A DNA stretch of 64,000 nt from Bacilli bacterium (GTDB taxonomy: Bacteria; Bacillota_I; Bacilli_A; ML615J-28; CAG-698): positions 279,879-343,878 of the forward strand of contig JBMNLY010000001.1 in NCBI GenBank assembly GCA_050953045.1. The letters are read 5' to 3'. Position numbers and translations under genes: made by a program. Positions 1 through 64,000 of the stretch are shown here, piece after piece. The notes below the pieces were generated by a model. That model had not been told where the DNA came from. It was given only the letters and a program-made list of their open reading frames with translations, and did no database searches. Each line of letters starts with the position of its first letter. Position 1 is the stretch's first letter.

Positions 1-830
1 ATGAAAATGATTATATAAAACTAAATCAGAATTTTAAATACAAATCTAGAATAGTAAAAAAGACCGTTAAAGATGAAAATGGAGTTAGAAGGGAGATAGT
101 AGAAAAGGTCGTTTCTTATTGGAGTAAAAATTTCTATAATAGGGAGTTTGCGGAAAACAAATCTTTTCTAGAATTCCTAGAAAAACTTATTAAGTCCCCC
201 GCTAACTTTAGAGTATCTAGAACTCAAGCAAAAAGCATAAAAGCATTTTTAAAGAAGGATTTGTTGAACTCTATTACTGGTGAAGTTATTAATTCATCCG
301 AGTTAAAAGCCATAATTGATGAGAAAAAAATAGAAGAATATAAAAAATTTATGGGTTATTACCAAATAGTAACATCTGAACTAGATATGGATGATTTAGA
401 AGTAATAGAAAAATATCATGGTTTATCTCAAATCGAAAACCAATTTCGAATTATGAAAAGCGATTTGCAAACAAGACCTATTTACGTAAGAAATAAAGAA
501 CATATTGAAGCTCATTTGATTGTTTGTATGATTGCGCTGCTAATCATAAGAATAATTCAAAAGAATATTGTAGACGGAAAACACGTACCGATAAAACATA
601 AAAACAATAGAAGTTTAGACTGGCAAATGGGATTAACCGGAGAGAGAATTCAAAGGGCACTAAACAAATGGACAATCGATAAACTACCGGGAGATTATTA
701 TAGATTTAATAATTTAGATGATCCGGATTTAAAACTTATACTGGATACATTTAATATTGAAATACCAGTAAAATTGTTTAGAAAAATGGAATTAAAGAAC
801 ATCAAAACAAAAATAAAAATATTTAATTAG
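1..830 (+). CDS. IS1634-family DDE transposase, 3' part (runs off window start)
   Basis: Protein identical to C-terminus of ORF 1481..3316. Confidence 0.9.
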   Translation, partial: ENDYIKLNQNFKYKSRIVKKTVKDENGVRREIVEKVVSYWSKNFYNREFAENKSFLEFLEKLIKSPANFRVSRTQAKSIKAFLKKDLLNSITGEVINSSELKAIIDEKKIEEYKKFMGYYQIVTSELDMDDLEVIEKYHGLSQIENQFRIMKSDLQTRPIYVRNKEHIEAHLIVCMIALLIIRIIQKNIVDGKHVPIKHKNNRSLDWQMGLTGERIQRALNKWTIDKLPGDYYRFNNLDDPDLKLILDTFNIEIPVKLFRKMELKNIKTKIKIFN

Positions 831-994
831 TATATAATATTAGTACATATTCTCAAAAACACATCTTATGAAATAAACATAAAAACACTATAAAAGTAAA
901 CAAAAATAGCATAAAACATGTAAAAACAATAGTTTTTTAAAGGAATCCCCTTTTTCAAGGGGACTTTCTACTTTCACGAAGTGGCAAACTCGGG
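1..994 (+). mobile_element. IS1634-family element, copy 1 (5' part outside window)
   Basis: Matches 2487..3480 except 3 substitutions seen by eye; ends in right IR GTGGCAAACTCGGG (981-994). Confidence 0.9.
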
Positions 995-1308
995 TTATAA
1001 CATAATAATACAATTATTTCCGGGTTTTGTCGAAATATATAACAATAATAAAGTCTCAAAGATAAAAAAAGCTACTTCCAAAAATGTTATGATACTCTTA
1101 AAGTAGACAGTGAATTAAAATAAAGTAATTCATTATCTATTTTAGGAGTATTTTTAATATGGGACGAAAAAGCAAATTTAGTAAAGAACTTAAAATTAAG
1201 GCTTGCTTGGATTATATATCGGGTGTTAGGAGCGTATCACAAATAAGTGATGATTTACAAGTGTATAAAAAAACTGTATATAGGTGGGTTAATTCATATA
1301 GAGTACAT
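995..1308 (+). repeat. 314-bp direct repeat, copy A (includes IS3 left end and 5' part of orfA)
   Basis: Same sequence as 3481..3794; lies exactly between the IRR of IS1634 copy 1 and the IRL of copy 2. Confidence 0.9.
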
Positions 1309-3480
1309 CCCGAGTTTGCCAGTTAGTATATAACTAATGCATATCAACTTATTTAATAATCTGCTAAATTCTATCAATTTCATGGCTTTTTAGCCTTTTT
1401 TTTAATATTTTTCTTGCATATGTATTATATCTGTGATATAATGTGTTTGTTAGTACATAAGTATATATGGAGGGTAAACCATGTTCGTTGAAGTGTTTAA
1501 TAATAACGGAATTAAGTATTTAAGACTAGTTGAAGGAATTAGGATTATTAATGATAAGGGAAAGCCTTCTGTTAGAAAGAAAGTTTTACTTAATATTGGT
1601 CCCTTATCTAGGTTTGATGACGGTAAACCCGATTACGTTAAACGTCTTAAAGAATCTTTTAAAAACGGGAAACCTTTAATTGATTCGCTTCTTCCTTTCG
1701 TTGATAAGAACAGTTTAAAAGAAGAATATAATATCTTCTTATCAGAAGGCAATCCCGATTGTATCGGGCATCCTAAACTTTATTCTCATTCTTTGCTTGA
1801 AAGAATCCTAGAAGAACTTGGGTTAACTAGCCTCATTTCAAGCTATAAAGCTCACACTAAAATCAAATTCGATTTATTAGGTTTTTTTAGATTGCTCGTT
1901 TATGGTAGAGTGCTGAGTCCCGCTTCTAAGTTTTCTACCGTAAAACAAAATGATGATTATTATGACAAAATTGTAAAAGAGGTTTATCCGTATAATATTT
2001 ATGATACACTTAACTTTATCTATAATTTTAAAAGGCAAATAATTAACAGAATTAATACTAACCTTATCAATAAAGCAAACAGAAAGAATAATTTTATCTT
2101 TTACGATGTTACTAACTTCTTCTTTGAAATAGAAGAAAATGATGAAGATATTGAAGAAAACGGTGAAGTAATTAAAGGAATCAGAAAAAGAGGAGTAAGT
2201 AAAGAATTTAGACCGCAGCCGATTGTTCAAATGGGTTTATTTATGGATGAGGAAGGTATGCCTATATCGATTGAAATCTTTCCGGGAAATACCCTTGATC
2301 ATCTAACGGTTAATACAGCTCTTGCTAAGAATATTGATAATGTTATAAATTCTAGATATATCTTTGTTGGAGACAGAGGAATATGTAATTATAAAACTAT
2401 ATGCCATCTAATAGATCGCAATAAAGGCTACATCTTTAGTAGAAGTATTAAGAAAAGTACTGATGAAGAAAAAAACTGGATTATTGATGAAAATGATTAT
2501 ATAAAACTAAATCAGAATTTTAAATACAAATCTAGAATAGTAAAAAAGACCGTTAAAGATGAAAATGGAGTTAGAAGGGAGATAGTAGAAAAGGTCGTTT
2601 CTTATTGGAGTAAAAATTTCTATAATAGGGAGTTTGCGGAAAACAAATCTTTTCTAGAATTCCTAGAAAAACTTATTAAGTCCCCCGCTAACTTTAGAGT
2701 ATCTAGAACTCAAGCAAAAAGCATAAAAGCATTTTTAAAGAAGGATTTGTTGAACTCTATTACTGGTGAAGTTATTAATTCATCCGAGTTAAAAGCCATA
2801 ATTGACGAGAAAAAAATAGAAGAATATAAAAAATTTATGGGTTATTACCAAATAGTAACATCTGAACTAGATATGGATGATTTAGAAGTAATAGAAAAAT
2901 ATCATGGTTTATCTCAAATCGAAAACCAATTTCGAATTATGAAAAGCGATTTGCAAACAAGACCTATTTACGTAAGAAATAAAGAACATATTGAAGCTCA
3001 TTTGATTGTTTGTATGATTGCGCTGCTAATCATAAGAATAATTCAAAAGAATATTGTAGACGGAAAACACGTACCGATAAAACATAAAAACAATAGAAGT
3101 TTAGACTGGCAAATGGGATTAACCGGAGAGAGAATTCAAAGGGCACTAAACAAATGGACAATCGATAAACTACCGGGAGATTATTATAGATTTAATAATT
3201 TAGATGATCCGGATTTAAAACTTATACTGGATACATTTAATATTGAAATACCAGTAAAATTGTTTAGAAAAATGGAATTAAAGAACATCAAAACAAAAAT
3301 AAAAATATTTAATTAGTATATAATATTAGTACATATTCTCAAAAACACATCTTATGAAATAAACATAAAAACACTATAAAAGTAAACAAAAATAGCATAA
3401 AACATGTAAAAACAATAGTTTTTTAAAGGAATCCCCTTTTTCAAGGAGACTTTCTACTTTCACAAAGTGGCAAACTCGGG
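1309..3480 (+). mobile_element. IS1634-family element, complete copy 2 (2172 bp)
   Basis: IRL CCCGAGTTTGCCA at 1309, IRR TGGCAAACTCGGG ending 3480; single 611-aa transposase; flanked by 314-bp direct repeats. Confidence 0.9.
1481..3316 (+). CDS. IS1634-family transposase
   Basis: Motifs FYDVTNFFFE, G.SKEFRPQPIVQMGL, VGDRG, YH.L.QIE.QFRIMKSDL.TRPIYV....HIEAH; RBS GGAGG. Confidence 0.9.
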   Translation: MFVEVFNNNGIKYLRLVEGIRIINDKGKPSVRKKVLLNIGPLSRFDDGKPDYVKRLKESFKNGKPLIDSLLPFVDKNSLKEEYNIFLSEGNPDCIGHPKLYSHSLLERILEELGLTSLISSYKAHTKIKFDLLGFFRLLVYGRVLSPASKFSTVKQNDDYYDKIVKEVYPYNIYDTLNFIYNFKRQIINRINTNLINKANRKNNFIFYDVTNFFFEIEENDEDIEENGEVIKGIRKRGVSKEFRPQPIVQMGLFMDEEGMPISIEIFPGNTLDHLTVNTALAKNIDNVINSRYIFVGDRGICNYKTICHLIDRNKGYIFSRSIKKSTDEEKNWIIDENDYIKLNQNFKYKSRIVKKTVKDENGVRREIVEKVVSYWSKNFYNREFAENKSFLEFLEKLIKSPANFRVSRTQAKSIKAFLKKDLLNSITGEVINSSELKAIIDEKKIEEYKKFMGYYQIVTSELDMDDLEVIEKYHGLSQIENQFRIMKSDLQTRPIYVRNKEHIEAHLIVCMIALLIIRIIQKNIVDGKHVPIKHKNNRSLDWQMGLTGERIQRALNKWTIDKLPGDYYRFNNLDDPDLKLILDTFNIEIPVKLFRKMELKNIKTKIKIFN

Positions 3481-3794
3481 TTATAACATAATAATACAAT
3501 TATTTCCGGGTTTTGTCGAAATATATAACAATAATAAAGTCTCAAAGATAAAAAAAGCTACTTCCAAAAATGTTATGATACTCTTAAAGTAGACAGTGAA
3601 TTAAAATAAAGTAATTCATTATCTATTTTAGGAGTATTTTTAATATGGGACGAAAAAGCAAATTTAGTAAAGAACTTAAAATTAAGGCTTGCTTGGATTA
3701 TATATCGGGTGTTAGGAGCGTATCACAAATAAGTGATGATTTACAAGTGTATAAAAAAACTGTATATAGGTGGGTTAATTCATATAGAGTACAT
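3481..3794 (+). repeat. 314-bp direct repeat, copy B
   Basis: Same sequence as 995..1308. Confidence 0.9.
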
Positions 3795-4307
3795 GGTCAA
3801 AGTATATTCGATAATAAACCAAGAAACAAATCGTATTCAAAAGAATTAAAACTTCAAGTAGTAAAAGAGTATTTAAGTGGTGAAGGCTCTCATGAATCAC
3901 TTGCTTTAAAATATAATATTTCATGTGATGGTATAGTAACTCAATGGATAAAATTGTATAATAGTGGTAAGGAAATTAAGGATTATAATCCTAAGGGGGA
4001 GGTATACACTATGAAAGCACGCCGTACCACATTTGAAGAAAGATTAGAAATAGTTAAATTCGTATTAGATAACAATAGAAACTATAAGCTAGCTGCAGAG
4101 AAATATTTATTGCCATATAGCTTAATCTACAACTGGACAAACAAATACTTAAAGTATGGTGAAGATAGTCTAAAGTACCAAAAGAAAGGACCGAGGCCAA
4201 AAGACTTTATTCCAGATGACCTCTCAGAAAAAGATAGATTGCTTAGAGAGAACGAACTCTTAAGACGTCAACTGGATTATGCACAGCTTGAGAATCAAGT
4301 TCTTTAA
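3645..4307 (+). CDS. IS3 transposase OrfA (tandem HTH); stops at TAA just before the slippery site
   Basis: Repeated HTH units (YSKELKL.VV, TFEERLEIV); copy 2 has AAA in place of this TAA. Confidence 0.85.
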   Translation: MGRKSKFSKELKIKACLDYISGVRSVSQISDDLQVYKKTVYRWVNSYRVHGQSIFDNKPRNKSYSKELKLQVVKEYLSGEGSHESLALKYNISCDGIVTQWIKLYNSGKEIKDYNPKGEVYTMKARRTTFEERLEIVKFVLDNNRNYKLAAEKYLLPYSLIYNWTNKYLKYGEDSLKYQKKGPRPKDFIPDDLSEKDRLLRENELLRRQLDYAQLENQVL

Positions 4308-4405
4308 AAAAAAGAACAATTAGAAAGACAAGCAGAATTACAAAGGTTAGGCAGGAAGAAACGTACCTAACAATTGATTATTTCAAAGATTTAGGCCATC
4401 CGATT

Positions 4406-5224
4406 ATGGTTTTATGCGATATTCTAGAGATTCCACGTAGTTCTTACTACAAGTGGAAAAATAGATCTAAGCCGAAAAAAGAGACTCAAGATGAAGAAAT
4501 CTGTAATCTAATTTTAGAATATGATAAGACCTTCCATCATATTCTAGGCTACCGTAGAATGACGATGTTCATTAATCACTTTAACCGAACAGACTATAGC
4601 GTTGGCTATATTCATAGGCTCATGAAGATCTTAGGAGTAAAAGCAAAGATTCGCAGATGTAGACCAGGATACAGAAAATCTAAACCTGAATATACAGCTG
4701 AAAATATATTAGCTAGGGATTTCAGTGCTGCTAAGCCTAATGAAAAATGGTTATCAGATGTGACTGAATTCAAGATCATTGGTCAAAAACAAAAACTATT
4801 TTTGTGTGCAATATTTGATTTATATGACAATAGTATCATTGCGTACAAGATGAGCACAAGAAACGATAACAAGCTTGTCTTTGATACATTTGATCTTGCA
4901 ATTAAGAAGCATCCTAATGCAAAACCAATATTTCATAGTGATAGAGGTTATCAATATACATCAATCGGTTTCAAAACAAAGATTAAAAAACAAGGAATTA
5001 TTCAAAGCATGAGCAGGGTTGGTAAGTGTATTGATAATGGCCCAATGGAAGCATTCTGGGGAATAATCAAATCAGAAATGTATTATTTAAATAAGTTTTA
5101 CAATTTAGAAGACTTAAAACAAGCGATTATTAATTATATAAACTTTTATAATCATAAGCGATTACAAGGTAAATTAAAATGCTTGCCTCCGATAGAATAT
5201 CGAAAACAAGCATTAATAGCTTAA
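4406..5224 (+). CDS. IS3 transposase OrfB (rve DDE domain)
   Basis: W.SDVTEF, HSDRGYQY, SRVGKCIDNGPMEAFW motifs. Confidence 0.95.
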   Translation: MVLCDILEIPRSSYYKWKNRSKPKKETQDEEICNLILEYDKTFHHILGYRRMTMFINHFNRTDYSVGYIHRLMKILGVKAKIRRCRPGYRKSKPEYTAENILARDFSAAKPNEKWLSDVTEFKIIGQKQKLFLCAIFDLYDNSIIAYKMSTRNDNKLVFDTFDLAIKKHPNAKPIFHSDRGYQYTSIGFKTKIKKQGIIQSMSRVGKCIDNGPMEAFWGIIKSEMYYLNKFYNLEDLKQAIINYINFYNHKRLQGKLKCLPPIEYRKQALIA

Positions 5225-5295
5225 ATATTTTTATTTTTATTACTGTCTACTTGACATGTATCAGTTCAATCAAAGTAGCTTTAAAATTTTGTTTT

Positions 5296-6093
5296 TTATG
5301 ACAACAACATCTTATCGGTTAACTCCAAATCATCCAAAGCGCCAAACTTCTTCAACAGATCCTCTAATGTAAGTTTTTGTTTTTCTTCGCCGGAAACATC
5401 TAAAACAATTCTTCCGTTATTAAGCATTAATAATCTATTCCCGTATTTTAAGGCATCACGCATATTATGAGTAATCATTAGGGTTGTGAGTTTGTTTTCA
5501 GTAACTATTTTGTTTGTTAGTTCTAAAACAATTTTTGCGGTTTTCGGGTCTAATGCTGCCGTATGTTCATCCAAAAGCAAAAGTTTGGGTTTATCTAGTG
5601 TCGCCATTAGTAGTGTTACAGCCTGCCTTTGCCCTCCGGAAAGTAATCCAATTTTATTGTTTAAACGGGTTTCTAAACCAAGATTTAATGTCGCTAGTTT
5701 TTCTTTAAAAAGTTCACTCAGATTTTTATTAAATCCCCATTTTAAACCTTTCTTTTTTGCTCTTCTCGTAGCTAAAGCAAGATTTTCTTCAAGCGACATA
5801 TTTGCTGCAGTTCCGGAAAGAGGATCTTGAAATACAATCCCGATATATTTTGACCGTTTATAATCTTTCAAATTAGTAACATCTTCCTGATCGATAAAAA
5901 CCTGGCCTTCATCCGGAGTTACAGTTCCCGAAATTACATTTAAAAGCGTAGTTTTTCCGCTACCATTGCCGCCGATTACAGTTACAAATTCTCCTTCGTT
6001 TATTTCTAAGGAAATATTATCCAAAGCTACTTTTAAATCTTCAGGATTTAAATCCTTATTAAAGATTTTAGTTAAACTCTTAACCTTAAGCAT
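5296..6093 (-). CDS. ABC transporter ATP-binding subunit (TrpXYZ-type aromatic amino acid uptake)
   Basis: GGNGSGKT, LSGGQRQ, LLLDEHTAALDP. Confidence 0.9.
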   Translation of the reverse strand: MLKVKSLTKIFNKDLNPEDLKVALDNISLEINEGEFVTVIGGNGSGKTTLLNVISGTVTPDEGQVFIDQEDVTNLKDYKRSKYIGIVFQDPLSGTAANMSLEENLALATRRAKKKGLKWGFNKNLSELFKEKLATLNLGLETRLNNKIGLLSGGQRQAVTLLMATLDKPKLLLLDEHTAALDPKTAKIVLELTNKIVTENKLTTLMITHNMRDALKYGNRLLMLNNGRIVLDVSGEEKQKLTLEDLLKKFGALDDLELTDKMLLS

Positions 6094-6994
6094 GATTTGT
6101 CACTTCCTTTTTTCTAGTAAACCAAGCTTTTCTAATCAAAGGCAAAGCTAAAATAACAGCAATAAGGATTGCTTGGAGAAGCTTGAGGTCATTTGGATCC
6201 ATTCCAAGCGCAATCGCAATAGCGACTAAAGCTTGATAGATAATACTTCCCAAGATAACAGAAATCAACCAATTTTTAAAACTTCTTTTTCCAAAAATTA
6301 CTTCACCAATGATGATTGAAGCAAGACCGATAACGATTGTTCCTTTTCCGATATCCATATTAGCAAATTTATTACTTTGTGCATGCAAAGCTCCACTCAT
6401 AGCTATCAAAGCATTGGCAATCGCTAGACCAAGAATAATCATTACATGGGTATTGATACCTTGAGCCCTTGCCATTTTTTGATTCATTCCTGTTGCTCTG
6501 ATTGACATCCCGATTTCTGTTCCAAAGAACCAATAGAGAATGAAAAAGAAAATCACAACAATGATCAAGGTGGTAATTGTGTTTGCGAAAAAAGGATTAT
6601 TGATCATCTTTCTGAAGAAAGAATAAATCGTATCTGCTTGGGTAAAAATAGCTGCTTTCCCCATTATTCTTAAATTGATTGTATAAAGTCCCGTCATACT
6701 TATGATTCCAGCTAAAATTGCAGGAATTTTTAATTTCGTATGGAGAATTCCGGTAATCATACCTACAAGAAAACCACCAACTAATGCAATTAAAGTTGAA
6801 ACTAACGGGTTCATTCCGCTTTCAATCAAAGATATAGTAATCGCACTACCTAAAGTGATTGTACCTTCTGCCGTTAAATCCGCTAAATCAAGCACACGAA
6901 AAGAAATAAAAATACCCAAGGTCATTAAAGACCAAATCAATCCAAGTTGGATACCATCTTGGATAATATACCTAATGCTTTCTAACCAATCCAT
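6086..6994 (-). CDS. ABC transporter permease (BPD_transp_2 type)
   Basis: Hydrophobic; FRVLD.ADLT.EG and GTIVIGLASIIIGE family motifs. Confidence 0.9.
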   Translation of the reverse strand: MDWLESIRYIIQDGIQLGLIWSLMTLGIFISFRVLDLADLTAEGTITLGSAITISLIESGMNPLVSTLIALVGGFLVGMITGILHTKLKIPAILAGIISMTGLYTINLRIMGKAAIFTQADTIYSFFRKMINNPFFANTITTLIIVVIFFFILYWFFGTEIGMSIRATGMNQKMARAQGINTHVMIILGLAIANALIAMSGALHAQSNKFANMDIGKGTIVIGLASIIIGEVIFGKRSFKNWLISVILGSIIYQALVAIAIALGMDPNDLKLLQAILIAVILALPLIRKAWFTRKKEVTNHA

Positions 6995-7000
6995 AAATAT

Positions 7001-7975
7001 CTACTCCAAGATCCGACTCGCTCTTTCAAGCAAAGCCTCAGGAATTGAAATTCCGATTTCATCTAATTGTTTTTTATTAATCACCAAATCATATTCAGAC
7101 AAACCTACGGAAGGAATATCTTTTGGGTTGATGCCGTCTTTTAGTATTTTAACCGCCATTTCGGCTGTTAATCTACCCAATTCATAATAGTTTACCCCAT
7201 ATGTAATCGTACCGCCGGCATCAACAACATTAGGTTCACCTACAATGGCCGGAATCTTTTTTTCGTTTATTATATCTTTAATAACTCCCATTGCTCCGGC
7301 GATTGCATTATCAGTCGGAATATAGAAAGCATCTACCTGCAATGCTAGTTGATTCGCAACCGGTTGCAAATCATTAATTGTCTGGATTGTTTTTACAAAA
7401 ACTTCTAAACCTGCTTTTTCAGCTTCTTCTTTCGCAACATTAGCCTGTAATTCCGAATTAGGTTCGCTTCCAGTATAAATAATGCCAAGTTTGGTAGCAT
7501 TCGGAAGCATTTCCTTCACCAAAGAAATTTGTTCTTTAATCGGATTCATATCATTAGTTCCGGTAACATTTCCGCCCGGAGCTTCATTACTCTTAATCAA
7601 TTTCGCATCAACAGGATCGGTTACAGCAGTAAAGAGAATCGGGGTGTTTTTACCTTGATCCTTTGCTTCATTAACAACTGCGCTTGCTGCAGGGGTTGCA
7701 ATAGCTAAAATCAAATCAGATTTCCTAACCAATTCTTTAGCTTGCAAAGACATAGTCGGAGCGTCCGTTTGCGGGTTTAAAATCGTAATATTAATATTTT
7801 CGCCCTGAACATAACCTGCTTCTTCAAGCACATCAATAAAGCCTTGCCGGGCTTCAGTTAAAGCATTATGTTCAACATATTGTAAGATTCCAATTTCAAT
7901 TAAATCGCCTTTGTTACATCCTACTAAAACAATACCAAAGATAAATAATAAAATAAATCCAATAAACTTTTTCAT
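7001..7975 (-). CDS. ABC transporter substrate-binding lipoprotein (Trp/Tyr-binding family)
   Basis: Lipobox LVGC; IGILQYVEH.AL, AIATPAA, FTAVTDP, NVTGT.D, PTDN. Confidence 0.9.
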   Translation of the reverse strand: MKKFIGFILLFIFGIVLVGCNKGDLIEIGILQYVEHNALTEARQGFIDVLEEAGYVQGENINITILNPQTDAPTMSLQAKELVRKSDLILAIATPAASAVVNEAKDQGKNTPILFTAVTDPVDAKLIKSNEAPGGNVTGTNDMNPIKEQISLVKEMLPNATKLGIIYTGSEPNSELQANVAKEEAEKAGLEVFVKTIQTINDLQPVANQLALQVDAFYIPTDNAIAGAMGVIKDIINEKKIPAIVGEPNVVDAGGTITYGVNYYELGRLTAEMAVKILKDGINPKDIPSVGLSEYDLVINKKQLDEIGISIPEALLERASRILE

Positions 7976-7994
7976 TTTTCTCCTCCTTATTAAT

Positions 7995-8026
7995 AAAAAA
8001 TGTGTTATTACTTAGTAATAACACAT
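7995..8026 (-). terminator. Intrinsic terminator in the transporter 5' leader (attenuator)
   Basis: Long perfect inverted repeat ATGTGTTATTACT/AGTAATAACACAT followed by a T tract on the minus strand, just upstream of the RBS. Confidence 0.85.
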
Positions 8027-8148
8027 GAAGTATCTTATATTTCCACTGTTATTACCTTCCATCTATTATCTTTAATAGACGCCATGTAATAACACTGGAT
8101 TTGTTTATGGCTTACTTTCCAACAGAAAAAGCCAAGAAAGAAGTGTTT

Positions 8149-8220
8149 TTAAACATGACATCCTCTTGGAAAGTAATAATAGTAATAAAATTTTACGTTA
8201 ACAGAAACAAAAGGTTTCAT
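8149..8220 (-). CDS. Tyr/Phe-rich leader peptide MKPFVSVNVKFYYYYYFPRGCHV (23 aa)
   Basis: GGAG RBS 8 nt before ATG; codons TTT TAT TAC TAT TAT TAC TTT; lies between promoter and attenuator terminator. Confidence 0.8.
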   Translation of the reverse strand: MKPFVSVNVKFYYYYYFPRGCHV

Positions 8221-8250
8221 AGACATATCTCCGTAAATCTTATTAATGAA

Positions 8251-8279
8251 ATTATATCATTTACTATATGAAAAAGCAA
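8251..8279 (-). promoter_or_regulatory. SigA-type promoter of the leader/ABC operon
   Basis: TTGCTT-17 bp-TATAAT with TG extension. Confidence 0.75.
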
Positions 8280-8305
8280 TGAAAAGTTTCGAAAAAACGC
8301 TTACT

Positions 8306-9921
8306 TATGAGTATATTATGATAATTTCATATTAAGTTATATTATGATTATTTCATTACTAAATAAATCACTAATAACTAAATAAGTAGTACTTACTAAA
8401 TAAATATATCTATAAGGGCCGCCATTTTCCAAAATTTTCATTTTCCTACCTCTTTTGATATAATTCGTTATATCAGGAGGTAATATATGAGAAAGGTAGA
8501 GTTAAGAATGAACGAACAAATCAAGTACGATATTATTAAACGTGTCGCTAATAATGAAATTTCTGTAAGAAGAGCAGCCGTTAAACTAGGCGTTACCATT
8601 CGAACCGTTTATAACTTAATCAAAACCTACAGAACCAAAGGTAAAGCCGGATTCATCCACGGCAACCGTGGTAGAAAACCATCTACTACCATAAGTAAAG
8701 AGGTAACCGAAAAAATTCTATCGCTTTATAAGAACACTTATTATCAAGCTAACTTTAAACATTTTCTAGATCTTTTGAAAGAAAGAGAAAATATTGAAGT
8801 TTCATATTACTACCTGTATAAACTACTTAGTAAAGAACGTTTTATTTCCCCTAAATGTACTAAGAAGACCTTAAGAAGAATTAATAAAGAATTAAGCCAA
8901 AAATTAAAATCTAACGCTAAATTAACTCAAGCAGAAAAAGATTATATCGCTGCCACCAATCTTCAAGATCCATCTAAAGCACATCCCAGAAAACCTCGAG
9001 CTAAATATGCCGGAGAACTTATCCTAATGGATGCATCGGAGCATGTCTGGTTTGCCGATTATAAAACTCACCTGCATTTATGCTTAGATGATGCTTCAGG
9101 ACAGATTGTAGGGGCATATTTCGACTCACAAGAGACTTTGAAGGGCTATTACAACACTTTGTATCAAGTGTTAACCAAGTACGGTATACCGGCTATTATC
9201 TTAACCGATAATCGTAGTATTTTTAAAGGTAAGGGAATAAAAAATCCTTCTGCTGATGAGAAGGACATGCATACACAATTTGGTTATGCCTGCCATCAGC
9301 TAGGAATCGAACTTCGAACAACTTCCATACCCCAATCCAAAGGACGTATTGAAAGAATGTTTCAAACCCTTCAAAGTCGGTTGATCCTAGAACTGAAATT
9401 AGCAGGCATAACAAGTATACAGGAAGCTAACAAATTTCTTGAAGACTATATCAAGAAATTTAATCAGCAATTCGCTGTACAACTTGATTATACCAAATCC
9501 GTATATGATACGCAATTAACTTCAGAAAAAATCAATTACACTTTGGCGGTCATAAGCAAGCGTATTGTTGATAACGGAAGTTCGATAAAATATAAAAACA
9601 AATATTATCAGTTTTACCTGTCAGGTAGTTTAGTAGCAATCAAACCTAAAACAAGATGCTACGTTTTAGAAGCATTTGATGGATCATTACTGGCCTCAAT
9701 CGGCGAAGAAATTTATGAACTACATGAATTGGAATCCAATTATAAAGTATCCAAAATCTTCGATCTTGAAGAACCAAAAAAACCTAAATATAGAGGCCAC
9801 AAACCTAAAGATTGTCATCCTTGGAAATACTTTAAATATAAGAGAAAGTCAAAACGTATTACTGCTTAAAACTGTAAGAATGTTTACAGTTTTTTAGTGA
9901 AAAAATCATTATATATTGACA
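8306..9921 (+). mobile_element. IS1202-type (ISNCY) element with long TSD
   Basis: Imperfect IRs TATGAGTATATTATGATAATTTCA / TGTCAATATATAATGATTTTTTCA; flanking repeats TGAAAAGTTTCGA6-7CGCTTACT at 8280-8305 and 9922-9948. Confidence 0.85.
8487..9869 (+). CDS. ISNCY/IS1202-group transposase
   Basis: N-terminal HTH (HGNRGRKP), MDAS.H.W, DDASG, TDNRS, PQSKGRIERMF.TLQSRL, HPW tail. Confidence 0.9.
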   Translation: MRKVELRMNEQIKYDIIKRVANNEISVRRAAVKLGVTIRTVYNLIKTYRTKGKAGFIHGNRGRKPSTTISKEVTEKILSLYKNTYYQANFKHFLDLLKERENIEVSYYYLYKLLSKERFISPKCTKKTLRRINKELSQKLKSNAKLTQAEKDYIAATNLQDPSKAHPRKPRAKYAGELILMDASEHVWFADYKTHLHLCLDDASGQIVGAYFDSQETLKGYYNTLYQVLTKYGIPAIILTDNRSIFKGKGIKNPSADEKDMHTQFGYACHQLGIELRTTSIPQSKGRIERMFQTLQSRLILELKLAGITSIQEANKFLEDYIKKFNQQFAVQLDYTKSVYDTQLTSEKINYTLAVISKRIVDNGSSIKYKNKYYQFYLSGSLVAIKPKTRCYVLEAFDGSLLASIGEEIYELHELESNYKVSKIFDLEEPKKPKYRGHKPKDCHPWKYFKYKRKSKRITA

Positions 9922-10014
9922 TGAAAAGTTTCGAAAAAAACGCTTACTTTAGTATTTTTATATTTAAAAATGTAAAAAGCTACCTGATTTTTGATGAATT
10001 TGGTAGCCTATTTT

Positions 10015-10461
10015 TTATTTTTGCTTGGAATCAATAATAATCGTCACCGGTCCGTCATTAACCAATTCTACTTCCATCATCGCACCGAAGATGCCAGTTT
10101 CTACATGGACATTTTGCTTTCTTAATTTCTCATTAAATTCATCATAAAGTTTTGTTGCGATATCAGGTTTTGCTGCGTCCGAAAAACCCGGTCTGTTACC
10201 GTTATGAGTTTGTGCATATAAAGTGAATTGGGAAACGCTCAATATTTCATAGCCTTTTTGTAAGAGCGAAATATTCATCTTCCCGTTTTCGTCTTCAAAG
10301 ATTCGCATATTTACAATCTTTTTTACCAGATAATCAATATCCGCTGATGTATCATCATGAGTAAAGCCAACCAAAAGTAGAAAACCGGGACCGATCTTTC
10401 CAACAACTTTACCTTCGACTGTTACGCTTGCTTTGCTGACACGCTGAATTACAACTCTCAT
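10015..10461 (-). CDS. dtd: D-aminoacyl-tRNA deacylase
   Basis: [20 protein letters not shown]; downstream of relA. Confidence 0.97.
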
Positions 10462-10492
10462 ATCTAACTCCTTATTGAATTGAATAATATCT

Positions 10493-11218
10493 TTAATCTA
10501 TATCAATAATCAATACGTCTTTTTGACCAAATTCAAGTTTAGCTTTAATTTTTCCTTGATAAAAGTCGAAACAACCTCCGTAAGAATTTGGATTATGACT
10601 GATACTGTTGACCATTAACACTCTTTCGCCAAACTTCGTTGTTTGTAAGGCATAGTCTGTAATCTCTTTATGCCAATCATCTAGGGAATAATTTACATAT
10701 ACCGGCCAAAGAATGATATCTTTTTCTAGTTTTGCGGTCTTTTCAATATATTCATCATTCCAAAAATCACCACAGACACCGACAACAATATTTTTACCTT
10801 TATTTTTAAAATGACCTACTACCTTTCCTTCTTGGTAAATATTTTCATTAGCATAACTTTCTTTCCAGCCGCGAGAAAATCTTCGGTAATTTAGAATCTC
10901 TTCTCCATTATCATCTATGATTAAATAACTGGAATAAAGCTTAGACTGATATTCTTCTAAATACCCAAAAGCAAGGCCAATATTGTTATTTCGAGCCACA
11001 CTTTTCAGAAATTCAATAAAACTTGAATCTTTCGAAACAGCAACTTTGAAATCATCATTGTTCCACTTGAAAGCATCAAAACCTTGCAGGAAAGCTTCTC
11101 CAAAACAGAGAAAATCAAGCTTCGAAGTTTTATATTCCTCTGCAGTTTTAATGATTTGGTTAAGGTTGAAATCAAGGTCATTGTTCCTAAATTCTTTAAC
11201 TGCTAATCCAATTTTCAT
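10493..11218 (-). CDS. Carbon-nitrogen hydrolase (nitrilase-fold) family protein
   Basis: CFGEAFLQG and VGVCGDFW motifs; start at ATG after GGAG. Confidence 0.75.
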
Positions 11219-11311
11219 ATTCCACTCCAAAATAAAAGAAACCCCTTATAGAAACTAACAATAACCTTTAATGAAAAAGGATAAAAGTCAAATCTCTATT
11301 AAGCGAGGTTT

Positions 11312-13510
11312 CTATCTAATCTTTCTTTCCACTGAATAAATATCGCTGATTTTATAGAGATTGGTAATCGAAGTGTTCAGAATTTCTAGATTGCTGACCG
11401 TCAGTTTCACTTTGGTTAAAAGATCACCATTTTTATTCTTTCCAGAAGAGATGGAAGTAATAGTCACCGGATAGGAGTTAAGCAAATTAATCATTTCCGC
11501 AACTATATTCTTCCTGTCAAAGGAAAGGATGGAAATAAAGGTTTCATAAGGCTTTTTGGCTCCGTCTTCATCCCAGAAAACTGTGATAAATCTTTCTTCC
11601 GCCGAACTTCTGACATTATGGCATTCGAGCCGGTGCACAACGATACCGTGGCCTTTTGTTACATAACCGATAATTTCATCACCATAAACAGGGTAACAAC
11701 AATTTGCAAGTTTTACTTGTGCTCTTTCTAAACCTTCAACGCTGACACCAAAAACATTGGCAACACGTTTTTTCCGCTTAGCTTCTTCTTCCGGACTATA
11801 ATGTTTGAGTAAGGCTTCTTCATCCAGTTTTTCGGTTTTGCCTGTGAGTTTGTTGGCGGCAGCTTTTGCGGAAAAGGTTCCTTTTCCAATTTCAAAATAA
11901 AAATCATCAACGGTATTAATTCCGTATTTTTCAAATAGATTATGTATTAATTTATCGTCAAGTTTAATCGTTCCTAAGTTTTTAGCCCGACAAACACGCT
12001 CAAATTCTTCCTTGCCTCTTTCGATTAACATTTCACGGCGTTGCTTATTTATTACAGATGTAATCTTATGCCGGGCATGGTTTGTTTTTACAATCTTCAA
12101 CCAATCTTCATTGGGACCGGTCGCATTCTTGCTCGTTTTAATTTCTACAATATCGCCGGTTTTAAGTTTGTAGGTTAAAGGCACCATCTTTCCGTTTACG
12201 ATTGCGCCGACAGTTTTATTCCCAACTTCGGTATGAATCCGGTAAGCAAAATCAAGCGGGGTCGAGTCGGCAGGAAAATCAAGAACATCGCCTTTCGGTG
12301 TAAAGACATAGACATTCGCGCTGAAGATATCCGCTTTGATATTATCAAAGGGATCGGTATCTTCAGATTCGTTCATTTCTACATAGGATAAAAGTTCACG
12401 ATACCAACGGAGTTTCGCCCCGATTTCTTTTTGTTCTTTTTCCGGCGAATAGGATTTATCTTCTTTATAAGCCCAGTGGGCAGCAATCCCGTATTCCGCA
12501 ATCTCATCCATCTCATAGGTCCGAATCTGGATTTCATAGATTTTACCGTTGGTCCCAACGATTGTGGTATGCAGTGACTGGTAAAGGTTCGGTTTTGGAA
12601 TCGCAATATAATCTTTAAAGCGTTTCGGTAGCGGCGTCCATTGACTGTGGACAAGGCCCAAAACATGATAACAGGCTTCAACGGTCGGAACTAAAATCCT
12701 TAGTGCCATCAAATCATAAACTTGATGGAATTCCAAGTTTTTGTTCCGCATCTTCTTACATACACTATAGATATTCTTAACTCTGCCTTTGATTTCAAAG
12801 TTTTCAATTTTATTGGTTTCTAAAAGTTCTTCAATCCTTAGCTCCATCTGATGGATATCTTCATCGCGAGCAACCGAAGTTTTTTCAATTTGTGTTTTAA
12901 TATGCTCATATTCTTCCGGAAAAAGAAATTTCAAACTTAAATCTTCGAGTTCTGCTTTAATTTTATACATACCGAGCCGGTGGGCAAGGGGCGCATATAA
13001 ATCCATCGTTTCTTTTGCAATCTTTTGCTGTTTATCAGGAGTTTGAAATTCCAAAGTCCGCATATTGTGAACTCTGTCGATTAACTTCACCAGGATAACC
13101 CTGATATCTTTTGCCATCGCAAGCAAAATCTTTTGATGGGTCCGCGCTAAAGCTTTTTCCCTGGTCATGTATTTAAGTTGACCGATCTTCGTTACCCCGT
13201 CAACAATACTAGTGATATCTTCACCGAACATTTCGATCATTTCTTCTTTAGTTAGATCGGTATCTTCCAACAAATCATGAAGCAATCCGGCACAAATCGT
13301 TGCTGGAGAAGCATGAAGCTCCGCAAGCATATATGCTACTTCCAAAGGATGTTGAATATAGGGGTCTTTGGATTTGCGGAATTGGCCTTCATGTTTAATC
13401 CTTGCCAGTTTATAAGCTTCGCGAATCATTTCAATACTATTCGGATTCTTTAAGTATTCACTCGCCTTGGCAATCACATCTTCGATTGTCTTCTTATCGC
13501 CCATATTCAA
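11312..13510 (-). CDS. relA: Bifunctional (p)ppGpp synthetase/hydrolase Rel
   Basis: HD motif LLHDLLEDT, YQSLHT, EIQIRT, TGS and ACT domains. Confidence 0.97.
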   Translation of the reverse strand: MNMGDKKTIEDVIAKASEYLKNPNSIEMIREAYKLARIKHEGQFRKSKDPYIQHPLEVAYMLAELHASPATICAGLLHDLLEDTDLTKEEMIEMFGEDITSIVDGVTKIGQLKYMTREKALARTHQKILLAMAKDIRVILVKLIDRVHNMRTLEFQTPDKQQKIAKETMDLYAPLAHRLGMYKIKAELEDLSLKFLFPEEYEHIKTQIEKTSVARDEDIHQMELRIEELLETNKIENFEIKGRVKNIYSVCKKMRNKNLEFHQVYDLMALRILVPTVEACYHVLGLVHSQWTPLPKRFKDYIAIPKPNLYQSLHTTIVGTNGKIYEIQIRTYEMDEIAEYGIAAHWAYKEDKSYSPEKEQKEIGAKLRWYRELLSYVEMNESEDTDPFDNIKADIFSANVYVFTPKGDVLDFPADSTPLDFAYRIHTEVGNKTVGAIVNGKMVPLTYKLKTGDIVEIKTSKNATGPNEDWLKIVKTNHARHKITSVINKQRREMLIERGKEEFERVCRAKNLGTIKLDDKLIHNLFEKYGINTVDDFYFEIGKGTFSAKAAANKLTGKTEKLDEEALLKHYSPEEEAKRKKRVANVFGVSVEGLERAQVKLANCCYPVYGDEIIGYVTKGHGIVVHRLECHNVRSSAEERFITVFWDEDGAKKPYETFISILSFDRKNIVAEMINLLNSYPVTITSISSGKNKNGDLLTKVKLTVSNLEILNTSITNLYKISDIYSVERKIR

Positions 13511-13538
13511 CCTCCTTTCTCTCGTTATTTGCTAACTT

Positions 13539-14054
13539 TTAATACTTGATTAAAGCTTTATAATCGTATCCCTTTAACAACTCACGACCTTTAAGGTCTT
13601 CAAGTTCAATCAAAAAACCGAGTCCGACAACTTCACCGCCTAATTTTTCAACCAAATCAATTGTGGCTTTCATTGTTCCTCCAGTCGCAAGTAAATCATC
13701 AATAATTAAAACTTTTTGACCTTTTTTAATCGCATCTTTATGAATGCAAAGGGTATTGCTTCCATATTCAAGGTTATAGGAAACACTAATCGTCTCACGC
13801 GGCAGTTTGTTCGGTTTTCTGATTGGAACAAAACCAATTTTTAGCTCATAAGCAATCGGACAACCAAAAATAAATCCACGCGATTCGGGACCGACAATCA
13901 ATTCCGCTCCTTTTTCAATCGCAAATTGTTTTAACTCTTCACAAGCGGAATGGAAAGCTTCGCCATCAGCCATCAAAGGCGTAATGTCACGAAAGAGAAT
14001 CCCGTCAATTGGAAAATTTTCAACTGCAGCAATAAACTTCTTATAATCCATCAT
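13539..14054 (-). CDS. apt: Adenine phosphoribosyltransferase
   Basis: [26 protein letters not shown]. Confidence 0.97.
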
Positions 14055-14228
14055 TTCACTCCTTACTAATATACACTATATTATATCATATTTTGATTAG
14101 TTTTGAAATTCATATTTGTATTTTTTTGTAAATAAAAAGCAATTAATTTGAAAAGGTGATAATAGCATATGTAATTATCGGTATTATAAACAAAAATCTC
14201 GCCACTAAGGACGAGATTTTTTTTTAGA

Positions 14229-15056
14229 CTAATGAACGACCTTTAATTCTTCTTCGGGATAGACATAACCGGTAATCGGCGGCATCGAATTATAAACCTT
14301 TTCTAAATCGAAGATTCCGTATCTAACACCAAAACTTTTCTTTATCCCTTTAAAAGTCCCCTGGAGCATTACCGTAGTTAAATCCAAATTAGCAAGATAA
14401 ACCGCTACTTTTGAATCTGGTTTTATTTTTTCTAACTCTTCTTGATATGCGGAAAGGGGAATAATCATTCTGCCTCTGTCCTTCATAGTTGCTTGAATAA
14501 TCGGGATAATTACCGGAAAACCATCTTCATCCACAAAACTAATAAATTTTAAAGAATCAATGGCTTTCATTAATTTAACCGTAAAGCCCTTAGCAATTTC
14601 CTTTTTTGAAGATTTAACCCGAGATTTAATAAATCTTCCTTGTAAAGCGCCTTTAAGAATTTTCCCCATCGGCAGCTTCTGCTTTCCAGAATAAGCTTTT
14701 AGTTTCATATAATGGACTTTACCGATTCCGAAATAAGTATTATAGCGGAAAATCGGAGCGCTGTTTAAAAGCTCATATTCAGGACCGGTGTCCTTAATAT
14801 TGGTTTCAACTGCTTTTCCATTCCACCATTCTTTTTCGGTATTTAAAATCAAAAATCCCGCTTTCGGATTATCCTGCAAATACATTTTGCTTTTACCGTG
14901 GATAAATTCTCCCCAAATAATCTCATCCTCTTTTAAAGCCTGGATGGTATTAATAAAAGCAATATGTGGATCGCCTTCCGGACTAATCGACGCAATTAAA
15001 CCGCCTTTACCGGATACAGCAAACTTTTCGCGGTCTTCATGAGTAATAAATGACAT
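14229..15056 (-). CDS. Pyridoxamine 5'-phosphate oxidase-like split-barrel (putative flavin-binding) protein, two-domain
   Basis: Repeated IASISPEGDPHI / ISFVDEDGFPVI motifs; start directly after activase stop with GGAGG. Confidence 0.6.
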   Translation of the reverse strand: MSFITHEDREKFAVSGKGGLIASISPEGDPHIAFINTIQALKEDEIIWGEFIHGKSKMYLQDNPKAGFLILNTEKEWWNGKAVETNIKDTGPEYELLNSAPIFRYNTYFGIGKVHYMKLKAYSGKQKLPMGKILKGALQGRFIKSRVKSSKKEIAKGFTVKLMKAIDSLKFISFVDEDGFPVIIPIIQATMKDRGRMIIPLSAYQEELEKIKPDSKVAVYLANLDLTTVMLQGTFKGIKKSFGVRYGIFDLEKVYNSMPPITGYVYPEEELKVVH

Positions 15057-15057
15057 C

Positions 15058-15984
15058 TTAAACCTCCAATTTTGTAGCTCCGGACCAGATTGCATTCTTA
15101 ACAAACTTTTTCGCAACCTCGCAAAGCTCTGTCATTTCTTCTTTGGTCATCAGTTCTTCTTCATCATATTCCCAGACATTACCGAGCAAACGATATTTGT
15201 CTTTGGAAAGATTGTTGAAGCTGACAAGTTCCCATTTTTTAATATGCGGGAGATTATCTCTGATAAATTCGCCCAATTTTTCAATGTTTTCGATTAAATC
15301 AGTCGAATTAGGAATAATTGGTGTTCTAATCCAAACTTTCGGATAAGTTATTTTACCGAGTTTAATCGCATTTTCCTTAATCCGTTTATTGCTGACACCG
15401 GTAAACTTTTGGTGGGTTTCATCATCAAAGATCTTAAGATCAAAAAGTATTAAATCTGTATAAGGAATTAACCTTTCCAGCATTTCAAAGGGGTAGTGAC
15501 CAGCGGTATCCACAGCGGTATGAATCTTAGCTAGTTTTAACTTTTTTAAGAGTTCGAAAACATAATCATTATGTAAGACCGCTTCACCGCCGGATAAGGT
15601 CACACCGCCGGCACTATTTTCATAATAAGAAATGTCTTTAAGAAGTTCTTGGTAAAGTTCAGCAACTTCAATTTTTTCACCTTTAACCTCAATGGAATTG
15701 GTCGGACACTCATCCGCACAACGCAAGCAATAAGTACAAAGGGAAGCATTGACTTTCATTCCTATCTCTGTAAACGAGATTGCTTGCTCGGGACAGACTT
15801 TCTCACAAGAAAAACACCCGATGCAATTATCTTCAATCCAGTATTTTTGTTGTTTAAAAGAAAGTGACTCCGGATTATGGCACCAACGACATTTGAGATT
15901 GCAACCTTTGAAAAAGACTGTGGTTCTGATACCGGGACCGTCTTCTGTCGACATTCTTTGGATATCGAGAATATAATTTTCCAT
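15058..15984 (-). CDS. Glycyl-radical enzyme activating enzyme (radical SAM with ferredoxin insert)
   Basis: DGPGIRTTVFFKGCNLKCRWCHNPE, two CxxCxxCxxxCP, GGVTLSGGE. Confidence 0.95.
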   Translation of the reverse strand: MENYILDIQRMSTEDGPGIRTTVFFKGCNLKCRWCHNPESLSFKQQKYWIEDNCIGCFSCEKVCPEQAISFTEIGMKVNASLCTYCLRCADECPTNSIEVKGEKIEVAELYQELLKDISYYENSAGGVTLSGGEAVLHNDYVFELLKKLKLAKIHTAVDTAGHYPFEMLERLIPYTDLILFDLKIFDDETHQKFTGVSNKRIKENAIKLGKITYPKVWIRTPIIPNSTDLIENIEKLGEFIRDNLPHIKKWELVSFNNLSKDKYRLLGNVWEYDEEELMTKEEMTELCEVAKKFVKNAIWSGATKLEV

Positions 15985-15992
15985 ATCTACCC

Positions 15993-17217
15993 TTAAAACT
16001 TATTATGTATTTCCCTGGCAATAATTTCGATTTGAAGTTCTTTGTGCTTCAATTTAAGTATCAACATCAAGAATATTAACCTGAAGTGCCGTACCGCCGT
16101 TATCAACATAAGTCCGAAGCAGCGCTTTAATTTTCTCGCGATGGATTTCGTCTCTTACCATTGAAGAAGACAGTGTAATCGTATGGCTTGCTCCGTTCGG
16201 AAGATAATTGACATAGTCCAGATAATCGCCGTTTTCGCTTTTACCACCGATTGCAATTCCAACCGAATTGATATTAGCAGTGGGGCCTTTTGTATCGGCG
16301 CCGTTAACCGGACAAATTGCGTTTGATAAGAACTCTCCGTTTAAGCGTCCGTCGGGACTAGCAGGTAAGATATAACCATCGCTGATCCAATAGTTCCAGC
16401 TAGGCATTCCCGGACGAAGTTGCGCATCTGTAATAGATGTTTTGTGTTTCCAAACTTCATCGGTCCAGCATTTCATGAATTTCTGTGCAAGCAGATCAGC
16501 TTCATCGTCATTACGGCCGTATTTGGGCGCTTTATTTTTTACGATTTGTCTTAGTTTCTCATAACCTTCCCAATTGTTTTTAAGTGCCGTAATCAGCTCA
16601 TCCATCGTACAGATTTTCTTATCAAACACAAGATATTTAATTGCAAGTAGGCTATCAACCGTTGTCGCAAAGGTAACGCCCTCAACCGTAACATATCTTA
16701 ATTCGGCTCCGCCTTGGGTAATATCCAAAGCTTTATCGATACAACCCTTTACAAGGCACGATAAATACGGAGTCGGATGATATTTAGCTCTCACGATATT
16801 GCTTTTATCATATAATCTAGCGATATTTTCAATTATAAATTCAACTTGTTTTTCAAAAGCATTATAAAACTCTTCAAAGGTTTTAAATTTTCCCGGATCT
16901 CCGGTATCAAAACTATGGCGTTTGCGGGGATATGGTTTACCCCAAAGACTGTCCTTATAAGTAATCAAATCATAGCCGCGACCTAAAGTGAGTTCTAAAG
17001 CCTTATACAAATTGACATTGATATCAACTGTACCGGAGCGGTCATTACCGACCATCGTGTTTTCCAAACAACCGACAGACGCATAATTCCAAACATTATC
17101 CTTATTGATAAAGTCTTCTTTTCCGCTCATTCTGGCTTCACGGAGAAGTCCTGCGATTGCTCTTTCATCAAAATTCAGTAAGAAAGGAGCTCCTTGACTT
17201 TCCGCAATCATCTCAAC
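15993..17217 (-). pseudogene. Glycyl-radical enzyme (PFL superfamily) remnant
   Basis: Cys loop SVGCLE and LQVN present; N-terminal half missing; premature TAA at 16054; RVxG glycyl loop absent; out-of-frame tail KELQIEIIAREIHNKF. Confidence 0.85.
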
Positions 17218-17232
17218 GTAAATTTCAATTTC

Positions 17233-17261
17233 TTGACAAGAAATTCTGATAATGCTATCAT
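17233..17261 (+). promoter_or_regulatory. SigA-type promoter of GNAT gene
   Basis: TTGACA-17 bp-TATCAT with TG extension. Confidence 0.6.
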
Positions 17262-17291
17262 AAATCCGGATTTCAAGGAAAAGGTGGGAAT

Positions 17292-17735
17292 ATGATTAGA
17301 AAAGCAACAATAAAAGATGCGGAAACAATTGCGAAGCTTAACTATTTAATGGCAGTAGAAACAGAAAATCTTCATTTAAATAAAGACATCTTAAACCAAG
17401 GCGTAAAAGCAATCCTGTCCGATCCAGAAAAAGGCATTTATTTCGTTTATGAAAAAGATAACCGAATTGTCGGTCAATTGATGATAACGAGAGAATGGAG
17501 CGATTGGCGGAACGGTTATTTTGCTTGGATTCAAAGCGTTTATGTCGATCAAGAGTACAGGAATCAAAATGTTTTCCGCTCTTTGTTTATGTATATAAAA
17601 GAGATGGTGGGTAAAAGCACAGAATATTGTGGGCTACGACTTTATGTTGATAAAGATAATAAGCGTGCTCAGGGTGTATACCAAAAACTCGGGATGACTG
17701 AATCAGATTACCTCATGTATGAATACGAAAAATAA
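17292..17735 (+). CDS. GNAT family N-acetyltransferase
   Basis: IRKAT..D, WIQSVYV...YR.Q.VF, N.RAQ.VY.KLG. Confidence 0.9.
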   Translation: MIRKATIKDAETIAKLNYLMAVETENLHLNKDILNQGVKAILSDPEKGIYFVYEKDNRIVGQLMITREWSDWRNGYFAWIQSVYVDQEYRNQNVFRSLFMYIKEMVGKSTEYCGLRLYVDKDNKRAQGVYQKLGMTESDYLMYEYEK

Positions 17736-17763
17736 AATCCGGATCAAAGTTCGGATTTTTTTT
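17734..17763 (+). terminator. Intrinsic terminator after GNAT gene
   Basis: AAAATCCGGA...TTCGGATTTT plus T tract. Confidence 0.7.
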
Positions 17764-17829
17764 ATTCTTTCTTACCACTCTTAAACTTCACTAACATAAA
17801 AACTGTATTTTTTCATAAATTGAATAGAG

Positions 17830-19308
17830 ATGACTATGAAAAACATGCTTGTAAAAAACACATTAATACTAATAATTACGAGCTTAATCATTCGGGTTTT
17901 AAGCCTTGCAAACAGGATTATACTGACCCGATTACTCGGTAATGAAGGCATTTCTCTTTATGTTTTTGTTTTACCATCGATCATGCTTTTCATGTCTATT
18001 GCCGGTTTTTCATTAAACACTTCGCTATCTAAAGTGATTGCGGAAAATATGGTGACAAGAAAATACTCCGAAAAGAAAATCATCACTTCCGCAATCACAA
18101 TCGGCCTTTTTACAACCGCCATTACTTCATTAATCCTTGTATTAATCTTAAAACCACTCGTGAACTACGGACTCCGCCAAGAGGAAGCCTTTTATCCAAT
18201 TCTTTCTTGCCTCTTATTTCTTCCATTGGTAATGCTTAACAATATCTTTCGCGGCTACTTTAATGGCCGAAACCGTATCAATATTACAGCTTATGCCAAC
18301 CTAATTGAACAAATTGCCAGGATTGCTTTCGGAACGCTTTTCTTGTTCATCTTTTATCCTTATGGACTTATAACCGCAGTCACAATGTCAATTGTCGCCA
18401 TGGGCGTCGGTGAATTAATTTCTTTAATTTTTATTATTATTAAAATTTATCGCCTGAAAGATAAAAATTTCACCGAAAATGCGAATGATCCGAAAGGAGC
18501 AATCCTCGGCATCGCCATGCCTACAACTTTTTCAAGGCTCCTTGGTAATCTAACCGAATTTTTTGAACCAATTATCTATACTCTCGCTTTAACTAAAATA
18601 GGCTTTGATTCCAAAGAAATCCTTTTTAAATACAGTGCCATCACTGCCTATGCGTTGCCATTAATTACTCTTTGTTCTTTTCTTTCACAATCAATTGCAA
18701 CTGCAATCATCCCCAACATCAGCCGTAGCAATGCGCTTGGAAGAAAAAACGAAGTTATCCATTATATAAAAAAATCCTTTCTCCTTTCTTTTGTTCCGGG
18801 AATCTTGGTTACAATCCTTTTGAGTTCCTATGCTTATGAATATATGAAGTTGGTATACGATACCGATATCGGTGCTGATTATGTCATTAAACTGAGTATA
18901 TTTTTTATCTTTTATTATTTACTTTCGCCTATGTGGGCAATTATGCAAGCAATTGGAAAAGCAAAATTCCTTTTCCGAATGAATTTAATTGCGGATATTA
19001 TTAAACTTGCGCTTATCTACGCTTTAACCTTCATTCCTTGGATTTCCTATAATAGTTTAATCGTCGTTTTACTTGCTTACACAATCAGCGCAACAATGAT
19101 AATTTATTTCTATTTAAAAAATATTTATCGTTTCCGTTTTCACATGGTTGAGGTCATAAAAGTCTTAATCTTAAGCCTGCTCACTATTTTGTTCCTACAA
19201 ATATTAAAAGCAGGTATTAATAACTACCTGCTGAATACATTTCTTGTTTCTATTTTCTTTTTGTTGCTTGTGAAGGCTTTAAAAGTCACAAGTTTGAACA
19301 ATAAATAA
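17830..19308 (+). CDS. SpoVB-like MOP-superfamily flippase
   Basis: Multi-pass membrane protein; FRGYFNG and EQIARI motifs; next to yrbG/yrzE-like genes as in Bacillus. Confidence 0.75.
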   Translation: MTMKNMLVKNTLILIITSLIIRVLSLANRIILTRLLGNEGISLYVFVLPSIMLFMSIAGFSLNTSLSKVIAENMVTRKYSEKKIITSAITIGLFTTAITSLILVLILKPLVNYGLRQEEAFYPILSCLLFLPLVMLNNIFRGYFNGRNRINITAYANLIEQIARIAFGTLFLFIFYPYGLITAVTMSIVAMGVGELISLIFIIIKIYRLKDKNFTENANDPKGAILGIAMPTTFSRLLGNLTEFFEPIIYTLALTKIGFDSKEILFKYSAITAYALPLITLCSFLSQSIATAIIPNISRSNALGRKNEVIHYIKKSFLLSFVPGILVTILLSSYAYEYMKLVYDTDIGADYVIKLSIFFIFYYLLSPMWAIMQAIGKAKFLFRMNLIADIIKLALIYALTFIPWISYNSLIVVLLAYTISATMIIYFYLKNIYRFRFHMVEVIKVLILSLLTILFLQILKAGINNYLLNTFLVSIFFLLLVKALKVTSLNNK

Positions 19309-20034
19309 TTTTCCGTTTTCATAATTTGCATAATAAATATCTTCGATAGATTTATAACCGGCTTTTCTTACTTCTTTTAAAAGCCAAGATTCACTAAGGT
19401 TTAACAACTGTAAATTCCGACCGTTGATTTTTCCGGAAACAATTAACGGAAAAGGAAAGATGTCTTGCTTTTGATTACTATTTTGATTTTGTTGCTGTTG
19501 TTTCTTAAGTTCCGATGCTTTAATATTCGTTACTGGACTGGAGCTTTTCGTATTTGTATTTGGTTCGACCTCACTTGGAGAAGAAAATTCATCTTTTTTA
19601 AAAACACTGATTTCGCCGTTAGCTTCTAAAATCGCATAACGCACTTCAGAAATCGACCTAATATTTTTCAGTCGAAGTTGTGTAACCAAATCATCAATAT
19701 TATAGGATTGTTTTTTCATCTCTTTGATATTAATCTTGCCTTCAATGATAATCGGTGAATCTTTCCCGTCAAAAAAAGATCTTAAGACTGACCATCTTAG
19801 CATCACTTTCGCAAGAACTTTTTGAATCAGTCCAAGAAGAAAGATGCCAAGTAAATGGATATAGAAGGGCGGATCGGTGTTTTCAATGCCGATGACTGCA
19901 ATATCAGCAATCACCAGAATTATTACAAAATCAAAAAGGCTTAACTGCCCGATTTCACGTTTGCCCATGAATTTCATCAAGAGTAAGATTGCAAAGTATA
20001 CAATCGCAATCTTAACTAAAATTAGCCAATCCAT
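19279..20034 (-). CDS. DUF421/YetF-family membrane protein (YrbG-like)
   Basis: MGKREIGQLSLFDFV, AILE.NG.ISV. Confidence 0.9.
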   Translation of the reverse strand: MDWLILVKIAIVYFAILLLMKFMGKREIGQLSLFDFVIILVIADIAVIGIENTDPPFYIHLLGIFLLGLIQKVLAKVMLRWSVLRSFFDGKDSPIIIEGKINIKEMKKQSYNIDDLVTQLRLKNIRSISEVRYAILEANGEISVFKKDEFSSPSEVEPNTNTKSSSPVTNIKASELKKQQQQNQNSNQKQDIFPFPLIVSGKINGRNLQLLNLSESWLLKEVRKAGYKSIEDIYYANYENGKLFIVQTCDF

Positions 20035-20081
20035 AAATCCTCCGGTTCTAATTAAGACAATTCTCAAATATAATTCAATAG

Positions 20082-20483
20082 GTGATTAGATTGAAAACAA
20101 AAATCAAAAGAAAACTCTTTGTTTACTTTTGTTTCATCTTTATTCTTGCCATCTTTTCTAGCATTTATGCATTGCTCATCTATCTTGGAAAAGCGGACAG
20201 CAGAATCACTTCCTTTAATACAATCACATTTATTGCCGGAATTATTCTTTTTTTAATCTTAGGAATCTTAGCCGGAAACACAGCCCAAAAAAATGGTCTT
20301 TTAGAAGGTTTGATTGCAGCAGCATTTATTATTCTGGTTACGCTTATCATTAATTTCTTTGTTCATGTCCCTTTTGTCAGTAAAAGTTTTGTTAAGACGG
20401 CAAGCTATCTTACCGCTTCTTCTTTGGGAGGAATCATCGGCGTAAATTTCCCGCCTTTATTGAAAACCGAAGAGGCTGATTAA
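20082..20483 (+). CDS. Four-TM membrane protein (YrzE/TIGR04086-like)
   Basis: AG...KNGLLEG and LGGIIGVN motifs; synteny with yrbG-spoVB. Confidence 0.7.
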   Translation: MIRLKTKIKRKLFVYFCFIFILAIFSSIYALLIYLGKADSRITSFNTITFIAGIILFLILGILAGNTAQKNGLLEGLIAAAFIILVTLIINFFVHVPFVSKSFVKTASYLTASSLGGIIGVNFPPLLKTEEAD

Positions 20484-20533
20484 CTTTACAGGAAAGGCTG
20501 AATATGGTAAAATAATCTTATAAAGGTGAGATT

Positions 20534-21772
20534 ATGGAACCATTAGCCTATCGAATGCGCCCTGTATCCTTAGACGATATTGTCGGACAAAATCATCTGG
20601 TTGGAAAAAATGGCGTTATCAGAAGAATGCTCGCAAACGGGCATTTGCCATCAATTATTTTATATGGAACTCCGGGAATTGGAAAGACGACAATCGCCTC
20701 TGCGGTTGCACACGAGCTTCAACTCCCCTCTTTCACGTTCAATGCTTCAACTGACAATAAAGCGGCTTTAAAAGATATCATTGCAAGCGCAGAAGCAAAT
20801 CCGCAAACACTCGTTATTATTGACGAAATCCACCGGATGAAAAAAGATATCCAAGATTACCTGCTTCCGCATGTAGAAAAAGGCCGGATTACCATGCTTG
20901 GAATTACAACGGTTAATCCCTATCATTCCGTCAATCCCGCCGTCAGGAGCCGCTGTCTGGTTTTTAAACTTGACAGTTTAACGGAAGCTGATTTAAATAT
21001 TCTCTTAAACCGCGCTTTAAGTATCTTAAATATAAAATCCGTCTTAACAAATCAAGCTAGAGATTATCTTCTAAAAATGGCAAATGGCGAAGCCAGAAGC
21101 TTAATCAATATGGTTGAAGCAATCAGTTTTGCATCCAAGGACGAAAAGGAAATAACCTTGGAGTATGCGAAAGAGGTTATCCAAAAACCTTCAATCAATA
21201 TCGATAAAAACGAAGACAATTATTATGACACCCTAAGCGGGCTCCACAAATCAATTCGAGGAAGCGATGTCAATGCAAGCTTGCATTATCTTGCAAAACT
21301 TTTGATGGCAGAAGATTTCTTGCCGTTGGTTAGAAGACTTTATTGCATTTGCTATGAAGATATCTCTTTAGCAAATCCCGCCATGGGCCCTAAGGTGAAA
21401 GCTGCCTGCGAAGCGGCATTAGAACTTGGAATGCCGGAAGCAAAACTACCTCTTGCCAGCATCGTGATTGACATGGCACTCTCACCTAAATCCAATACTT
21501 CTATGCTGGCGATTACAGCCGCTATCAAAGATATTGAAGAAGGCCGAAGCGGAAACATTCCCCTAAATTTAAAAAACACTTATTCTTTTGATCCCAAACA
21601 AAAAACATATTTATATCCGCATGATTATCCGGGTTCTTGGGTAAAACAGCAATATCTTCCGGACCCGATTAAAGATGCTACTTATTATCATCCAAAAGAA
21701 TCAAGCAAATACGAAATCGCTTTGAAAGAAAGATATGAAGCGATTCAAAAGGCAAAAAAAAGCACTCCTTAA
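20534..21772 (+). CDS. rarA: Replication-associated recombination protein A (AAA+)
   Basis: PLAYRMRP, GTPGIGKT, IDEIHR, KSIRGSD, YLYPHDY. Confidence 0.95.
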   Translation: MEPLAYRMRPVSLDDIVGQNHLVGKNGVIRRMLANGHLPSIILYGTPGIGKTTIASAVAHELQLPSFTFNASTDNKAALKDIIASAEANPQTLVIIDEIHRMKKDIQDYLLPHVEKGRITMLGITTVNPYHSVNPAVRSRCLVFKLDSLTEADLNILLNRALSILNIKSVLTNQARDYLLKMANGEARSLINMVEAISFASKDEKEITLEYAKEVIQKPSINIDKNEDNYYDTLSGLHKSIRGSDVNASLHYLAKLLMAEDFLPLVRRLYCICYEDISLANPAMGPKVKAACEAALELGMPEAKLPLASIVIDMALSPKSNTSMLAITAAIKDIEEGRSGNIPLNLKNTYSFDPKQKTYLYPHDYPGSWVKQQYLPDPIKDATYYHPKESSKYEIALKERYEAIQKAKKSTP

Positions 21773-21788
21773 AATTGGGATTGCTTTT

Positions 21789-23534
21789 TTATTTCAAATA
21801 ATTAAGAACCGCTTCCAAATCTTTCTTAGAAACCAAGGCGGTTTGAATTCTCCGGGCTTTAATCTGGCTTAAGTAAAACGAATCACCGTGACTTTGTAAA
21901 AAGGTGGCATTTTCATTATTCATAACTTTTACCGAAAAAGGAATGCTGTCAAGTTTAAAGACCAGTTTATGTGCGTAAAGACTCATAATGATGCTGGTGA
22001 TATAAAACTCTTCTCTTACGACATAGACCGTCGAAACTCCGGCTTTTTCGCCGAGTTGGGTGACATACATCAGTTTATTTTCAAAATAGGAATAAGTTTC
22101 CCGGTCTGCTTGAAAATGATTGATGATAATAAACTTCCTTTGTATTTTCGGCTCTTTCGAACCGTCAATATCCAGTTTCTTATTATATTCGTCTATCGTC
22201 GTTGTTCCATAATTATTTATCGTCTCTAGTTTTTCATCAATTTCTTCGATTACCTTATTTAAATAATCGTTAATCTCCTGTTCGGTTTCAACTTCAAGAA
22301 TCGGTTGGAAATGAATAAAATCATTCTGTTTATCATAGATCTCAATTTGATAATTAATTAAATTCTCCTTCACAAACAAAGCAGAAATATAAAAATTTAT
22401 AAAGTTTTTGATACCGGACCCCTTACTGCCGATTAATAGCAGATTTCCGGAACGGGTGATATCGACTTCACAAAGCTTGTTTTCATAAGTTAAACCAACC
22501 GGCAATAAATAATTATTTTGCAAACTTGCTTGCTTCATTAATAGTTCTCTGATAGTTAAAATTTGAGGATATTTGTTGGTAACTAGAATCATCAAGCTGC
22601 TTCCGTCTTGTGCAAAAAGCAAATCTTCTTCGATCACATTATTTAGCCTCTCCATCACCGCTTTTAGATTATATTCAGAGAAGATTGTAAAACGAAAGCT
22701 TGTTACTTTATAAGAAATTGTCAGATCAACATCCTTATATTCGATATGAAGATTATTAAAAACCGAATGGATTAAACTCCGCATTTCATAACAATGTTTT
22801 TCTTGAAAATTATAATTCATTACGTTCTGAAATTCTTCAAAAATCTTTAAAGGAATTTGTTGGGACCGGGAAAATATATCTTTCCGTTTGTCGGATTTAT
22901 CTTTACGGCCGGAGCCAAGTTGATATCTAAAAAAATTATTAAAATTCTTTGCATATTTACCGATGTTTTTGGTGCCCCTGCCGAAGCTTTTAAAAATATC
23001 AATCAATGGTTTATTTATTATTAAGGAAAAACCAAATAAAATAATAATGATACCGATTAAGACAACTCCGACGGAACCAAAAAGATAATAGATTGCATAA
23101 AACATAATGGCACCGATAATGCCGCCCCCTAGATAGGTATCAACATTGGTATTGATAAAGGATTTATAAACACGCCAGGTTTCAGAAAAATAATTATTGC
23201 TTTTTCGGTTGACATAATTGTGTAAGGGAAAATGAGCAAAAAGCAACAACGAAAAAACAATGAAAACAAAACCGATAAATCTTTGGTTTTTAAAGTTGAA
23301 ACTTTTATGGCGAAGTAGAGATTGAAACCCGTAAAATAACAAAAAGAGAATAATCAACCAATACCAATCCCCAAAAGCAACCTTAAAGAGGACCAGCATA
23401 AAGGAACCGATTTTCCCCAGTTCGCCTAAAACTGTGATTGAGAAAATTATAAAGATGATGCCAATCAGTTCATAGTAAAAAGTCGTTTCTTCTTTTTCTT
23501 GTTCATCGACGCTTCTCTTCTTTTCTTTCCCCAT
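21789..23534 (-). CDS. FtsK/SpoIIIE-like membrane protein with degenerate ATPase motifs
   Basis: FtsK-type N-terminal TM region (GGGIIG), alpha-like domain, LLIGSKGSGIK, RIQTALVS; no gamma domain. Confidence 0.75.
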   Translation of the reverse strand: MGKEKKRSVDEQEKEETTFYYELIGIIFIIFSITVLGELGKIGSFMLVLFKVAFGDWYWLIILFLLFYGFQSLLRHKSFNFKNQRFIGFVFIVFSLLLFAHFPLHNYVNRKSNNYFSETWRVYKSFINTNVDTYLGGGIIGAIMFYAIYYLFGSVGVVLIGIIIILFGFSLIINKPLIDIFKSFGRGTKNIGKYAKNFNNFFRYQLGSGRKDKSDKRKDIFSRSQQIPLKIFEEFQNVMNYNFQEKHCYEMRSLIHSVFNNLHIEYKDVDLTISYKVTSFRFTIFSEYNLKAVMERLNNVIEEDLLFAQDGSSLMILVTNKYPQILTIRELLMKQASLQNNYLLPVGLTYENKLCEVDITRSGNLLLIGSKGSGIKNFINFYISALFVKENLINYQIEIYDKQNDFIHFQPILEVETEQEINDYLNKVIEEIDEKLETINNYGTTTIDEYNKKLDIDGSKEPKIQRKFIIINHFQADRETYSYFENKLMYVTQLGEKAGVSTVYVVREEFYITSIIMSLYAHKLVFKLDSIPFSVKVMNNENATFLQSHGDSFYLSQIKARRIQTALVSKKDLEAVLNYLK

Positions 23535-23652
23535 AAAAAATCCCCTCGTAGCATATTATACAATTAGAATATGTAAAAAAAGGGAGAAAAATATAAGTCT
23601 TAATAAATTATTAAAAGAAAAAATCAAAGCCTCAATAACTAGAGCTTTGATC

Positions 23653-23816
23653 TCATTTGTACAAATTATTCTCATTAAGTGAGCTTTTCTCTTTGTATGT
23701 AGATGAACTAATTTTTATTAGCAATATAATAAGATATATCGCAGTCAGAAGAGAAAGAATGAGTGTAAGAATGATGGTTGACTTATCCCACCAACTGCCT
23801 GCACCTAAAAGGGGCA
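23653..23816 (-). pseudogene. 3' fragment of membrane-protein gene disrupted by IS3 copy 2
   Basis: Hydrophobic open frame ending before terminator 23623-23652; candidate 5' piece with RBS and ATG at 24859 on the other side of the IS. Confidence 0.5.
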
Positions 23817-24811
23817 GGATTATGCACAGCTTGAGAATCAAGTTCTTAAAAAAAAAGAACAATTAGAAAGACAAGCAGAATTACAAAGGTTAGGCAGGAA
23901 GAAACGTACCTAACAATTGATTATTTCAAAGATTTAGGCCATCCGATTATGGTTTTATGCGATATTCTAGAGATTCCACGTAGTTCTTACTACAAGTGGA
24001 AAAATAGATCTAAGCCGAAAAAAGAGACTCAAGATGAAGAAATCTGTAATCTAATTTTAGAATATGATAAGACCTTCCATCATATTCTAGGCTACCGTAG
24101 AATGACGATGTTCATTAATCACTTTAACCGAACAGACTATAGCGTTGGCTATATTCATAGGCTCATGAAGATCTTAGGAGTAAAAGCAAAGATTCGCAGA
24201 TGTAGACCAGGATACAGAAAATCTAAACCTGAATATACAGCTGAAAATATATTAGCTAGGGATTTCAGTGCTGCTAAGCCTAATGAAAAATGGTTATCAG
24301 ATGTGACTGAATTCAAGATCATTGGTCAAAAACAAAAACTATTTTTGTGTGCAATATTTGATTTATATGACAATAGTATCATTGCGTACAAGATGAGCAC
24401 AAGAAACGATAACAAGCTTGTCTTTGATACATTTGATCTTGCAATTAAGAAGCATCCTAATGCAAAACCAATATTTCATAGTGATAGAGGTTATCAATAT
24501 ACATCAATCGGTTTCAAAACAAAGATTAAAAAACAAGGAATTATTCAAAGCATGAGCAGGGTTGGTAAGTGTATTGATAATGGCCCAATGGAAGCATTCT
24601 GGGGAATAATCAAATCAGAAATGTATTATTTAAATAAGTTTTACAGTTTAGAAGACTTAAAACAAGCGATTATTAATTATATAAACTTTTATAATCATAA
24701 GCGATTACAAGGTAAATTAAAATGCTTGCCTCCGATAGAATATCGAAAACAAGCATTAATAGCTTAAATATTTTTATTTTTATTACTGTCTACTTGACAT
24801 GTATCAGTTCA
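23817..24811 (+). mobile_element. IS3-family element copy 2, 5'-truncated
   Basis: Nearly identical to 4274..5268; IRR present; IRL and most of orfA missing. Confidence 0.9.
23949..24767 (+). CDS. IS3 transposase OrfB
   Basis: One amino acid differs from 4406..5224. Confidence 0.9.
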   Translation: MVLCDILEIPRSSYYKWKNRSKPKKETQDEEICNLILEYDKTFHHILGYRRMTMFINHFNRTDYSVGYIHRLMKILGVKAKIRRCRPGYRKSKPEYTAENILARDFSAAKPNEKWLSDVTEFKIIGQKQKLFLCAIFDLYDNSIIAYKMSTRNDNKLVFDTFDLAIKKHPNAKPIFHSDRGYQYTSIGFKTKIKKQGIIQSMSRVGKCIDNGPMEAFWGIIKSEMYYLNKFYSLEDLKQAIINYINFYNHKRLQGKLKCLPPIEYRKQALIA

Positions 24812-24987
24812 AAATTGATGGCTTTTATTGATAGAAAAATTATTAAAATAATTAATCATCACTTCCCCTATTGCTTTCAGCCAATCACAAATTCTTCTCA
24901 TATATTTAACATGGAAGTGTATCAAAATTTTAATACTAATATTTTCCATATTATTTTTGGTTAATCTATAAAACCAAAAAAAAAAAT

Positions 24988-25641
24988 TTAATTATACTTC
25001 AAAAAATTAATTATCGCTTCCGCAATCAACCGATGCCCTTCCTCATTCGGATGCAATGCATCAGGTATATATTTAGCCCTGATTTCCGGAAGAATTGGAT
25101 TTAAAGGTAAATTTCGATACAAATCAAGAATAGGAAGCCCATAATACTCCGCAGTTTGGCGAATTGCATTAAGATAATCGGGAAAATTCTTACCGGTTTC
25201 CGGATTCGGAGTTATATCATCCAAGCTGTTAAAACCGCTTCGGTGGGGAGGAATTAGAATTACAATCTTTTTTCCTAAATATTTTTTTATTAAACCCTGA
25301 AATAAAATATGCAGTGCGCCTTGAAAAGTCGTTTTAAGGCGATCAGAAAAATTTCCAAAGGGAACGGCAATTGAAGCAAAAGCATGGCCATAATCATTGG
25401 TTCCGCCCATAACAAACACTAAATCAGCATCATCTGCCATATCTTGAAATCTGTTTACAAAACTTAAGTCACGAGGAGCAACCATCGTGATTTTAGAACC
25501 GCTATGGCCATAATTATAAACCTTTGAAAAACCAAGTTTTTCTCCGACAATATCAGAAAATCTTATTTCCGAACCGCTTCCGAAGGTAATGCTATCACCC
25601 AAAAAAGCTACTTTCTTACCTTCCCATTTGTTTCCTGTCAT
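24988..25641 (-). CDS. SGNH/GDSL hydrolase
   Basis: FLGDSIT, GGTND, DALHPN. Confidence 0.93.
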   Translation of the reverse strand: MTGNKWEGKKVAFLGDSITFGSGSEIRFSDIVGEKLGFSKVYNYGHSGSKITMVAPRDLSFVNRFQDMADDADLVFVMGGTNDYGHAFASIAVPFGNFSDRLKTTFQGALHILFQGLIKKYLGKKIVILIPPHRSGFNSLDDITPNPETGKNFPDYLNAIRQTAEYYGLPILDLYRNLPLNPILPEIRAKYIPDALHPNEEGHRLIAEAIINFLKYN

Positions 25642-25793
25642 TTAAATCACCTCAGTTGTTTTTAAGATTACTTGAAAAATATTATAACAATAGGAAATTA
25701 TGTATATTATACAACTAAATGCTTGCGAGAACAAGTTAAAATCACAAATTAAAAAAGCAAGTTCATATTGTTTTAATGAACCTGCCTTTCTTT

Positions 25794-26312
25794 TTAATTT
25801 TCGTTTCCGAGCGGATTTTCAATCAATGTCGCAAAGATATATTCATGACGATGACCATCTTCAAAAGTAGTTTCTCCACGGACTAAGTGAACATGACGAC
25901 CGCCCCCAACATCGATGGCTTCACCAGTGGTGTCCTCAATGCGATGAGTATGATCGGTATTATCGGTTAATGTTTCGATCCGATGGACATGGCTGTTTCC
26001 TGCCGGAATGGCGGGACCAGTAACACCAGCAAAACGATGGTTATGGGGTTCTTCTTCCGCTTCCGCTATTCGCGTACTGCCTAGAAATTCATGCACATGT
26101 TGACGGAATCGATCTCTCTTTCTGTCATCATGAAAGCGGTGACGGCGGTTACAATCGTCGTGACGGCGGTGCCGGCAACGGCGGACTAACCGAAAGCAAC
26201 AGCGTCTTTCATCCCAAATCCAGCCCCATTCACTATTTTCTTCCCATCCTTCTTCCCATCTATCTTCCCACCTATCTTCCCTTCTATTTTCTGGACCAAA
26301 GAAATAATTCAT
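25794..26312 (-). CDS. YmaF-family His-rich protein with repetitive N-terminal extension
   Basis: HVHEFLGST, HNHRFAGVTG, HVH, DGHRH, ATLIENP; AAGGAGG RBS. Confidence 0.8.
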   Translation of the reverse strand: MNYFFGPENRREDRWEDRWEEGWEENSEWGWIWDERRCCFRLVRRCRHRRHDDCNRRHRFHDDRKRDRFRQHVHEFLGSTRIAEAEEEPHNHRFAGVTGPAIPAGNSHVHRIETLTDNTDHTHRIEDTTGEAIDVGGGRHVHLVRGETTFEDGHRHEYIFATLIENPLGNEN

Positions 26313-26456
26313 ACATACCTCCTTTTAATATCATAATATGAAATGCGTCCTAAATAGTAAATGGAAAAAGTCCATGTGGAAAAAGAAATATTTCTTGCAA
26401 AAATTTGTTGTTTAGTATATAATCTACTAGTAAGAACTTGTACTAGGAGGACTAAA

Positions 26457-26612
26457 ATGCGCGTAACATTTTTAATGAGATGTTCAGTCTGTAATATGGA
26501 AAACTATTTAACTGAAAAAAATAAGAAAAATACTCCCGACAGAATCGAACAAATGAAATATTGTCCGAAATGTCGCAAACAGACTTTACATAAAGAAAAA
26601 ACTAAGAGATGA
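26457..26612 (+). CDS. rpmG: 50S ribosomal protein L33 (Zn-binding type)
   Basis: CxxC...NY.T.KNKKN.PDR.E..KYCPKC...TLHKE; AGGAGG RBS. Confidence 0.97.
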   Translation: MRVTFLMRCSVCNMENYLTEKNKKNTPDRIEQMKYCPKCRKQTLHKEKTKR

Positions 26613-26656
26613 AAGGGATATGAAAATATCCTTTTTTCTTTTCCTCTGATTCTTTC

Positions 26657-26706
26657 TTGCATTTTTCTACAAATTATGATAAGATAGATAAGGAAATTTT
26701 TATCTA
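26657..26706 (+). promoter_or_regulatory. SigA-type promoter plus inverted repeat upstream of HTH gene and ispG
   Basis: TTGCAT-17-TAAGAT with TG extension; TAGATAA-N8-TTATCTA just downstream. Confidence 0.5.
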
Positions 26707-26724
26707 ATAACTAGGAGGAGTTTT

Positions 26725-27255
26725 ATGGTTGAGAAGAAGCAAGAAGCTGTCGCTTTATTACCAATGCCGGAGGAAAAACCAAAACCGCTCAAATTAAAGC
26801 GGCATGAAAAGAGAAAACTCCGAATCATCAACAGGCTAATTGCCGGTGAAATAAACGGTCCAAAAGCAGCAAAAATGTTGAAGATTACAACCAGACAAGT
26901 CAGGAACTTAAAACGTCAAGTTCTTGATGAAGGTGAATTGGGAGTTGTTCATAAGAACCGTTTTCATAAACCAGTAAACACTTATGAAGAAGACATCAGA
27001 AAGGAATTGGCTCAAATATATCGGAAACAATATAGAGGAACCAATTTTACTGAATTTGCAAGAATCATGCAAAGTCAGGGCTATGATCTTTCTCGAAGCA
27101 CGATTTACAATATTTTAAGGGAAAACCGGATTCGTTCTCCACAAAGAAAACGGAAAAAGAGAAAGAAAAAAACTGTTAAAACGGAGAATGTGACTTTAAA
27201 TGCTACCAAGACAAATCAAGAAGGAAATCAAAATCGGGAAGGTCAGAATCGGTAA
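26725..27255 (+). CDS. HTH DNA-binding protein homologous to the N-terminus of IS1202/ISNCY transposases
   Basis: Aligns by eye with residues ~10-125 of the 8487 transposase; no DDE domain; AGGAGG RBS. Confidence 0.75.
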   Translation: MVEKKQEAVALLPMPEEKPKPLKLKRHEKRKLRIINRLIAGEINGPKAAKMLKITTRQVRNLKRQVLDEGELGVVHKNRFHKPVNTYEEDIRKELAQIYRKQYRGTNFTEFARIMQSQGYDLSRSTIYNILRENRIRSPQRKRKKRKKKTVKTENVTLNATKTNQEGNQNREGQNR

Positions 27256-28261
27256 TAATCATCCTATTGCCATTCAAAGCATGACCAATACCCAAACAAA
27301 GAATATCGAAGCAACCGTTAAACAAATCAAAAGTTTGGAAGCGGTCGGATGCGAAATTGTTCGTGTTGCCGTTTTAAATGAAGATGATGCAAGAGCGCTT
27401 CCGGAAATAAAAAAACAAATCAATCTTCCTTTGGTTGCAGATATTCATTTCGATTACAGGCTTGCCTTAATCGCTTTAGAATCCGGAGTTGATAAACTCA
27501 GAATCAACCCCGGAAATATTGGCGATATCGAAAGAATCAAAAAGGTTGTTGAAGGCTGCCGCGAAAAAAGGGTGCCGATTAGAATCGGCGTCAATTCCGG
27601 CTCACTAGAAAAAGACCTTTTAGAAAAATATCAAGGTCCGACTGCTGAAGCGCTTGTAGAAAGTGCAAAAAGACATGTCAGAATCTTGGAAGAACTAAAT
27701 TTTTTTGATATCGTTATCTCCATTAAAGCTTCAGATGTAAAAAGAACGGTCGAAGCTTATGAGCTCGCAAATTCTACCTTTCCTTATCCGCTTCATATCG
27801 GAGTTACCGAAGCTGGAAGCGTCAAAAGCGGCGCCATACGCTCGGCAATCGGACTTGGAATCCTGCTTCATAAAGGCATCGGTGATACACTCCGCGTCTC
27901 TTTGAGCGCCGATCCTGTTGAGGAGATTAAGGTTGCGAAAGCAATTCTATCTGATTTGGGATTATATGAAAAACCGATTTTAATCAGTTGTCCGACTTGC
28001 GGAAGAATTCAATTTGAAATGCTCAGCATTGTAAACGAAATCGAAGATTATCTGGAGACGCTCGGCAACCGAAAACTGAAAGTCGCTATTATGGGCTGTG
28101 CAGTTAACGGTCCCGGGGAAGCATCCGAAGCTGATATTGGGATTGCAGGCGGCAGAAACGGAGCTTTGCTTTTTAAAAAAGGAAAGATTATCCGCCGCCT
28201 CGAACAAGAAAACATCATTACTGAACTAAAAAAAGAAATTGAGGCCATGATTAGCGAATAA
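27200..28261 (+). CDS. ispG: (E)-4-hydroxy-3-methylbut-2-enyl-diphosphate synthase
   Basis: QSMTNT, VADIHF, RINPGN, SCPTCGR, MGCAVNGPGE. Confidence 0.97.
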   Translation: MLPRQIKKEIKIGKVRIGNNHPIAIQSMTNTQTKNIEATVKQIKSLEAVGCEIVRVAVLNEDDARALPEIKKQINLPLVADIHFDYRLALIALESGVDKLRINPGNIGDIERIKKVVEGCREKRVPIRIGVNSGSLEKDLLEKYQGPTAEALVESAKRHVRILEELNFFDIVISIKASDVKRTVEAYELANSTFPYPLHIGVTEAGSVKSGAIRSAIGLGILLHKGIGDTLRVSLSADPVEEIKVAKAILSDLGLYEKPILISCPTCGRIQFEMLSIVNEIEDYLETLGNRKLKVAIMGCAVNGPGEASEADIGIAGGRNGALLFKKGKIIRRLEQENIITELKKEIEAMISE

Positions 28262-28350
28262 TCATGACCTTTTTTTTATTTCTAGGTATTGGGTATTGTA
28301 TCTGAATCAAAAAAATGTTATATTATTCTTAGTAAAACAGAGGTGAAGAT

Positions 28351-29223
28351 ATGGAAAAAGTCATAGAAATTACTGACCTAAAGAAATATTACGGTAAAGC
28401 CAGAGGGGTTGAAAGTGTCAGTTTCGATCTCCATCAAGGCGAAATTCTCGGTTTTGTCGGTCCGAATGGGGCCGGAAAGTCAACCGTTATCAGAACGATT
28501 ATGGGCTTGATTCAAAAAACTGCAGGTCAGATTAAAATTTTTGGAAAAAATCCAGCTCCCGAAACCAATGCTTTAATTGGATATCTTCCAAGCGAAATCT
28601 TCTTGTATCCGGAACTAACGGTTTATAAGCAGCTAATCTATTTTTCTAAAGTCAGAAAAACAAGTACAAATAGAATTTTAGAACTTTCGGAACGCTTAAA
28701 TCTCGACTTAAACAGAAAAATCCGTGAACTTTCTTTCGGAAATCGAAAAAAAGTCGGCATTATCTCCGCTTTATTGCATTCTCCGAAAATCATCATCTTA
28801 GATGAACCGACAGCCGGACTCGATCCTTTAATCCAACAAGAATTCTTTGCAATTTTAGAAGAAGAAAAACGACGTGGTGCCTCAATTCTTCTTTCAAGTC
28901 ATGTATTAAGCGAAGTTGAAAAAATCTGTAACCGTGTGCTTTTAATCAAAGAAGGAAAAATTCTCTTTTCCGACCAAATCGAAAATCTAAAGAAGAATGA
29001 ATATAAGAAGGTCTATGTAAACCCCGTTCTTGAAGGAGTTAAATTGGAAGGATTGGAATACTTAGGAAAGCACAATAATCTGACAATTTACTCATTTAAA
29101 GGTGACGTTAACCTTCTCGTCCAACAATTATCCTATTACCGTCTCCAATCCCTTCGCATCGAAGATCTCGATCTTGAAGAAATTTTCATACATTATTACC
29201 GCAAGGAGAAAGAAAATGATTAA
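28351..29223 (+). CDS. ABC-2 type exporter ATP-binding protein
   Basis: GPNGAGKST, LDEPTAGLDP. Confidence 0.92.
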   Translation: MEKVIEITDLKKYYGKARGVESVSFDLHQGEILGFVGPNGAGKSTVIRTIMGLIQKTAGQIKIFGKNPAPETNALIGYLPSEIFLYPELTVYKQLIYFSKVRKTSTNRILELSERLNLDLNRKIRELSFGNRKKVGIISALLHSPKIIILDEPTAGLDPLIQQEFFAILEEEKRRGASILLSSHVLSEVEKICNRVLLIKEGKILFSDQIENLKKNEYKKVYVNPVLEGVKLEGLEYLGKHNNLTIYSFKGDVNLLVQQLSYYRLQSLRIEDLDLEEIFIHYYRKEKEND

Positions 29224-30007
29224 TTTTCAAATCTTAAAAATGGAGCTGAAAAGATATTTTAAGAGTCTTCTCGGCTGGAGTCTTTCGATTGGCATTTTTC
29301 TATATATAGTGATTATTCTTTATCCGATGGTAAAAGATTTATATAATCAACTTTCTGGAGAACTTTTAGAATTACTCGAAAACTTTGGTGGGCTTCCGAA
29401 AAATGAAATTGAATATTTTGCAACCGAAGGCGGTATGCTTTTACAGCTTTTCGGTGCTGTTTATGCGGCTTTCACAGGTTTTAATCTAATCAGCCGCGAA
29501 GAAAGAGAACAAACGACCGATGCAGTTTTTTCCCTTCCGGTTTCAAGAACTTCTTTCTTCTTTACAAAATTAATTGTTGCCTTCATACAAATGTTACTCT
29601 TTACAATCTTCATTATGCTCTGTAGCTTTTTAGGATTTATATCGATCTCAAGCAATTTAGACTTTTCCCGTTTCTTTATTTATATGGCAATATATTTACT
29701 TTTATTGCTTGTCGTTGTTCTCTTGGGGATGAGTTTAGCTTGCTTTCTAAAAAGAAGTTCAAAATCAGCAATAGCGCTTGTTATTCCGCTTCCGCTCTAC
29801 TTACTAACCCTTTTCTCTTCTTTAGTGAAAAACGATCTCTTAAAGAAACTAAAATATCTTTCACCTTTTACCTTTAGCGATCCAATCACATATTTAAAAT
29901 TGGGAGAGAGTTTCGAATATATCAGTTTTCTTGTTACCGCAAGCATAAGCATTATTTTAACCATTATCGGTTTATTCTTATACCGAAAAAGAGAATTCAC
30001 AAATTAA
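29216..30007 (+). CDS. ABC-2 type exporter permease
   Basis: About 6 TM; ISREE...T...SLPVSR motif; ATG overlaps ATPase end. Confidence 0.85.
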   Translation: MINFQILKMELKRYFKSLLGWSLSIGIFLYIVIILYPMVKDLYNQLSGELLELLENFGGLPKNEIEYFATEGGMLLQLFGAVYAAFTGFNLISREEREQTTDAVFSLPVSRTSFFFTKLIVAFIQMLLFTIFIMLCSFLGFISISSNLDFSRFFIYMAIYLLLLLVVVLLGMSLACFLKRSSKSAIALVIPLPLYLLTLFSSLVKNDLLKKLKYLSPFTFSDPITYLKLGESFEYISFLVTASISIILTIIGLFLYRKREFTN

Positions 30008-30043
30008 AAAAGGTTCAGATCAAGCAAATGATCTGAGCCTTTT
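30008..30043. terminator. Bidirectional terminator between convergent genes
   Basis: AAAAGGTTCAGATCA...TGATCTGAGCCTTTT. Confidence 0.75.
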
Positions 30044-31352
30044 ATTCTTCATCAGCAGGTAAGTATACTTGCGTTTCAACTTCAGGGAGTGCGGTAACAT
30101 CCCTTAGTTTACCTTGTATCATTCTTGTTCTGGTACCGACAAGTTTATCCAATTGCTCATTGGCTTGGGTAATCTTCTTCTGTGTGTCTTCCAAAACCTT
30201 TCCGAATTTATCAAACTCGGTTTTTACAGCACCGAGGATGTTCCACACTTCGCTGCTCCGTTTTTGAATTGCCAAGGTCCGAAAACCCATTTGCAGTGAA
30301 TTAAGTAACGCGGCCATTGTTGTCGGTCCGGCAAGATTAATTTTATATTCTCTTTGTAAGAATTCCAATACTCCGCTTTTTACCGCTTCCGCATACAAAC
30401 CTTCAACCGGTAAAAACATAATTCCAAAATCGGTTGTATTAGGTACATCGATGTATTTATCATGGATGTCTTTCGCAAACAACTTTAACTTCCGAACCAA
30501 ATTTGTTTGAGCGTTTTTAATTCCATCCACAGAGCCGCTGTCATAAGCGTCAAGGAGATTTTGATAGTCAACCAGCGGGAATTTCGCATCAATCGGAAGA
30601 TAAACTGTTTCACCGTCACCCGGAAGTTTGATAGCAAAATCAACACGGTCTTTACTTCCCTTCTTGGTTGCATATTGAATTTCATATTGCTCAGGAGTCA
30701 TTATCTCTTCTAAGATATTGGCAAGTTGAAACTCTCCAAGCGTTCCCTGCGTTTTTACATTAGTCAAAACCTTCTTCAAATCGCCGACACCGCTTGCTAA
30801 GTTCTGCATTTCTCCGAGACCTTTATAAACTTGTTCTAAACGTTCGCTGACAAGCTGAAACGATTTTGAGAGCCGATCTTCCAATGTTTTTTGGAGTTTT
30901 TCATCAACGGTATGCCGAATTTCTTCTAGTTTCTTACTGTTATCCGCTTGTAAATTTGCGATTGCCTTCTCAACCGTCGTTCGGATATTCTCAAGTTTAG
31001 TTTCAGTGATGGTTGCGGAAGATGCAAGCGACTTTTCAACGCTTTGACGGATATTTTCAAGTTTTAATTCAGTCTCACGAGCATTGTTTCCAAAGGTGCT
31101 ATTCAATTGCGTTAGATTAGCATTGAGGGATTCCATCAATAACTTGGAGAATTGTTCATTGCTTTTATTCAATAAACTTCCAAAACTATCAAGCGCCGTA
31201 TGAATCGAACTGATAATCTCCCCCCGATTAGCATCTAATTTCCCTTCCATATCTTTCTCAGACCTTTTAAAAAGTAACAACAAAAGAATTCCTACTAAAA
31301 CAAGAAAACTTAAGCTGACGAGAACCAAAATAATGATTTCAACTTCTTTCAT
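30042..31352 (-). CDS. rmuC: DNA recombination protein RmuC
   Basis: N-terminal TM and coiled coil; G.LGE.QL, PIDAKFP, MFLP.EGLYAE. Confidence 0.93.
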   Translation of the reverse strand: MKEVEIIILVLVSLSFLVLVGILLLLLFKRSEKDMEGKLDANRGEIISSIHTALDSFGSLLNKSNEQFSKLLMESLNANLTQLNSTFGNNARETELKLENIRQSVEKSLASSATITETKLENIRTTVEKAIANLQADNSKKLEEIRHTVDEKLQKTLEDRLSKSFQLVSERLEQVYKGLGEMQNLASGVGDLKKVLTNVKTQGTLGEFQLANILEEIMTPEQYEIQYATKKGSKDRVDFAIKLPGDGETVYLPIDAKFPLVDYQNLLDAYDSGSVDGIKNAQTNLVRKLKLFAKDIHDKYIDVPNTTDFGIMFLPVEGLYAEAVKSGVLEFLQREYKINLAGPTTMAALLNSLQMGFRTLAIQKRSSEVWNILGAVKTEFDKFGKVLEDTQKKITQANEQLDKLVGTRTRMIQGKLRDVTALPEVETQVYLPADEE

Positions 31353-31369
31353 ACAACACCTTACCTTTA

Positions 31370-32692
31370 TTATTTTTTATGAGCTTTCTTCCGATACTGG
31401 GAATCAATATATGCCCTTTTCATTTTCTTAAGCTCTTTATCAATCAATTGTTTGCGTTTTTTCTTATATCCGGGTTTAACTTTTTTTCCTAAAGGAATCC
31501 GCGCTTGAATTTCTTTAAGCGCTTTTTCTTTTTGGCTTCTAACCTTTTTTGCACTTCTTATCTTGGTTGGTACCAATTCGCCGTTTTTTAAGGTTTTATA
31601 AGCGCATTTCAAACCCCGTTTTTCCAAGTTTTTTACATAAGCATCATCTTCATAGTCATAAAAAGAAATCGCGGTTCCGGTAAAGTCCATTCTCCCGGTT
31701 CTTCCGGTCCGGTGAATGTAGAATTCTAAATCGAGTGGAAGTTCATAGTTGATGACATGACTAACGCCGACAAAGTCCATGCCTCTGGCAGCCAGGTCGG
31801 TCGCAACCACATATTGAAAACTCCCTTCCTTAATACTTTTTAAAACCTGGCGTCTTTCCCGTGGTTTCAAATCACCGCTCAACACTCCCGGCTTTAAACC
31901 GGAGTTTGCTAGAAAAGCTGCAACTTCTTCTACCTTATCACGGGTATTGACAAATATTAATGCGAGATAGGGCTGAAAGATATTTAAAAGTTCATAAAGC
32001 AATTGATTTTTATCTTTGTTTTTAGTCGGAATAAATATATGTTCGATTTCTGCTTTGGAAATTTGTTTTTCGGTTAAATCGACAGTAACTAATTTTTGTA
32101 AATATTTATTTAAAAAAAATATTAAATCTTGATTCAGGGTTGCGGAAAAAATCAAAGTTTGAATATCTTCAGAAAAGACGCTGAAAATACGGTCAATGGT
32201 TTCCAAATCTTCCGGAACAAAGACCATATCCGCTTCATCAACAACGACCTTCCGCGCTGTATAGATTTTCAGCAGATTGCTATCGATTGCTAAATCTTTC
32301 AATTTTCCGACTGTTGCAATCGCGATTTGGGGTTGAGACTTTTCCAATCTTTCCTTTTCTTGAGTTCTGTCGGTTCCGCCCACATAGAGCCTAACATCGA
32401 CAAACTCCGGATAAAACTTGGTAATCTTCCGGACTTCTTCATTAATCTGCATTCCAAGTTCCCTTGTTGGAACGATAATCAAAGTATCAAGAACTGCTTC
32501 ATTCCTTAAATCATCTAAAATTGGAAGCAAGAAAGCATGGGTTTTACCGGTTCCGGTTTGGCTCTTTCCGATTACATTTTCCTTGTTTTGAATCAAGGGT
32601 ATAACTTCAGCTTGGACCGGGGTCGGTTGATAAAACTCAAGTTTTTTAAGCGCTTTGTAAATATAAGGTTTAAAACCAAATTTCTTAAACAT
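31370..32692 (-). CDS. cshB: DEAD-box RNA helicase (CshB-like)
   Basis: SQTGTGKT, DEAD, SAT, HRTGRTGR, VKPGYKKK tail. Confidence 0.85.
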   Translation of the reverse strand: MFKKFGFKPYIYKALKKLEFYQPTPVQAEVIPLIQNKENVIGKSQTGTGKTHAFLLPILDDLRNEAVLDTLIIVPTRELGMQINEEVRKITKFYPEFVDVRLYVGGTDRTQEKERLEKSQPQIAIATVGKLKDLAIDSNLLKIYTARKVVVDEADMVFVPEDLETIDRIFSVFSEDIQTLIFSATLNQDLIFFLNKYLQKLVTVDLTEKQISKAEIEHIFIPTKNKDKNQLLYELLNIFQPYLALIFVNTRDKVEEVAAFLANSGLKPGVLSGDLKPRERRQVLKSIKEGSFQYVVATDLAARGMDFVGVSHVINYELPLDLEFYIHRTGRTGRMDFTGTAISFYDYEDDAYVKNLEKRGLKCAYKTLKNGELVPTKIRSAKKVRSQKEKALKEIQARIPLGKKVKPGYKKKRKQLIDKELKKMKRAYIDSQYRKKAHKK

Positions 32693-32696
32693 CAGC

Positions 32697-33980
32697 TTAC
32701 TCCTTTCCGAGCGAAACCGGATAATCAGCTTTTTCAATTGTTACATAAACAAGCTCATTGTTATTTGCTTGGGAAGGAAAACTCACTTGCAGATAATTTG
32801 AAGTATGGCCAAAGGCAATGCCGTTTTCATTTTTCTCAACCAAGACTTCAAGTCTCTTTTTTTCAAATTGTTGCCGGTAAGCAAGAGCCATCTCCCGATT
32901 TAAGTTCAACATTTCATTAACCCGAAATCTTTTCGTAATTCCGTCAAGTTGATTGGGAAAGTCTTTGGCGCGCGTGTGTGGCCGCGGTGAATAAGGAAAG
33001 ACATGCATTTCCCCAAATCCAACTTTCCGGGCAAACTCTAAACCATTTTGGAATTGTTCCGTAGTTTCTCCGGGAAAACCAACCATATAATCGGTTGTGA
33101 TATTTGCATCCGGAAAGATCTTTCGAATTTCTTTGATCTTTTTGGAAAAGAATTCGGTATCATATTTCCGGTTCATTAATTTCAAAATCTCATCATTGCC
33201 GTTTTGTAAAGGAATATGGAAATGATTACAGAAGTGATCCCGGTTTGCTTTTATCAATTTAAGCAAATCGGTGCTTAATTGGGTAACCTCGATTGAAGAA
33301 ATCCGAATCCTGCCAAGACCTTTAACTTTCAAAATTTCCGCAAGCAAATCAACAAAACCGAATCCCTCCAAATCTTGCCCATAAGCTCCGGTATTGATTC
33401 CGCTTAAAACCAGTTCTTTCATGCCTTGAGCGGTCAGTTTTTCTATTTCACTGATGATATCATCAGCCTTGCGGCTCCGCACCCGTCCCCGGGCATAGGG
33501 AATCTCACAATAGGAACAAAAATTATCGCACCCGTCTTCAATTTTAATAAATCCCCGAGTATGGTTTAAATAGCGGTCGATCTTAATCTCTTCATAAACG
33601 CGAGCTGTTTTCATATCGTCTATATAAAAATGTTTGTCCTTTTTATCTAAAGCCTCAAGACATAAATTAAAGAGGTGATGACGATGGCTGGTTCCGATGA
33701 CAACATCCGCTCCGATTTCCTTCACATCATCGGGATGAAGTTGGGAAAAACAGCCCATTACCGCAACGACCGCATCCGGATTTCTCCGTGTTGCTTGGCG
33801 AATCATCTTTCTTGATTTCGCATCTGAATTGGCTGTTACGGTACAAGTATTGATTATATAGACATCTGCTTCTTCGTCAAAATTAACCAATTTAAATCCT
33901 GAATCTAAAAATTGATTAATAATGGCAACTGCCTCATATTCATTTACTTTACAGCCTAAAGAACAATAACTAACTTTCAT
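32697..33980 (-). CDS. mtaB: tRNA t6A methylthiotransferase
   Basis: LGCKVN.YE, NTCTVT, GCDNFCSYC; follows rsmE. Confidence 0.93.
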   Translation of the reverse strand: MKVSYCSLGCKVNEYEAVAIINQFLDSGFKLVNFDEEADVYIINTCTVTANSDAKSRKMIRQATRRNPDAVVAVMGCFSQLHPDDVKEIGADVVIGTSHRHHLFNLCLEALDKKDKHFYIDDMKTARVYEEIKIDRYLNHTRGFIKIEDGCDNFCSYCEIPYARGRVRSRKADDIISEIEKLTAQGMKELVLSGINTGAYGQDLEGFGFVDLLAEILKVKGLGRIRISSIEVTQLSTDLLKLIKANRDHFCNHFHIPLQNGNDEILKLMNRKYDTEFFSKKIKEIRKIFPDANITTDYMVGFPGETTEQFQNGLEFARKVGFGEMHVFPYSPRPHTRAKDFPNQLDGITKRFRVNEMLNLNREMALAYRQQFEKKRLEVLVEKNENGIAFGHTSNYLQVSFPSQANNNELVYVTIEKADYPVSLGKE

Positions 33981-34719
33981 CTTTTAACTCCAATTCATAA
34001 CTGAAGGCACTCATTATATACAAAGGAGCAGTTTCACAGCGTAAAATCCGCGGACCGAGTCCGACTGCTGAAAAACCCCCCACTAATAATTTTTCCGCTT
34101 CCTTTAAACTTATTCCCCCTTCCGGTCCAACCAAAACTAGAACCGCTTTTTCCTGAGATGACCTGATAATTTTCTTTAAAGAAGCGTCATTTTTTCTTCC
34201 TGCTTCTTCATAAGCAAAAAGCTTGTGATCAAATTTTGCCGAAAACTTTAAGAAATCTTCAAAACTAAAATTACCAAATATTTGGGGAATGCGCCTTCTT
34301 TGAGATTGTTCGGAAGCTTCCTTCGCAATGCTTTTTTGTCGTTCAATAATTTTTTCGGTATTACCTTTTGCCTTCACAATACTTCTTGCCATTGAGACGG
34401 TCAGAAAACCGTCAGCACCAAGTTCGGTAATCCTTCTTAAAACTTCTTCTTGCTTTTCTCTTCTGGTTAAACCTAAGGCGATAGTAAGAGAACAGTTTAA
34501 TTCGCTCTGATAATCTATTTTTTCTCTAAGCCTCAGAATTATTTCTTGATCCTTTATTTCAACAAGATTAGCGAGATAAACATTTTCATCTTGGTCACAG
34601 ATATAAACATTATCCCCCGTTTTCATCCGCATCACATTCTTGATATGGTGATAATCTTGTCCGTGGATGGAAACAGTATTTCCTTTTATTTGTTCGCTTT
34701 TCACGAAATATCTTTGCAT
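33970..34719 (-). CDS. rsmE: 16S rRNA m3U1498 methyltransferase
   Basis: MQRYF, EASEQS.R, VGPEGG, LGPRILR.ETA. Confidence 0.95.
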   Translation of the reverse strand: MQRYFVKSEQIKGNTVSIHGQDYHHIKNVMRMKTGDNVYICDQDENVYLANLVEIKDQEIILRLREKIDYQSELNCSLTIALGLTRREKQEEVLRRITELGADGFLTVSMARSIVKAKGNTEKIIERQKSIAKEASEQSQRRRIPQIFGNFSFEDFLKFSAKFDHKLFAYEEAGRKNDASLKKIIRSSQEKAVLVLVGPEGGISLKEAEKLLVGGFSAVGLGPRILRCETAPLYIMSAFSYELELKDES

Positions 34720-34803
34720 ATTACACCTTCATAATCTTACTATACTATTATACATTATTCTTGATAAAAATAAAAGAAATAATACCCGCAGGTTCTGCAG
34801 GCA

Positions 34804-35916
34804 TTAATTTCTAAAAAATTTCTTTATTTTTGAGAAAACCGACTCGCTCATTTCGTTGGTTTTCGAAAGTTTCTTAAAGAGATCTTTTTGTTCAGCGGAA
34901 AGTTTGTTCGGGGTAACAAGGTTTACAATTACATACTGATGCCCCGTATCCATAGTTCGGGAATTGTTGATGCCCTTTCCCGACAATTTGAATTTAGTTC
35001 CCGTTTGCGTTCCGCTCGGTATTTTCAAATTAACATTTCCGGTTAAAGTCGGCACAATAATATTCGCACCGAGTGCGGCTTGACTGAAAGTAATCGGCAT
35101 TTCCATATAAATATCAAGGCCGTCACGGGAGAAGATTTCGTGAGGACGAACATTGACATTGATGTAAAGGTCGCCGTTCATTCCGCCTTTGCGTCCGGCT
35201 TCTCCGTAACCGGAGAGTTTCAGACCTTGACCGTCTTCAATACCGGAAGGAATCTTAACTTTAATCTTGGAAAGTTTCTTAATCCTTCCGTCGCCGCCAC
35301 ATAAACTACATTTGTTTTTAATGATTTCGCCACTGCCCCCGCAGGTCGAACAGGCAGTTTCGGTCTGAATCCGACCAAAAATACTCGCCTGTTCAACAAT
35401 AATCCGACCACTGCCATGACAACGGGAACAAACCGAAATGTCACTTTTTGATTCGGCACCGAGGCCATTACAACGGGAACAGGTTTCATGTTTATTGATG
35501 GAAAGCTCTTTTTCCGTACCGAATGCTGCCTCTTCAAAAGAGATTGTTAAGGAAGTTCGCAAATCGCTTCCTCGGCTTGGCCTTCTAGCATTTCCGGAAG
35601 TTCGCGTACGGCCTCCGAACATCGAAGATAAAATATCTTCGAAGCCACCAAAACCGCCAAAACCGCTGAACTCGAATCCGTCAAAACCGCCCATTTGGGG
35701 ACCGTCATGTCCAAAACGATTATATTGATCGCGTTTGGCGGGATCGCTTAAGACCTCATAAGCTTCCTGTACTTCTTTGAATTTTTCGGCTGCATTTTCT
35801 TCTTTACTGACATCGGGATGATATTTCTTAGCTAAGGTCCGGTAAGCTTTTTTGATTTCTTCTTCGTTCGCAGTTTTCGGAACTCCTAATACCTCATAAT
35901 AATCTCTTTTGGCCAT
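34804..35916 (-). CDS. dnaJ: Chaperone DnaJ
   Basis: J domain HPD, G/F region, four CxxCxGxG. Confidence 0.98.
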
Positions 35917-35942
35917 AAATCAATCACTCTCTTCCGCAGACT

Positions 35943-38352
<2,410 letters not shown>

Positions 38353-39363
38353 CTATACCACTTTCTTAATATTTTCTGCTATATATTCCAATAGGGGAAT
38401 AATCTTTTGATATTCCATCCTCGTTGGCCCGAGCACAGCAATTGCTCCCCGCTTGCCGTCATCAAGCTCATAGGGAACGGTTATGACCGTACAGTCTTTT
38501 AAGGCCTGAACGGTGTTTTCTTGACCTATCCGAACAGTGATTCTGTCCGTGCTTGTTTCTACAACCTTCAATATTTCTTGGTTTTCGATTGCATTTAAAA
38601 ATTCTTTGACTTTACCCACATCCTGGAATTCCGGCAAACTTAATATATTGCTTTGGCCGGTCAGGAAATATTTATCCTGAACCATCTCAGTAAAGATTCT
38701 GACAAAGGTGCTGACTAACTCGTCATAATAATCAAGATATGCTCTAATCTTGCCATCGCTCAATTGAGCTTTAATTGTTTTATCAATGTCGGTAATCAGG
38801 CATTCCTTTAAGATATCATTCAGAATCAAACATACTTTTTCCAGATCGCGGATATTTAGATATTCCGGAATCAAAATTTTTTTGCTTTCCACATACCCAT
38901 GATTGGTGACGATTAAAACTACGGCGCGACTTTCATCAAGCGCCACCAATTGGATTTTCTTAATCCGGGAATTGTGACTTTGAGACCCGAGAACAATCGT
39001 AGCATAATTGGTCAGTTCCGCGACCAATGACATAGATTCTTTGATCGCTTCCTCGCGACTGCTAATATGTCTTCTAAAAATCTGATCAATTAAGGGAAAA
39101 GATTTTACTTCTTGTTCTCTTTCCGAAAGTATCATTTGGACATAGTAACGATAGCCATTTTCGGAAGGTATCCGACCGCTCGAACTATGTGTTTTCTCTA
39201 TTAGTCCCTGTTGTTCCATAAAGGCCATATCGTTACGGATGGTTGCGGAAGAAACATTTAGACCATAAACATTGACCAAACTCTTTGAACCGACCGGCTC
39301 ATTGGACTGGACATATTCTTCCACAATTGCTTTTAAAACTAATTTTTGGCGTTCGGATAACAT
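38353..39363 (-). CDS. hrcA: Heat-inducible transcription repressor
   Basis: EPVGSK, SSATIRNDM, HSSSGRIPS, GPTRM.Y. Confidence 0.97.
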   Translation of the reverse strand: MLSERQKLVLKAIVEEYVQSNEPVGSKSLVNVYGLNVSSATIRNDMAFMEQQGLIEKTHSSSGRIPSENGYRYYVQMILSEREQEVKSFPLIDQIFRRHISSREEAIKESMSLVAELTNYATIVLGSQSHNSRIKKIQLVALDESRAVVLIVTNHGYVESKKILIPEYLNIRDLEKVCLILNDILKECLITDIDKTIKAQLSDGKIRAYLDYYDELVSTFVRIFTEMVQDKYFLTGQSNILSLPEFQDVGKVKEFLNAIENQEILKVVETSTDRITVRIGQENTVQALKDCTVITVPYELDDGKRGAIAVLGPTRMEYQKIIPLLEYIAENIKKVV

Positions 39364-39377
39364 AGGCGCCTCCTTTA

Positions 39378-39404
39378 TTAGCACTCTAAACCTTAAAATG
39401 CTAA
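39378..39404. promoter_or_regulatory. CIRCE element 1
   Basis: TTAGCACTC-N9-AAATGCTAA. Confidence 0.85.
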
Positions 39405-39408
39405 TACT

Positions 39409-39437
39409 ATTATACCTTTTTTAATTAGCACTGTCAA
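39409..39437 (-). promoter_or_regulatory. SigA promoter of the dnaK operon
   Basis: TTGACA-17-TATAAT. Confidence 0.85.
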
Positions 39438-39451
39438 GCGTAATATGCTAA
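39425..39451. promoter_or_regulatory. CIRCE element 2, overlapping the -35 box
   Basis: TTAGCACTG-N9-ATATGCTAA. Confidence 0.75.
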
Positions 39452-39702
39452 TTTATTTTATGAATTATAAAAATATTTATACATAAATAAAAATAGGAAT
39501 TTATCCTCCATAAATTCCTGTTTATTTGATTATGTAAAATAATTAGTGGTTAAAGTATACGCGTTGTTTTATTTTCATCAAGGTAATACTCTGAAATTAT
39601 TCCGTACAATGCCGAAAAAGCGTAGCAAAAAAGGTCTTTGTTTTCTCAGCAAAGTGAGAATCAACATAGACCTTTTTATCAACAAAATTCTTTACAGACC
39701 CT

Positions 39703-40383
39703 CTATTTTCTGCGGAAACTTCGCAAATAATCCTTCTTTTCTTTCGGAACTTGCATAGAATCACAAATTTTACTGATAGCTTTATTATGGGTAAACTTAT
39801 CAAGTCTTCCATCAAAAAGCCGGAGTGTCTCTTCTGGATATTTTACATAAAGAACGGAAATCAGCCAAGCGAGAGCCATTCTGACATAGTATTCTTCGCT
39901 TTTGATTGTTTCGATGACATTAAAAATATAATCTAAATAATCATCGTTTATGTAATAACAGAGAAGCAAAATCAGTCCGAAACGAATTGTATAGGTAGAT
40001 TCACTCTTTAAGCAAGAATCAATAAATGATTTTCCTTCTTGAAGATGCTTTTTAAAGATTTTAAGTGAAGAAGCGACGGAATCACATATACTCCAATTAT
40101 CAATTTCCGGTAGGATTGCTTCCAAATAGCGAAGTATAATCGAAAATTCCTTTTTTAAACCAGCTATGATAAAGCCTTTAATCATTTTTTCTTCGCTGTA
40201 TAGACTCTTTACTGCAAGATATTTTTCATAATCTTCCTTTAAAAATTCTTTCGCAAGTTTTCTTAAAACCGGAATCCTAATCCCGATATGAGTGGAGCCC
40301 GGAACTAGATTGGCTGTAAAATCATAATAAGCTTCATCTTTTAAAGATAGTAATCTTTGGCGTAAGTTTTCTTCAAATTGCAT
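39703..40383 (-). CDS. DNA alkylation repair protein (AlkD-like)
   Basis: GIRIP.LRKLAK, IDNWSICD, EYYVRMA.AW. Confidence 0.85.
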   Translation of the reverse strand: MQFEENLRQRLLSLKDEAYYDFTANLVPGSTHIGIRIPVLRKLAKEFLKEDYEKYLAVKSLYSEEKMIKGFIIAGLKKEFSIILRYLEAILPEIDNWSICDSVASSLKIFKKHLQEGKSFIDSCLKSESTYTIRFGLILLLCYYINDDYLDYIFNVIETIKSEEYYVRMALAWLISVLYVKYPEETLRLFDGRLDKFTHNKAISKICDSMQVPKEKKDYLRSFRRK

Positions 40384-41743
40384 AGCGACTCCGAATGTAT
40401 TTATCAATTTCTACAGCAGCTTTTTTTCCAGCCCCCATGGCTAGAATCACCGTCGCCGCTCCGGTAACGATATCACCACCGGCATAAACACCTGGTACGG
40501 AGGTTTTTAAGTTTTCATCAACAACAATACAACCCCATTTATTGACCTCTAATTCGGGCATTGTAGAAGCGAGTAAAGGATTTGGGTGATTGCCGATTGC
40601 CATAATGACGGTATCGCATTTAATTTCAAAATTGGTGCCGATGCCTGGAACAGGGCGTCTTCTGCCGCTCGCATCGACTTCACCTAATACCATTTTTACA
40701 CATTCAAGTGCGATGACATTCCTTTCTGCATCACCAATTATCCGGACGGGGTTAGTTAAGAGTTTTAACTGTACTCCTTCTTCTTCCGCATGTTCGATTT
40801 CTTCCAAACGTGCTGGCATTTCTTCGCGGCCGCGTCTGTAAATCAGATATACTTCTTCCGCATCAAGACGGATTGCGGAGCGAGCAGCGTCCATAGCAAC
40901 ATTGCCGCCGCCGATAACCGCGACTCGTTTCATTTTTCGAAGCGGAGTGTCATATTCTGTTTGATATGCTTTCATCAGATTGATTCGAGTCAGGAATTCG
41001 TTTGCAGAGTAGACACCGTTAAAATTTTCGCCCGGGATACCTAAAAATTTCGGCAGTCCCGCACCGGTTCCGATAAAAACGGCTTGGAATCCTTCATTAA
41101 ATAAGTCATTGATCGTCTTAGTGCGCCCGATAACCATATTTGGATGATAAGTGACTCCAAGCTTTTCCAAATTCTCAATCTCTGCTTTTACAACCTTCTT
41201 CGGCAACCTAAATTCCGGAATCCCATAGATTAAGACCCCGCCTAAGGCATGGAGGGCTTCAAAGACATGAACCTCATAACCTTTTTGAGCAAGTACGGAG
41301 GCACAGGCTAAACCTGCGGGACCGGAGCCGATGATTGCTACTTTTTCTTTTTCAATTTTTGCTTGTTGGATTTTTGGTTGATAGTTATCGCCGACAAATC
41401 TTTCGAGTCTGCCAATCGCAATCGCCTCGCCTTTAATCCCGCGAACGCATCTTGCTTCACATTGGGTTTCTTGCGGACACACCCGCCCACAAATTCCCGG
41501 TAAGAAGTTTGCTTCAAGTATTGTTTCGGCCGCAGATTCTAAATTATCATCACGAAGTTCTTTTATAAATTTCGGAATATTGATATTTACCGGGCAACCC
41601 GAAACACAGGGAGCATGTTTACAATCCAAACAACGCGAAGCTTCCAGGACCGCTTCTTCCTTTGTATATCCTAAAGCGACCTCGAAAAAGTTTTTGATTC
41701 TTGCTTCAGGCGCTTGTTGTTTCATTTCTACTCGCTTTTTCAT
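40373..41743 (-). CDS. NfnB/SudA-like large subunit (GltD-like NADPH oxidoreductase)
   Basis: EASRCLDC, CGRVCPQE.QCE, IGSGPAG, IGGGNVAMDAAR. Confidence 0.9.
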   Translation of the reverse strand: MKKRVEMKQQAPEARIKNFFEVALGYTKEEAVLEASRCLDCKHAPCVSGCPVNINIPKFIKELRDDNLESAAETILEANFLPGICGRVCPQETQCEARCVRGIKGEAIAIGRLERFVGDNYQPKIQQAKIEKEKVAIIGSGPAGLACASVLAQKGYEVHVFEALHALGGVLIYGIPEFRLPKKVVKAEIENLEKLGVTYHPNMVIGRTKTINDLFNEGFQAVFIGTGAGLPKFLGIPGENFNGVYSANEFLTRINLMKAYQTEYDTPLRKMKRVAVIGGGNVAMDAARSAIRLDAEEVYLIYRRGREEMPARLEEIEHAEEEGVQLKLLTNPVRIIGDAERNVIALECVKMVLGEVDASGRRRPVPGIGTNFEIKCDTVIMAIGNHPNPLLASTMPELEVNKWGCIVVDENLKTSVPGVYAGGDIVTGAATVILAMGAGKKAAVEIDKYIRSRYAI

Positions 41744-42558
41744 ACACCCAACCTACAATCCGCTTCCCGCTCTTCTTTTTGATAGATTTTGGATCTTTGG
41801 ATTGCTTCGTCAAAATCAATTCCAAAAGCATCAAATTCCGGACCGTCAACACAAGCAAATTTAATTTCACCGTTAATTGTAAGTCGGCACCCTCCGCACA
41901 TTCCAGTTCCGTCAATCATGATTGGATTCATGCTGACAATGGTTCTTTGCTCGTATTCTTTGCCTAAAAGGGCAACATATTTCATCATCACGAGTGGACC
42001 GATTGCATAGACGACATCATATTTTTCAGTTTTTAAAAGTTCTTTTAAGACATCGGTAACCAAACCTTTTTGTCCCGCAGAGCCATCATCTGTTACCAGA
42101 TATAAATTATTGCTGATTTTGTGGAAATCATCTTCAAGAATAATCAAATCTTTGGTCCGAAAGCCGAGAACTGTATCGACGTAAGCACCGCAGCGTTTTA
42201 ATTCCCTGGCGAGCGGATAACCGATTGCACTTCCGACCCCACCAACTACGATACATACCTTTTTTAAACCTTCTATATCAGAAGGTTTTCCTAAAGGGCC
42301 GACAAAATCAAGAATATAATCCCCTGTTTGGAGGGCATTTAGTTTGCGAGTCGATAAACCGACAACCTGAAAAATGATTGTGATAGTGCCTTTTTCGGCA
42401 TCATAAGAAGCAATAGTTAAGGGAATTCGTTCTCCGAATTCATCGACTCTTAGAATAATAAATTGACCGGGTTTGCATCTTTTCGCAATATCCGGTGCTT
42501 CGACCTCAAATAAAGTAACAGTGCTGTTGAGATTTTCTCTGCGAACTATTTTATACAT
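41740..42558 (-). CDS. NfnA/SudB-like small subunit (FAD, 2Fe-2S)
   Basis: PGQFIILR, ERIPLTIA, DGTGMCGGCR, CVDGPEFD. Confidence 0.9.
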   Translation of the reverse strand: MYKIVRRENLNSTVTLFEVEAPDIAKRCKPGQFIILRVDEFGERIPLTIASYDAEKGTITIIFQVVGLSTRKLNALQTGDYILDFVGPLGKPSDIEGLKKVCIVVGGVGSAIGYPLARELKRCGAYVDTVLGFRTKDLIILEDDFHKISNNLYLVTDDGSAGQKGLVTDVLKELLKTEKYDVVYAIGPLVMMKYVALLGKEYEQRTIVSMNPIMIDGTGMCGGCRLTINGEIKFACVDGPEFDAFGIDFDEAIQRSKIYQKEEREADCRLGV

Positions 42559-43198
42559 TTCCCAAACTCCATTTCAAAAAAGGATTTGTGTTTTTTTCAT
42601 AGTTCAAATTGGTTTTATCCCCATGACCGGGATAGACGCTATAATCGTCTGCCAAAGCATAAAGTTTGTCGAGACTTTTCCGCATTGCTTTCGAATCGGA
42701 GCTGACCAAATCGGTACGTCCGACCGCTCCTTTAAACAAAGTGTCGCCGGTAAAAAGATAATCATCAACAATAATACATAAAGCACAGGAGGCATGCCCC
42801 GGAGTTTCTAAGAACCGAAAGGTTTTCCCAAGTAAATGATGGGTAGTATCAGATTCGATAATAACCATTCGCTCTTTTGGAATCGGAAAGCGCCAATCTT
42901 GATTGATTAAACTGCTTGCGTTTTTCTCCGGGTCGTTTAGTTTTTCAAGCCCAGCTTCATGCAAATATACGGGACAATCGCTCTTTTTTAAATAAGTTTC
43001 TAAAGCAAGAAGATGATCAAAATGACAATGAGTGAGTATTATCCCTTTCAGTCTCTCTTCCCGCTTTTCAAAAACTCGTTCATATTCAACAGCAGGATCA
43101 ATAATTACTTCACCTTCGCTATTTTCTAAAAGATAAAGATTACATGCAATAAGCGAAGATGTAAAGCGAGTTACTTTTAAGTTATTTTCTCGCGACAT
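42551..43198 (-). CDS. MBL-fold metallo-hydrolase (YqgX/glyoxalase II-like)
   Basis: THCHFDH, TPGH, FTGDTLF, PGHG. Confidence 0.9.
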   Translation of the reverse strand: MSRENNLKVTRFTSSLIACNLYLLENSEGEVIIDPAVEYERVFEKREERLKGIILTHCHFDHLLALETYLKKSDCPVYLHEAGLEKLNDPEKNASSLINQDWRFPIPKERMVIIESDTTHHLLGKTFRFLETPGHASCALCIIVDDYLFTGDTLFKGAVGRTDLVSSDSKAMRKSLDKLYALADDYSVYPGHGDKTNLNYEKNTNPFLKWSLGNV

Positions 43199-44090
43199 AA
43201 GCGGCTCCGTAGATTCCGGCATCATTACCTAAGGATGCAAGCACAAACTCTGTATCTGCGACCGGATAAAATGCAACCTCCCGGAATTTAGCAACCAACT
43301 TGTCCAACAAGAAACTCCCGGCTTTTGAAACACCGCCGCCGATGACAAATGCTTCGGGATTAAGTGCGGCAGCAATATTCCCAAGCGTTCCTGCGAGAAC
43401 ATCCACCATCTGATTCACTGCAGCAAGCGCAACTTCATCTCCTGTCTTCGCCAAATCAAAGATATTCTTTGAGCTTACTTCCAGATCATGTAATTTGGTC
43501 TCCCTGCCTTGCATCAGCTCTAAAGCCGTAGTAACAAGGCCTGTCGCACTCGCATATTTTTCAAAACAATCAAATTTGCCACAGTTACATCTTCTTTGTT
43601 TAGCGTTTAAAATTTGGATATGACCGATTTCGCCTCCGGCACCAGTCGCTCCTTCATAAACTTCGCCGTTAATGACAATACCACCGCCGATTCCGGTTCC
43701 AAGCGTTACCATTACAAAATCGCGGTATTTTTGGGCGCTGCCTGCTGCCATCTCGCCGATAGCGGCAACATTGGCATCATTTAAAACCCGAACCCGAGCA
43801 TCAGGGTATCTTTCTTTGATAATCGCTTCTGCTTCTACAATGCCCCAACCCAGATTCTGACAACCGTTTACAACACCTTTCACCACCGGACCGGGAACAC
43901 CGACACCGATGCCTACAATGTTATCCCCTTGGCTTAATTCATCTATTTTATTAAAAACATCAGCAAGAATCCTCTTCCCTTGATCACTTACATCGGTCTT
44001 AATACTTGTCTTTAACAACAATTTATCATAGTGAAATTTTCCGATTTTTATTTCGGTTCCGCCGATATCAATTCCAAAAATACAATTCAT
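43182..44090 (-). CDS. glcK: ROK-family glucokinase
   Basis: GIDIGGT, NDANVAA, GTGIGGG, GEIGH, CNCG. Confidence 0.85.
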   Translation of the reverse strand: MNCIFGIDIGGTEIKIGKFHYDKLLLKTSIKTDVSDQGKRILADVFNKIDELSQGDNIVGIGVGVPGPVVKGVVNGCQNLGWGIVEAEAIIKERYPDARVRVLNDANVAAIGEMAAGSAQKYRDFVMVTLGTGIGGGIVINGEVYEGATGAGGEIGHIQILNAKQRRCNCGKFDCFEKYASATGLVTTALELMQGRETKLHDLEVSSKNIFDLAKTGDEVALAAVNQMVDVLAGTLGNIAAALNPEAFVIGGGVSKAGSFLLDKLVAKFREVAFYPVADTEFVLASLGNDAGIYGAAYVARK

Positions 44091-44173
44091 AATTTCCTCC
44101 ATCTTGATGAATTATAACATATAAAAAAGAAATTGTTAAGCAGAAACTAACAATTTCCGGGTTACGTTCTTTA

Positions 44174-44410
44174 TTAATAATTGGAATAATTTACGATGAT
44201 TACTTCCCCACCAATTTTAACAATCTGGTTCCAGGGAATGATCGCATTATTGCTTGAAGAAAAGAAATTGGCAAGTCTGGTATTGGGTTGAACAGTAATC
44301 GAGATGATGCGGCCGCTGGTCGGGTCAATCTCGAGATTCGAGATTCTTCCCAATTTGCTTCCGTCAACGACATTGATAACATCTTTAGTTTGCAGGTCGC
44401 CATAAAGCAT
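44174..44410 (-). CDS. YlmC/YmxH-family PRC-barrel sporulation protein
   Basis: DL..KDVINV.DG..LG.I..LEID, IPW.QI.KIG.EVIIV. Confidence 0.9.
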   Translation of the reverse strand: MLYGDLQTKDVINVVDGSKLGRISNLEIDPTSGRIISITVQPNTRLANFFSSSNNAIIPWNQIVKIGGEVIIVNYSNY

Positions 44411-44455
44411 GATCTCACCAATATCATTATATAAGAATCTAATTGATAATATACA

Positions 44456-44605
44456 TCATTTTTCGCGGTTTGAATCTTTGTAAAGAAGTTCAAGTCCGAT
44501 TTCTTCCTGGAAGTTTTTCTTCTTTTTCTTCTTTCCTTTTTCTTCTTTCGCAAGAATATAAAACTGATAGCCTTTATCAGTTTTCGTAATATAATAATTT
44601 TTCAT
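44456..44605 (-). CDS. Small basic hypothetical protein (49 aa), not in ORF track
   Basis: MKNYYITKTDKGYQFYILAKEEKGKKKKKKNFQEEIGLELLYKDSNREK; GGTGA RBS; fills the rsfS-ylmC gap. Confidence 0.55.
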   Translation of the reverse strand: MKNYYITKTDKGYQFYILAKEEKGKKKKKKNFQEEIGLELLYKDSNREK

Positions 44606-44644
44606 TTTCTTCACCGGAAATAGTTTTTCCGATAAAGACTTGTT

Positions 44645-44986
44645 TTATAAGTAAGTTTCCGGATTTATTTGCGGGAGATCTTTCCAAAGTTTGTCGAGAT
44701 CATATTTTTCTCGTTCTTCCGTTAAAAAGATATTAACTAAAACCTCACGCATATCAATAAGCGCCCAATAACCTCCGCTTAAACCTTCGATTCCTTTCAA
44801 ATAATATCCTTTTTCTTCGCTTAGTTTCCTTAATTTCTGAACGGTTGCGGAAAGCTGACGCGAGTTATTGGCGGTAGCATTTACTACCAAATCATAAAAA
44901 GGCGTAATTTTAGCAGTATCATAAATCTTGATATCTTCAACTTTTGCATCATAAAGGGATTTAATCACATCTTTTAAGATTTCCAT
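44645..44986 (-). CDS. rsfS: Ribosome silencing factor
   Basis: D.K.EDI, W.LID, F..EERE.YDL.KLW; follows yqeK. Confidence 0.9.
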   Translation of the reverse strand: MEILKDVIKSLYDAKVEDIKIYDTAKITPFYDLVVNATANNSRQLSATVQKLRKLSEEKGYYLKGIEGLSGGYWALIDMREVLVNIFLTEEREKYDLDKLWKDLPQINPETYL

Positions 44987-45555
44987 TTTACCTCCTGGTA
45001 TTTCTGATATAATTTTAAACTTAATTCGTCAGGATAAATCCTTAACTTACTTTTAATTTTCTCTAAGATCGCCCCGTAAAAATCAATCCGCGATAGTCTT
45101 TTTGCTGCTTCAAACTCAGGGCCTATGCGGCCATCTTCTGTAAAATCTGCAAGAAAAATCACTTCACCAAGCAAACTCATCTTAAGCGAACCAAGCGTAT
45201 GAGTCGCAATCGCAGCAAGAATCTCTTCATCTTCTAATCCCAATTCTTCTTTGATGACAAAAGGTCCGAGTAATGAATGATGCACTTTAGGATTTTCATC
45301 TAATAGCGCAATATCAAGCTCATACCTTTTTACTATCTCCCGGTAGCGCTCTTTTGTTTCATATTTCGCATAATCATGGAGCACCGCCGCTATCGCTGTT
45401 TTTTCTTTATCCAGTTTGAAATTAAAGGTATCGATCAACTCTAAAGCTTTCTTTTTTACCGCAAGCGAGTGCTCGTAACGAAGCTTAATATCCTTACTTC
45501 CCGAACTTAGATATTTATTCCAAAGGATTACTTCAAATTCTGCGCTTGTTTTCAA
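44974..45555 (-). CDS. yqeK: HD-domain Ap4A hydrolase
   Basis: RYEHS, LHDYAK, HT.G, IFLAD..E.GR. Confidence 0.85.
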   Translation of the reverse strand: MKTSAEFEVILWNKYLSSGSKDIKLRYEHSLAVKKKALELIDTFNFKLDKEKTAIAAVLHDYAKYETKERYREIVKRYELDIALLDENPKVHHSLLGPFVIKEELGLEDEEILAAIATHTLGSLKMSLLGEVIFLADFTEDGRIGPEFEAAKRLSRIDFYGAILEKIKSKLRIYPDELSLKLYQKYQEVKWKS

Positions 45556-46652
45556 ACTATCGCCTCTCTAAAACTTATTTTAATTTTCTCAAAACAATAA
45601 AAATCCACTTCGCCTTTACCGATTAAAGTAATAAAACCTAATCCGGATATAGCAATATCTTGCTTTTTCTCTTCAAAAGTAAAATGATATTTTCGGATTC
45701 CGCCAAGTTTTTTTCTTTCGGTCGGATCGGGAATAATTAAAATATCGTCTTTATGTTTCTCATAAAAGTGAGATGCAGCCGTAATTTTTGTGCGGTGAAC
45801 GAAAACGGGATTCGGAACATTAATGACAAAAGACGAAGACATTCCAGAGACAAAATCCAAACGGCAAAAGCCGCCGATAAAAAGGGTTTGACCCGGAAGA
45901 AGTTGGTAAACTCGCGGGCGAATATATTTTTTCGAAAGTAATAATTTCTGATGTTGATGGCCTAAATAATAGGTTGCCTGGTTATGATTTAAAATTCCCG
46001 GCGTATCAAGCAAAAAACTCCCGTCCGGAAGCGGTATTTTTAAGATTCCAAGAGTTGTGGAGATTGCGGTGCTTGTAGTTAGAAACCGTGCCTTTAAGCC
46101 GAGTTTTTTAATGATTGCATTAATGATTGTGCTTTTACCGACATTGGTTGTCCCGATAAAACAGACATCTTTTTTTCCTTTTAAGCGAAATATCTCCAGA
46201 AGTAATGTTTCAATATCTTTTTTCTTCAAAGAAGAAATCAACAATGTAGCTTCCGGTGTGATATTCTTTTCTGCTAAAAATTTACGAAAATAATCATGGA
46301 CTTTTCCACTTATTACAGAATTTAAAAACAAATCAAATTTATTTGCGACAATGATGATTTTACTTTTTGGAAAGAGTTCTTGAAGATTATCAATAAAGGT
46401 TCCTTCAAGGTCAAAAATATCAACGATATTCACAACCAAAAGCTCTTTTTTTCCAAGTTCAATGATGTTTTTTTGAAATTCTGCTTCGTCGATATCAACA
46501 TCTGTCTTTTGATTGTAATGAATCAGCTTATAGCAGCGCTCACAATAAAATTCATTTCCGTGCTTACCCAAAACATCGGCACGGACAAAACCGGGCCGAT
46601 GCGGATCACTCGTCTGAACAAGAGCGCCGCAACCTACGCAGTTATTTTTCAT
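45552..46652 (-). CDS. yqeH: Ribosome biogenesis GTPase
   Basis: CxGC...CxRC, NKFD, GTTNVGKS, DTPG. Confidence 0.93.
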   Translation of the reverse strand: MKNNCVGCGALVQTSDPHRPGFVRADVLGKHGNEFYCERCYKLIHYNQKTDVDIDEAEFQKNIIELGKKELLVVNIVDIFDLEGTFIDNLQELFPKSKIIIVANKFDLFLNSVISGKVHDYFRKFLAEKNITPEATLLISSLKKKDIETLLLEIFRLKGKKDVCFIGTTNVGKSTIINAIIKKLGLKARFLTTSTAISTTLGILKIPLPDGSFLLDTPGILNHNQATYYLGHQHQKLLLSKKYIRPRVYQLLPGQTLFIGGFCRLDFVSGMSSSFVINVPNPVFVHRTKITAASHFYEKHKDDILIIPDPTERKKLGGIRKYHFTFEEKKQDIAISGLGFITLIGKGEVDFYCFEKIKISFREAIV

Positions 46653-47206
46653 TTCGTAATCCCTTCAATCTTTTGATATACATCCGGGTAACGACGTTTT
46701 AAACCATTTAATACCTGCCTTTCGTTAAGGCGGTTAAGTTTGGTATACCAAATTTCGCTTTTCTTCTTCACCGGCCGGACTAAAATCACATCGATTCCAA
46801 AGCGATTGCCGCCTAAGACATCGGTCATCAGTTGATCGCCGACTGCAATAATCTCTTGGTTGCTCTTAGGTTTAACCATTTTTATAATCTTGCGATAACC
46901 GCGGCCAAAAGGTTTTAAGGCATTAGAGACAAATGGTAAGCCCAAAGCTTCCGCAAACACACTAACCCGTTTATAATTATTATTAGAAATCAAAATAATT
47001 TTAAAACCAATATTTTCAAGCTCCGAAACCAAAGCTTTTATTTCCGGTGTCGGCAGGATGACATCGTAAGGTATTAAGGTGTTATCGATGTCAAGTAGTA
47101 TTATTCTTTTTCCGTCTTCATATAATTTATTGTAATTGATGGAAAAAACATCTTGGTAGCAATCGTAGGGAATAAATTTCGATAATGGGTAAAACAACTG
47201 TAACAT
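46649..47206 (-). CDS. yqeG: HAD IIIA phosphatase
   Basis: DIDNTL, SNN, KP, VGDQLMTDVLGGN. Confidence 0.92.
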   Translation of the reverse strand: MLQLFYPLSKFIPYDCYQDVFSINYNKLYEDGKRIILLDIDNTLIPYDVILPTPEIKALVSELENIGFKIILISNNNYKRVSVFAEALGLPFVSNALKPFGRGYRKIIKMVKPKSNQEIIAVGDQLMTDVLGGNRFGIDVILVRPVKKKSEIWYTKLNRLNERQVLNGLKRRYPDVYQKIEGITK

Positions 47207-47271
47207 ATAATCCTCCGTTAAAATATTATACCAAAACTTCTGCTAAAAGTCTAAAGAAAAGGAGAAAATAT

Positions 47272-47943
47272 ATGATTGAATTATTGGCGCTCCTCTTGCT
47301 GCCCCTTTTTGGAACCGTCAGCTCCCAAAGCTTTCCGGAAGTCTTAAGTTCCGAAGAGGAAGAAAAATATTTAAAACTCTGGCAGGAGGGCGATGATGAT
47401 GCGCGAACCAAGCTGATTGAACATAATCTCCGTTTGGTTGCGCATATTGTAAAAAAGTTTGAAAATACCAAAGAAGACAGGGAAGATTTGCTTTCTATCG
47501 GCGCTTTTGGTTTAATCAAAGCTGTCGATACCTATAATTTTACATCCAATACGAAACTGGCAACCTATGCCGCTCGTTGCATTGAAAACGAGATTTTAAT
47601 GTATCTGAGAAGTTCACGCCGAAAAAGACAGATCACTTGGCTTGATTCTTCAATCGGTTCCGATAAGGAAGGAAACGAAATTAAATTAAGCGATGTCATT
47701 GAAGACCCCGCGAAATCAGCACTAGAAAAACTGGAGTTTGAAGAGAAAGTTGCGACAATCAACGAAGCTTTAAAAATCTTAAATTCGCGCGAACTAGATA
47801 TTATTTCGCGGAGATTCGGTTTAAACGGCAGAAAAGTTGAAACGCAAAGAGAGATTGCGAAAAGTTTAAATATTTCCAGAAGTTATGTCTCGCGAATCGA
47901 AAAAAGAGCCTTAACAAAACTTTATCTAAAAATCAAAAAATAA
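47272..47943 (+). CDS. sigK: Pro-sigma K, sporulation sigma factor (uninterrupted)
   Basis: Hydrophobic pro-sequence then SFP..LS; LIEHNLRLVAHIVKKF, LATYAARCIENEILM, TQREIAK.L.ISRSYVSRIEKRAL; AAGGAG RBS. Confidence 0.92.
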   Translation: MIELLALLLLPLFGTVSSQSFPEVLSSEEEEKYLKLWQEGDDDARTKLIEHNLRLVAHIVKKFENTKEDREDLLSIGAFGLIKAVDTYNFTSNTKLATYAARCIENEILMYLRSSRRKRQITWLDSSIGSDKEGNEIKLSDVIEDPAKSALEKLEFEEKVATINEALKILNSRELDIISRRFGLNGRKVETQREIAKSLNISRSYVSRIEKRALTKLYLKIKK

Positions 47944-47979
47944 ACCGTCTGTTCAGTTTTCCCTGGACAGACGGTTTTA
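47942..47979. terminator. Bidirectional terminator between sigK and bcp
   Basis: AAACCGTCTGTTCAG...CTGGACAGACGGTTT. Confidence 0.75.
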
Positions 47980-47983
47980 TTCA

Positions 47984-48436
47984 TCAAAGTAATTTTAAAA
48001 TTTCTTCAGCATTTGTATCCGGATTAGCCTTTTTAAAAACTTTAATAATTCTTCCTTCCTCATCAAGAACATAAGTTGAACGACTGACACCGAAGGATTT
48101 TTTTCCAAAATTAGTCTTTTCAACCCAAACTTCATAAGCCTTGATTACTTCTAAATCGGGGTCGGAAAGCAAAATAAAGGGCAACTCATAATCATCAACA
48201 AACTTCCGATGCGAATCTATTGAATCTTTACTGATTCCGATTACAACAATATCTTTTTCCTTAAAACCTGTAAATGCGTCCCGGAATGCACAGGCTTGTC
48301 TAGTACAGCCGGGGGTATGGTCTTTCGGATAAAAATAGATTACTACTTTCTTGCCTTTAAACGAAGAAAGGCTAATTTGATTTCCAAACTGATCATTTAA
48401 GGTGAATTCCGGAGCAATTTGACCTACTTTAAGCAT
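47984..48436 (-). CDS. bcp: Thioredoxin-dependent thiol peroxidase Bcp
   Basis: YFYPKD.TPGCT.QAC. Confidence 0.95.
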   Translation of the reverse strand: MLKVGQIAPEFTLNDQFGNQISLSSFKGKKVVIYFYPKDHTPGCTRQACAFRDAFTGFKEKDIVVIGISKDSIDSHRKFVDDYELPFILLSDPDLEVIKAYEVWVEKTNFGKKSFGVSRSTYVLDEEGRIIKVFKKANPDTNAEEILKLL

Positions 48437-48536
48437 CTGACTCCTCCTTTCTTTTCTTTATTATAAACCAGAATAATTTTTAATATTATGAATATGCTTT
48501 TAAAATAAAAAATCTGGCAAGAGACCAGATTTTTAC

Positions 48537-48653
48537 TCATATGATTCCTTTTTTTGGAAAGATCAAATCATTCCAAGAGAATCCTCCTATGAATTTCAAA
48601 ACGACCAATAAAAACAATACCACAGCCACCAGGATTACACCACTGCGTCGCAT
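48537..48653 (-). CDS. Small single-TM protein (38 aa), not in ORF track
   Basis: MRRSGVILVAVVLFLLVVLKFIGGFSWNDLIFPKKGII; GAGGTGA RBS; own terminator at 48508-48534. Confidence 0.7.
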   Translation of the reverse strand: MRRSGVILVAVVLFLLVVLKFIGGFSWNDLIFPKKGII

Positions 48654-48700
48654 CAGATCACCTCATTATATTATATGATGAAAGGTGATATTTGGGCATT

Positions 48701-49705
48701 TTAAAGAATCGGAATGCCTAGGCGTTCAAGTTCCTTTAAATCTTCATCTTCCCAAAGCGAAGCCTGTACTTCGCCGATGTGACACTTTTCTAACATCACG
48801 AGACAAAGCCGGCTTTGCCCGATACCGCCACCGATGGAAAAAGGCAGTTTATTGTTGCTGATATTCTGATGGAAGGAAAACTTAAGCCTAGAGGTGGTAT
48901 TTGTTGCTTCCAGTTGCTTTGTTAAGGAAGTGGCATCAACCCTGATACCCATAGAGGATAACTCTATCGCTGTGTTTAAGGGTTCATACCAGATGAGTAT
49001 ATCGCCGTTTAAATTCCAGTCATCATAGTCGGGTGCTCTTAAATCATGGGGTTTTCCGTCCCCTAAAGGCCAACCGATTCCGATGATAAAAACCGTTTTA
49101 TGGACTCGCGCAATCGCGTTTTCTCTTTCTTTGGGAGATAAATCCGGATAGAGTCTTTGAAGTTCTTGCGCTGTGATAAAGAAAACATCTTTGGAGAAAT
49201 TAAGTTTCAGTTTCGGAAAAGCTTGATTAACCATATCCTTCGTTTCCGCAATTGCACTCACGATTTTTCTAACGATTTTTTGTAAATAATCGAGATTACG
49301 GTCGCTTTCAAAAATGCATTGTTCCCAGTCCCACTGATCAACATAAAGAGAATGCAAATTATCGAGTTCTTCATCTTTTCTGATTGCATTCATATCGGTA
49401 TATAAACCATAGCGGGGCCGAAAATCATATTTTCCTAAAGCCATTCTTTTCCACTTCGCAAGAGATTGGACGATTTCCACAATTTCTCCGGTTGCTTTTA
49501 GTTCAAAACTAACGGGGCGTTCAACCCCGCTTAAATGGTCATTAAGACCAGATTTTTCATAAACGACCAAGGGCGCTGTAACTCTGGTTAAATCGAGTCT
49601 TTCCGCTAGTTTCTTTTCAAAATTGTCCTTTACCAGCTTGATTGCCTTTTGGGTCTCCATCAAGTCAAGTAAAGGAACATAGTTTTTTGTATAATCATAA
49701 AGCAT
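48701..49705 (-). CDS. asnA: Aspartate--ammonia ligase
   Basis: VQSLAKWKR, YVDQWDWE, RAPDYDDW, SIGGGIGQSR. Confidence 0.97.
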   Translation of the reverse strand: MLYDYTKNYVPLLDLMETQKAIKLVKDNFEKKLAERLDLTRVTAPLVVYEKSGLNDHLSGVERPVSFELKATGEIVEIVQSLAKWKRMALGKYDFRPRYGLYTDMNAIRKDEELDNLHSLYVDQWDWEQCIFESDRNLDYLQKIVRKIVSAIAETKDMVNQAFPKLKLNFSKDVFFITAQELQRLYPDLSPKERENAIARVHKTVFIIGIGWPLGDGKPHDLRAPDYDDWNLNGDILIWYEPLNTAIELSSMGIRVDATSLTKQLEATNTTSRLKFSFHQNISNNKLPFSIGGGIGQSRLCLVMLEKCHIGEVQASLWEDEDLKELERLGIPIL

Positions 49706-49716
49706 AGGGTTAACCG

Positions 49717-50178
49717 TTACTTTATCTTTTTAATCGTTACGTAAAATTCTTCGCCGTTATCCGGTTTTACAAGCACTTTATCTCCGACTTTATGATGTAA
49801 AATCGCTCCACCTAAGGGTGATTCATTGGAAATTTTACCGTTTAAGGGATCGGCTTCAAGACTGCCAACAAGTACGAATTCATCGACGGAGCCGTCGTCA
49901 AATTCTAAAGTGATTGTCTTACCTAAATTTGAGGCAGAAGAATTATTTTCAATAATAACTGAATTTTTTATAATCTTTTCCAGTTCTTTAATTCTTGCTT
50001 CGATTCGGGCTTGTTCGTCACGCGCTGCATCATAATCAGCGTTTTCCGAAAGATCCCCTTGAGCCCGCGCTTCTTTTAATGATTCAATGATGCGGCTTCT
50101 TTCAATGTTTTTTAAATCATCCAGCTCCATTTTTAATTTATCTAATCCTGCTGTAGTCAAGTGATGTTTTTCAACCAT
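49717..50178 (-). CDS. greA: Transcription elongation factor GreA
   Basis: EARAQGDLSENADY, ISNESPLG. Confidence 0.97.
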   Translation of the reverse strand: MVEKHHLTTAGLDKLKMELDDLKNIERSRIIESLKEARAQGDLSENADYDAARDEQARIEARIKELEKIIKNSVIIENNSSASNLGKTITLEFDDGSVDEFVLVGSLEADPLNGKISNESPLGGAILHHKVGDKVLVKPDNGEEFYVTIKKIK

Positions 50179-50259
50179 TTTGTTCCCTCCATAAATTTTA
50201 AAATTATTATATCAAAATGCTTAACAGAAAGCAAGCGTTTTATTTTTTATTATTTATAT

Positions 50260-51533
50260 GGTGTCTTGTACATCTAAGTGCAACATCATATTAATTTAAA
50301 AAGTCCATAAAATCCTGTATAATTAAGTTGCAAAACAAAATACGGAGGATCTTATGAACTTAATTAATTATACACCAAGAAAAACATATACGCAACTTAA
50401 TCATGAATCTAGAATTAAAATTTCTGCACTACTTGACGCTGGCCTGTCTCAATCTGAAATTGCTCGTCAATTAGGTGTTCATCGTTCAACTATCTCAAGG
50501 GAAGTTAAACGTGGTAGTATTACTATACGAAATTATGATTATACTTTTTCAACTAAGTATGAAGCTAAAGCAGCTCAAAATCTATCAGATAAAAGAAATC
50601 TCAATTCAAGAAAGAAACCTAAATATTTAAAACATAAAAGTGTTCTAAAAGAGATTGAGAATCTAGTAAAAAATGAAAAATATAGTTTTGAAATCATTGC
50701 TGGTAGAATGAGATATTTATCTTCTAAAGAATCATCAAATACAATTACATTTTCATTTAAAACCTTATATAACTATCGCAAGAAGAAATTACTTCATATT
50801 CCAGATAGATACATGCCTTCATATACTTATTCAAAATCCCAAAAATCAACTAGAAGGGCAAATAAGGCGGGGAAATCTATAGATTTACGCCCAGAAGTAG
50901 TTAATCAACGCATAGAGACAGGCCATTGGGAAATGGACTGTGTAGTTGGCCCTTTAGGATCTAAGGAATCATTACTAACTCTTTCTGAGAGAGTTTTAAG
51001 ATATGAACTAATATTTAAACTAGAAGCTAAAACTTTAGAGAATGTAGCTTCAAAAATAGATGAACTAGAAATAACATTAGGTTCTAACTTCCAAAAAATC
51101 TTTAAATCAATCACTACAGATAATGGAACTGAATTCCAAAACTATAACAGAATAGAAGCCATCAATACTAAATCCTGGAAAACAAAGAACAAACCAGTTC
51201 TTTGCTCATCCTTACTCTTCTTGGGAAAGAGGTACTAACGAAAACTTAAACAGAGAAATTCGTAGGCACTTTCCTAAAGGTACTAAATTTAAACACATTT
51301 CGGAATCAAGAATACAAAAGGTTCAAAACTGGATGAACCATAAACCAAGAAAGGTTTTAGGGTTTAAAACCCCTTATGAATTTTTCTGTGAGAAGTATCC
51401 AGAACTAGCTGAATTAGTATCCTAATTTTTCAAAAAGCTTGAATATAAGGGGGAACACATTTCCCCCTAACCCCCATTGTTTCTTAATTAACTATTTTAT
51501 TGACTTTTGTTGCATTTCAAATTACAATCTACA
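50260..51533 (+). mobile_element. IS30-family element
   Basis: 26-bp imperfect IRs GGTGTCTTGTACATCTAAGTGCAACA / TGTAGATTGTAATTTGAAATGCAACA; TAT on both flanks. Confidence 0.85.
50354..51425 (+). pseudogene. IS30 transposase with +1 frameshift near 51159
   Basis: HTH RSTISRE, GHWEMD, TTDNGTEF; the HPYSSWERGTNEN...PRKVLG half is in another frame. Confidence 0.85.
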
Positions 51534-51562
51534 TATACACATTATATTCACATCATGTTAAT

Positions 51563-52756
51563 TTAGACATTTGATAATAGCGTTTTTCGAAACATATCAT
51601 AGGGCTTTAAACGGAAGGGCACCCGAAACTTTACGATCTGTTTCGCATGCCGAGCAACAGCGATTGGCTCCATATTTTCATCATACATTTCTGTAATAAA
51701 AAACGCAGTATTGGAAAGATTCGGTCCGAAGAATTCGACTTCGGTTCCGACCTCGAAATAATTCCTTTCCTCAACTGTTACTATTCCCATTTCCTCATCA
51801 TAATCAAGGACAATACCGAGGAATTCATTTGTTGGTTGAGTGGAACTTTCATAAAGTTGAGCATCCTCTCCGGCTGTTTGATATAAAAAGCCGGTTGCGG
51901 TCGCACGATTTTCAGCTTTGTTGATCTCTTCTTCATAAAATTTAAAGTCCTTAATTTTACCGGTCTTAATGTATTCATCGATTAACATCCGGTAAACCCG
52001 AACAACAGTCGCTATATAATAGACCGATTTCATCCGACCTTCAATTTTTAGTGATTTTACACCCAAATCAATTAACTCCGGAACCGCCCTTAATCCCTGC
52101 AAATCTTTGGAACCCATTTTAAAATATCCCGGAAACACTTCTTCTCCTGCTTGGTAGAGTAAATAATTCCACCGACATGAATGCGCGCAACCGCCCCTGT
52201 TCGCATCTCGATTTGTTAAGTGATTGCTTAACATGCAGCGCCCGGAATAAGAGACACACATTCCGCCATGAATGAAGACTTCTAAATCAAGGTCAGTGTT
52301 TTCTCTGATTAAAGCAATTTCATGCAAACCGACTTCCCGAGCGAGAACCGCTCTTTTAAAGCCGTATTCTTTAAAGAAATTAAGGGTAGACGAATTAGAG
52401 GCGGAAAACTGAGTGCTGAGATGAAGTTCTAATTTCGGAGCGTGGCGTTTAGCCTTTTTTGCATAATACGGACTTGTGAGAATGATTCCGTCTACTTCGG
52501 CTCTTTCAAGTTCTTCTAGATATTCCGACAAGCCCTCTAAATCTTCGCCATGAGGAACGATATTCATCGTCACATATACTTTCGCATTATGTTCATGAGC
52601 AAACTTTACACCTTCCTCAATATCCGCAAGCGAAAAATTGCTGGCCCGGGCTCTTAAGCTGAATTGTTTACCGCCGATATAAACGGCATCGGCTCCGTAA
52701 TGAACCGCAATTTTAAGTTTTTCTAAATTTCCCGCCGGAGCTAGCAGTTCGATCAT
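51563..52756 (-). CDS. U32-family protein, tRNA hydroxylation TrhP2 (YrrO-like)
   Basis: ELLAPAG, HLSTQ, HGGMC.SYSGRC, NRGGCAHSCR, KIEGRMK. Confidence 0.92.
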   Translation of the reverse strand: MIELLAPAGNLEKLKIAVHYGADAVYIGGKQFSLRARASNFSLADIEEGVKFAHEHNAKVYVTMNIVPHGEDLEGLSEYLEELERAEVDGIILTSPYYAKKAKRHAPKLELHLSTQFSASNSSTLNFFKEYGFKRAVLAREVGLHEIALIRENTDLDLEVFIHGGMCVSYSGRCMLSNHLTNRDANRGGCAHSCRWNYLLYQAGEEVFPGYFKMGSKDLQGLRAVPELIDLGVKSLKIEGRMKSVYYIATVVRVYRMLIDEYIKTGKIKDFKFYEEEINKAENRATATGFLYQTAGEDAQLYESSTQPTNEFLGIVLDYDEEMGIVTVEERNYFEVGTEVEFFGPNLSNTAFFITEMYDENMEPIAVARHAKQIVKFRVPFRLKPYDMFRKTLLSNV

Positions 52757-53625
52757 TCTTCCTCCTTTAAAAGAACGCTTTTCTTTTCCAAAAAGCCTCT
52801 TTCAATATTTGCATTTATTTTAATTAATTCTTCATACAATGATTTAACTTCAGTTTCAGTGCTTGCTAGCGCTTTTTTATACAAAGAAATAATTTCTATT
52901 ACTTCTTCTTCCTCTATAAAAGTCGGATTGATTCGGCCGAATAAAAGCTCATCTTTTAAGTAAGGAAGCTCTAAAAAAAGCGCATAACGATAAGAAGTAT
53001 AAATAAAGGTCCCATGTTTAGACTCATAAACCGGGTAAAGCGCTTCTCTTTTTTCTTCTTGCAGATGCAACAAAGTATTATCTAGATTTTTGTTTAAGTT
53101 ATAGTGTTTGGAAAAACTACTTAAAAGCGGCCTTTTCGAATAAAAGATTTGATGGTGGCCGTAGATTTCAAAAATACCATTTCCGACCTTACTGATTGCA
53201 AGGATATCATTAAAATTAAGTTCGTTGCTGATGGCAACCTTAATTCCCATTTCTTTGTAAAGATACGCATCGGCGGAATTTGTAATCAGAGTTTTCGGAT
53301 TATAAATTAAGCGCCCTTCCTCACCTCGTTTTCGAAAATAAGAAAGAATCGAAAAGTCGCCAAAGATATAATAATCAATTCCCAGTTCTAAAAACTTTTC
53401 CAGCTTTGAGAATAAGAAAGACAGTTCATCTTCGGCGATGATCCTGTCGATGTTAAGAACGCTTATTAGCTTATTTTTCTGACAATACCTTACTATTTCT
53501 TCAATTTCCTCAAAAGCAAATAGTGATTCCACGGCACAAGAAAATTCTGAATCGGAAAAAATAAGTCCGTCTGCTTGGTATTTGGAGATGTTTGTTATAG
53601 ATTTCAAATCAGCAAGCAGTTTCAT
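52753..53625 (-). CDS. U32-family protein, TrhP1 (YrrN-like), divergent
   Basis: YNP.TLITN, EIYGH..IFYSKRPLL; position between trmR and trhP2. Confidence 0.75.
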   Translation of the reverse strand: MKLLADLKSITNISKYQADGLIFSDSEFSCAVESLFAFEEIEEIVRYCQKNKLISVLNIDRIIAEDELSFLFSKLEKFLELGIDYYIFGDFSILSYFRKRGEEGRLIYNPKTLITNSADAYLYKEMGIKVAISNELNFNDILAISKVGNGIFEIYGHHQIFYSKRPLLSSFSKHYNLNKNLDNTLLHLQEEKREALYPVYESKHGTFIYTSYRYALFLELPYLKDELLFGRINPTFIEEEEVIEIISLYKKALASTETEVKSLYEELIKINANIERGFLEKKSVLLKEEE

Positions 53626-54257
53626 CGTCTTTTCACCTTTCTGGAAACAGCAATTCCGTCCCCGATAGCAAAAAATTTGGTATCATAATTCCTATTTCTG
53701 GCTAAAAAATTATTATATGCTTCAACCTTTTCGACTAAATGACGAAGATTCTTGCTTTCAATCATTTTAGAATTATTTACAAAACCATGAAACAATAAAT
53801 TATCAGAAATGATGACCCCATCCGGAGTCAACAAGTGTTCGTATTTCTCAAAGAATTTAATATATTGAGCTTTGGAAGCGTCAATAAAAATAATGTCATA
53901 TTCCGAAGAGAGCTTGTCCAATTCAAATTCTAAAGCATCTCCTAAAAAGACATTGATTCTTTCGATTAATTTTGCTTTCCGAATGTTTTTGCTTGCTTCC
54001 GAAAACATAAATTCGCTTTTTTCAATCGTATCAATCAGAACTTCTTCGTCGTAAGTTGCAATATTTATCGCCCAAAAACCGATCGCTGTTCCGATTTCTA
54101 AAATTCTTTTTGGTTTTAAAACATCAAGCAAATGCAGGAAAAAAAGCAAAGCTTCATCGTTAATTACCGGTATTTTGTTTGTTTCCACATATTTTCTCAT
54201 ATCCTTAATTACTTTGCTAGTCGGCAAAACATTAAGGTTTCCAAAATATTCGTTCAT
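53622..54257 (-). CDS. O-methyltransferase (tRNA ho5U methyltransferase TrmR/YrrM-like)
   Basis: ILEIGTAIG, IFIDA.KAQY, SDNLLFHG. Confidence 0.88.
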   Translation of the reverse strand: MNEYFGNLNVLPTSKVIKDMRKYVETNKIPVINDEALLFFLHLLDVLKPKRILEIGTAIGFWAINIATYDEEVLIDTIEKSEFMFSEASKNIRKAKLIERINVFLGDALEFELDKLSSEYDIIFIDASKAQYIKFFEKYEHLLTPDGVIISDNLLFHGFVNNSKMIESKNLRHLVEKVEAYNNFLARNRNYDTKFFAIGDGIAVSRKVKRR

Positions 54258-54332
54258 GTTATCACCTTGAATATGAACTATTATACACTAAAACAACCTT
54301 TTATACAAGTATTTTATAAAAGCGGATATTTA

Positions 54333-55568
54333 TCATCCGCTTCTTTGTTTCGAAAGAAATTTAACTGCTTCCTTATATTTCGAACTCTTACATAAATAAT
54401 TAACATAATAATCCTCATAAGCCCGTGATAAAAGATGGTGATAATAAGTATTTCTTACCGGAAGCAAATTATACTTCAAATATTCAATTACCAAATGTTT
54501 CTTATCACTTGTCATTTTTAAAACGAAAAACCTGATCAATTTGTATAAAAAAGCATCGGTTTCTTGATAAGAATGTTTTTCTGCAATATCGACCGCCTGC
54601 CTCCAATAATTTTCGTCATTGATGTTATCGGCGGCATAAACCAAGAGCCCGATAAAGCGAACATCTTGAAACAAATCTTCTTTAATAATCTTATCAAAAA
54701 CTTCAAGATAGTTTCTTCCTTTGATTAAAATCACTAATTTCCAATAAAAAACTTCTTGGTAATAATCATAATCATCTGTTTCTTCTTGGAAATTCATTAT
54801 CTCCTTTTCTACCTCTTCATAATATTCCTCAGCTTTTAAGGAAAGTAACATTAATTTCATGATGGTTTGTTTCTTGGTAGGATAACCGATATTGATGTTT
54901 TTCATTAATTTTAAATAATGTTTCATCGCCATCGGATATCTTCCCAGATGTAAACCGACCCGAAAATGTTGTTCATGAATAAGCCAATTCAATTCCGGAT
55001 ATTCAAAATTATCATGTAAATAACGGAGATGATCATAGGCTTCGTTGAATTGATAAGTCTCGATATAATATTCTACAACCAAAAATAACATTACGCCGAC
55101 ATCATCACGAAGCAAGGTGTCCTTAATCTTATCTAAGGTCCGAATGACTTTTCGAAACTCGCGGTAATCTTTTTTGTTTAAAAAATATAAACCTTTGATT
55201 AAATAATTATTAGCATTAAAAATTGAATCTTCGATTTCTTCGTAAAGAACTTTTATACCTTCATAATTTCTGTTGAGATAATATTGTAAGAGCTTCCTGA
55301 TCCCATCTTCTAATATGTTCTTTCCAACCTTATCGTAATCAAGATTAACCTTTTCAAAGATTGCCTTAATATAAGATTCATCTGGTTCAATAGCGTTCTT
55401 CTCGACTTTACAGAGGTAACTGACCGAACATATCCCCTTTGCCATTTCCTCTAAAGTCATATGCCGTTTTAGCCTTTCGTTTTTAATAATCTGGCTGTAC
55501 AAGTAAGTTTTGTTACTTTTTGTTTTTCTGCGTAACAGTGCTTTGAGCTTTTCTGGTTTAGTTATCAT
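54333..55568 (-). CDS. XRE-HTH transcriptional regulator with helical C-terminal domain (RRNPP/NprR-like)
   Basis: R....MTLEEMAKGICSVSYLCKVEKN; 411 aa with Tyr-rich helical C-terminus. Confidence 0.7.
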   Translation of the reverse strand: MITKPEKLKALLRRKTKSNKTYLYSQIIKNERLKRHMTLEEMAKGICSVSYLCKVEKNAIEPDESYIKAIFEKVNLDYDKVGKNILEDGIRKLLQYYLNRNYEGIKVLYEEIEDSIFNANNYLIKGLYFLNKKDYREFRKVIRTLDKIKDTLLRDDVGVMLFLVVEYYIETYQFNEAYDHLRYLHDNFEYPELNWLIHEQHFRVGLHLGRYPMAMKHYLKLMKNINIGYPTKKQTIMKLMLLSLKAEEYYEEVEKEIMNFQEETDDYDYYQEVFYWKLVILIKGRNYLEVFDKIIKEDLFQDVRFIGLLVYAADNINDENYWRQAVDIAEKHSYQETDAFLYKLIRFFVLKMTSDKKHLVIEYLKYNLLPVRNTYYHHLLSRAYEDYYVNYLCKSSKYKEAVKFLSKQRSG

Positions 55569-55695
55569 TTCACCCCTCCTAATTAGGTATTATAAACCAA
55601 CAACTGAGAAAACTCAACCTTTTCAGTTTGAGAAATTTAGAGATATTTAGAAGAGATTTATAAGTATCCTAAATAGGAAAAAAATATTTCGAAAA

Positions 55696-55740
55696 AAGGA
55701 GAATAATCAGTGCTAATTAACAAATATTTATTATTCTCCT
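55696..55740 (-). terminator. Intrinsic terminator upstream of the regulator
   Basis: AGGAGAATAAT...ATTATTCTCCT followed by T tract on minus strand. Confidence 0.55.
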
Positions 55741-55761
55741 ACAATATAATCTTGTCTCGAT

Positions 55762-56077
55762 TTATGTTGTGCTAGATTCGTTTGGGTGAAAAGACCTAAA
55801 TCTTTCAAGCATAAAAACCAACCAGGTAAATGAAATAATAAAGATTAACCTCTGCCATATACCAGAGTAATCCAAAAGGTAAACATTAATATTGAAAGAA
55901 TCGTTGCTATTACCCAATAGCTAAATCTATTGTCCGAGGCTTTATTGTTTTTTCAATAAAAGCTGATGAAATTGTATAAAAAGTGAACGAAAAACCCACT
56001 AATGTTTCGAAAAGAGAATGTAATTTGTCTTCCAATGAATTAAAAATAACACCCTCAATAATAGGAGCATGATTCAT
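55762..56077 (-). pseudogene. Frameshifted C-terminal remnant of a membrane protein (DUF998-like)
   Basis: HAPI...EDKLHSLF.TLVGFSFT, then after a frameshift ILSILMF..DYSGIWQRLIFIISFTWL. Confidence 0.55.
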
Positions 56078-56133
56078 TTTTTCTTTTTCTAACTAACCGT
56101 TTTAAACCAACACTCAGGAAAACACAATCTCGG

Positions 56134-56877
56134 TTAGATATTTAATAAAAATGAATATTTTTTAAGTTCTCTTTCTGATTCACGAAAATCAGGAAGATGT
56201 TTTTTTAGGAAGGCTCGAAAAAGTTTGCCATGATTTGGATATAAAAGATGCGTAAATTCATGAAACATTACGTAATGAAGTAATTTCGCAGGCAAATGAA
56301 CTAAAGCACGATTGATGGTTATTCTTCCGGTTTTATAATTGCAGCTTCCCCATCTACTTTTCATTTTGCGGATGGTAAGATAAGTGCTTTGGGTAATTGA
56401 GTCTTTAAAGAGTGTTTTAACTCTTTCAAATTCTCCTTCAATATATGAATAATTGTCCCGGAGAAGTTTTTCAACCGCACTCTTGGGGTCATTTTGATAA
56501 TAAATTGTGTCATTACTGATTAAATAAGGTGTCTTTAAATCCGCATTTTGTTTTAACGAATAAAGTATACCTTTAAAATATGTTCTCTTAAATTCTAGAC
56601 ATGCAGATATTCCTAGTTCTTGATCATTAGCATCTAACTCGGATGCGGTCTTTTCCAACCAGGGGCGGTTCTTTTCTAAAAAACCTAACACAACCTTGTC
56701 GGAACAAAAGTGAGGACAACTGACCAAGATTCCCCCGGTTCGATTCATTTTGATAACTATCCGCTTCATCTTTTTTCTGGTGATTGTGACTGGATATTTT
56801 TTTTCATTAATTCTAAAACTAATTCCGGATTTCATATCATAAATTATATCATAAATTTTAACTTTTTGCTGCTTCAT
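56134..56877 (-). CDS. YgjP/DUF45 (M48-like) zinc-dependent hydrolase
   Basis: MKSRWGSC, YVMFHEFTHL...NH...F. Confidence 0.88.
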   Translation of the reverse strand: MKQQKVKIYDIIYDMKSGISFRINEKKYPVTITRKKMKRIVIKMNRTGGILVSCPHFCSDKVVLGFLEKNRPWLEKTASELDANDQELGISACLEFKRTYFKGILYSLKQNADLKTPYLISNDTIYYQNDPKSAVEKLLRDNYSYIEGEFERVKTLFKDSITQSTYLTIRKMKSRWGSCNYKTGRITINRALVHLPAKLLHYVMFHEFTHLLYPNHGKLFRAFLKKHLPDFRESERELKKYSFLLNI

Positions 56878-57478
56878 AACGATAATTATTGATGATTTTC
56901 TTTAATACATAATTATTTTTATTAATACTGAAATTGATGTTTTGGTAAAGAAGATAAACGAGGATAATCCAAGCAGCTAACCCAAAACGATTAACAAGAA
57001 CTATTACAAATAAAGCGCCTAAAAATAAATAGGAAGTTGTTGAGGCGAGGCGAAATTCTCTGAAAGGTGATTTAAAGAAACCGAGAAAGGCTTGAAGAAT
57101 CAAAAAGCCATCCAAGGGATAAATGGGAAGCAGATTGAAAACTATTAACAAGAGGTTATAGTTTAAAAACAGTTTTTTAAAATAGGGATTTGGTAAATAT
57201 CTTGAACCAAAAAACAACAAGAGATTTACAATGATACCGGCACCGTAAAGAAAGATTTGTTTGATCCAAGAAATATTTACTGTTTCTATTTTTAAAACCC
57301 CCCCGAGAACAGTAAAGGTTAAATGTTCAATCTTTACCCCATAGATTCTCGCAACCAAGTAATGACCTAATTCATGAGCGAAGATAACAAGAAAGAAGAT
57401 AAAGAATTCCAAATAAAAACCGGTAAAAATAAAAATGAAAAACAAAAGCGAAAGCGAATAATGAATTTTAATCTTCAT
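56858..57478 (-). CDS. spoIVFB: SpoIVFB-like M50 intramembrane metalloprotease (no CBS domain)
   Basis: HELGH, FNLLPIYPLDG; follows spoIVFA-like gene. Confidence 0.75.
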   Translation of the reverse strand: MKIKIHYSLSLLFFIFIFTGFYLEFFIFFLVIFAHELGHYLVARIYGVKIEHLTFTVLGGVLKIETVNISWIKQIFLYGAGIIVNLLLFFGSRYLPNPYFKKLFLNYNLLLIVFNLLPIYPLDGFLILQAFLGFFKSPFREFRLASTTSYLFLGALFVIVLVNRFGLAAWIILVYLLYQNINFSINKNNYVLKKIINNYRYEAAKS

Positions 57479-58026
57479 CAGGCAAAAAGATCAACCGGTT
57501 CTCCTTTGGAATAAACATAGAATCTAAAGAAATTCTTATCATTCTTCCGTCCCGGAAGACCGATAATATCCCCGCTTTTTAAATATTTGTAAATATTAAC
57601 ATCAATGCTTTCTAAATTATTATAGACATATTCATAACCGTCAATGCCTTTTACGGTTACTTCATATAATCCGTTAACCTTATGAATCTTAACGACTACT
57701 CCCGCTTTATAATTCTCGACCCCTTGATAATCATCCAAGACAATCAATCTTCCGTTTTTAATCACCTGCGAGTTTTGGTAAACTTGATAGGTCGGAGCGG
57801 AAACTTGATCGGTAATATCAACGGGAAGAAGAAAGCTTTCCTTACCGTTAAGCTTTTGAATAAAGGGGAGAATATTTATATGTTCCGCAAACGGCTGTCT
57901 CACTTTCTCCAGTTTTACAACCTTTACTTGGTCTAAAAACACGATTGCAAACAAGAAAGCAGAACAAATCAACAGCTTGTATAAAAAACGGTCGATAAGG
58001 TTGAAATCATCTTTTTCCATGAACAT
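57478..58026 (-). CDS. SpoIVFA-like protein (TM plus degenerate M23 domain)
   Basis: KLLICSAFLFAI TM, G.VV...Y.NL..IDV..Y...K.GD.IG; upstream of spoIVFB. Confidence 0.6.
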   Translation of the reverse strand: MFMEKDDFNLIDRFLYKLLICSAFLFAIVFLDQVKVVKLEKVRQPFAEHINILPFIQKLNGKESFLLPVDITDQVSAPTYQVYQNSQVIKNGRLIVLDDYQGVENYKAGVVVKIHKVNGLYEVTVKGIDGYEYVYNNLESIDVNIYKYLKSGDIIGLPGRKNDKNFFRFYVYSKGEPVDLFA

Positions 58027-58070
58027 ATCACCTCGATTACTAGCATTATATGAAGGACCAGTCCATTTTA

Positions 58071-58748
58071 TTATATTTTCTTGTTTTCAAGGAAACTATA
58101 ATACTTGTTCTTGCCGACAATGATATGATCAACAACGATGATATCCATGAGTTTCGCCGCTTCCACTATCCTCCTTGTGACTTGAAAATCCTCCTTGCTT
58201 GGAAGCGGATTTCCGGAAGGATGGTTATGAGCGATGATGATACCGGTTGCGGAATATTTTAAACCCCATTTTAAAACATCTTTCGGATTAATAATGGTTT
58301 GATTGACAGTACCGATACTGATGGTTTTGGTGGCGATTGCTTCACTTTGAGTATTCAGATAAACGCAAACCAAATGCTCCTGACTTTCATTTTGGATAAT
58401 CTCTTTTAAATAAGCATAGGATTGATACGGATTGGATAGCACTAATTTCGGAGTTACGGGCAGATTTATTCTTCTTCCCAATTCAATCGCAGCAAGTATT
58501 TCAATCGCTTTGGCTTCACCGATGCCTTTTATTTTCTTTAGTTCCGTAACCGTTGCTTCGTTTAAGCGATTAAGATTCTGAAATTCTATCAATACCCTTT
58601 TCGCAAGATCCAATACCGAGAGATTCTTAGTTCCGGTCCGAAGAATAATTGCGAGCAACTCATGGTCGGAAAGCGAACGCACACCATATTTAATCAGTCT
58701 TTCCCTCGGCCGGTCGCTTGCGGGAATCTCCTTTACTAAAAAACTCAT
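58071..58748 (-). CDS. radC: RadC/JAB-domain protein
   Basis: RPRERL, ELLAIILRTG, GIGEAKA, HNHPSG.P.PS..D, DHII. Confidence 0.95.
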   Translation of the reverse strand: MSFLVKEIPASDRPRERLIKYGVRSLSDHELLAIILRTGTKNLSVLDLAKRVLIEFQNLNRLNEATVTELKKIKGIGEAKAIEILAAIELGRRINLPVTPKLVLSNPYQSYAYLKEIIQNESQEHLVCVYLNTQSEAIATKTISIGTVNQTIINPKDVLKWGLKYSATGIIIAHNHPSGNPLPSKEDFQVTRRIVEAAKLMDIIVVDHIIVGKNKYYSFLENKKI

Positions 58749-58797
58749 CCCTACCTCCTTCATTATTATATTAGAGGCAGGGATGATGATTTCGTTT

Positions 58798-59400
58798 TTA
58801 AGCAAGTGTTTCTACAATAAGTCGATATGCATCCAGTTGTAAGAGTAGGAGAGTTGACTCCGAATCATAATCTTCCTTTAGAAAGGATATGACGACTAAG
58901 ACTTCCGGATATTTGCGATTTAAAGCATATTTCGGACTCACTTCAACTTCTTTATCTTCCAAACTGTTCAAAAGATTGTTAATGCATTCGCTCCAAAATT
59001 CACATTCTTCATCATTTTCAATCACAGAATTTAGTTTATCCAATAAGTATTCTTTAACGACAATCGTATGAATGCCATGATCCAGATATCTTGCTGCCAA
59101 ACTAGCAAGGTTCTCTTCTTCTAAAGCAATGCCGCCATAGATATAATGGGAATTGTTCCCTTTTTTGACTGCCACAGCCTTCAGGCCTTTTTTATTAAGG
59201 TCTTCCAAAATTTTAAAGGCTTCAGAAGGTTCTTCCACTTTTGCTACCTGCAGGAGATGGACATACCCCTTTTCTGTAATTGCCGGTTTGTCTTCGGGCT
59301 TCTCATTAAGATTGATTCGCGAAGATAGGAAGAAGCCGAGGATGCAACCGATGACCAAACCAAGTAGCATTCCAAAGATATCAATTTCCCTTTTTTTCAT
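58798..59400 (-). CDS. Hypothetical membrane-anchored protein (position of spoIIB in Bacillus)
   Basis: N-terminal TM, then a SPOR-like YVHLLQVA segment; GGGGGAG RBS. Confidence 0.6.
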   Translation of the reverse strand: MKKREIDIFGMLLGLVIGCILGFFLSSRINLNEKPEDKPAITEKGYVHLLQVAKVEEPSEAFKILEDLNKKGLKAVAVKKGNNSHYIYGGIALEEENLASLAARYLDHGIHTIVVKEYLLDKLNSVIENDEECEFWSECINNLLNSLEDKEVEVSPKYALNRKYPEVLVVISFLKEDYDSESTLLLLQLDAYRLIVETLA

Positions 59401-59517
59401 ACATATACTCCCCCTTATGGACAAGTATATTGAAATTGGCAAAGGAAAAATGTCAAAAAAAGATAGACGAATCTATCTTTTTGTTACGGTTAAAATACAA
59501 TATCTTTTTTGTTTTTG

Positions 59518-60786
59518 TCAAGAGAATGAGGGAAACTTATGGAGGACATCGCTCACTAAATATAAGCTTCCGCAAAACACCGTTATTCCTTTAGTTGTTT
59601 TTGCTTCTAATAATAAACTCTCCAAATTCTCTTCAATTCGCTTCCGGGGATGGTTTGAAATTGCATAAAGCAGTTTCGCATCATCGCTCCTGTGATAGGA
59701 ATAACGAGAAAAGACTATTTCATCCGCCACTGCTTCGATTATCGGAAGCATTTTTTCTTTGGCTTTGTCGTGGGAAACAGCAAAAATAATTCTTAAGAAG
59801 TTTTCGCCTTTAACCGTTCTTAAAAACTCTGCAAGACTGATTATCCCGCCCAAATTATGGGCTCCGTCAACCAGTATTACCGGCTCCTGCATCAAAAGTT
59901 GGAGCCTTCCGGGCCAAAAAGTTTTTAAGAGTCCTCGATAAATATCTTCGCGCCTAACAAGATAAGTCTTTCTTAACTCTCGGATCACTTCAAGAGCCAG
60001 CACGGCATTTAAAGCTTGATGACGACCAAGTAAACTCAGTTTCAGATCCTTAAAATCCTCATAATCAAAGAGAGTTTCTGAAAGACTGACTCGGACATTC
60101 CTAAGGTCCTCTTTATTTATTAAAACCAAGGGGCTTTGCTTTTTCCGACATGTTGCTTTAAAAAGCTCTCTTAACTCAGGATTATCGCATGTAATTAAAG
60201 GTACTCCCTCTTTTACAATCCCGAGCTTATTTTCCGCAATCTCTTCCAAACTATCTCCCAAGACATTCATGTGGTCATAAGAGACATTCGTAATTACAGT
60301 TACCAAAGGTTTAACTATATTCGTCGCATCAAGCAAACCACCTAAACCGACCTCGAGCACCACAAAATCAAGTTTTTCTAATCTTGAAAAATAAACAAAA
60401 GCAGCTAAAGTTACAAATTCAAAAAAAGAAAGTGGGTCAAGATTATTCGCTTCCAAAAGCGGATATTTAGAAATAATATAATTTCCGATTTCAAGCAATT
60501 TTTCATCAGAGATAAACTCACAGTTATAAGAAATTCTTTCATTAAATTTAAGTACATAGGGCGAAATATAGGTTGCGACATTATATCCCGCTTCCTGAAG
60601 AATGTTCTTAACAAAAGCTACGGTTGAACCTTTGCCGTTAGTGCCGCCGATATGGATGTATTTTAAATCCTTTTCCGGTCTCCCGTAAAGCTCACATATC
60701 CTATTAAATCTTTCCAAAGAAACTTTTGGCGTTAAACGCTTTTGCGCTTCAATCCAAGTAATCAAATCTTGAGCATTATTAAACAT
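59518..60786 (-). CDS. folC: Folylpolyglutamate synthase/dihydrofolate synthase
   Basis: HIGGTNGKGS, EVGLGGLLDATN, WPGR, DGAHN. Confidence 0.96.
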   Translation of the reverse strand: MFNNAQDLITWIEAQKRLTPKVSLERFNRICELYGRPEKDLKYIHIGGTNGKGSTVAFVKNILQEAGYNVATYISPYVLKFNERISYNCEFISDEKLLEIGNYIISKYPLLEANNLDPLSFFEFVTLAAFVYFSRLEKLDFVVLEVGLGGLLDATNIVKPLVTVITNVSYDHMNVLGDSLEEIAENKLGIVKEGVPLITCDNPELRELFKATCRKKQSPLVLINKEDLRNVRVSLSETLFDYEDFKDLKLSLLGRHQALNAVLALEVIRELRKTYLVRREDIYRGLLKTFWPGRLQLLMQEPVILVDGAHNLGGIISLAEFLRTVKGENFLRIIFAVSHDKAKEKMLPIIEAVADEIVFSRYSYHRSDDAKLLYAISNHPRKRIEENLESLLLEAKTTKGITVFCGSLYLVSDVLHKFPSFS

Positions 60787-61327
60787 TTTCCACCTGACAA
60801 TATGCTAATAATCTTTCGTGTAATCTCAGGAAATGATTTAAATTCTTTACTTCTCCTTCCAGAAGTTCCGTTTCTAAAATTCCTGCGATTTTGTATAAGA
60901 GTTTGGCTCCGGTATAAAGAGTAAACCCCCGAACTTTATGAACTAAATCTCGCATTGCTTGATATTCTTGCTTAGCAAGATATTTTTCTAATTTGGCTTT
61001 TAAATCATGATATTCTTCAAAATATAATTTTAAGGAACGAAAATATAATCTTTCGCTTCCGCCAAGCATCTCTAAAGCGAGATTCTTATCTAACTCATTT
61101 TTTCGTAGTTTCTCAATTCCCTTTAAAATTAATTCTTGCAGTTTTTCTTCCCTAAACTCAATTTCTTCTTCGGTTAAAACAAGAACAAGTTTACCGGAAT
61201 CAAGTTTAACAACCAAATCATAAACTGAATATTCTCCCTCCACAGTTTGAAAATCAACTTCAAATTCATCCCTTTCCGGTAAAGTGACCGGCTTACCGAT
61301 GATAAGTACTCGGTAAGCCATAATCAC
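60779..61327 (-). CDS. Hpt (histidine phosphotransfer) domain protein
   Basis: ALEMLGG..LY...L..Y, VHKVRG....GA..L...A..LE. Confidence 0.65.
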   Translation of the reverse strand: MIMAYRVLIIGKPVTLPERDEFEVDFQTVEGEYSVYDLVVKLDSGKLVLVLTEEEIEFREEKLQELILKGIEKLRKNELDKNLALEMLGGSERLYFRSLKLYFEEYHDLKAKLEKYLAKQEYQAMRDLVHKVRGFTLYTGAKLLYKIAGILETELLEGEVKNLNHFLRLHERLLAYCQVENV

Positions 61328-63936
61328 TCTTCGTAATCAGCAATCAACTTCTTGATTTCCTCAAGTTGACGCTGATAATCTTTCAGTTTTGTCTTTTCCG
61401 CTTCGACCTTTTCCGCCGGCGCTTTATTTACAAAGCCGGGATTACTTAAGAGTTTTTCACATCTTTCGATTTCCGATTGCATCTTCTTCTGGTTTTCATA
61501 AAGTTTTTCCAGTTCTTCTTTTAAATTAACCAGTTCATGCAAGGGCACAGCAACCACAACATCTGAAAGAACACTAACACTTTTTTGGGCGGTGTCGATT
61601 TCTTTTGCGGAAATTTTTATCTTGTGGAAGTTGGTAAACCTTTTTAAGAAATGTAAATTTTCTTGAATAAACTTGGAGATTTCCGGATTTCTAATTTGTA
61701 ATTCGAGGTTGATTTCCTTTTTAAAGGAAACATTTTTCTCTGCCCGTAAGTTTCGGATGTTGGTAATAATTTCATAAATAATTTCAATATTGTTAGCGTC
61801 ATTGAAATCATAATCAGGGTTTGCTTTTGGCCAAGCGCTGATTGTTATGCTTCCTTCCTCAAGCATACCATAAATTTCTTCGGTAACAAAGGGCATGAAT
61901 GGATGCAAGAGTTTTAATACAGCTATTAAAACATAATTTAAAACGGCGCAAGTATTGATTTTCTCTTCTTCGTTTCCTTCCCCAAAAACTACTTTGGTCA
62001 TTTCCAGATACCAAGAAGCAAATTCATCCCAAGCAAATTTATAGATTACTCTCGCAACTTCGCTAAATTCATATTTATCGTAAAACTCATCGGCCAATCT
62101 GATTACATCATTTAAGCGCTTTAAAATCCACTTATCAACCGCATTTAAAAGTTTAGGGTTAATTTTGCTGTTTTGATAATTGTTTTCAGCAAATTTCAAA
62201 CCGAGATAGCGGCTGATATTCCAAATCTTGTTGATGTAATTCCAAGCTGCTTCAACCTTTTCTTCGGAAAATCTCACATCTTGGCCCATCGCCGTTGAAG
62301 TGGTGATGAAATAACGGAGACTGTCGATTCCGTATTTATCGCGAACTTCCATTAAATCGGCGCCGTTATTTAAGGATTTGCTGACTTTGCGGCCGATTTC
62401 ATCCCGAATCATGCCGTGGAAAACAACATCTTTAAAGGGCCGGGTACCCAAGAGATATTTAGATTGGAAAGCCATTCTGGCAACCCAGAAGAAGATTAGG
62501 TCAGAACCCGTAACCATAACATCGTTCGGGAAGTATCTTTCCAAATCATTTGTCTTCTTTGGCCAACCCAAAGTTGAAAACGGCCAAAGCGCGCTTGAAA
62601 ACCAAGTGTCGAGCGAATCCTCGTCTTGAACCCAGTCCGGCCCGGGAGCTTCCAAGCCAACATAAATTTCATCGCCTTTATAATAGGCAGGAATCCGGTG
62701 GCCCCACCATAGTTGCCTAGAGATGCACCAATCTTGGATATTATTGAGCCAGTTGTTAAAGATCTTTTCAAAACGTTCCGGAATAAAACTGATTCTTCCG
62801 GCACCTTTTTGCATCTTAAGCAATTCTTTTGCTAACTTATCCATCGCAACAAACCATTGCCGTGAAAGCCTGGGTTCAACGATGACACCGGTTCGTTCGC
62901 TATGTCCGACCGAATGAACCATCGGTTCAACCTTTTTCAAATAGCCTTCCCGCCTCAAGTCTTCAACAAGACGTCTCCGGCACTCAAAACGCTCGAGACC
63001 TTCATAAATACCCGCAAGCTCATTCATAATTCCGTCTTCATGCATACATAAAGGTCGGCCTAAATTATGCCGCAATCCGACTTCAAAGTCGTTCGGATCA
63101 TGCGCAGGCGTAACCTTAACAACGCCGGTGCCGAATTCTTGATCAACATATAGATCAGCAATAACCGGAAGCGCCCGTTTTGTTCCAGGGATATAGACAG
63201 ATTTCCCAATATATTTTTGATAGCGCTTATCTTCGGGGTGAACCATCAAAGCAACATCTCCGAACATGGTTTCCGGTCTTGTGGTCGCAATCACGAGTCC
63301 GCCCTTTCCCTCAACAAAGGGATAGAGAATCGAATAAAATGCTCCTTCGATATCTTCATAAATAACTTCAACATTGGAAAGTGCAGTTTTACTTTGAACA
63401 TCCCAGTTAATGATTCTATCCCCGCGATAAATAAGACCGTCATTATACATCCGGATAAATACTTCATTAACGGCCCTGTTTAAGCCTTCGTCAAGCGTAA
63501 ACCGCTCGCGTGTATAATCAAGGCTTAAGCCGATTACTGCCCATTGTTCGCGAATCAACTTGGAATAATATTCTTTCCAATCCCAAACCTTTTCGATAAA
63601 TTTTTCTCTTCCTAAATCATAACGAGAAATGCCTTCTTTTCTAAGTTCAGCTTCAACCTTAGTTTGAGTTGCAATACTGGCATGGTCCATTCCGGGAAGA
63701 TATAGAACATCGAAACCTTCCATTCTTTTTCTCCGGGCAACGATATCTTGCAAAGTTGTATCAAGAACATGCCCGAGATGGAGTTTTCCGGTAATGTTCG
63801 GCGGTGGAATCACGATTGTAAAGGGTTTTTTCGAAATATCGCCGGCGGTAAAATAACCTTTTTCCACCCAGGTTTGATACTTACCCTTTTCAACCGCATT
63901 AAAATCATATTTTGTCGGTAAATCTTTTAGTTTCAT
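61324..63936 (-). CDS. valS: Valine--tRNA ligase
   Basis: PPPNITGKLHLGH, DWCISRQLWWGH, KVSKS, C-terminal coiled coil. Confidence 0.98.
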   Translation of the reverse strand: MKLKDLPTKYDFNAVEKGKYQTWVEKGYFTAGDISKKPFTIVIPPPNITGKLHLGHVLDTTLQDIVARRKRMEGFDVLYLPGMDHASIATQTKVEAELRKEGISRYDLGREKFIEKVWDWKEYYSKLIREQWAVIGLSLDYTRERFTLDEGLNRAVNEVFIRMYNDGLIYRGDRIINWDVQSKTALSNVEVIYEDIEGAFYSILYPFVEGKGGLVIATTRPETMFGDVALMVHPEDKRYQKYIGKSVYIPGTKRALPVIADLYVDQEFGTGVVKVTPAHDPNDFEVGLRHNLGRPLCMHEDGIMNELAGIYEGLERFECRRRLVEDLRREGYLKKVEPMVHSVGHSERTGVIVEPRLSRQWFVAMDKLAKELLKMQKGAGRISFIPERFEKIFNNWLNNIQDWCISRQLWWGHRIPAYYKGDEIYVGLEAPGPDWVQDEDSLDTWFSSALWPFSTLGWPKKTNDLERYFPNDVMVTGSDLIFFWVARMAFQSKYLLGTRPFKDVVFHGMIRDEIGRKVSKSLNNGADLMEVRDKYGIDSLRYFITTSTAMGQDVRFSEEKVEAAWNYINKIWNISRYLGLKFAENNYQNSKINPKLLNAVDKWILKRLNDVIRLADEFYDKYEFSEVARVIYKFAWDEFASWYLEMTKVVFGEGNEEEKINTCAVLNYVLIAVLKLLHPFMPFVTEEIYGMLEEGSITISAWPKANPDYDFNDANNIEIIYEIITNIRNLRAEKNVSFKKEINLELQIRNPEISKFIQENLHFLKRFTNFHKIKISAKEIDTAQKSVSVLSDVVVAVPLHELVNLKEELEKLYENQKKMQSEIERCEKLLSNPGFVNKAPAEKVEAEKTKLKDYQRQLEEIKKLIADYEE

Positions 63937-63956
63937 TATACACACCTCCAGATAAA

Positions 63957-64000
63957 TAAAAAGCCTTAAGAAGAATCTTAAGGACGAAAATTTCCGCGGT
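63957..64000 (-). promoter_or_regulatory. 3' end of the valS T-box riboswitch (antiterminator/terminator), cut by window edge
   Basis: ACCGCG...CGTCC antiterminator half overlapping terminator CCTTAAGA...TCTTAAGG-CTTTTT. Confidence 0.75.

Follow-up and report, generated by a model that had tools for sequence, protein, structure and literature searches.

A candidate tyrosine-sensing leader-peptide attenuator upstream of an aromatic amino-acid ABC importer operon in Acholeplasmatales

The analysed stretch of DNA (the window, 64,000 nucleotides) carries on its minus strand an ABC transporter operon that directly adjoins a leader in which three successive hairpins are followed by an intrinsic terminator (Table 1). 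The initial annotation had placed here a promoter, a GGAG Shine-Dalgarno sequence, a 23-codon Tyr/Phe upstream open reading frame (uORF), a terminator and the ribosome-binding site (RBS) of the binding-protein gene, and all of these were read from the sequence at the same minus-strand positions. The -35 element agrees with the consensus at three of six positions, for which reason a consensus scan omitted this promoter; an extended -10 element with a TTGCNN -35 is seen again in the upstream regions of relatives. An alternative ATG at 8226, just 2 nt away from the GGAG, is missing in the closest relative (L002). Five consecutive Tyr codons (8187-8173) in the uORF are bordered on either side by Phe codons (8190-8188 and 8172-8170).

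Table 1. Features of the leader and of the adjoining operon in the window (window coordinates)
Feature	Position	Strand	Details
Extended -10 promoter	8279-8251	minus	-35 TTGCTT 8279-8274, 17-nt spacer, TGaTATAAT 8259-8251; read from sequence
Shine-Dalgarno GGAG	8232-8229	minus	8 nt upstream of uORF ATG 8220
Leader uORF	8220-8149	minus	23 codons plus UAA stop 8151-8149
P1 'lock' hairpin	8176-8112	minus	encloses segment 2
Segment 2 (uORF 3' end including stop codon)	8162-8143	minus	partner is arm d plus flank
Anti-antiterminator hairpin d:d'	8098-8043	minus	arm d 8098-8086, apical stem 8080-8061, d' 8055-8043
Antiterminator d':e	8056-8014	minus	d' 8056-8047 with e (terminator 5' arm) 8023-8014, 10 pairs; forced fold
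Intrinsic terminator	8026-7995	minus	stem 8026-8015 with 8011-8000 (12 pairs), loop 8014-8012, U run 7999-7995
Lipoprotein substrate-binding protein	7001-7975	minus	PF04392, E = 2.2e-77; RBS GGAGG 7986-7982
ABC permease	6086-6994	minus	PF02653
ABC ATPase	5296-6093	minus	PF00005

The 5' arm of P1 (8176-8164) consists of the last Tyr codon, a Phe codon and CCAAGA, and its partners are UCUUGG (8137-8132) and/or GGAAAGUAA (8120-8112). Segment 2 pairs through 8162-8153 with 8087-8078 and through 8147-8143 with 8095-8091. The complementarity of 8176-8166 to 8122-8112 and the capacity of 8055-8047 for alternative pairing, with 8095-8086 or with the 5' arm of the terminator, both proposed previously, were confirmed in the sequence; missing from that earlier scheme was the relay of ribosome position to the antiterminator, which is the helix between 8162-8143 and 8095-8078. 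A direct helix between 8122-8112 and arm d would comprise only 4-5 bp by eye and was dropped in favour of segment 2:d. A terminator scan returned one site where 0.2 were expected, and the whole leader folds at -72.4 kcal/mol compared with -46.1 ± 4.6 kcal/mol for 200 shuffled sequences (z = -5.78), none of which was as stable. A conserved CUUUUUC (8131-8125) lies directly 3' of the P1 inner stem, and this stem and its U run may have a role in pausing. The NusG-type pause motif is TTNTTT; such a motif was not established in CUUUUUC, the run in the window being five T and that of L002 being broken. Two metatranscriptome runs contained small shares of the stretch, in contigs that cover the operon patchily, in which ends and levels are not visible and DNA carry-over is possible; one RNA contig corresponds to 8014-8193, continues into unlike sequence and resembles the leader of a relative reading through the terminator into the RBS.

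The binding protein passes the PF04392 (ABC_sub_bind) model with 260.6 bits against a cut-off of 25.9 bits and fails the TrpX equivalog NF041285 with 291.3 bits against a curated cut-off of 390 bits. Aromatic amino-acid binding proteins of PF04392 include CD0873, VC_1101 and SP1069. The closest solved homologue is Clostridioides difficile CD0873 (PDB 6HNI; E = 9.9e-60), a tyrosine-binding lipoprotein that was reportedly stabilised by Tyr only, and in which Glu263 and Tyr279 are the positions tied by the authors to the Tyr preference (PMC6816091). Glu247 and Tyr263 of the window protein align with this pair, Tyr263 occupying the place of Gln284 in the Trp-binding SP1069. The Glu/Tyr pair is present in all 52 leader-linked proteins (tblastn). 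It is also present in L012, L034, L037 and L038 and in L035 and L036, which lie under Phe T-boxes, so that the pocket residues were dropped as a discriminator between Tyr and Phe; for L025, whose T-box is of the Trp type, the pair is Val/Tyr and not Ala/Gln. The pocket supports an aromatic, Tyr-compatible ligand but does not separate Tyr from Phe, and the original prediction of Tyr or Phe as the substrate fits both the Tyr-binding CD0873 and these residues.

A search of the whole window against Rfam gave no match at the gathering score. Relaxing the threshold to E ≤ 10 over 7800-8500 produced nine rows at chance level, nothing T-box-like and none of the curated Rfam amino-acid leader families (Trp, His, Phe, Leu, Thr, leu/phe). 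The leader does not match the T-box family (RF00230) and lacks a Stem I, a specifier loop and the T-box sequence, in keeping with the earlier remark that no T-box is visible here. The same genome contains nine T-box matches elsewhere (eight above the family cut-off), including those at tyrS, trpS and pheS and the previously noted one upstream of valS (137 bits, C1:343855-344070, from window position 63977 onward and cut by the window end). T-box and leader-peptide systems would therefore coexist in this organism. Homologous PF04392 transporters under T-boxes include L025 with a UGG specifier (Rfam alignment), and T-box-controlled trpXYZ and hisXYZ have been described (PMC9382623, PMC9413887), trpXYZ in Streptococcus suis (PMC9382623).

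A covariance model (R1) that was built from relatives and begins at the Tyr run matches 52 of 105 Acholeplasmatales genomes, with one match in each except for two in G011, and the genome of the window is matched once. The leader occurs in two families of the order. Outside Acholeplasmatales, a class sample gave a match in one of 137 genomes, and the sole extra-order match among the 150 genomes scored in a phylum sample was this same genome (G129). The five homologous transporter loci read from outside the order comprise two with T-box-like leaders and three without a leader. An in-frame ATG uORF of 18-33 codons is present at every fetched R1 match, and the expectation that a Tyr-rich uORF would be conserved upstream of orthologous operons is thus borne out, together with covarying helices; a script located the uORF at 50 of 52 loci, the remaining two representing a single place in G003 and being located by eye.

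Among 55 unique leaders every uORF begins with AUG, and a 4-mer Shine-Dalgarno match lies within -17 to -4 in 49. The seven-residue aromatic block contains on average 4.64 Tyr, 1.75 Phe and no Trp, with at least four Tyr in 47 of the 55 leaders, while just three and eight of them have an open frame +1 and +2, respectively. Conservation of the peptide does not extend past the aromatic run: 53 distinct strings are found for the first eight residues, and the N-terminal codons vary freely while the Tyr run remains in frame. The UAUUAC core of the Tyr run is shared with arms d and e, so that conservation of the run could in part be imposed at the RNA level.

The downstream part of the aromatic block bears on a TnaC-like arrest, in which the nascent peptide and free tyrosine, rather than the supply of tRNA-Tyr, would hold the ribosome. 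Pro-containing arrest peptides are known, and in many leaders the conserved aromatic run is followed by Pro-Arg. This dipeptide is not kept as peptide, however: CCAAG is retained as RNA despite frame shifts across it, giving FQE or FQV instead of FPR (Gln-Glu or Gln-Val in place of Pro-Arg) in several lineages. Induction by the amino acid would also have the wrong sign for genes of uptake and biosynthesis, and arrest of this kind is very improbable. Conservation of a uORF with a good Shine-Dalgarno sequence might alternatively mark a small conserved protein gene that ends in an ordinary terminator, the transporter having its own promoter. We find this hardly credible, given that the peptide is not conserved beyond the aromatic run, that the alternative helices described below covary and that in the window the terminator and the binding-protein RBS are just 18-24 nt apart, a gap in which neither inspection by eye nor a consensus scan revealed promoter-like hexamers on this strand.

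The same leader precedes an operon of aroB, aroC, aroE/K, a DAHP synthase gene, aroA and tyrA in G003, and it precedes aroB in G079. It is found at two of 30 aroB loci (L102, 49 bits; L103, 27 bits, E = 0.071). Another two rows lie at chance level, and the upstream regions of L104-L108 contain no leader by eye. In G003 tyrA is the last gene, and no prephenate dehydratase is present among the six annotated genes. The position of the leader before an aroB-led operon supports a link to tyrosine independently of the transporter.

The effective signal of the same attenuator could instead be Phe, or Tyr and Phe together, with the operon encoding a general Tyr/Phe importer. Phe codons flank or interleave with Tyr in most leaders and outnumber Tyr in five of 55 (for example L032), and the nearest homologues outside the order are under T-boxes with UUC (Phe) specifiers (L035 from the Rfam alignment, L036 by eye). 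In addition, C. difficile that had lost a related transporter reportedly took up less Tyr and less Phe (PMC5951980). Against these points, Tyr outnumbers Phe in 47 of the 55 leaders, and the UUU ahead of CCAAG belongs to the P1 stem and is therefore constrained as RNA. The tyrA-ending operon without prephenate dehydratase and the stabilisation of CD0873 by Tyr alone, as noted above, likewise argue against a Phe signal, which we consider rather unlikely.

The helices of the leader are preserved across relatives. The P1 inner stem forms in 96.7% of alignment cells, with two pairs altered on both sides, and for the d:d' core stem the paired share is 97.8%; the P1 outer stem is paired in 71% of cells on an alignment that is ill-suited to it, with matched changes seen by eye in L032 and L033. 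The segment 2:d helix, which would relay ribosome position, covaries. Its duplex energy with its own partner averages -15.65 kcal/mol over 51 leaders, compared with -9.66 ± 0.43 kcal/mol for permuted partners, and none of 10,000 permutations reached the observed value. When the leaders are simply aligned with MAFFT, paired cells make up 67.9% of the helix against 60.8 ± 1.5% after shuffling (0 of 500 shuffles reaching the observed share), and nine pairs are altered on both sides, a number reached in seven of 500 shuffles. After nine of the 51 leaders with a segment 2:d duplex weaker than -10 kcal/mol were left out of the pairing-position and footprint counts, positions +1 to +7 past the d core were found paired in 28-40 of the remaining 42 leaders, with four to six pair types each. 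A script detected the terminator in 51 of the 55 leaders, some of the automatic windows being mis-set (four leaders had no script-found terminator). With automatic windows, the d':e duplex reaches -8 kcal/mol or lower in at least 36 of 51 leaders, with a mean z of -3.0 relative to shuffled sequences.

A hairpin cascade that folds well without a ribosome, and the repetition of UAUUAC and GUAAUAA cores as potential repeated binding sites, would also suit a ribosome-independent RNA switch whose effector is a protein, tRNA or small ligand, the uORF being incidental. This explanation is improbable: it would leave unaccounted for the invariant AUG, the frequent Shine-Dalgarno match, the mostly closed alternative frames and the drift of the N-terminal codons around a Tyr run that keeps its frame. 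The stop codon lies inside segment 2 in most leaders, and Rfam, T-box included, contains no match.

We regard it as likely that transcription is attenuated at this leader by a ribosome-mediated mechanism responding to the charging of tRNA-Tyr, perhaps together with that of tRNA-Phe, and that the leader controls a tyrosine or aromatic amino-acid ABC importer. In this model the Tyr-importer operon would most likely be turned on when charged tRNA-Tyr is scarce. Five mutually exclusive elements would operate as a chain. P1 would pair the end of the Tyr run and CCAAG with CUUGG / GGAAAGUA, enclosing segment 2, and the successive choices would be segment 2:d versus d:d', d:d' versus d':e, and d':e versus e:e' (the terminator). 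At low Tyr a ribosome halted at the Tyr codons would block P1, leaving segment 2 just beyond its leading edge. Segment 2 would then take arm d as it emerges, freeing d' to form d':e, so that the terminator would not form and the operon would be transcribed. With ample Tyr the ribosome would reach the stop codon and mask segment 2, which P1 would lock on ribosome release; d:d' and then the terminator would form, ending transcription. The complete absence of translation would lead to the same outcome of termination. The sequence elements, their conservation, the covarying helices and the footprint geometry are computational results; translation, stalling and kinetics of the leader are inferred components of this model.

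Several features expected of a leader-peptide attenuator are found here, namely an ORF with a Shine-Dalgarno sequence and start codon, a run of Tyr codons and a terminator with a competing antiterminator, and selection of the structure by ribosome position is found as geometry alone (overlap 0.12 for a stalled ribosome and 0.93 for one at the stop codon). These values are the mean shares of segment-2 paired bases, 12% and 93%, covered in 42 leaders by a ribosome whose A site is occupied by the last Tyr codon and by a ribosome at the stop codon, respectively. In variants L030 and L089 the stop codon lies well 3' of segment 2, and a ribosome there has a coverage of 0.17 and 0.21, respectively.

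The predicted contrast between ribosomes masking the Tyr run and the stop codon was reproduced in the fold of the window leader at 8078, in which the minimum free-energy structure contains segment 2:d under the stall mask and is otherwise with a ribosome at the stop or with none. It was not reproduced in equilibrium folds of the whole leader with a 28-nt mask placed at every codon, in which the terminator probability stays at 0.98 in the window and at about 0.9 or more in most relatives; it is clearly lower at the Tyr codons in about seven of 25 leaders (L005, L011, L017, L018, L020, L021 and L024). The analysis accordingly turned to truncated, co-transcriptional folds, and the model rests on kinetics. 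With e transcribed, the antiterminated state of the window leader has an energy of -44.9 kcal/mol, 3.0 kcal/mol above that of the d:d' state (-47.9 kcal/mol), and the model consequently requires kinetic trapping. Order-wide conservation, covariation, footprint geometry and gene context together support the original proposal that a tRNA-Tyr-sensing leader-peptide attenuator takes the place of a T-box at this operon.

Enterobacterial leader attenuators, in connection with which RF00514 is named in PMC9413887, include trpL, pheL/pheA and the his leader with its multi-hairpin cascade. The present leader resembles these, and the his leader above all, in its Shine-Dalgarno-ATG uORF, tandem codons for the sensed amino acid, mutually exclusive hairpins and terminator, in the proposed masking of a pro-antiterminator by the ribosome at the stop codon and in termination as the default in the absence of translation. 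It differs in sensing Tyr, in having five layers, in a P1 that encloses the next segment instead of lying beside it, in a target that is mainly an ABC importer, in its host order and in the absence of an Rfam leader match. With T-box leaders (RF00230) it has in common the sensing of charging of a specific tRNA, a choice between terminator and antiterminator and an association with homologous PF04392 transporters, but sensing is proposed to proceed via the ribosome and not by direct tRNA binding. The initial annotation regarded ribosome-dependent amino-acid attenuation as a matter mainly of Proteobacteria and Actinobacteria. Such a leader is less exotic in Firmicutes than this implied, since His leader attenuators have been described in the Bacillus cereus group (PMC2965389) and in Peptostreptococcaceae and Erysipelotrichales (PMC9413887), and a Leu-rich attenuator peptide at ilv-leu of Staphylococcus aureus (PMC5794164). 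The Firmicutes His and Leu leaders are likewise ribosome-dependent, belong to low-GC Gram-positive bacteria and occupy loci at which relatives use T-boxes; the leader described here is unrelated to them in sequence, concerns another amino acid, occurs in 52 of 105 genomes of an order and would control uptake, plus the aroB-led operon in two genomes.

Literature searches, in which coverage of subscription journals was mostly missing, found no described Tyr leader, and the attenuator appears to be of a known kind with an undescribed tyrosine member. With moderate confidence, we propose that it represents an undescribed, order-wide family of Tyr-specific ribosome-mediated attenuators in Acholeplasmatales that employs the P1-lock logic and governs a small Tyr regulon beside the tyrS T-box. 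With the same moderate confidence, this regulon would comprise uptake in about half of the searched genomes and an aroB-led operon in two, that of G003 ending in tyrA.

In Bacillus subtilis, transcription and translation are largely uncoupled. Ribosome-dependent attenuation requires a ribosome close behind the polymerase, so that an order-wide case bears on coupling in Gram-positive bacteria; functional coupling at this leader, as suggested in the initial annotation, is what we infer from the model. The nesting of segment 2 within P1 suggests that the requirement is for a ribosome waiting at the Tyr codons as arm d emerges, and not for tight coupling. Mycoplasma pneumoniae has been reported to couple the two processes inside the cell (10.1101/2020.02.28.970111). 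If the proposal is true, Acholeplasmatales would offer a natural test of whether, unlike B. subtilis, these bacteria couple translation to transcription, and the decision would be set by the parked ribosome and not by polymerase and ribosome racing closely. One tRNA species would be read by both a T-box and a leader peptide in the same genome, and the leader would provide a regulatory argument for the naming of substrates in a poorly annotated transporter clade. Tyrosine would join the amino acids sensed by leader-peptide attenuation through a new RNA family with 55 unique examples and covarying alternative helices, and no earlier amino-acid attenuator of this type would be known for tyrosine or from the Mollicutes-related lineage.

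The leader on the minus strand is real: promoter, ribosome-binding site (RBS), 23-codon upstream open reading frame (uORF), Tyr run, pairings and terminator are all present as the initial annotation had described them (see table). It folds at −72.4 kcal/mol against −46.1 ± 4.6 kcal/mol in shuffles (z = −5.78; equalled by 0 of 200), and the terminator scan returned one site where 0.2 were expected. The absence of a T-box is also borne out, as Rfam 15 gave no match at the gathering score across the whole window, and the rows at E ≤ 10 within 7800–8500 were at chance level, with neither T-boxes nor amino-acid leaders among them.

Features of the leader, its operon and surroundings (window coordinates)
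Feature	Position	Strand	Source
Promoter, TTGCTT, 17 nt, TGaTATAAT	8279-8274 and 8259-8251	minus	sequence read
Ribosome-binding GGAG	8232-8229	minus	sequence read
uORF start ATG	8220	minus	sequence read
uORF, 23 codons, UAA stop at 8151-8149	8220-8149	minus	translation
Five consecutive Tyr codons, Phe codon on either side	8187-8173	minus	translation
Complementary pair	8176-8166 with 8122-8112	minus	sequence read
Segment with two possible partners (8095-8086 or terminator 5' arm)	8055-8047	minus	sequence read
Segment 2:d helix	8162-8153 with 8087-8078; 8147-8143 with 8095-8091	minus	masked truncated fold
Terminator, 12-pair stem then U run	8026-8000 (stem)	minus	terminator scan
Binding-protein RBS, then ATG at 7975	3' of terminator	minus	sequence read
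PF04392 lipoprotein binding protein	3' of leader	minus	family search
PF02653 permease	3' of leader	minus	family search
ABC ATPase	3' of leader	minus	family search
IS-type transposase gene (HTH and rve domains), directly 5' of leader	8487-9869	plus	family search
Transposase-like genes	3645-5224 and 1481-3316	plus	by eye only
T-box, 137 bits, 5' of valS	63977-64000 and beyond, cut by window end	minus	Rfam model

In 40 related genomes, 26 regions upstream of binding-protein homologues were compared; 23 contain a uORF with a Shine–Dalgarno sequence, an ATG and a Tyr-rich run, with the same hairpins after it, and loci L012, L025 and L027 lack this combination. A covariance model built from relatives' leaders (R1; 129 positions and 22 pairs covering the Tyr run through arm d', with the uORF start outside the model) has one copy in the window's genome and is matched by 52 of 105 Acholeplasmatales genomes (31 of 55 and 20 of 49, respectively, in two families), always singly except for two copies in genome G011. 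Outside the order, a class-level sample of 137 genomes gave one match, and the same genome, G129, was the sole such match among 150 genomes scored at phylum level. Conserved uORFs, the check proposed in the initial annotation, were found: an in-frame ATG uORF of 18–33 codons lies at every R1 match fetched (50 of 52 loci by script; the remaining two, one place in relative G003, by eye).

The uORF start varies, with 53 distinct first-eight-residue strings among 55 unique leaders, and the two alternative frames are stop-free in only three and eight of the 55. The seven-residue aromatic block averages 4.64 Tyr and 1.75 Phe in these 55 leaders; it holds at least four Tyr in 47, more Tyr than Phe in 47 and more Phe than Tyr in five, with Trp in none. 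In the relatives' leaders, the CCAAG following the Tyr run is kept as RNA rather than as peptide, several lineages reading it in another frame so that Gln-Glu or Gln-Val replaces Pro-Arg. The Tyr run shares a UAUUAC core with arms d (8095–8086) and e (8023–8015), and could pair with d' or e' too, which may contribute to the switch or be a trace of the cascade's origin; since the core is common to d and e, part of the Tyr-run conservation may be structural. Variant arrangements include two tandem binding-protein genes in G011:C3 (L006/L047), each with its own leader copy; a form seen in L030/L041, where the L030 uORF crosses the 3' arm of P1 and ends at UGA; and locus L089 of G129, with a 28-codon uORF and the leader 5' of the permease instead of the binding protein. 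The G003 binding-protein locus, L012, retains the hairpins and terminator without a Tyr-rich uORF.

The stretches taken as competing pairings are complementary, as first noted, but that scheme lacked a relay from the ribosome on the Tyr codons to the antiterminator. When transcripts truncated ahead of the terminator 3' arm were folded with the Tyr codons masked by a ribosome, many relatives gave a long helix joining the uORF 3' end (segment 2) to arm d, the 5' arm of the anti-antiterminator hairpin, and its 3' flank; in the window the uORF stop codon lies in an internal loop of this helix. The helix covaries. Across 51 leaders the mean duplex energy with the own partner is −15.65 kcal/mol versus −9.66 ± 0.43 kcal/mol for permuted partners (reached by 0 of 10,000 permutations), a p-value that, related leaders not being independent, describes pairing specificity and not the number of independent events. 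Positions +1 to +7 past the d core are paired in 28–40 of 42 leaders, with 4–6 pair types each. On a plain MAFFT alignment not fitted to the helix, the paired share of cells is 67.9%, versus 60.8 ± 1.5% when shuffled (0 of 500 reach this), nine two-sided pair changes are found (as many occur in 7 of 500 shuffles), and sliding the partner along the alignment gives 25–53%. The P1 inner stem pairs in 96.7% of cells and the d:d' core in 97.8%, and matched changes in the P1 outer stem are visible by eye in L032 and L033.

Ribosome geometry was evaluated with a footprint of −15 to +12 in 42 leaders, selected for a segment 2:d helix of at least −10 kcal/mol. With the ribosomal A site at the stop codon, a mean of 93% of the paired segment-2 bases is hidden; at the last Tyr codon, 12% is. 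The helix usually starts 9–13 nt past the last Tyr codon; L030 and L089, with stops further downstream, are exceptions to this geometry. The initial annotation had proposed comparing folds masked at the Tyr run and at the stop. For the window transcript ending at 8078, the stall mask gives the segment 2:d helix as the minimum free-energy (MFE) structure, and a ribosome placed on the stop codon, or none at all, gives a different one. For the transcript to 8011, the d:d' fold stands at −47.9 kcal/mol and the antiterminated fold at −44.9 kcal/mol, leaving the latter weaker by 3.0 kcal/mol, so the window switch has to act kinetically. L002 and L003 have the antiterminated fold as their MFE, 36 of 51 leaders (automatic windows) have a d':e duplex of −8 kcal/mol or lower, and the equilibrium test showed no switch in most leaders.

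In the proposed mechanism, CCAAG and the last part of the Tyr run would pair with CUUGG/GGAAAGUA to form the lock hairpin P1, enclosing segment 2. When Tyr is low, a ribosome stalled at the Tyr codons would block P1 and leave segment 2 exposed to capture d as it emerges, so that d' would pair with the terminator 5' arm and allow read-through. When Tyr is ample, a ribosome reaching the stop would hide segment 2 and, on its release, P1 would shut segment 2 away; d:d' and then the terminator would form, the off state also predicted without translation. A conserved U run 3' of the P1 inner stem might, at a guess, be a pause letting the ribosome catch up. The leader is likely to be a functional Tyr-sensing, ribosome-mediated attenuator, all the support being computational; conservation, covariation and footprint geometry indicate that the original reading was essentially right, with the relay helix added here.

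An RNA-library contig (run X19) is at least 90% like the leader over window positions 8014–8193 and then continues into unlike sequence, its tail similar to the terminator tail and RBS of a relative. It may come from a read-through transcript made by a related organism and, being a contig, is weak evidence; the RNA-library contigs over the window gave nothing usable on expression. A cre-like box (8305–8295, minus strand) lies immediately 5' of the −35 element. Of 55 unique leaders, 30 contain the motif [TA]GTAA[AG]A?[CT]G[CT]TT, usually 79–91 nt 5' of the uORF ATG, and ten of these follow the stricter TGNAANCGNNNNCW pattern; the box may mark a second, protein-based control layer, presumably of the CcpA/LacI type.

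The initial annotation predicted Tyr (or Phe) as substrate. A copy of this leader in G003, which has a Tyr-rich uORF of its own, stands 5' of an operon of six genes (L100, C3:17000–28400): aroB, aroC, an aroE/aroK fusion, DAHP synthase, aroA and tyrA. In G079 (L103) the leader lies 5' of aroB. The binding protein scores 291 bits on the TrpX equivalog, below the model's 390-bit cut-off, and its best solved homologue is Clostridioides difficile CD0873 (6HNI, E = 9.9 × 10−60), which is reported to bind tyrosine, with Glu263 tied to Tyr preference and Tyr279 to Trp exclusion (PMC6816091). Glu247 and Tyr263 of the window protein align to these residues, and Glu and Tyr occupy both positions in 52 of 52 leader-linked proteins. 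In the Rfam alignment, T-boxes at homologues L035 (47% identical) and L025 (35% identical) have UUC and UGG specifiers, respectively, L036 and L027 looking alike by eye. The CD0873 pocket residues fit Tyr but do not separate it from Phe, and a clean Tyr call is weakened because homologues under Phe T-boxes share the Glu/Tyr pair and Phe predominates in five leaders. The sensed amino acid is best taken as Tyr, with joint sensing of Tyr and Phe possible.

The nearest named relatives are metagenome-assembled genomes of Acholeplasmatales/Acholeplasmataceae, and the window DNA recurs in anaerobic-digester and biogas metagenomes. Insertion-sequence-like genes flank the transporter operon on both sides; the upstream insertion looks recent because the closest relative, G001, has unlike sequence 5' of the promoter. 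A D-Tyr-tRNA(Tyr) deacylase gene (PF02580; 10015–10461, minus strand) lies one IS element from the leader, probably by coincidence because this neighbourhood is not kept in G001.

The T-box first noted at valS is confirmed, and the window's genome has nine T-box matches, eight above the cut-off. Four precede tyrS, trpS, pheS and valS by family search, with specifiers UAC, UGG, UUC and GUC by eye. Given the T-box before tyrS and the Tyr leader, tRNA-Tyr would therefore be read by two kinds of leader within a single cell.

The logic is shared with the trp, phe and his leaders of enterobacteria, his being the closest among them in having several stacked alternatives, as here. Among Firmicutes, replacement of a T-box by a leader peptide is reported for His in the Bacillus cereus group (PMC2965389) and in Peptostreptococcaceae and Erysipelotrichales (PMC9413887), and for Leu in Staphylococcus aureus (PMC5794164); experimental support is reported for a Trp T-box controlling Streptococcus suis TrpXYZ (PMC9382623). 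Neither a described Tyr leader peptide nor this element was found in the literature searched, which had most subscription journals outside it and no supplements. This kind of attenuator is already known and no new principle is involved; the Tyr member and the relay helix are what is added, a solid, publishable comparative-genomics finding.
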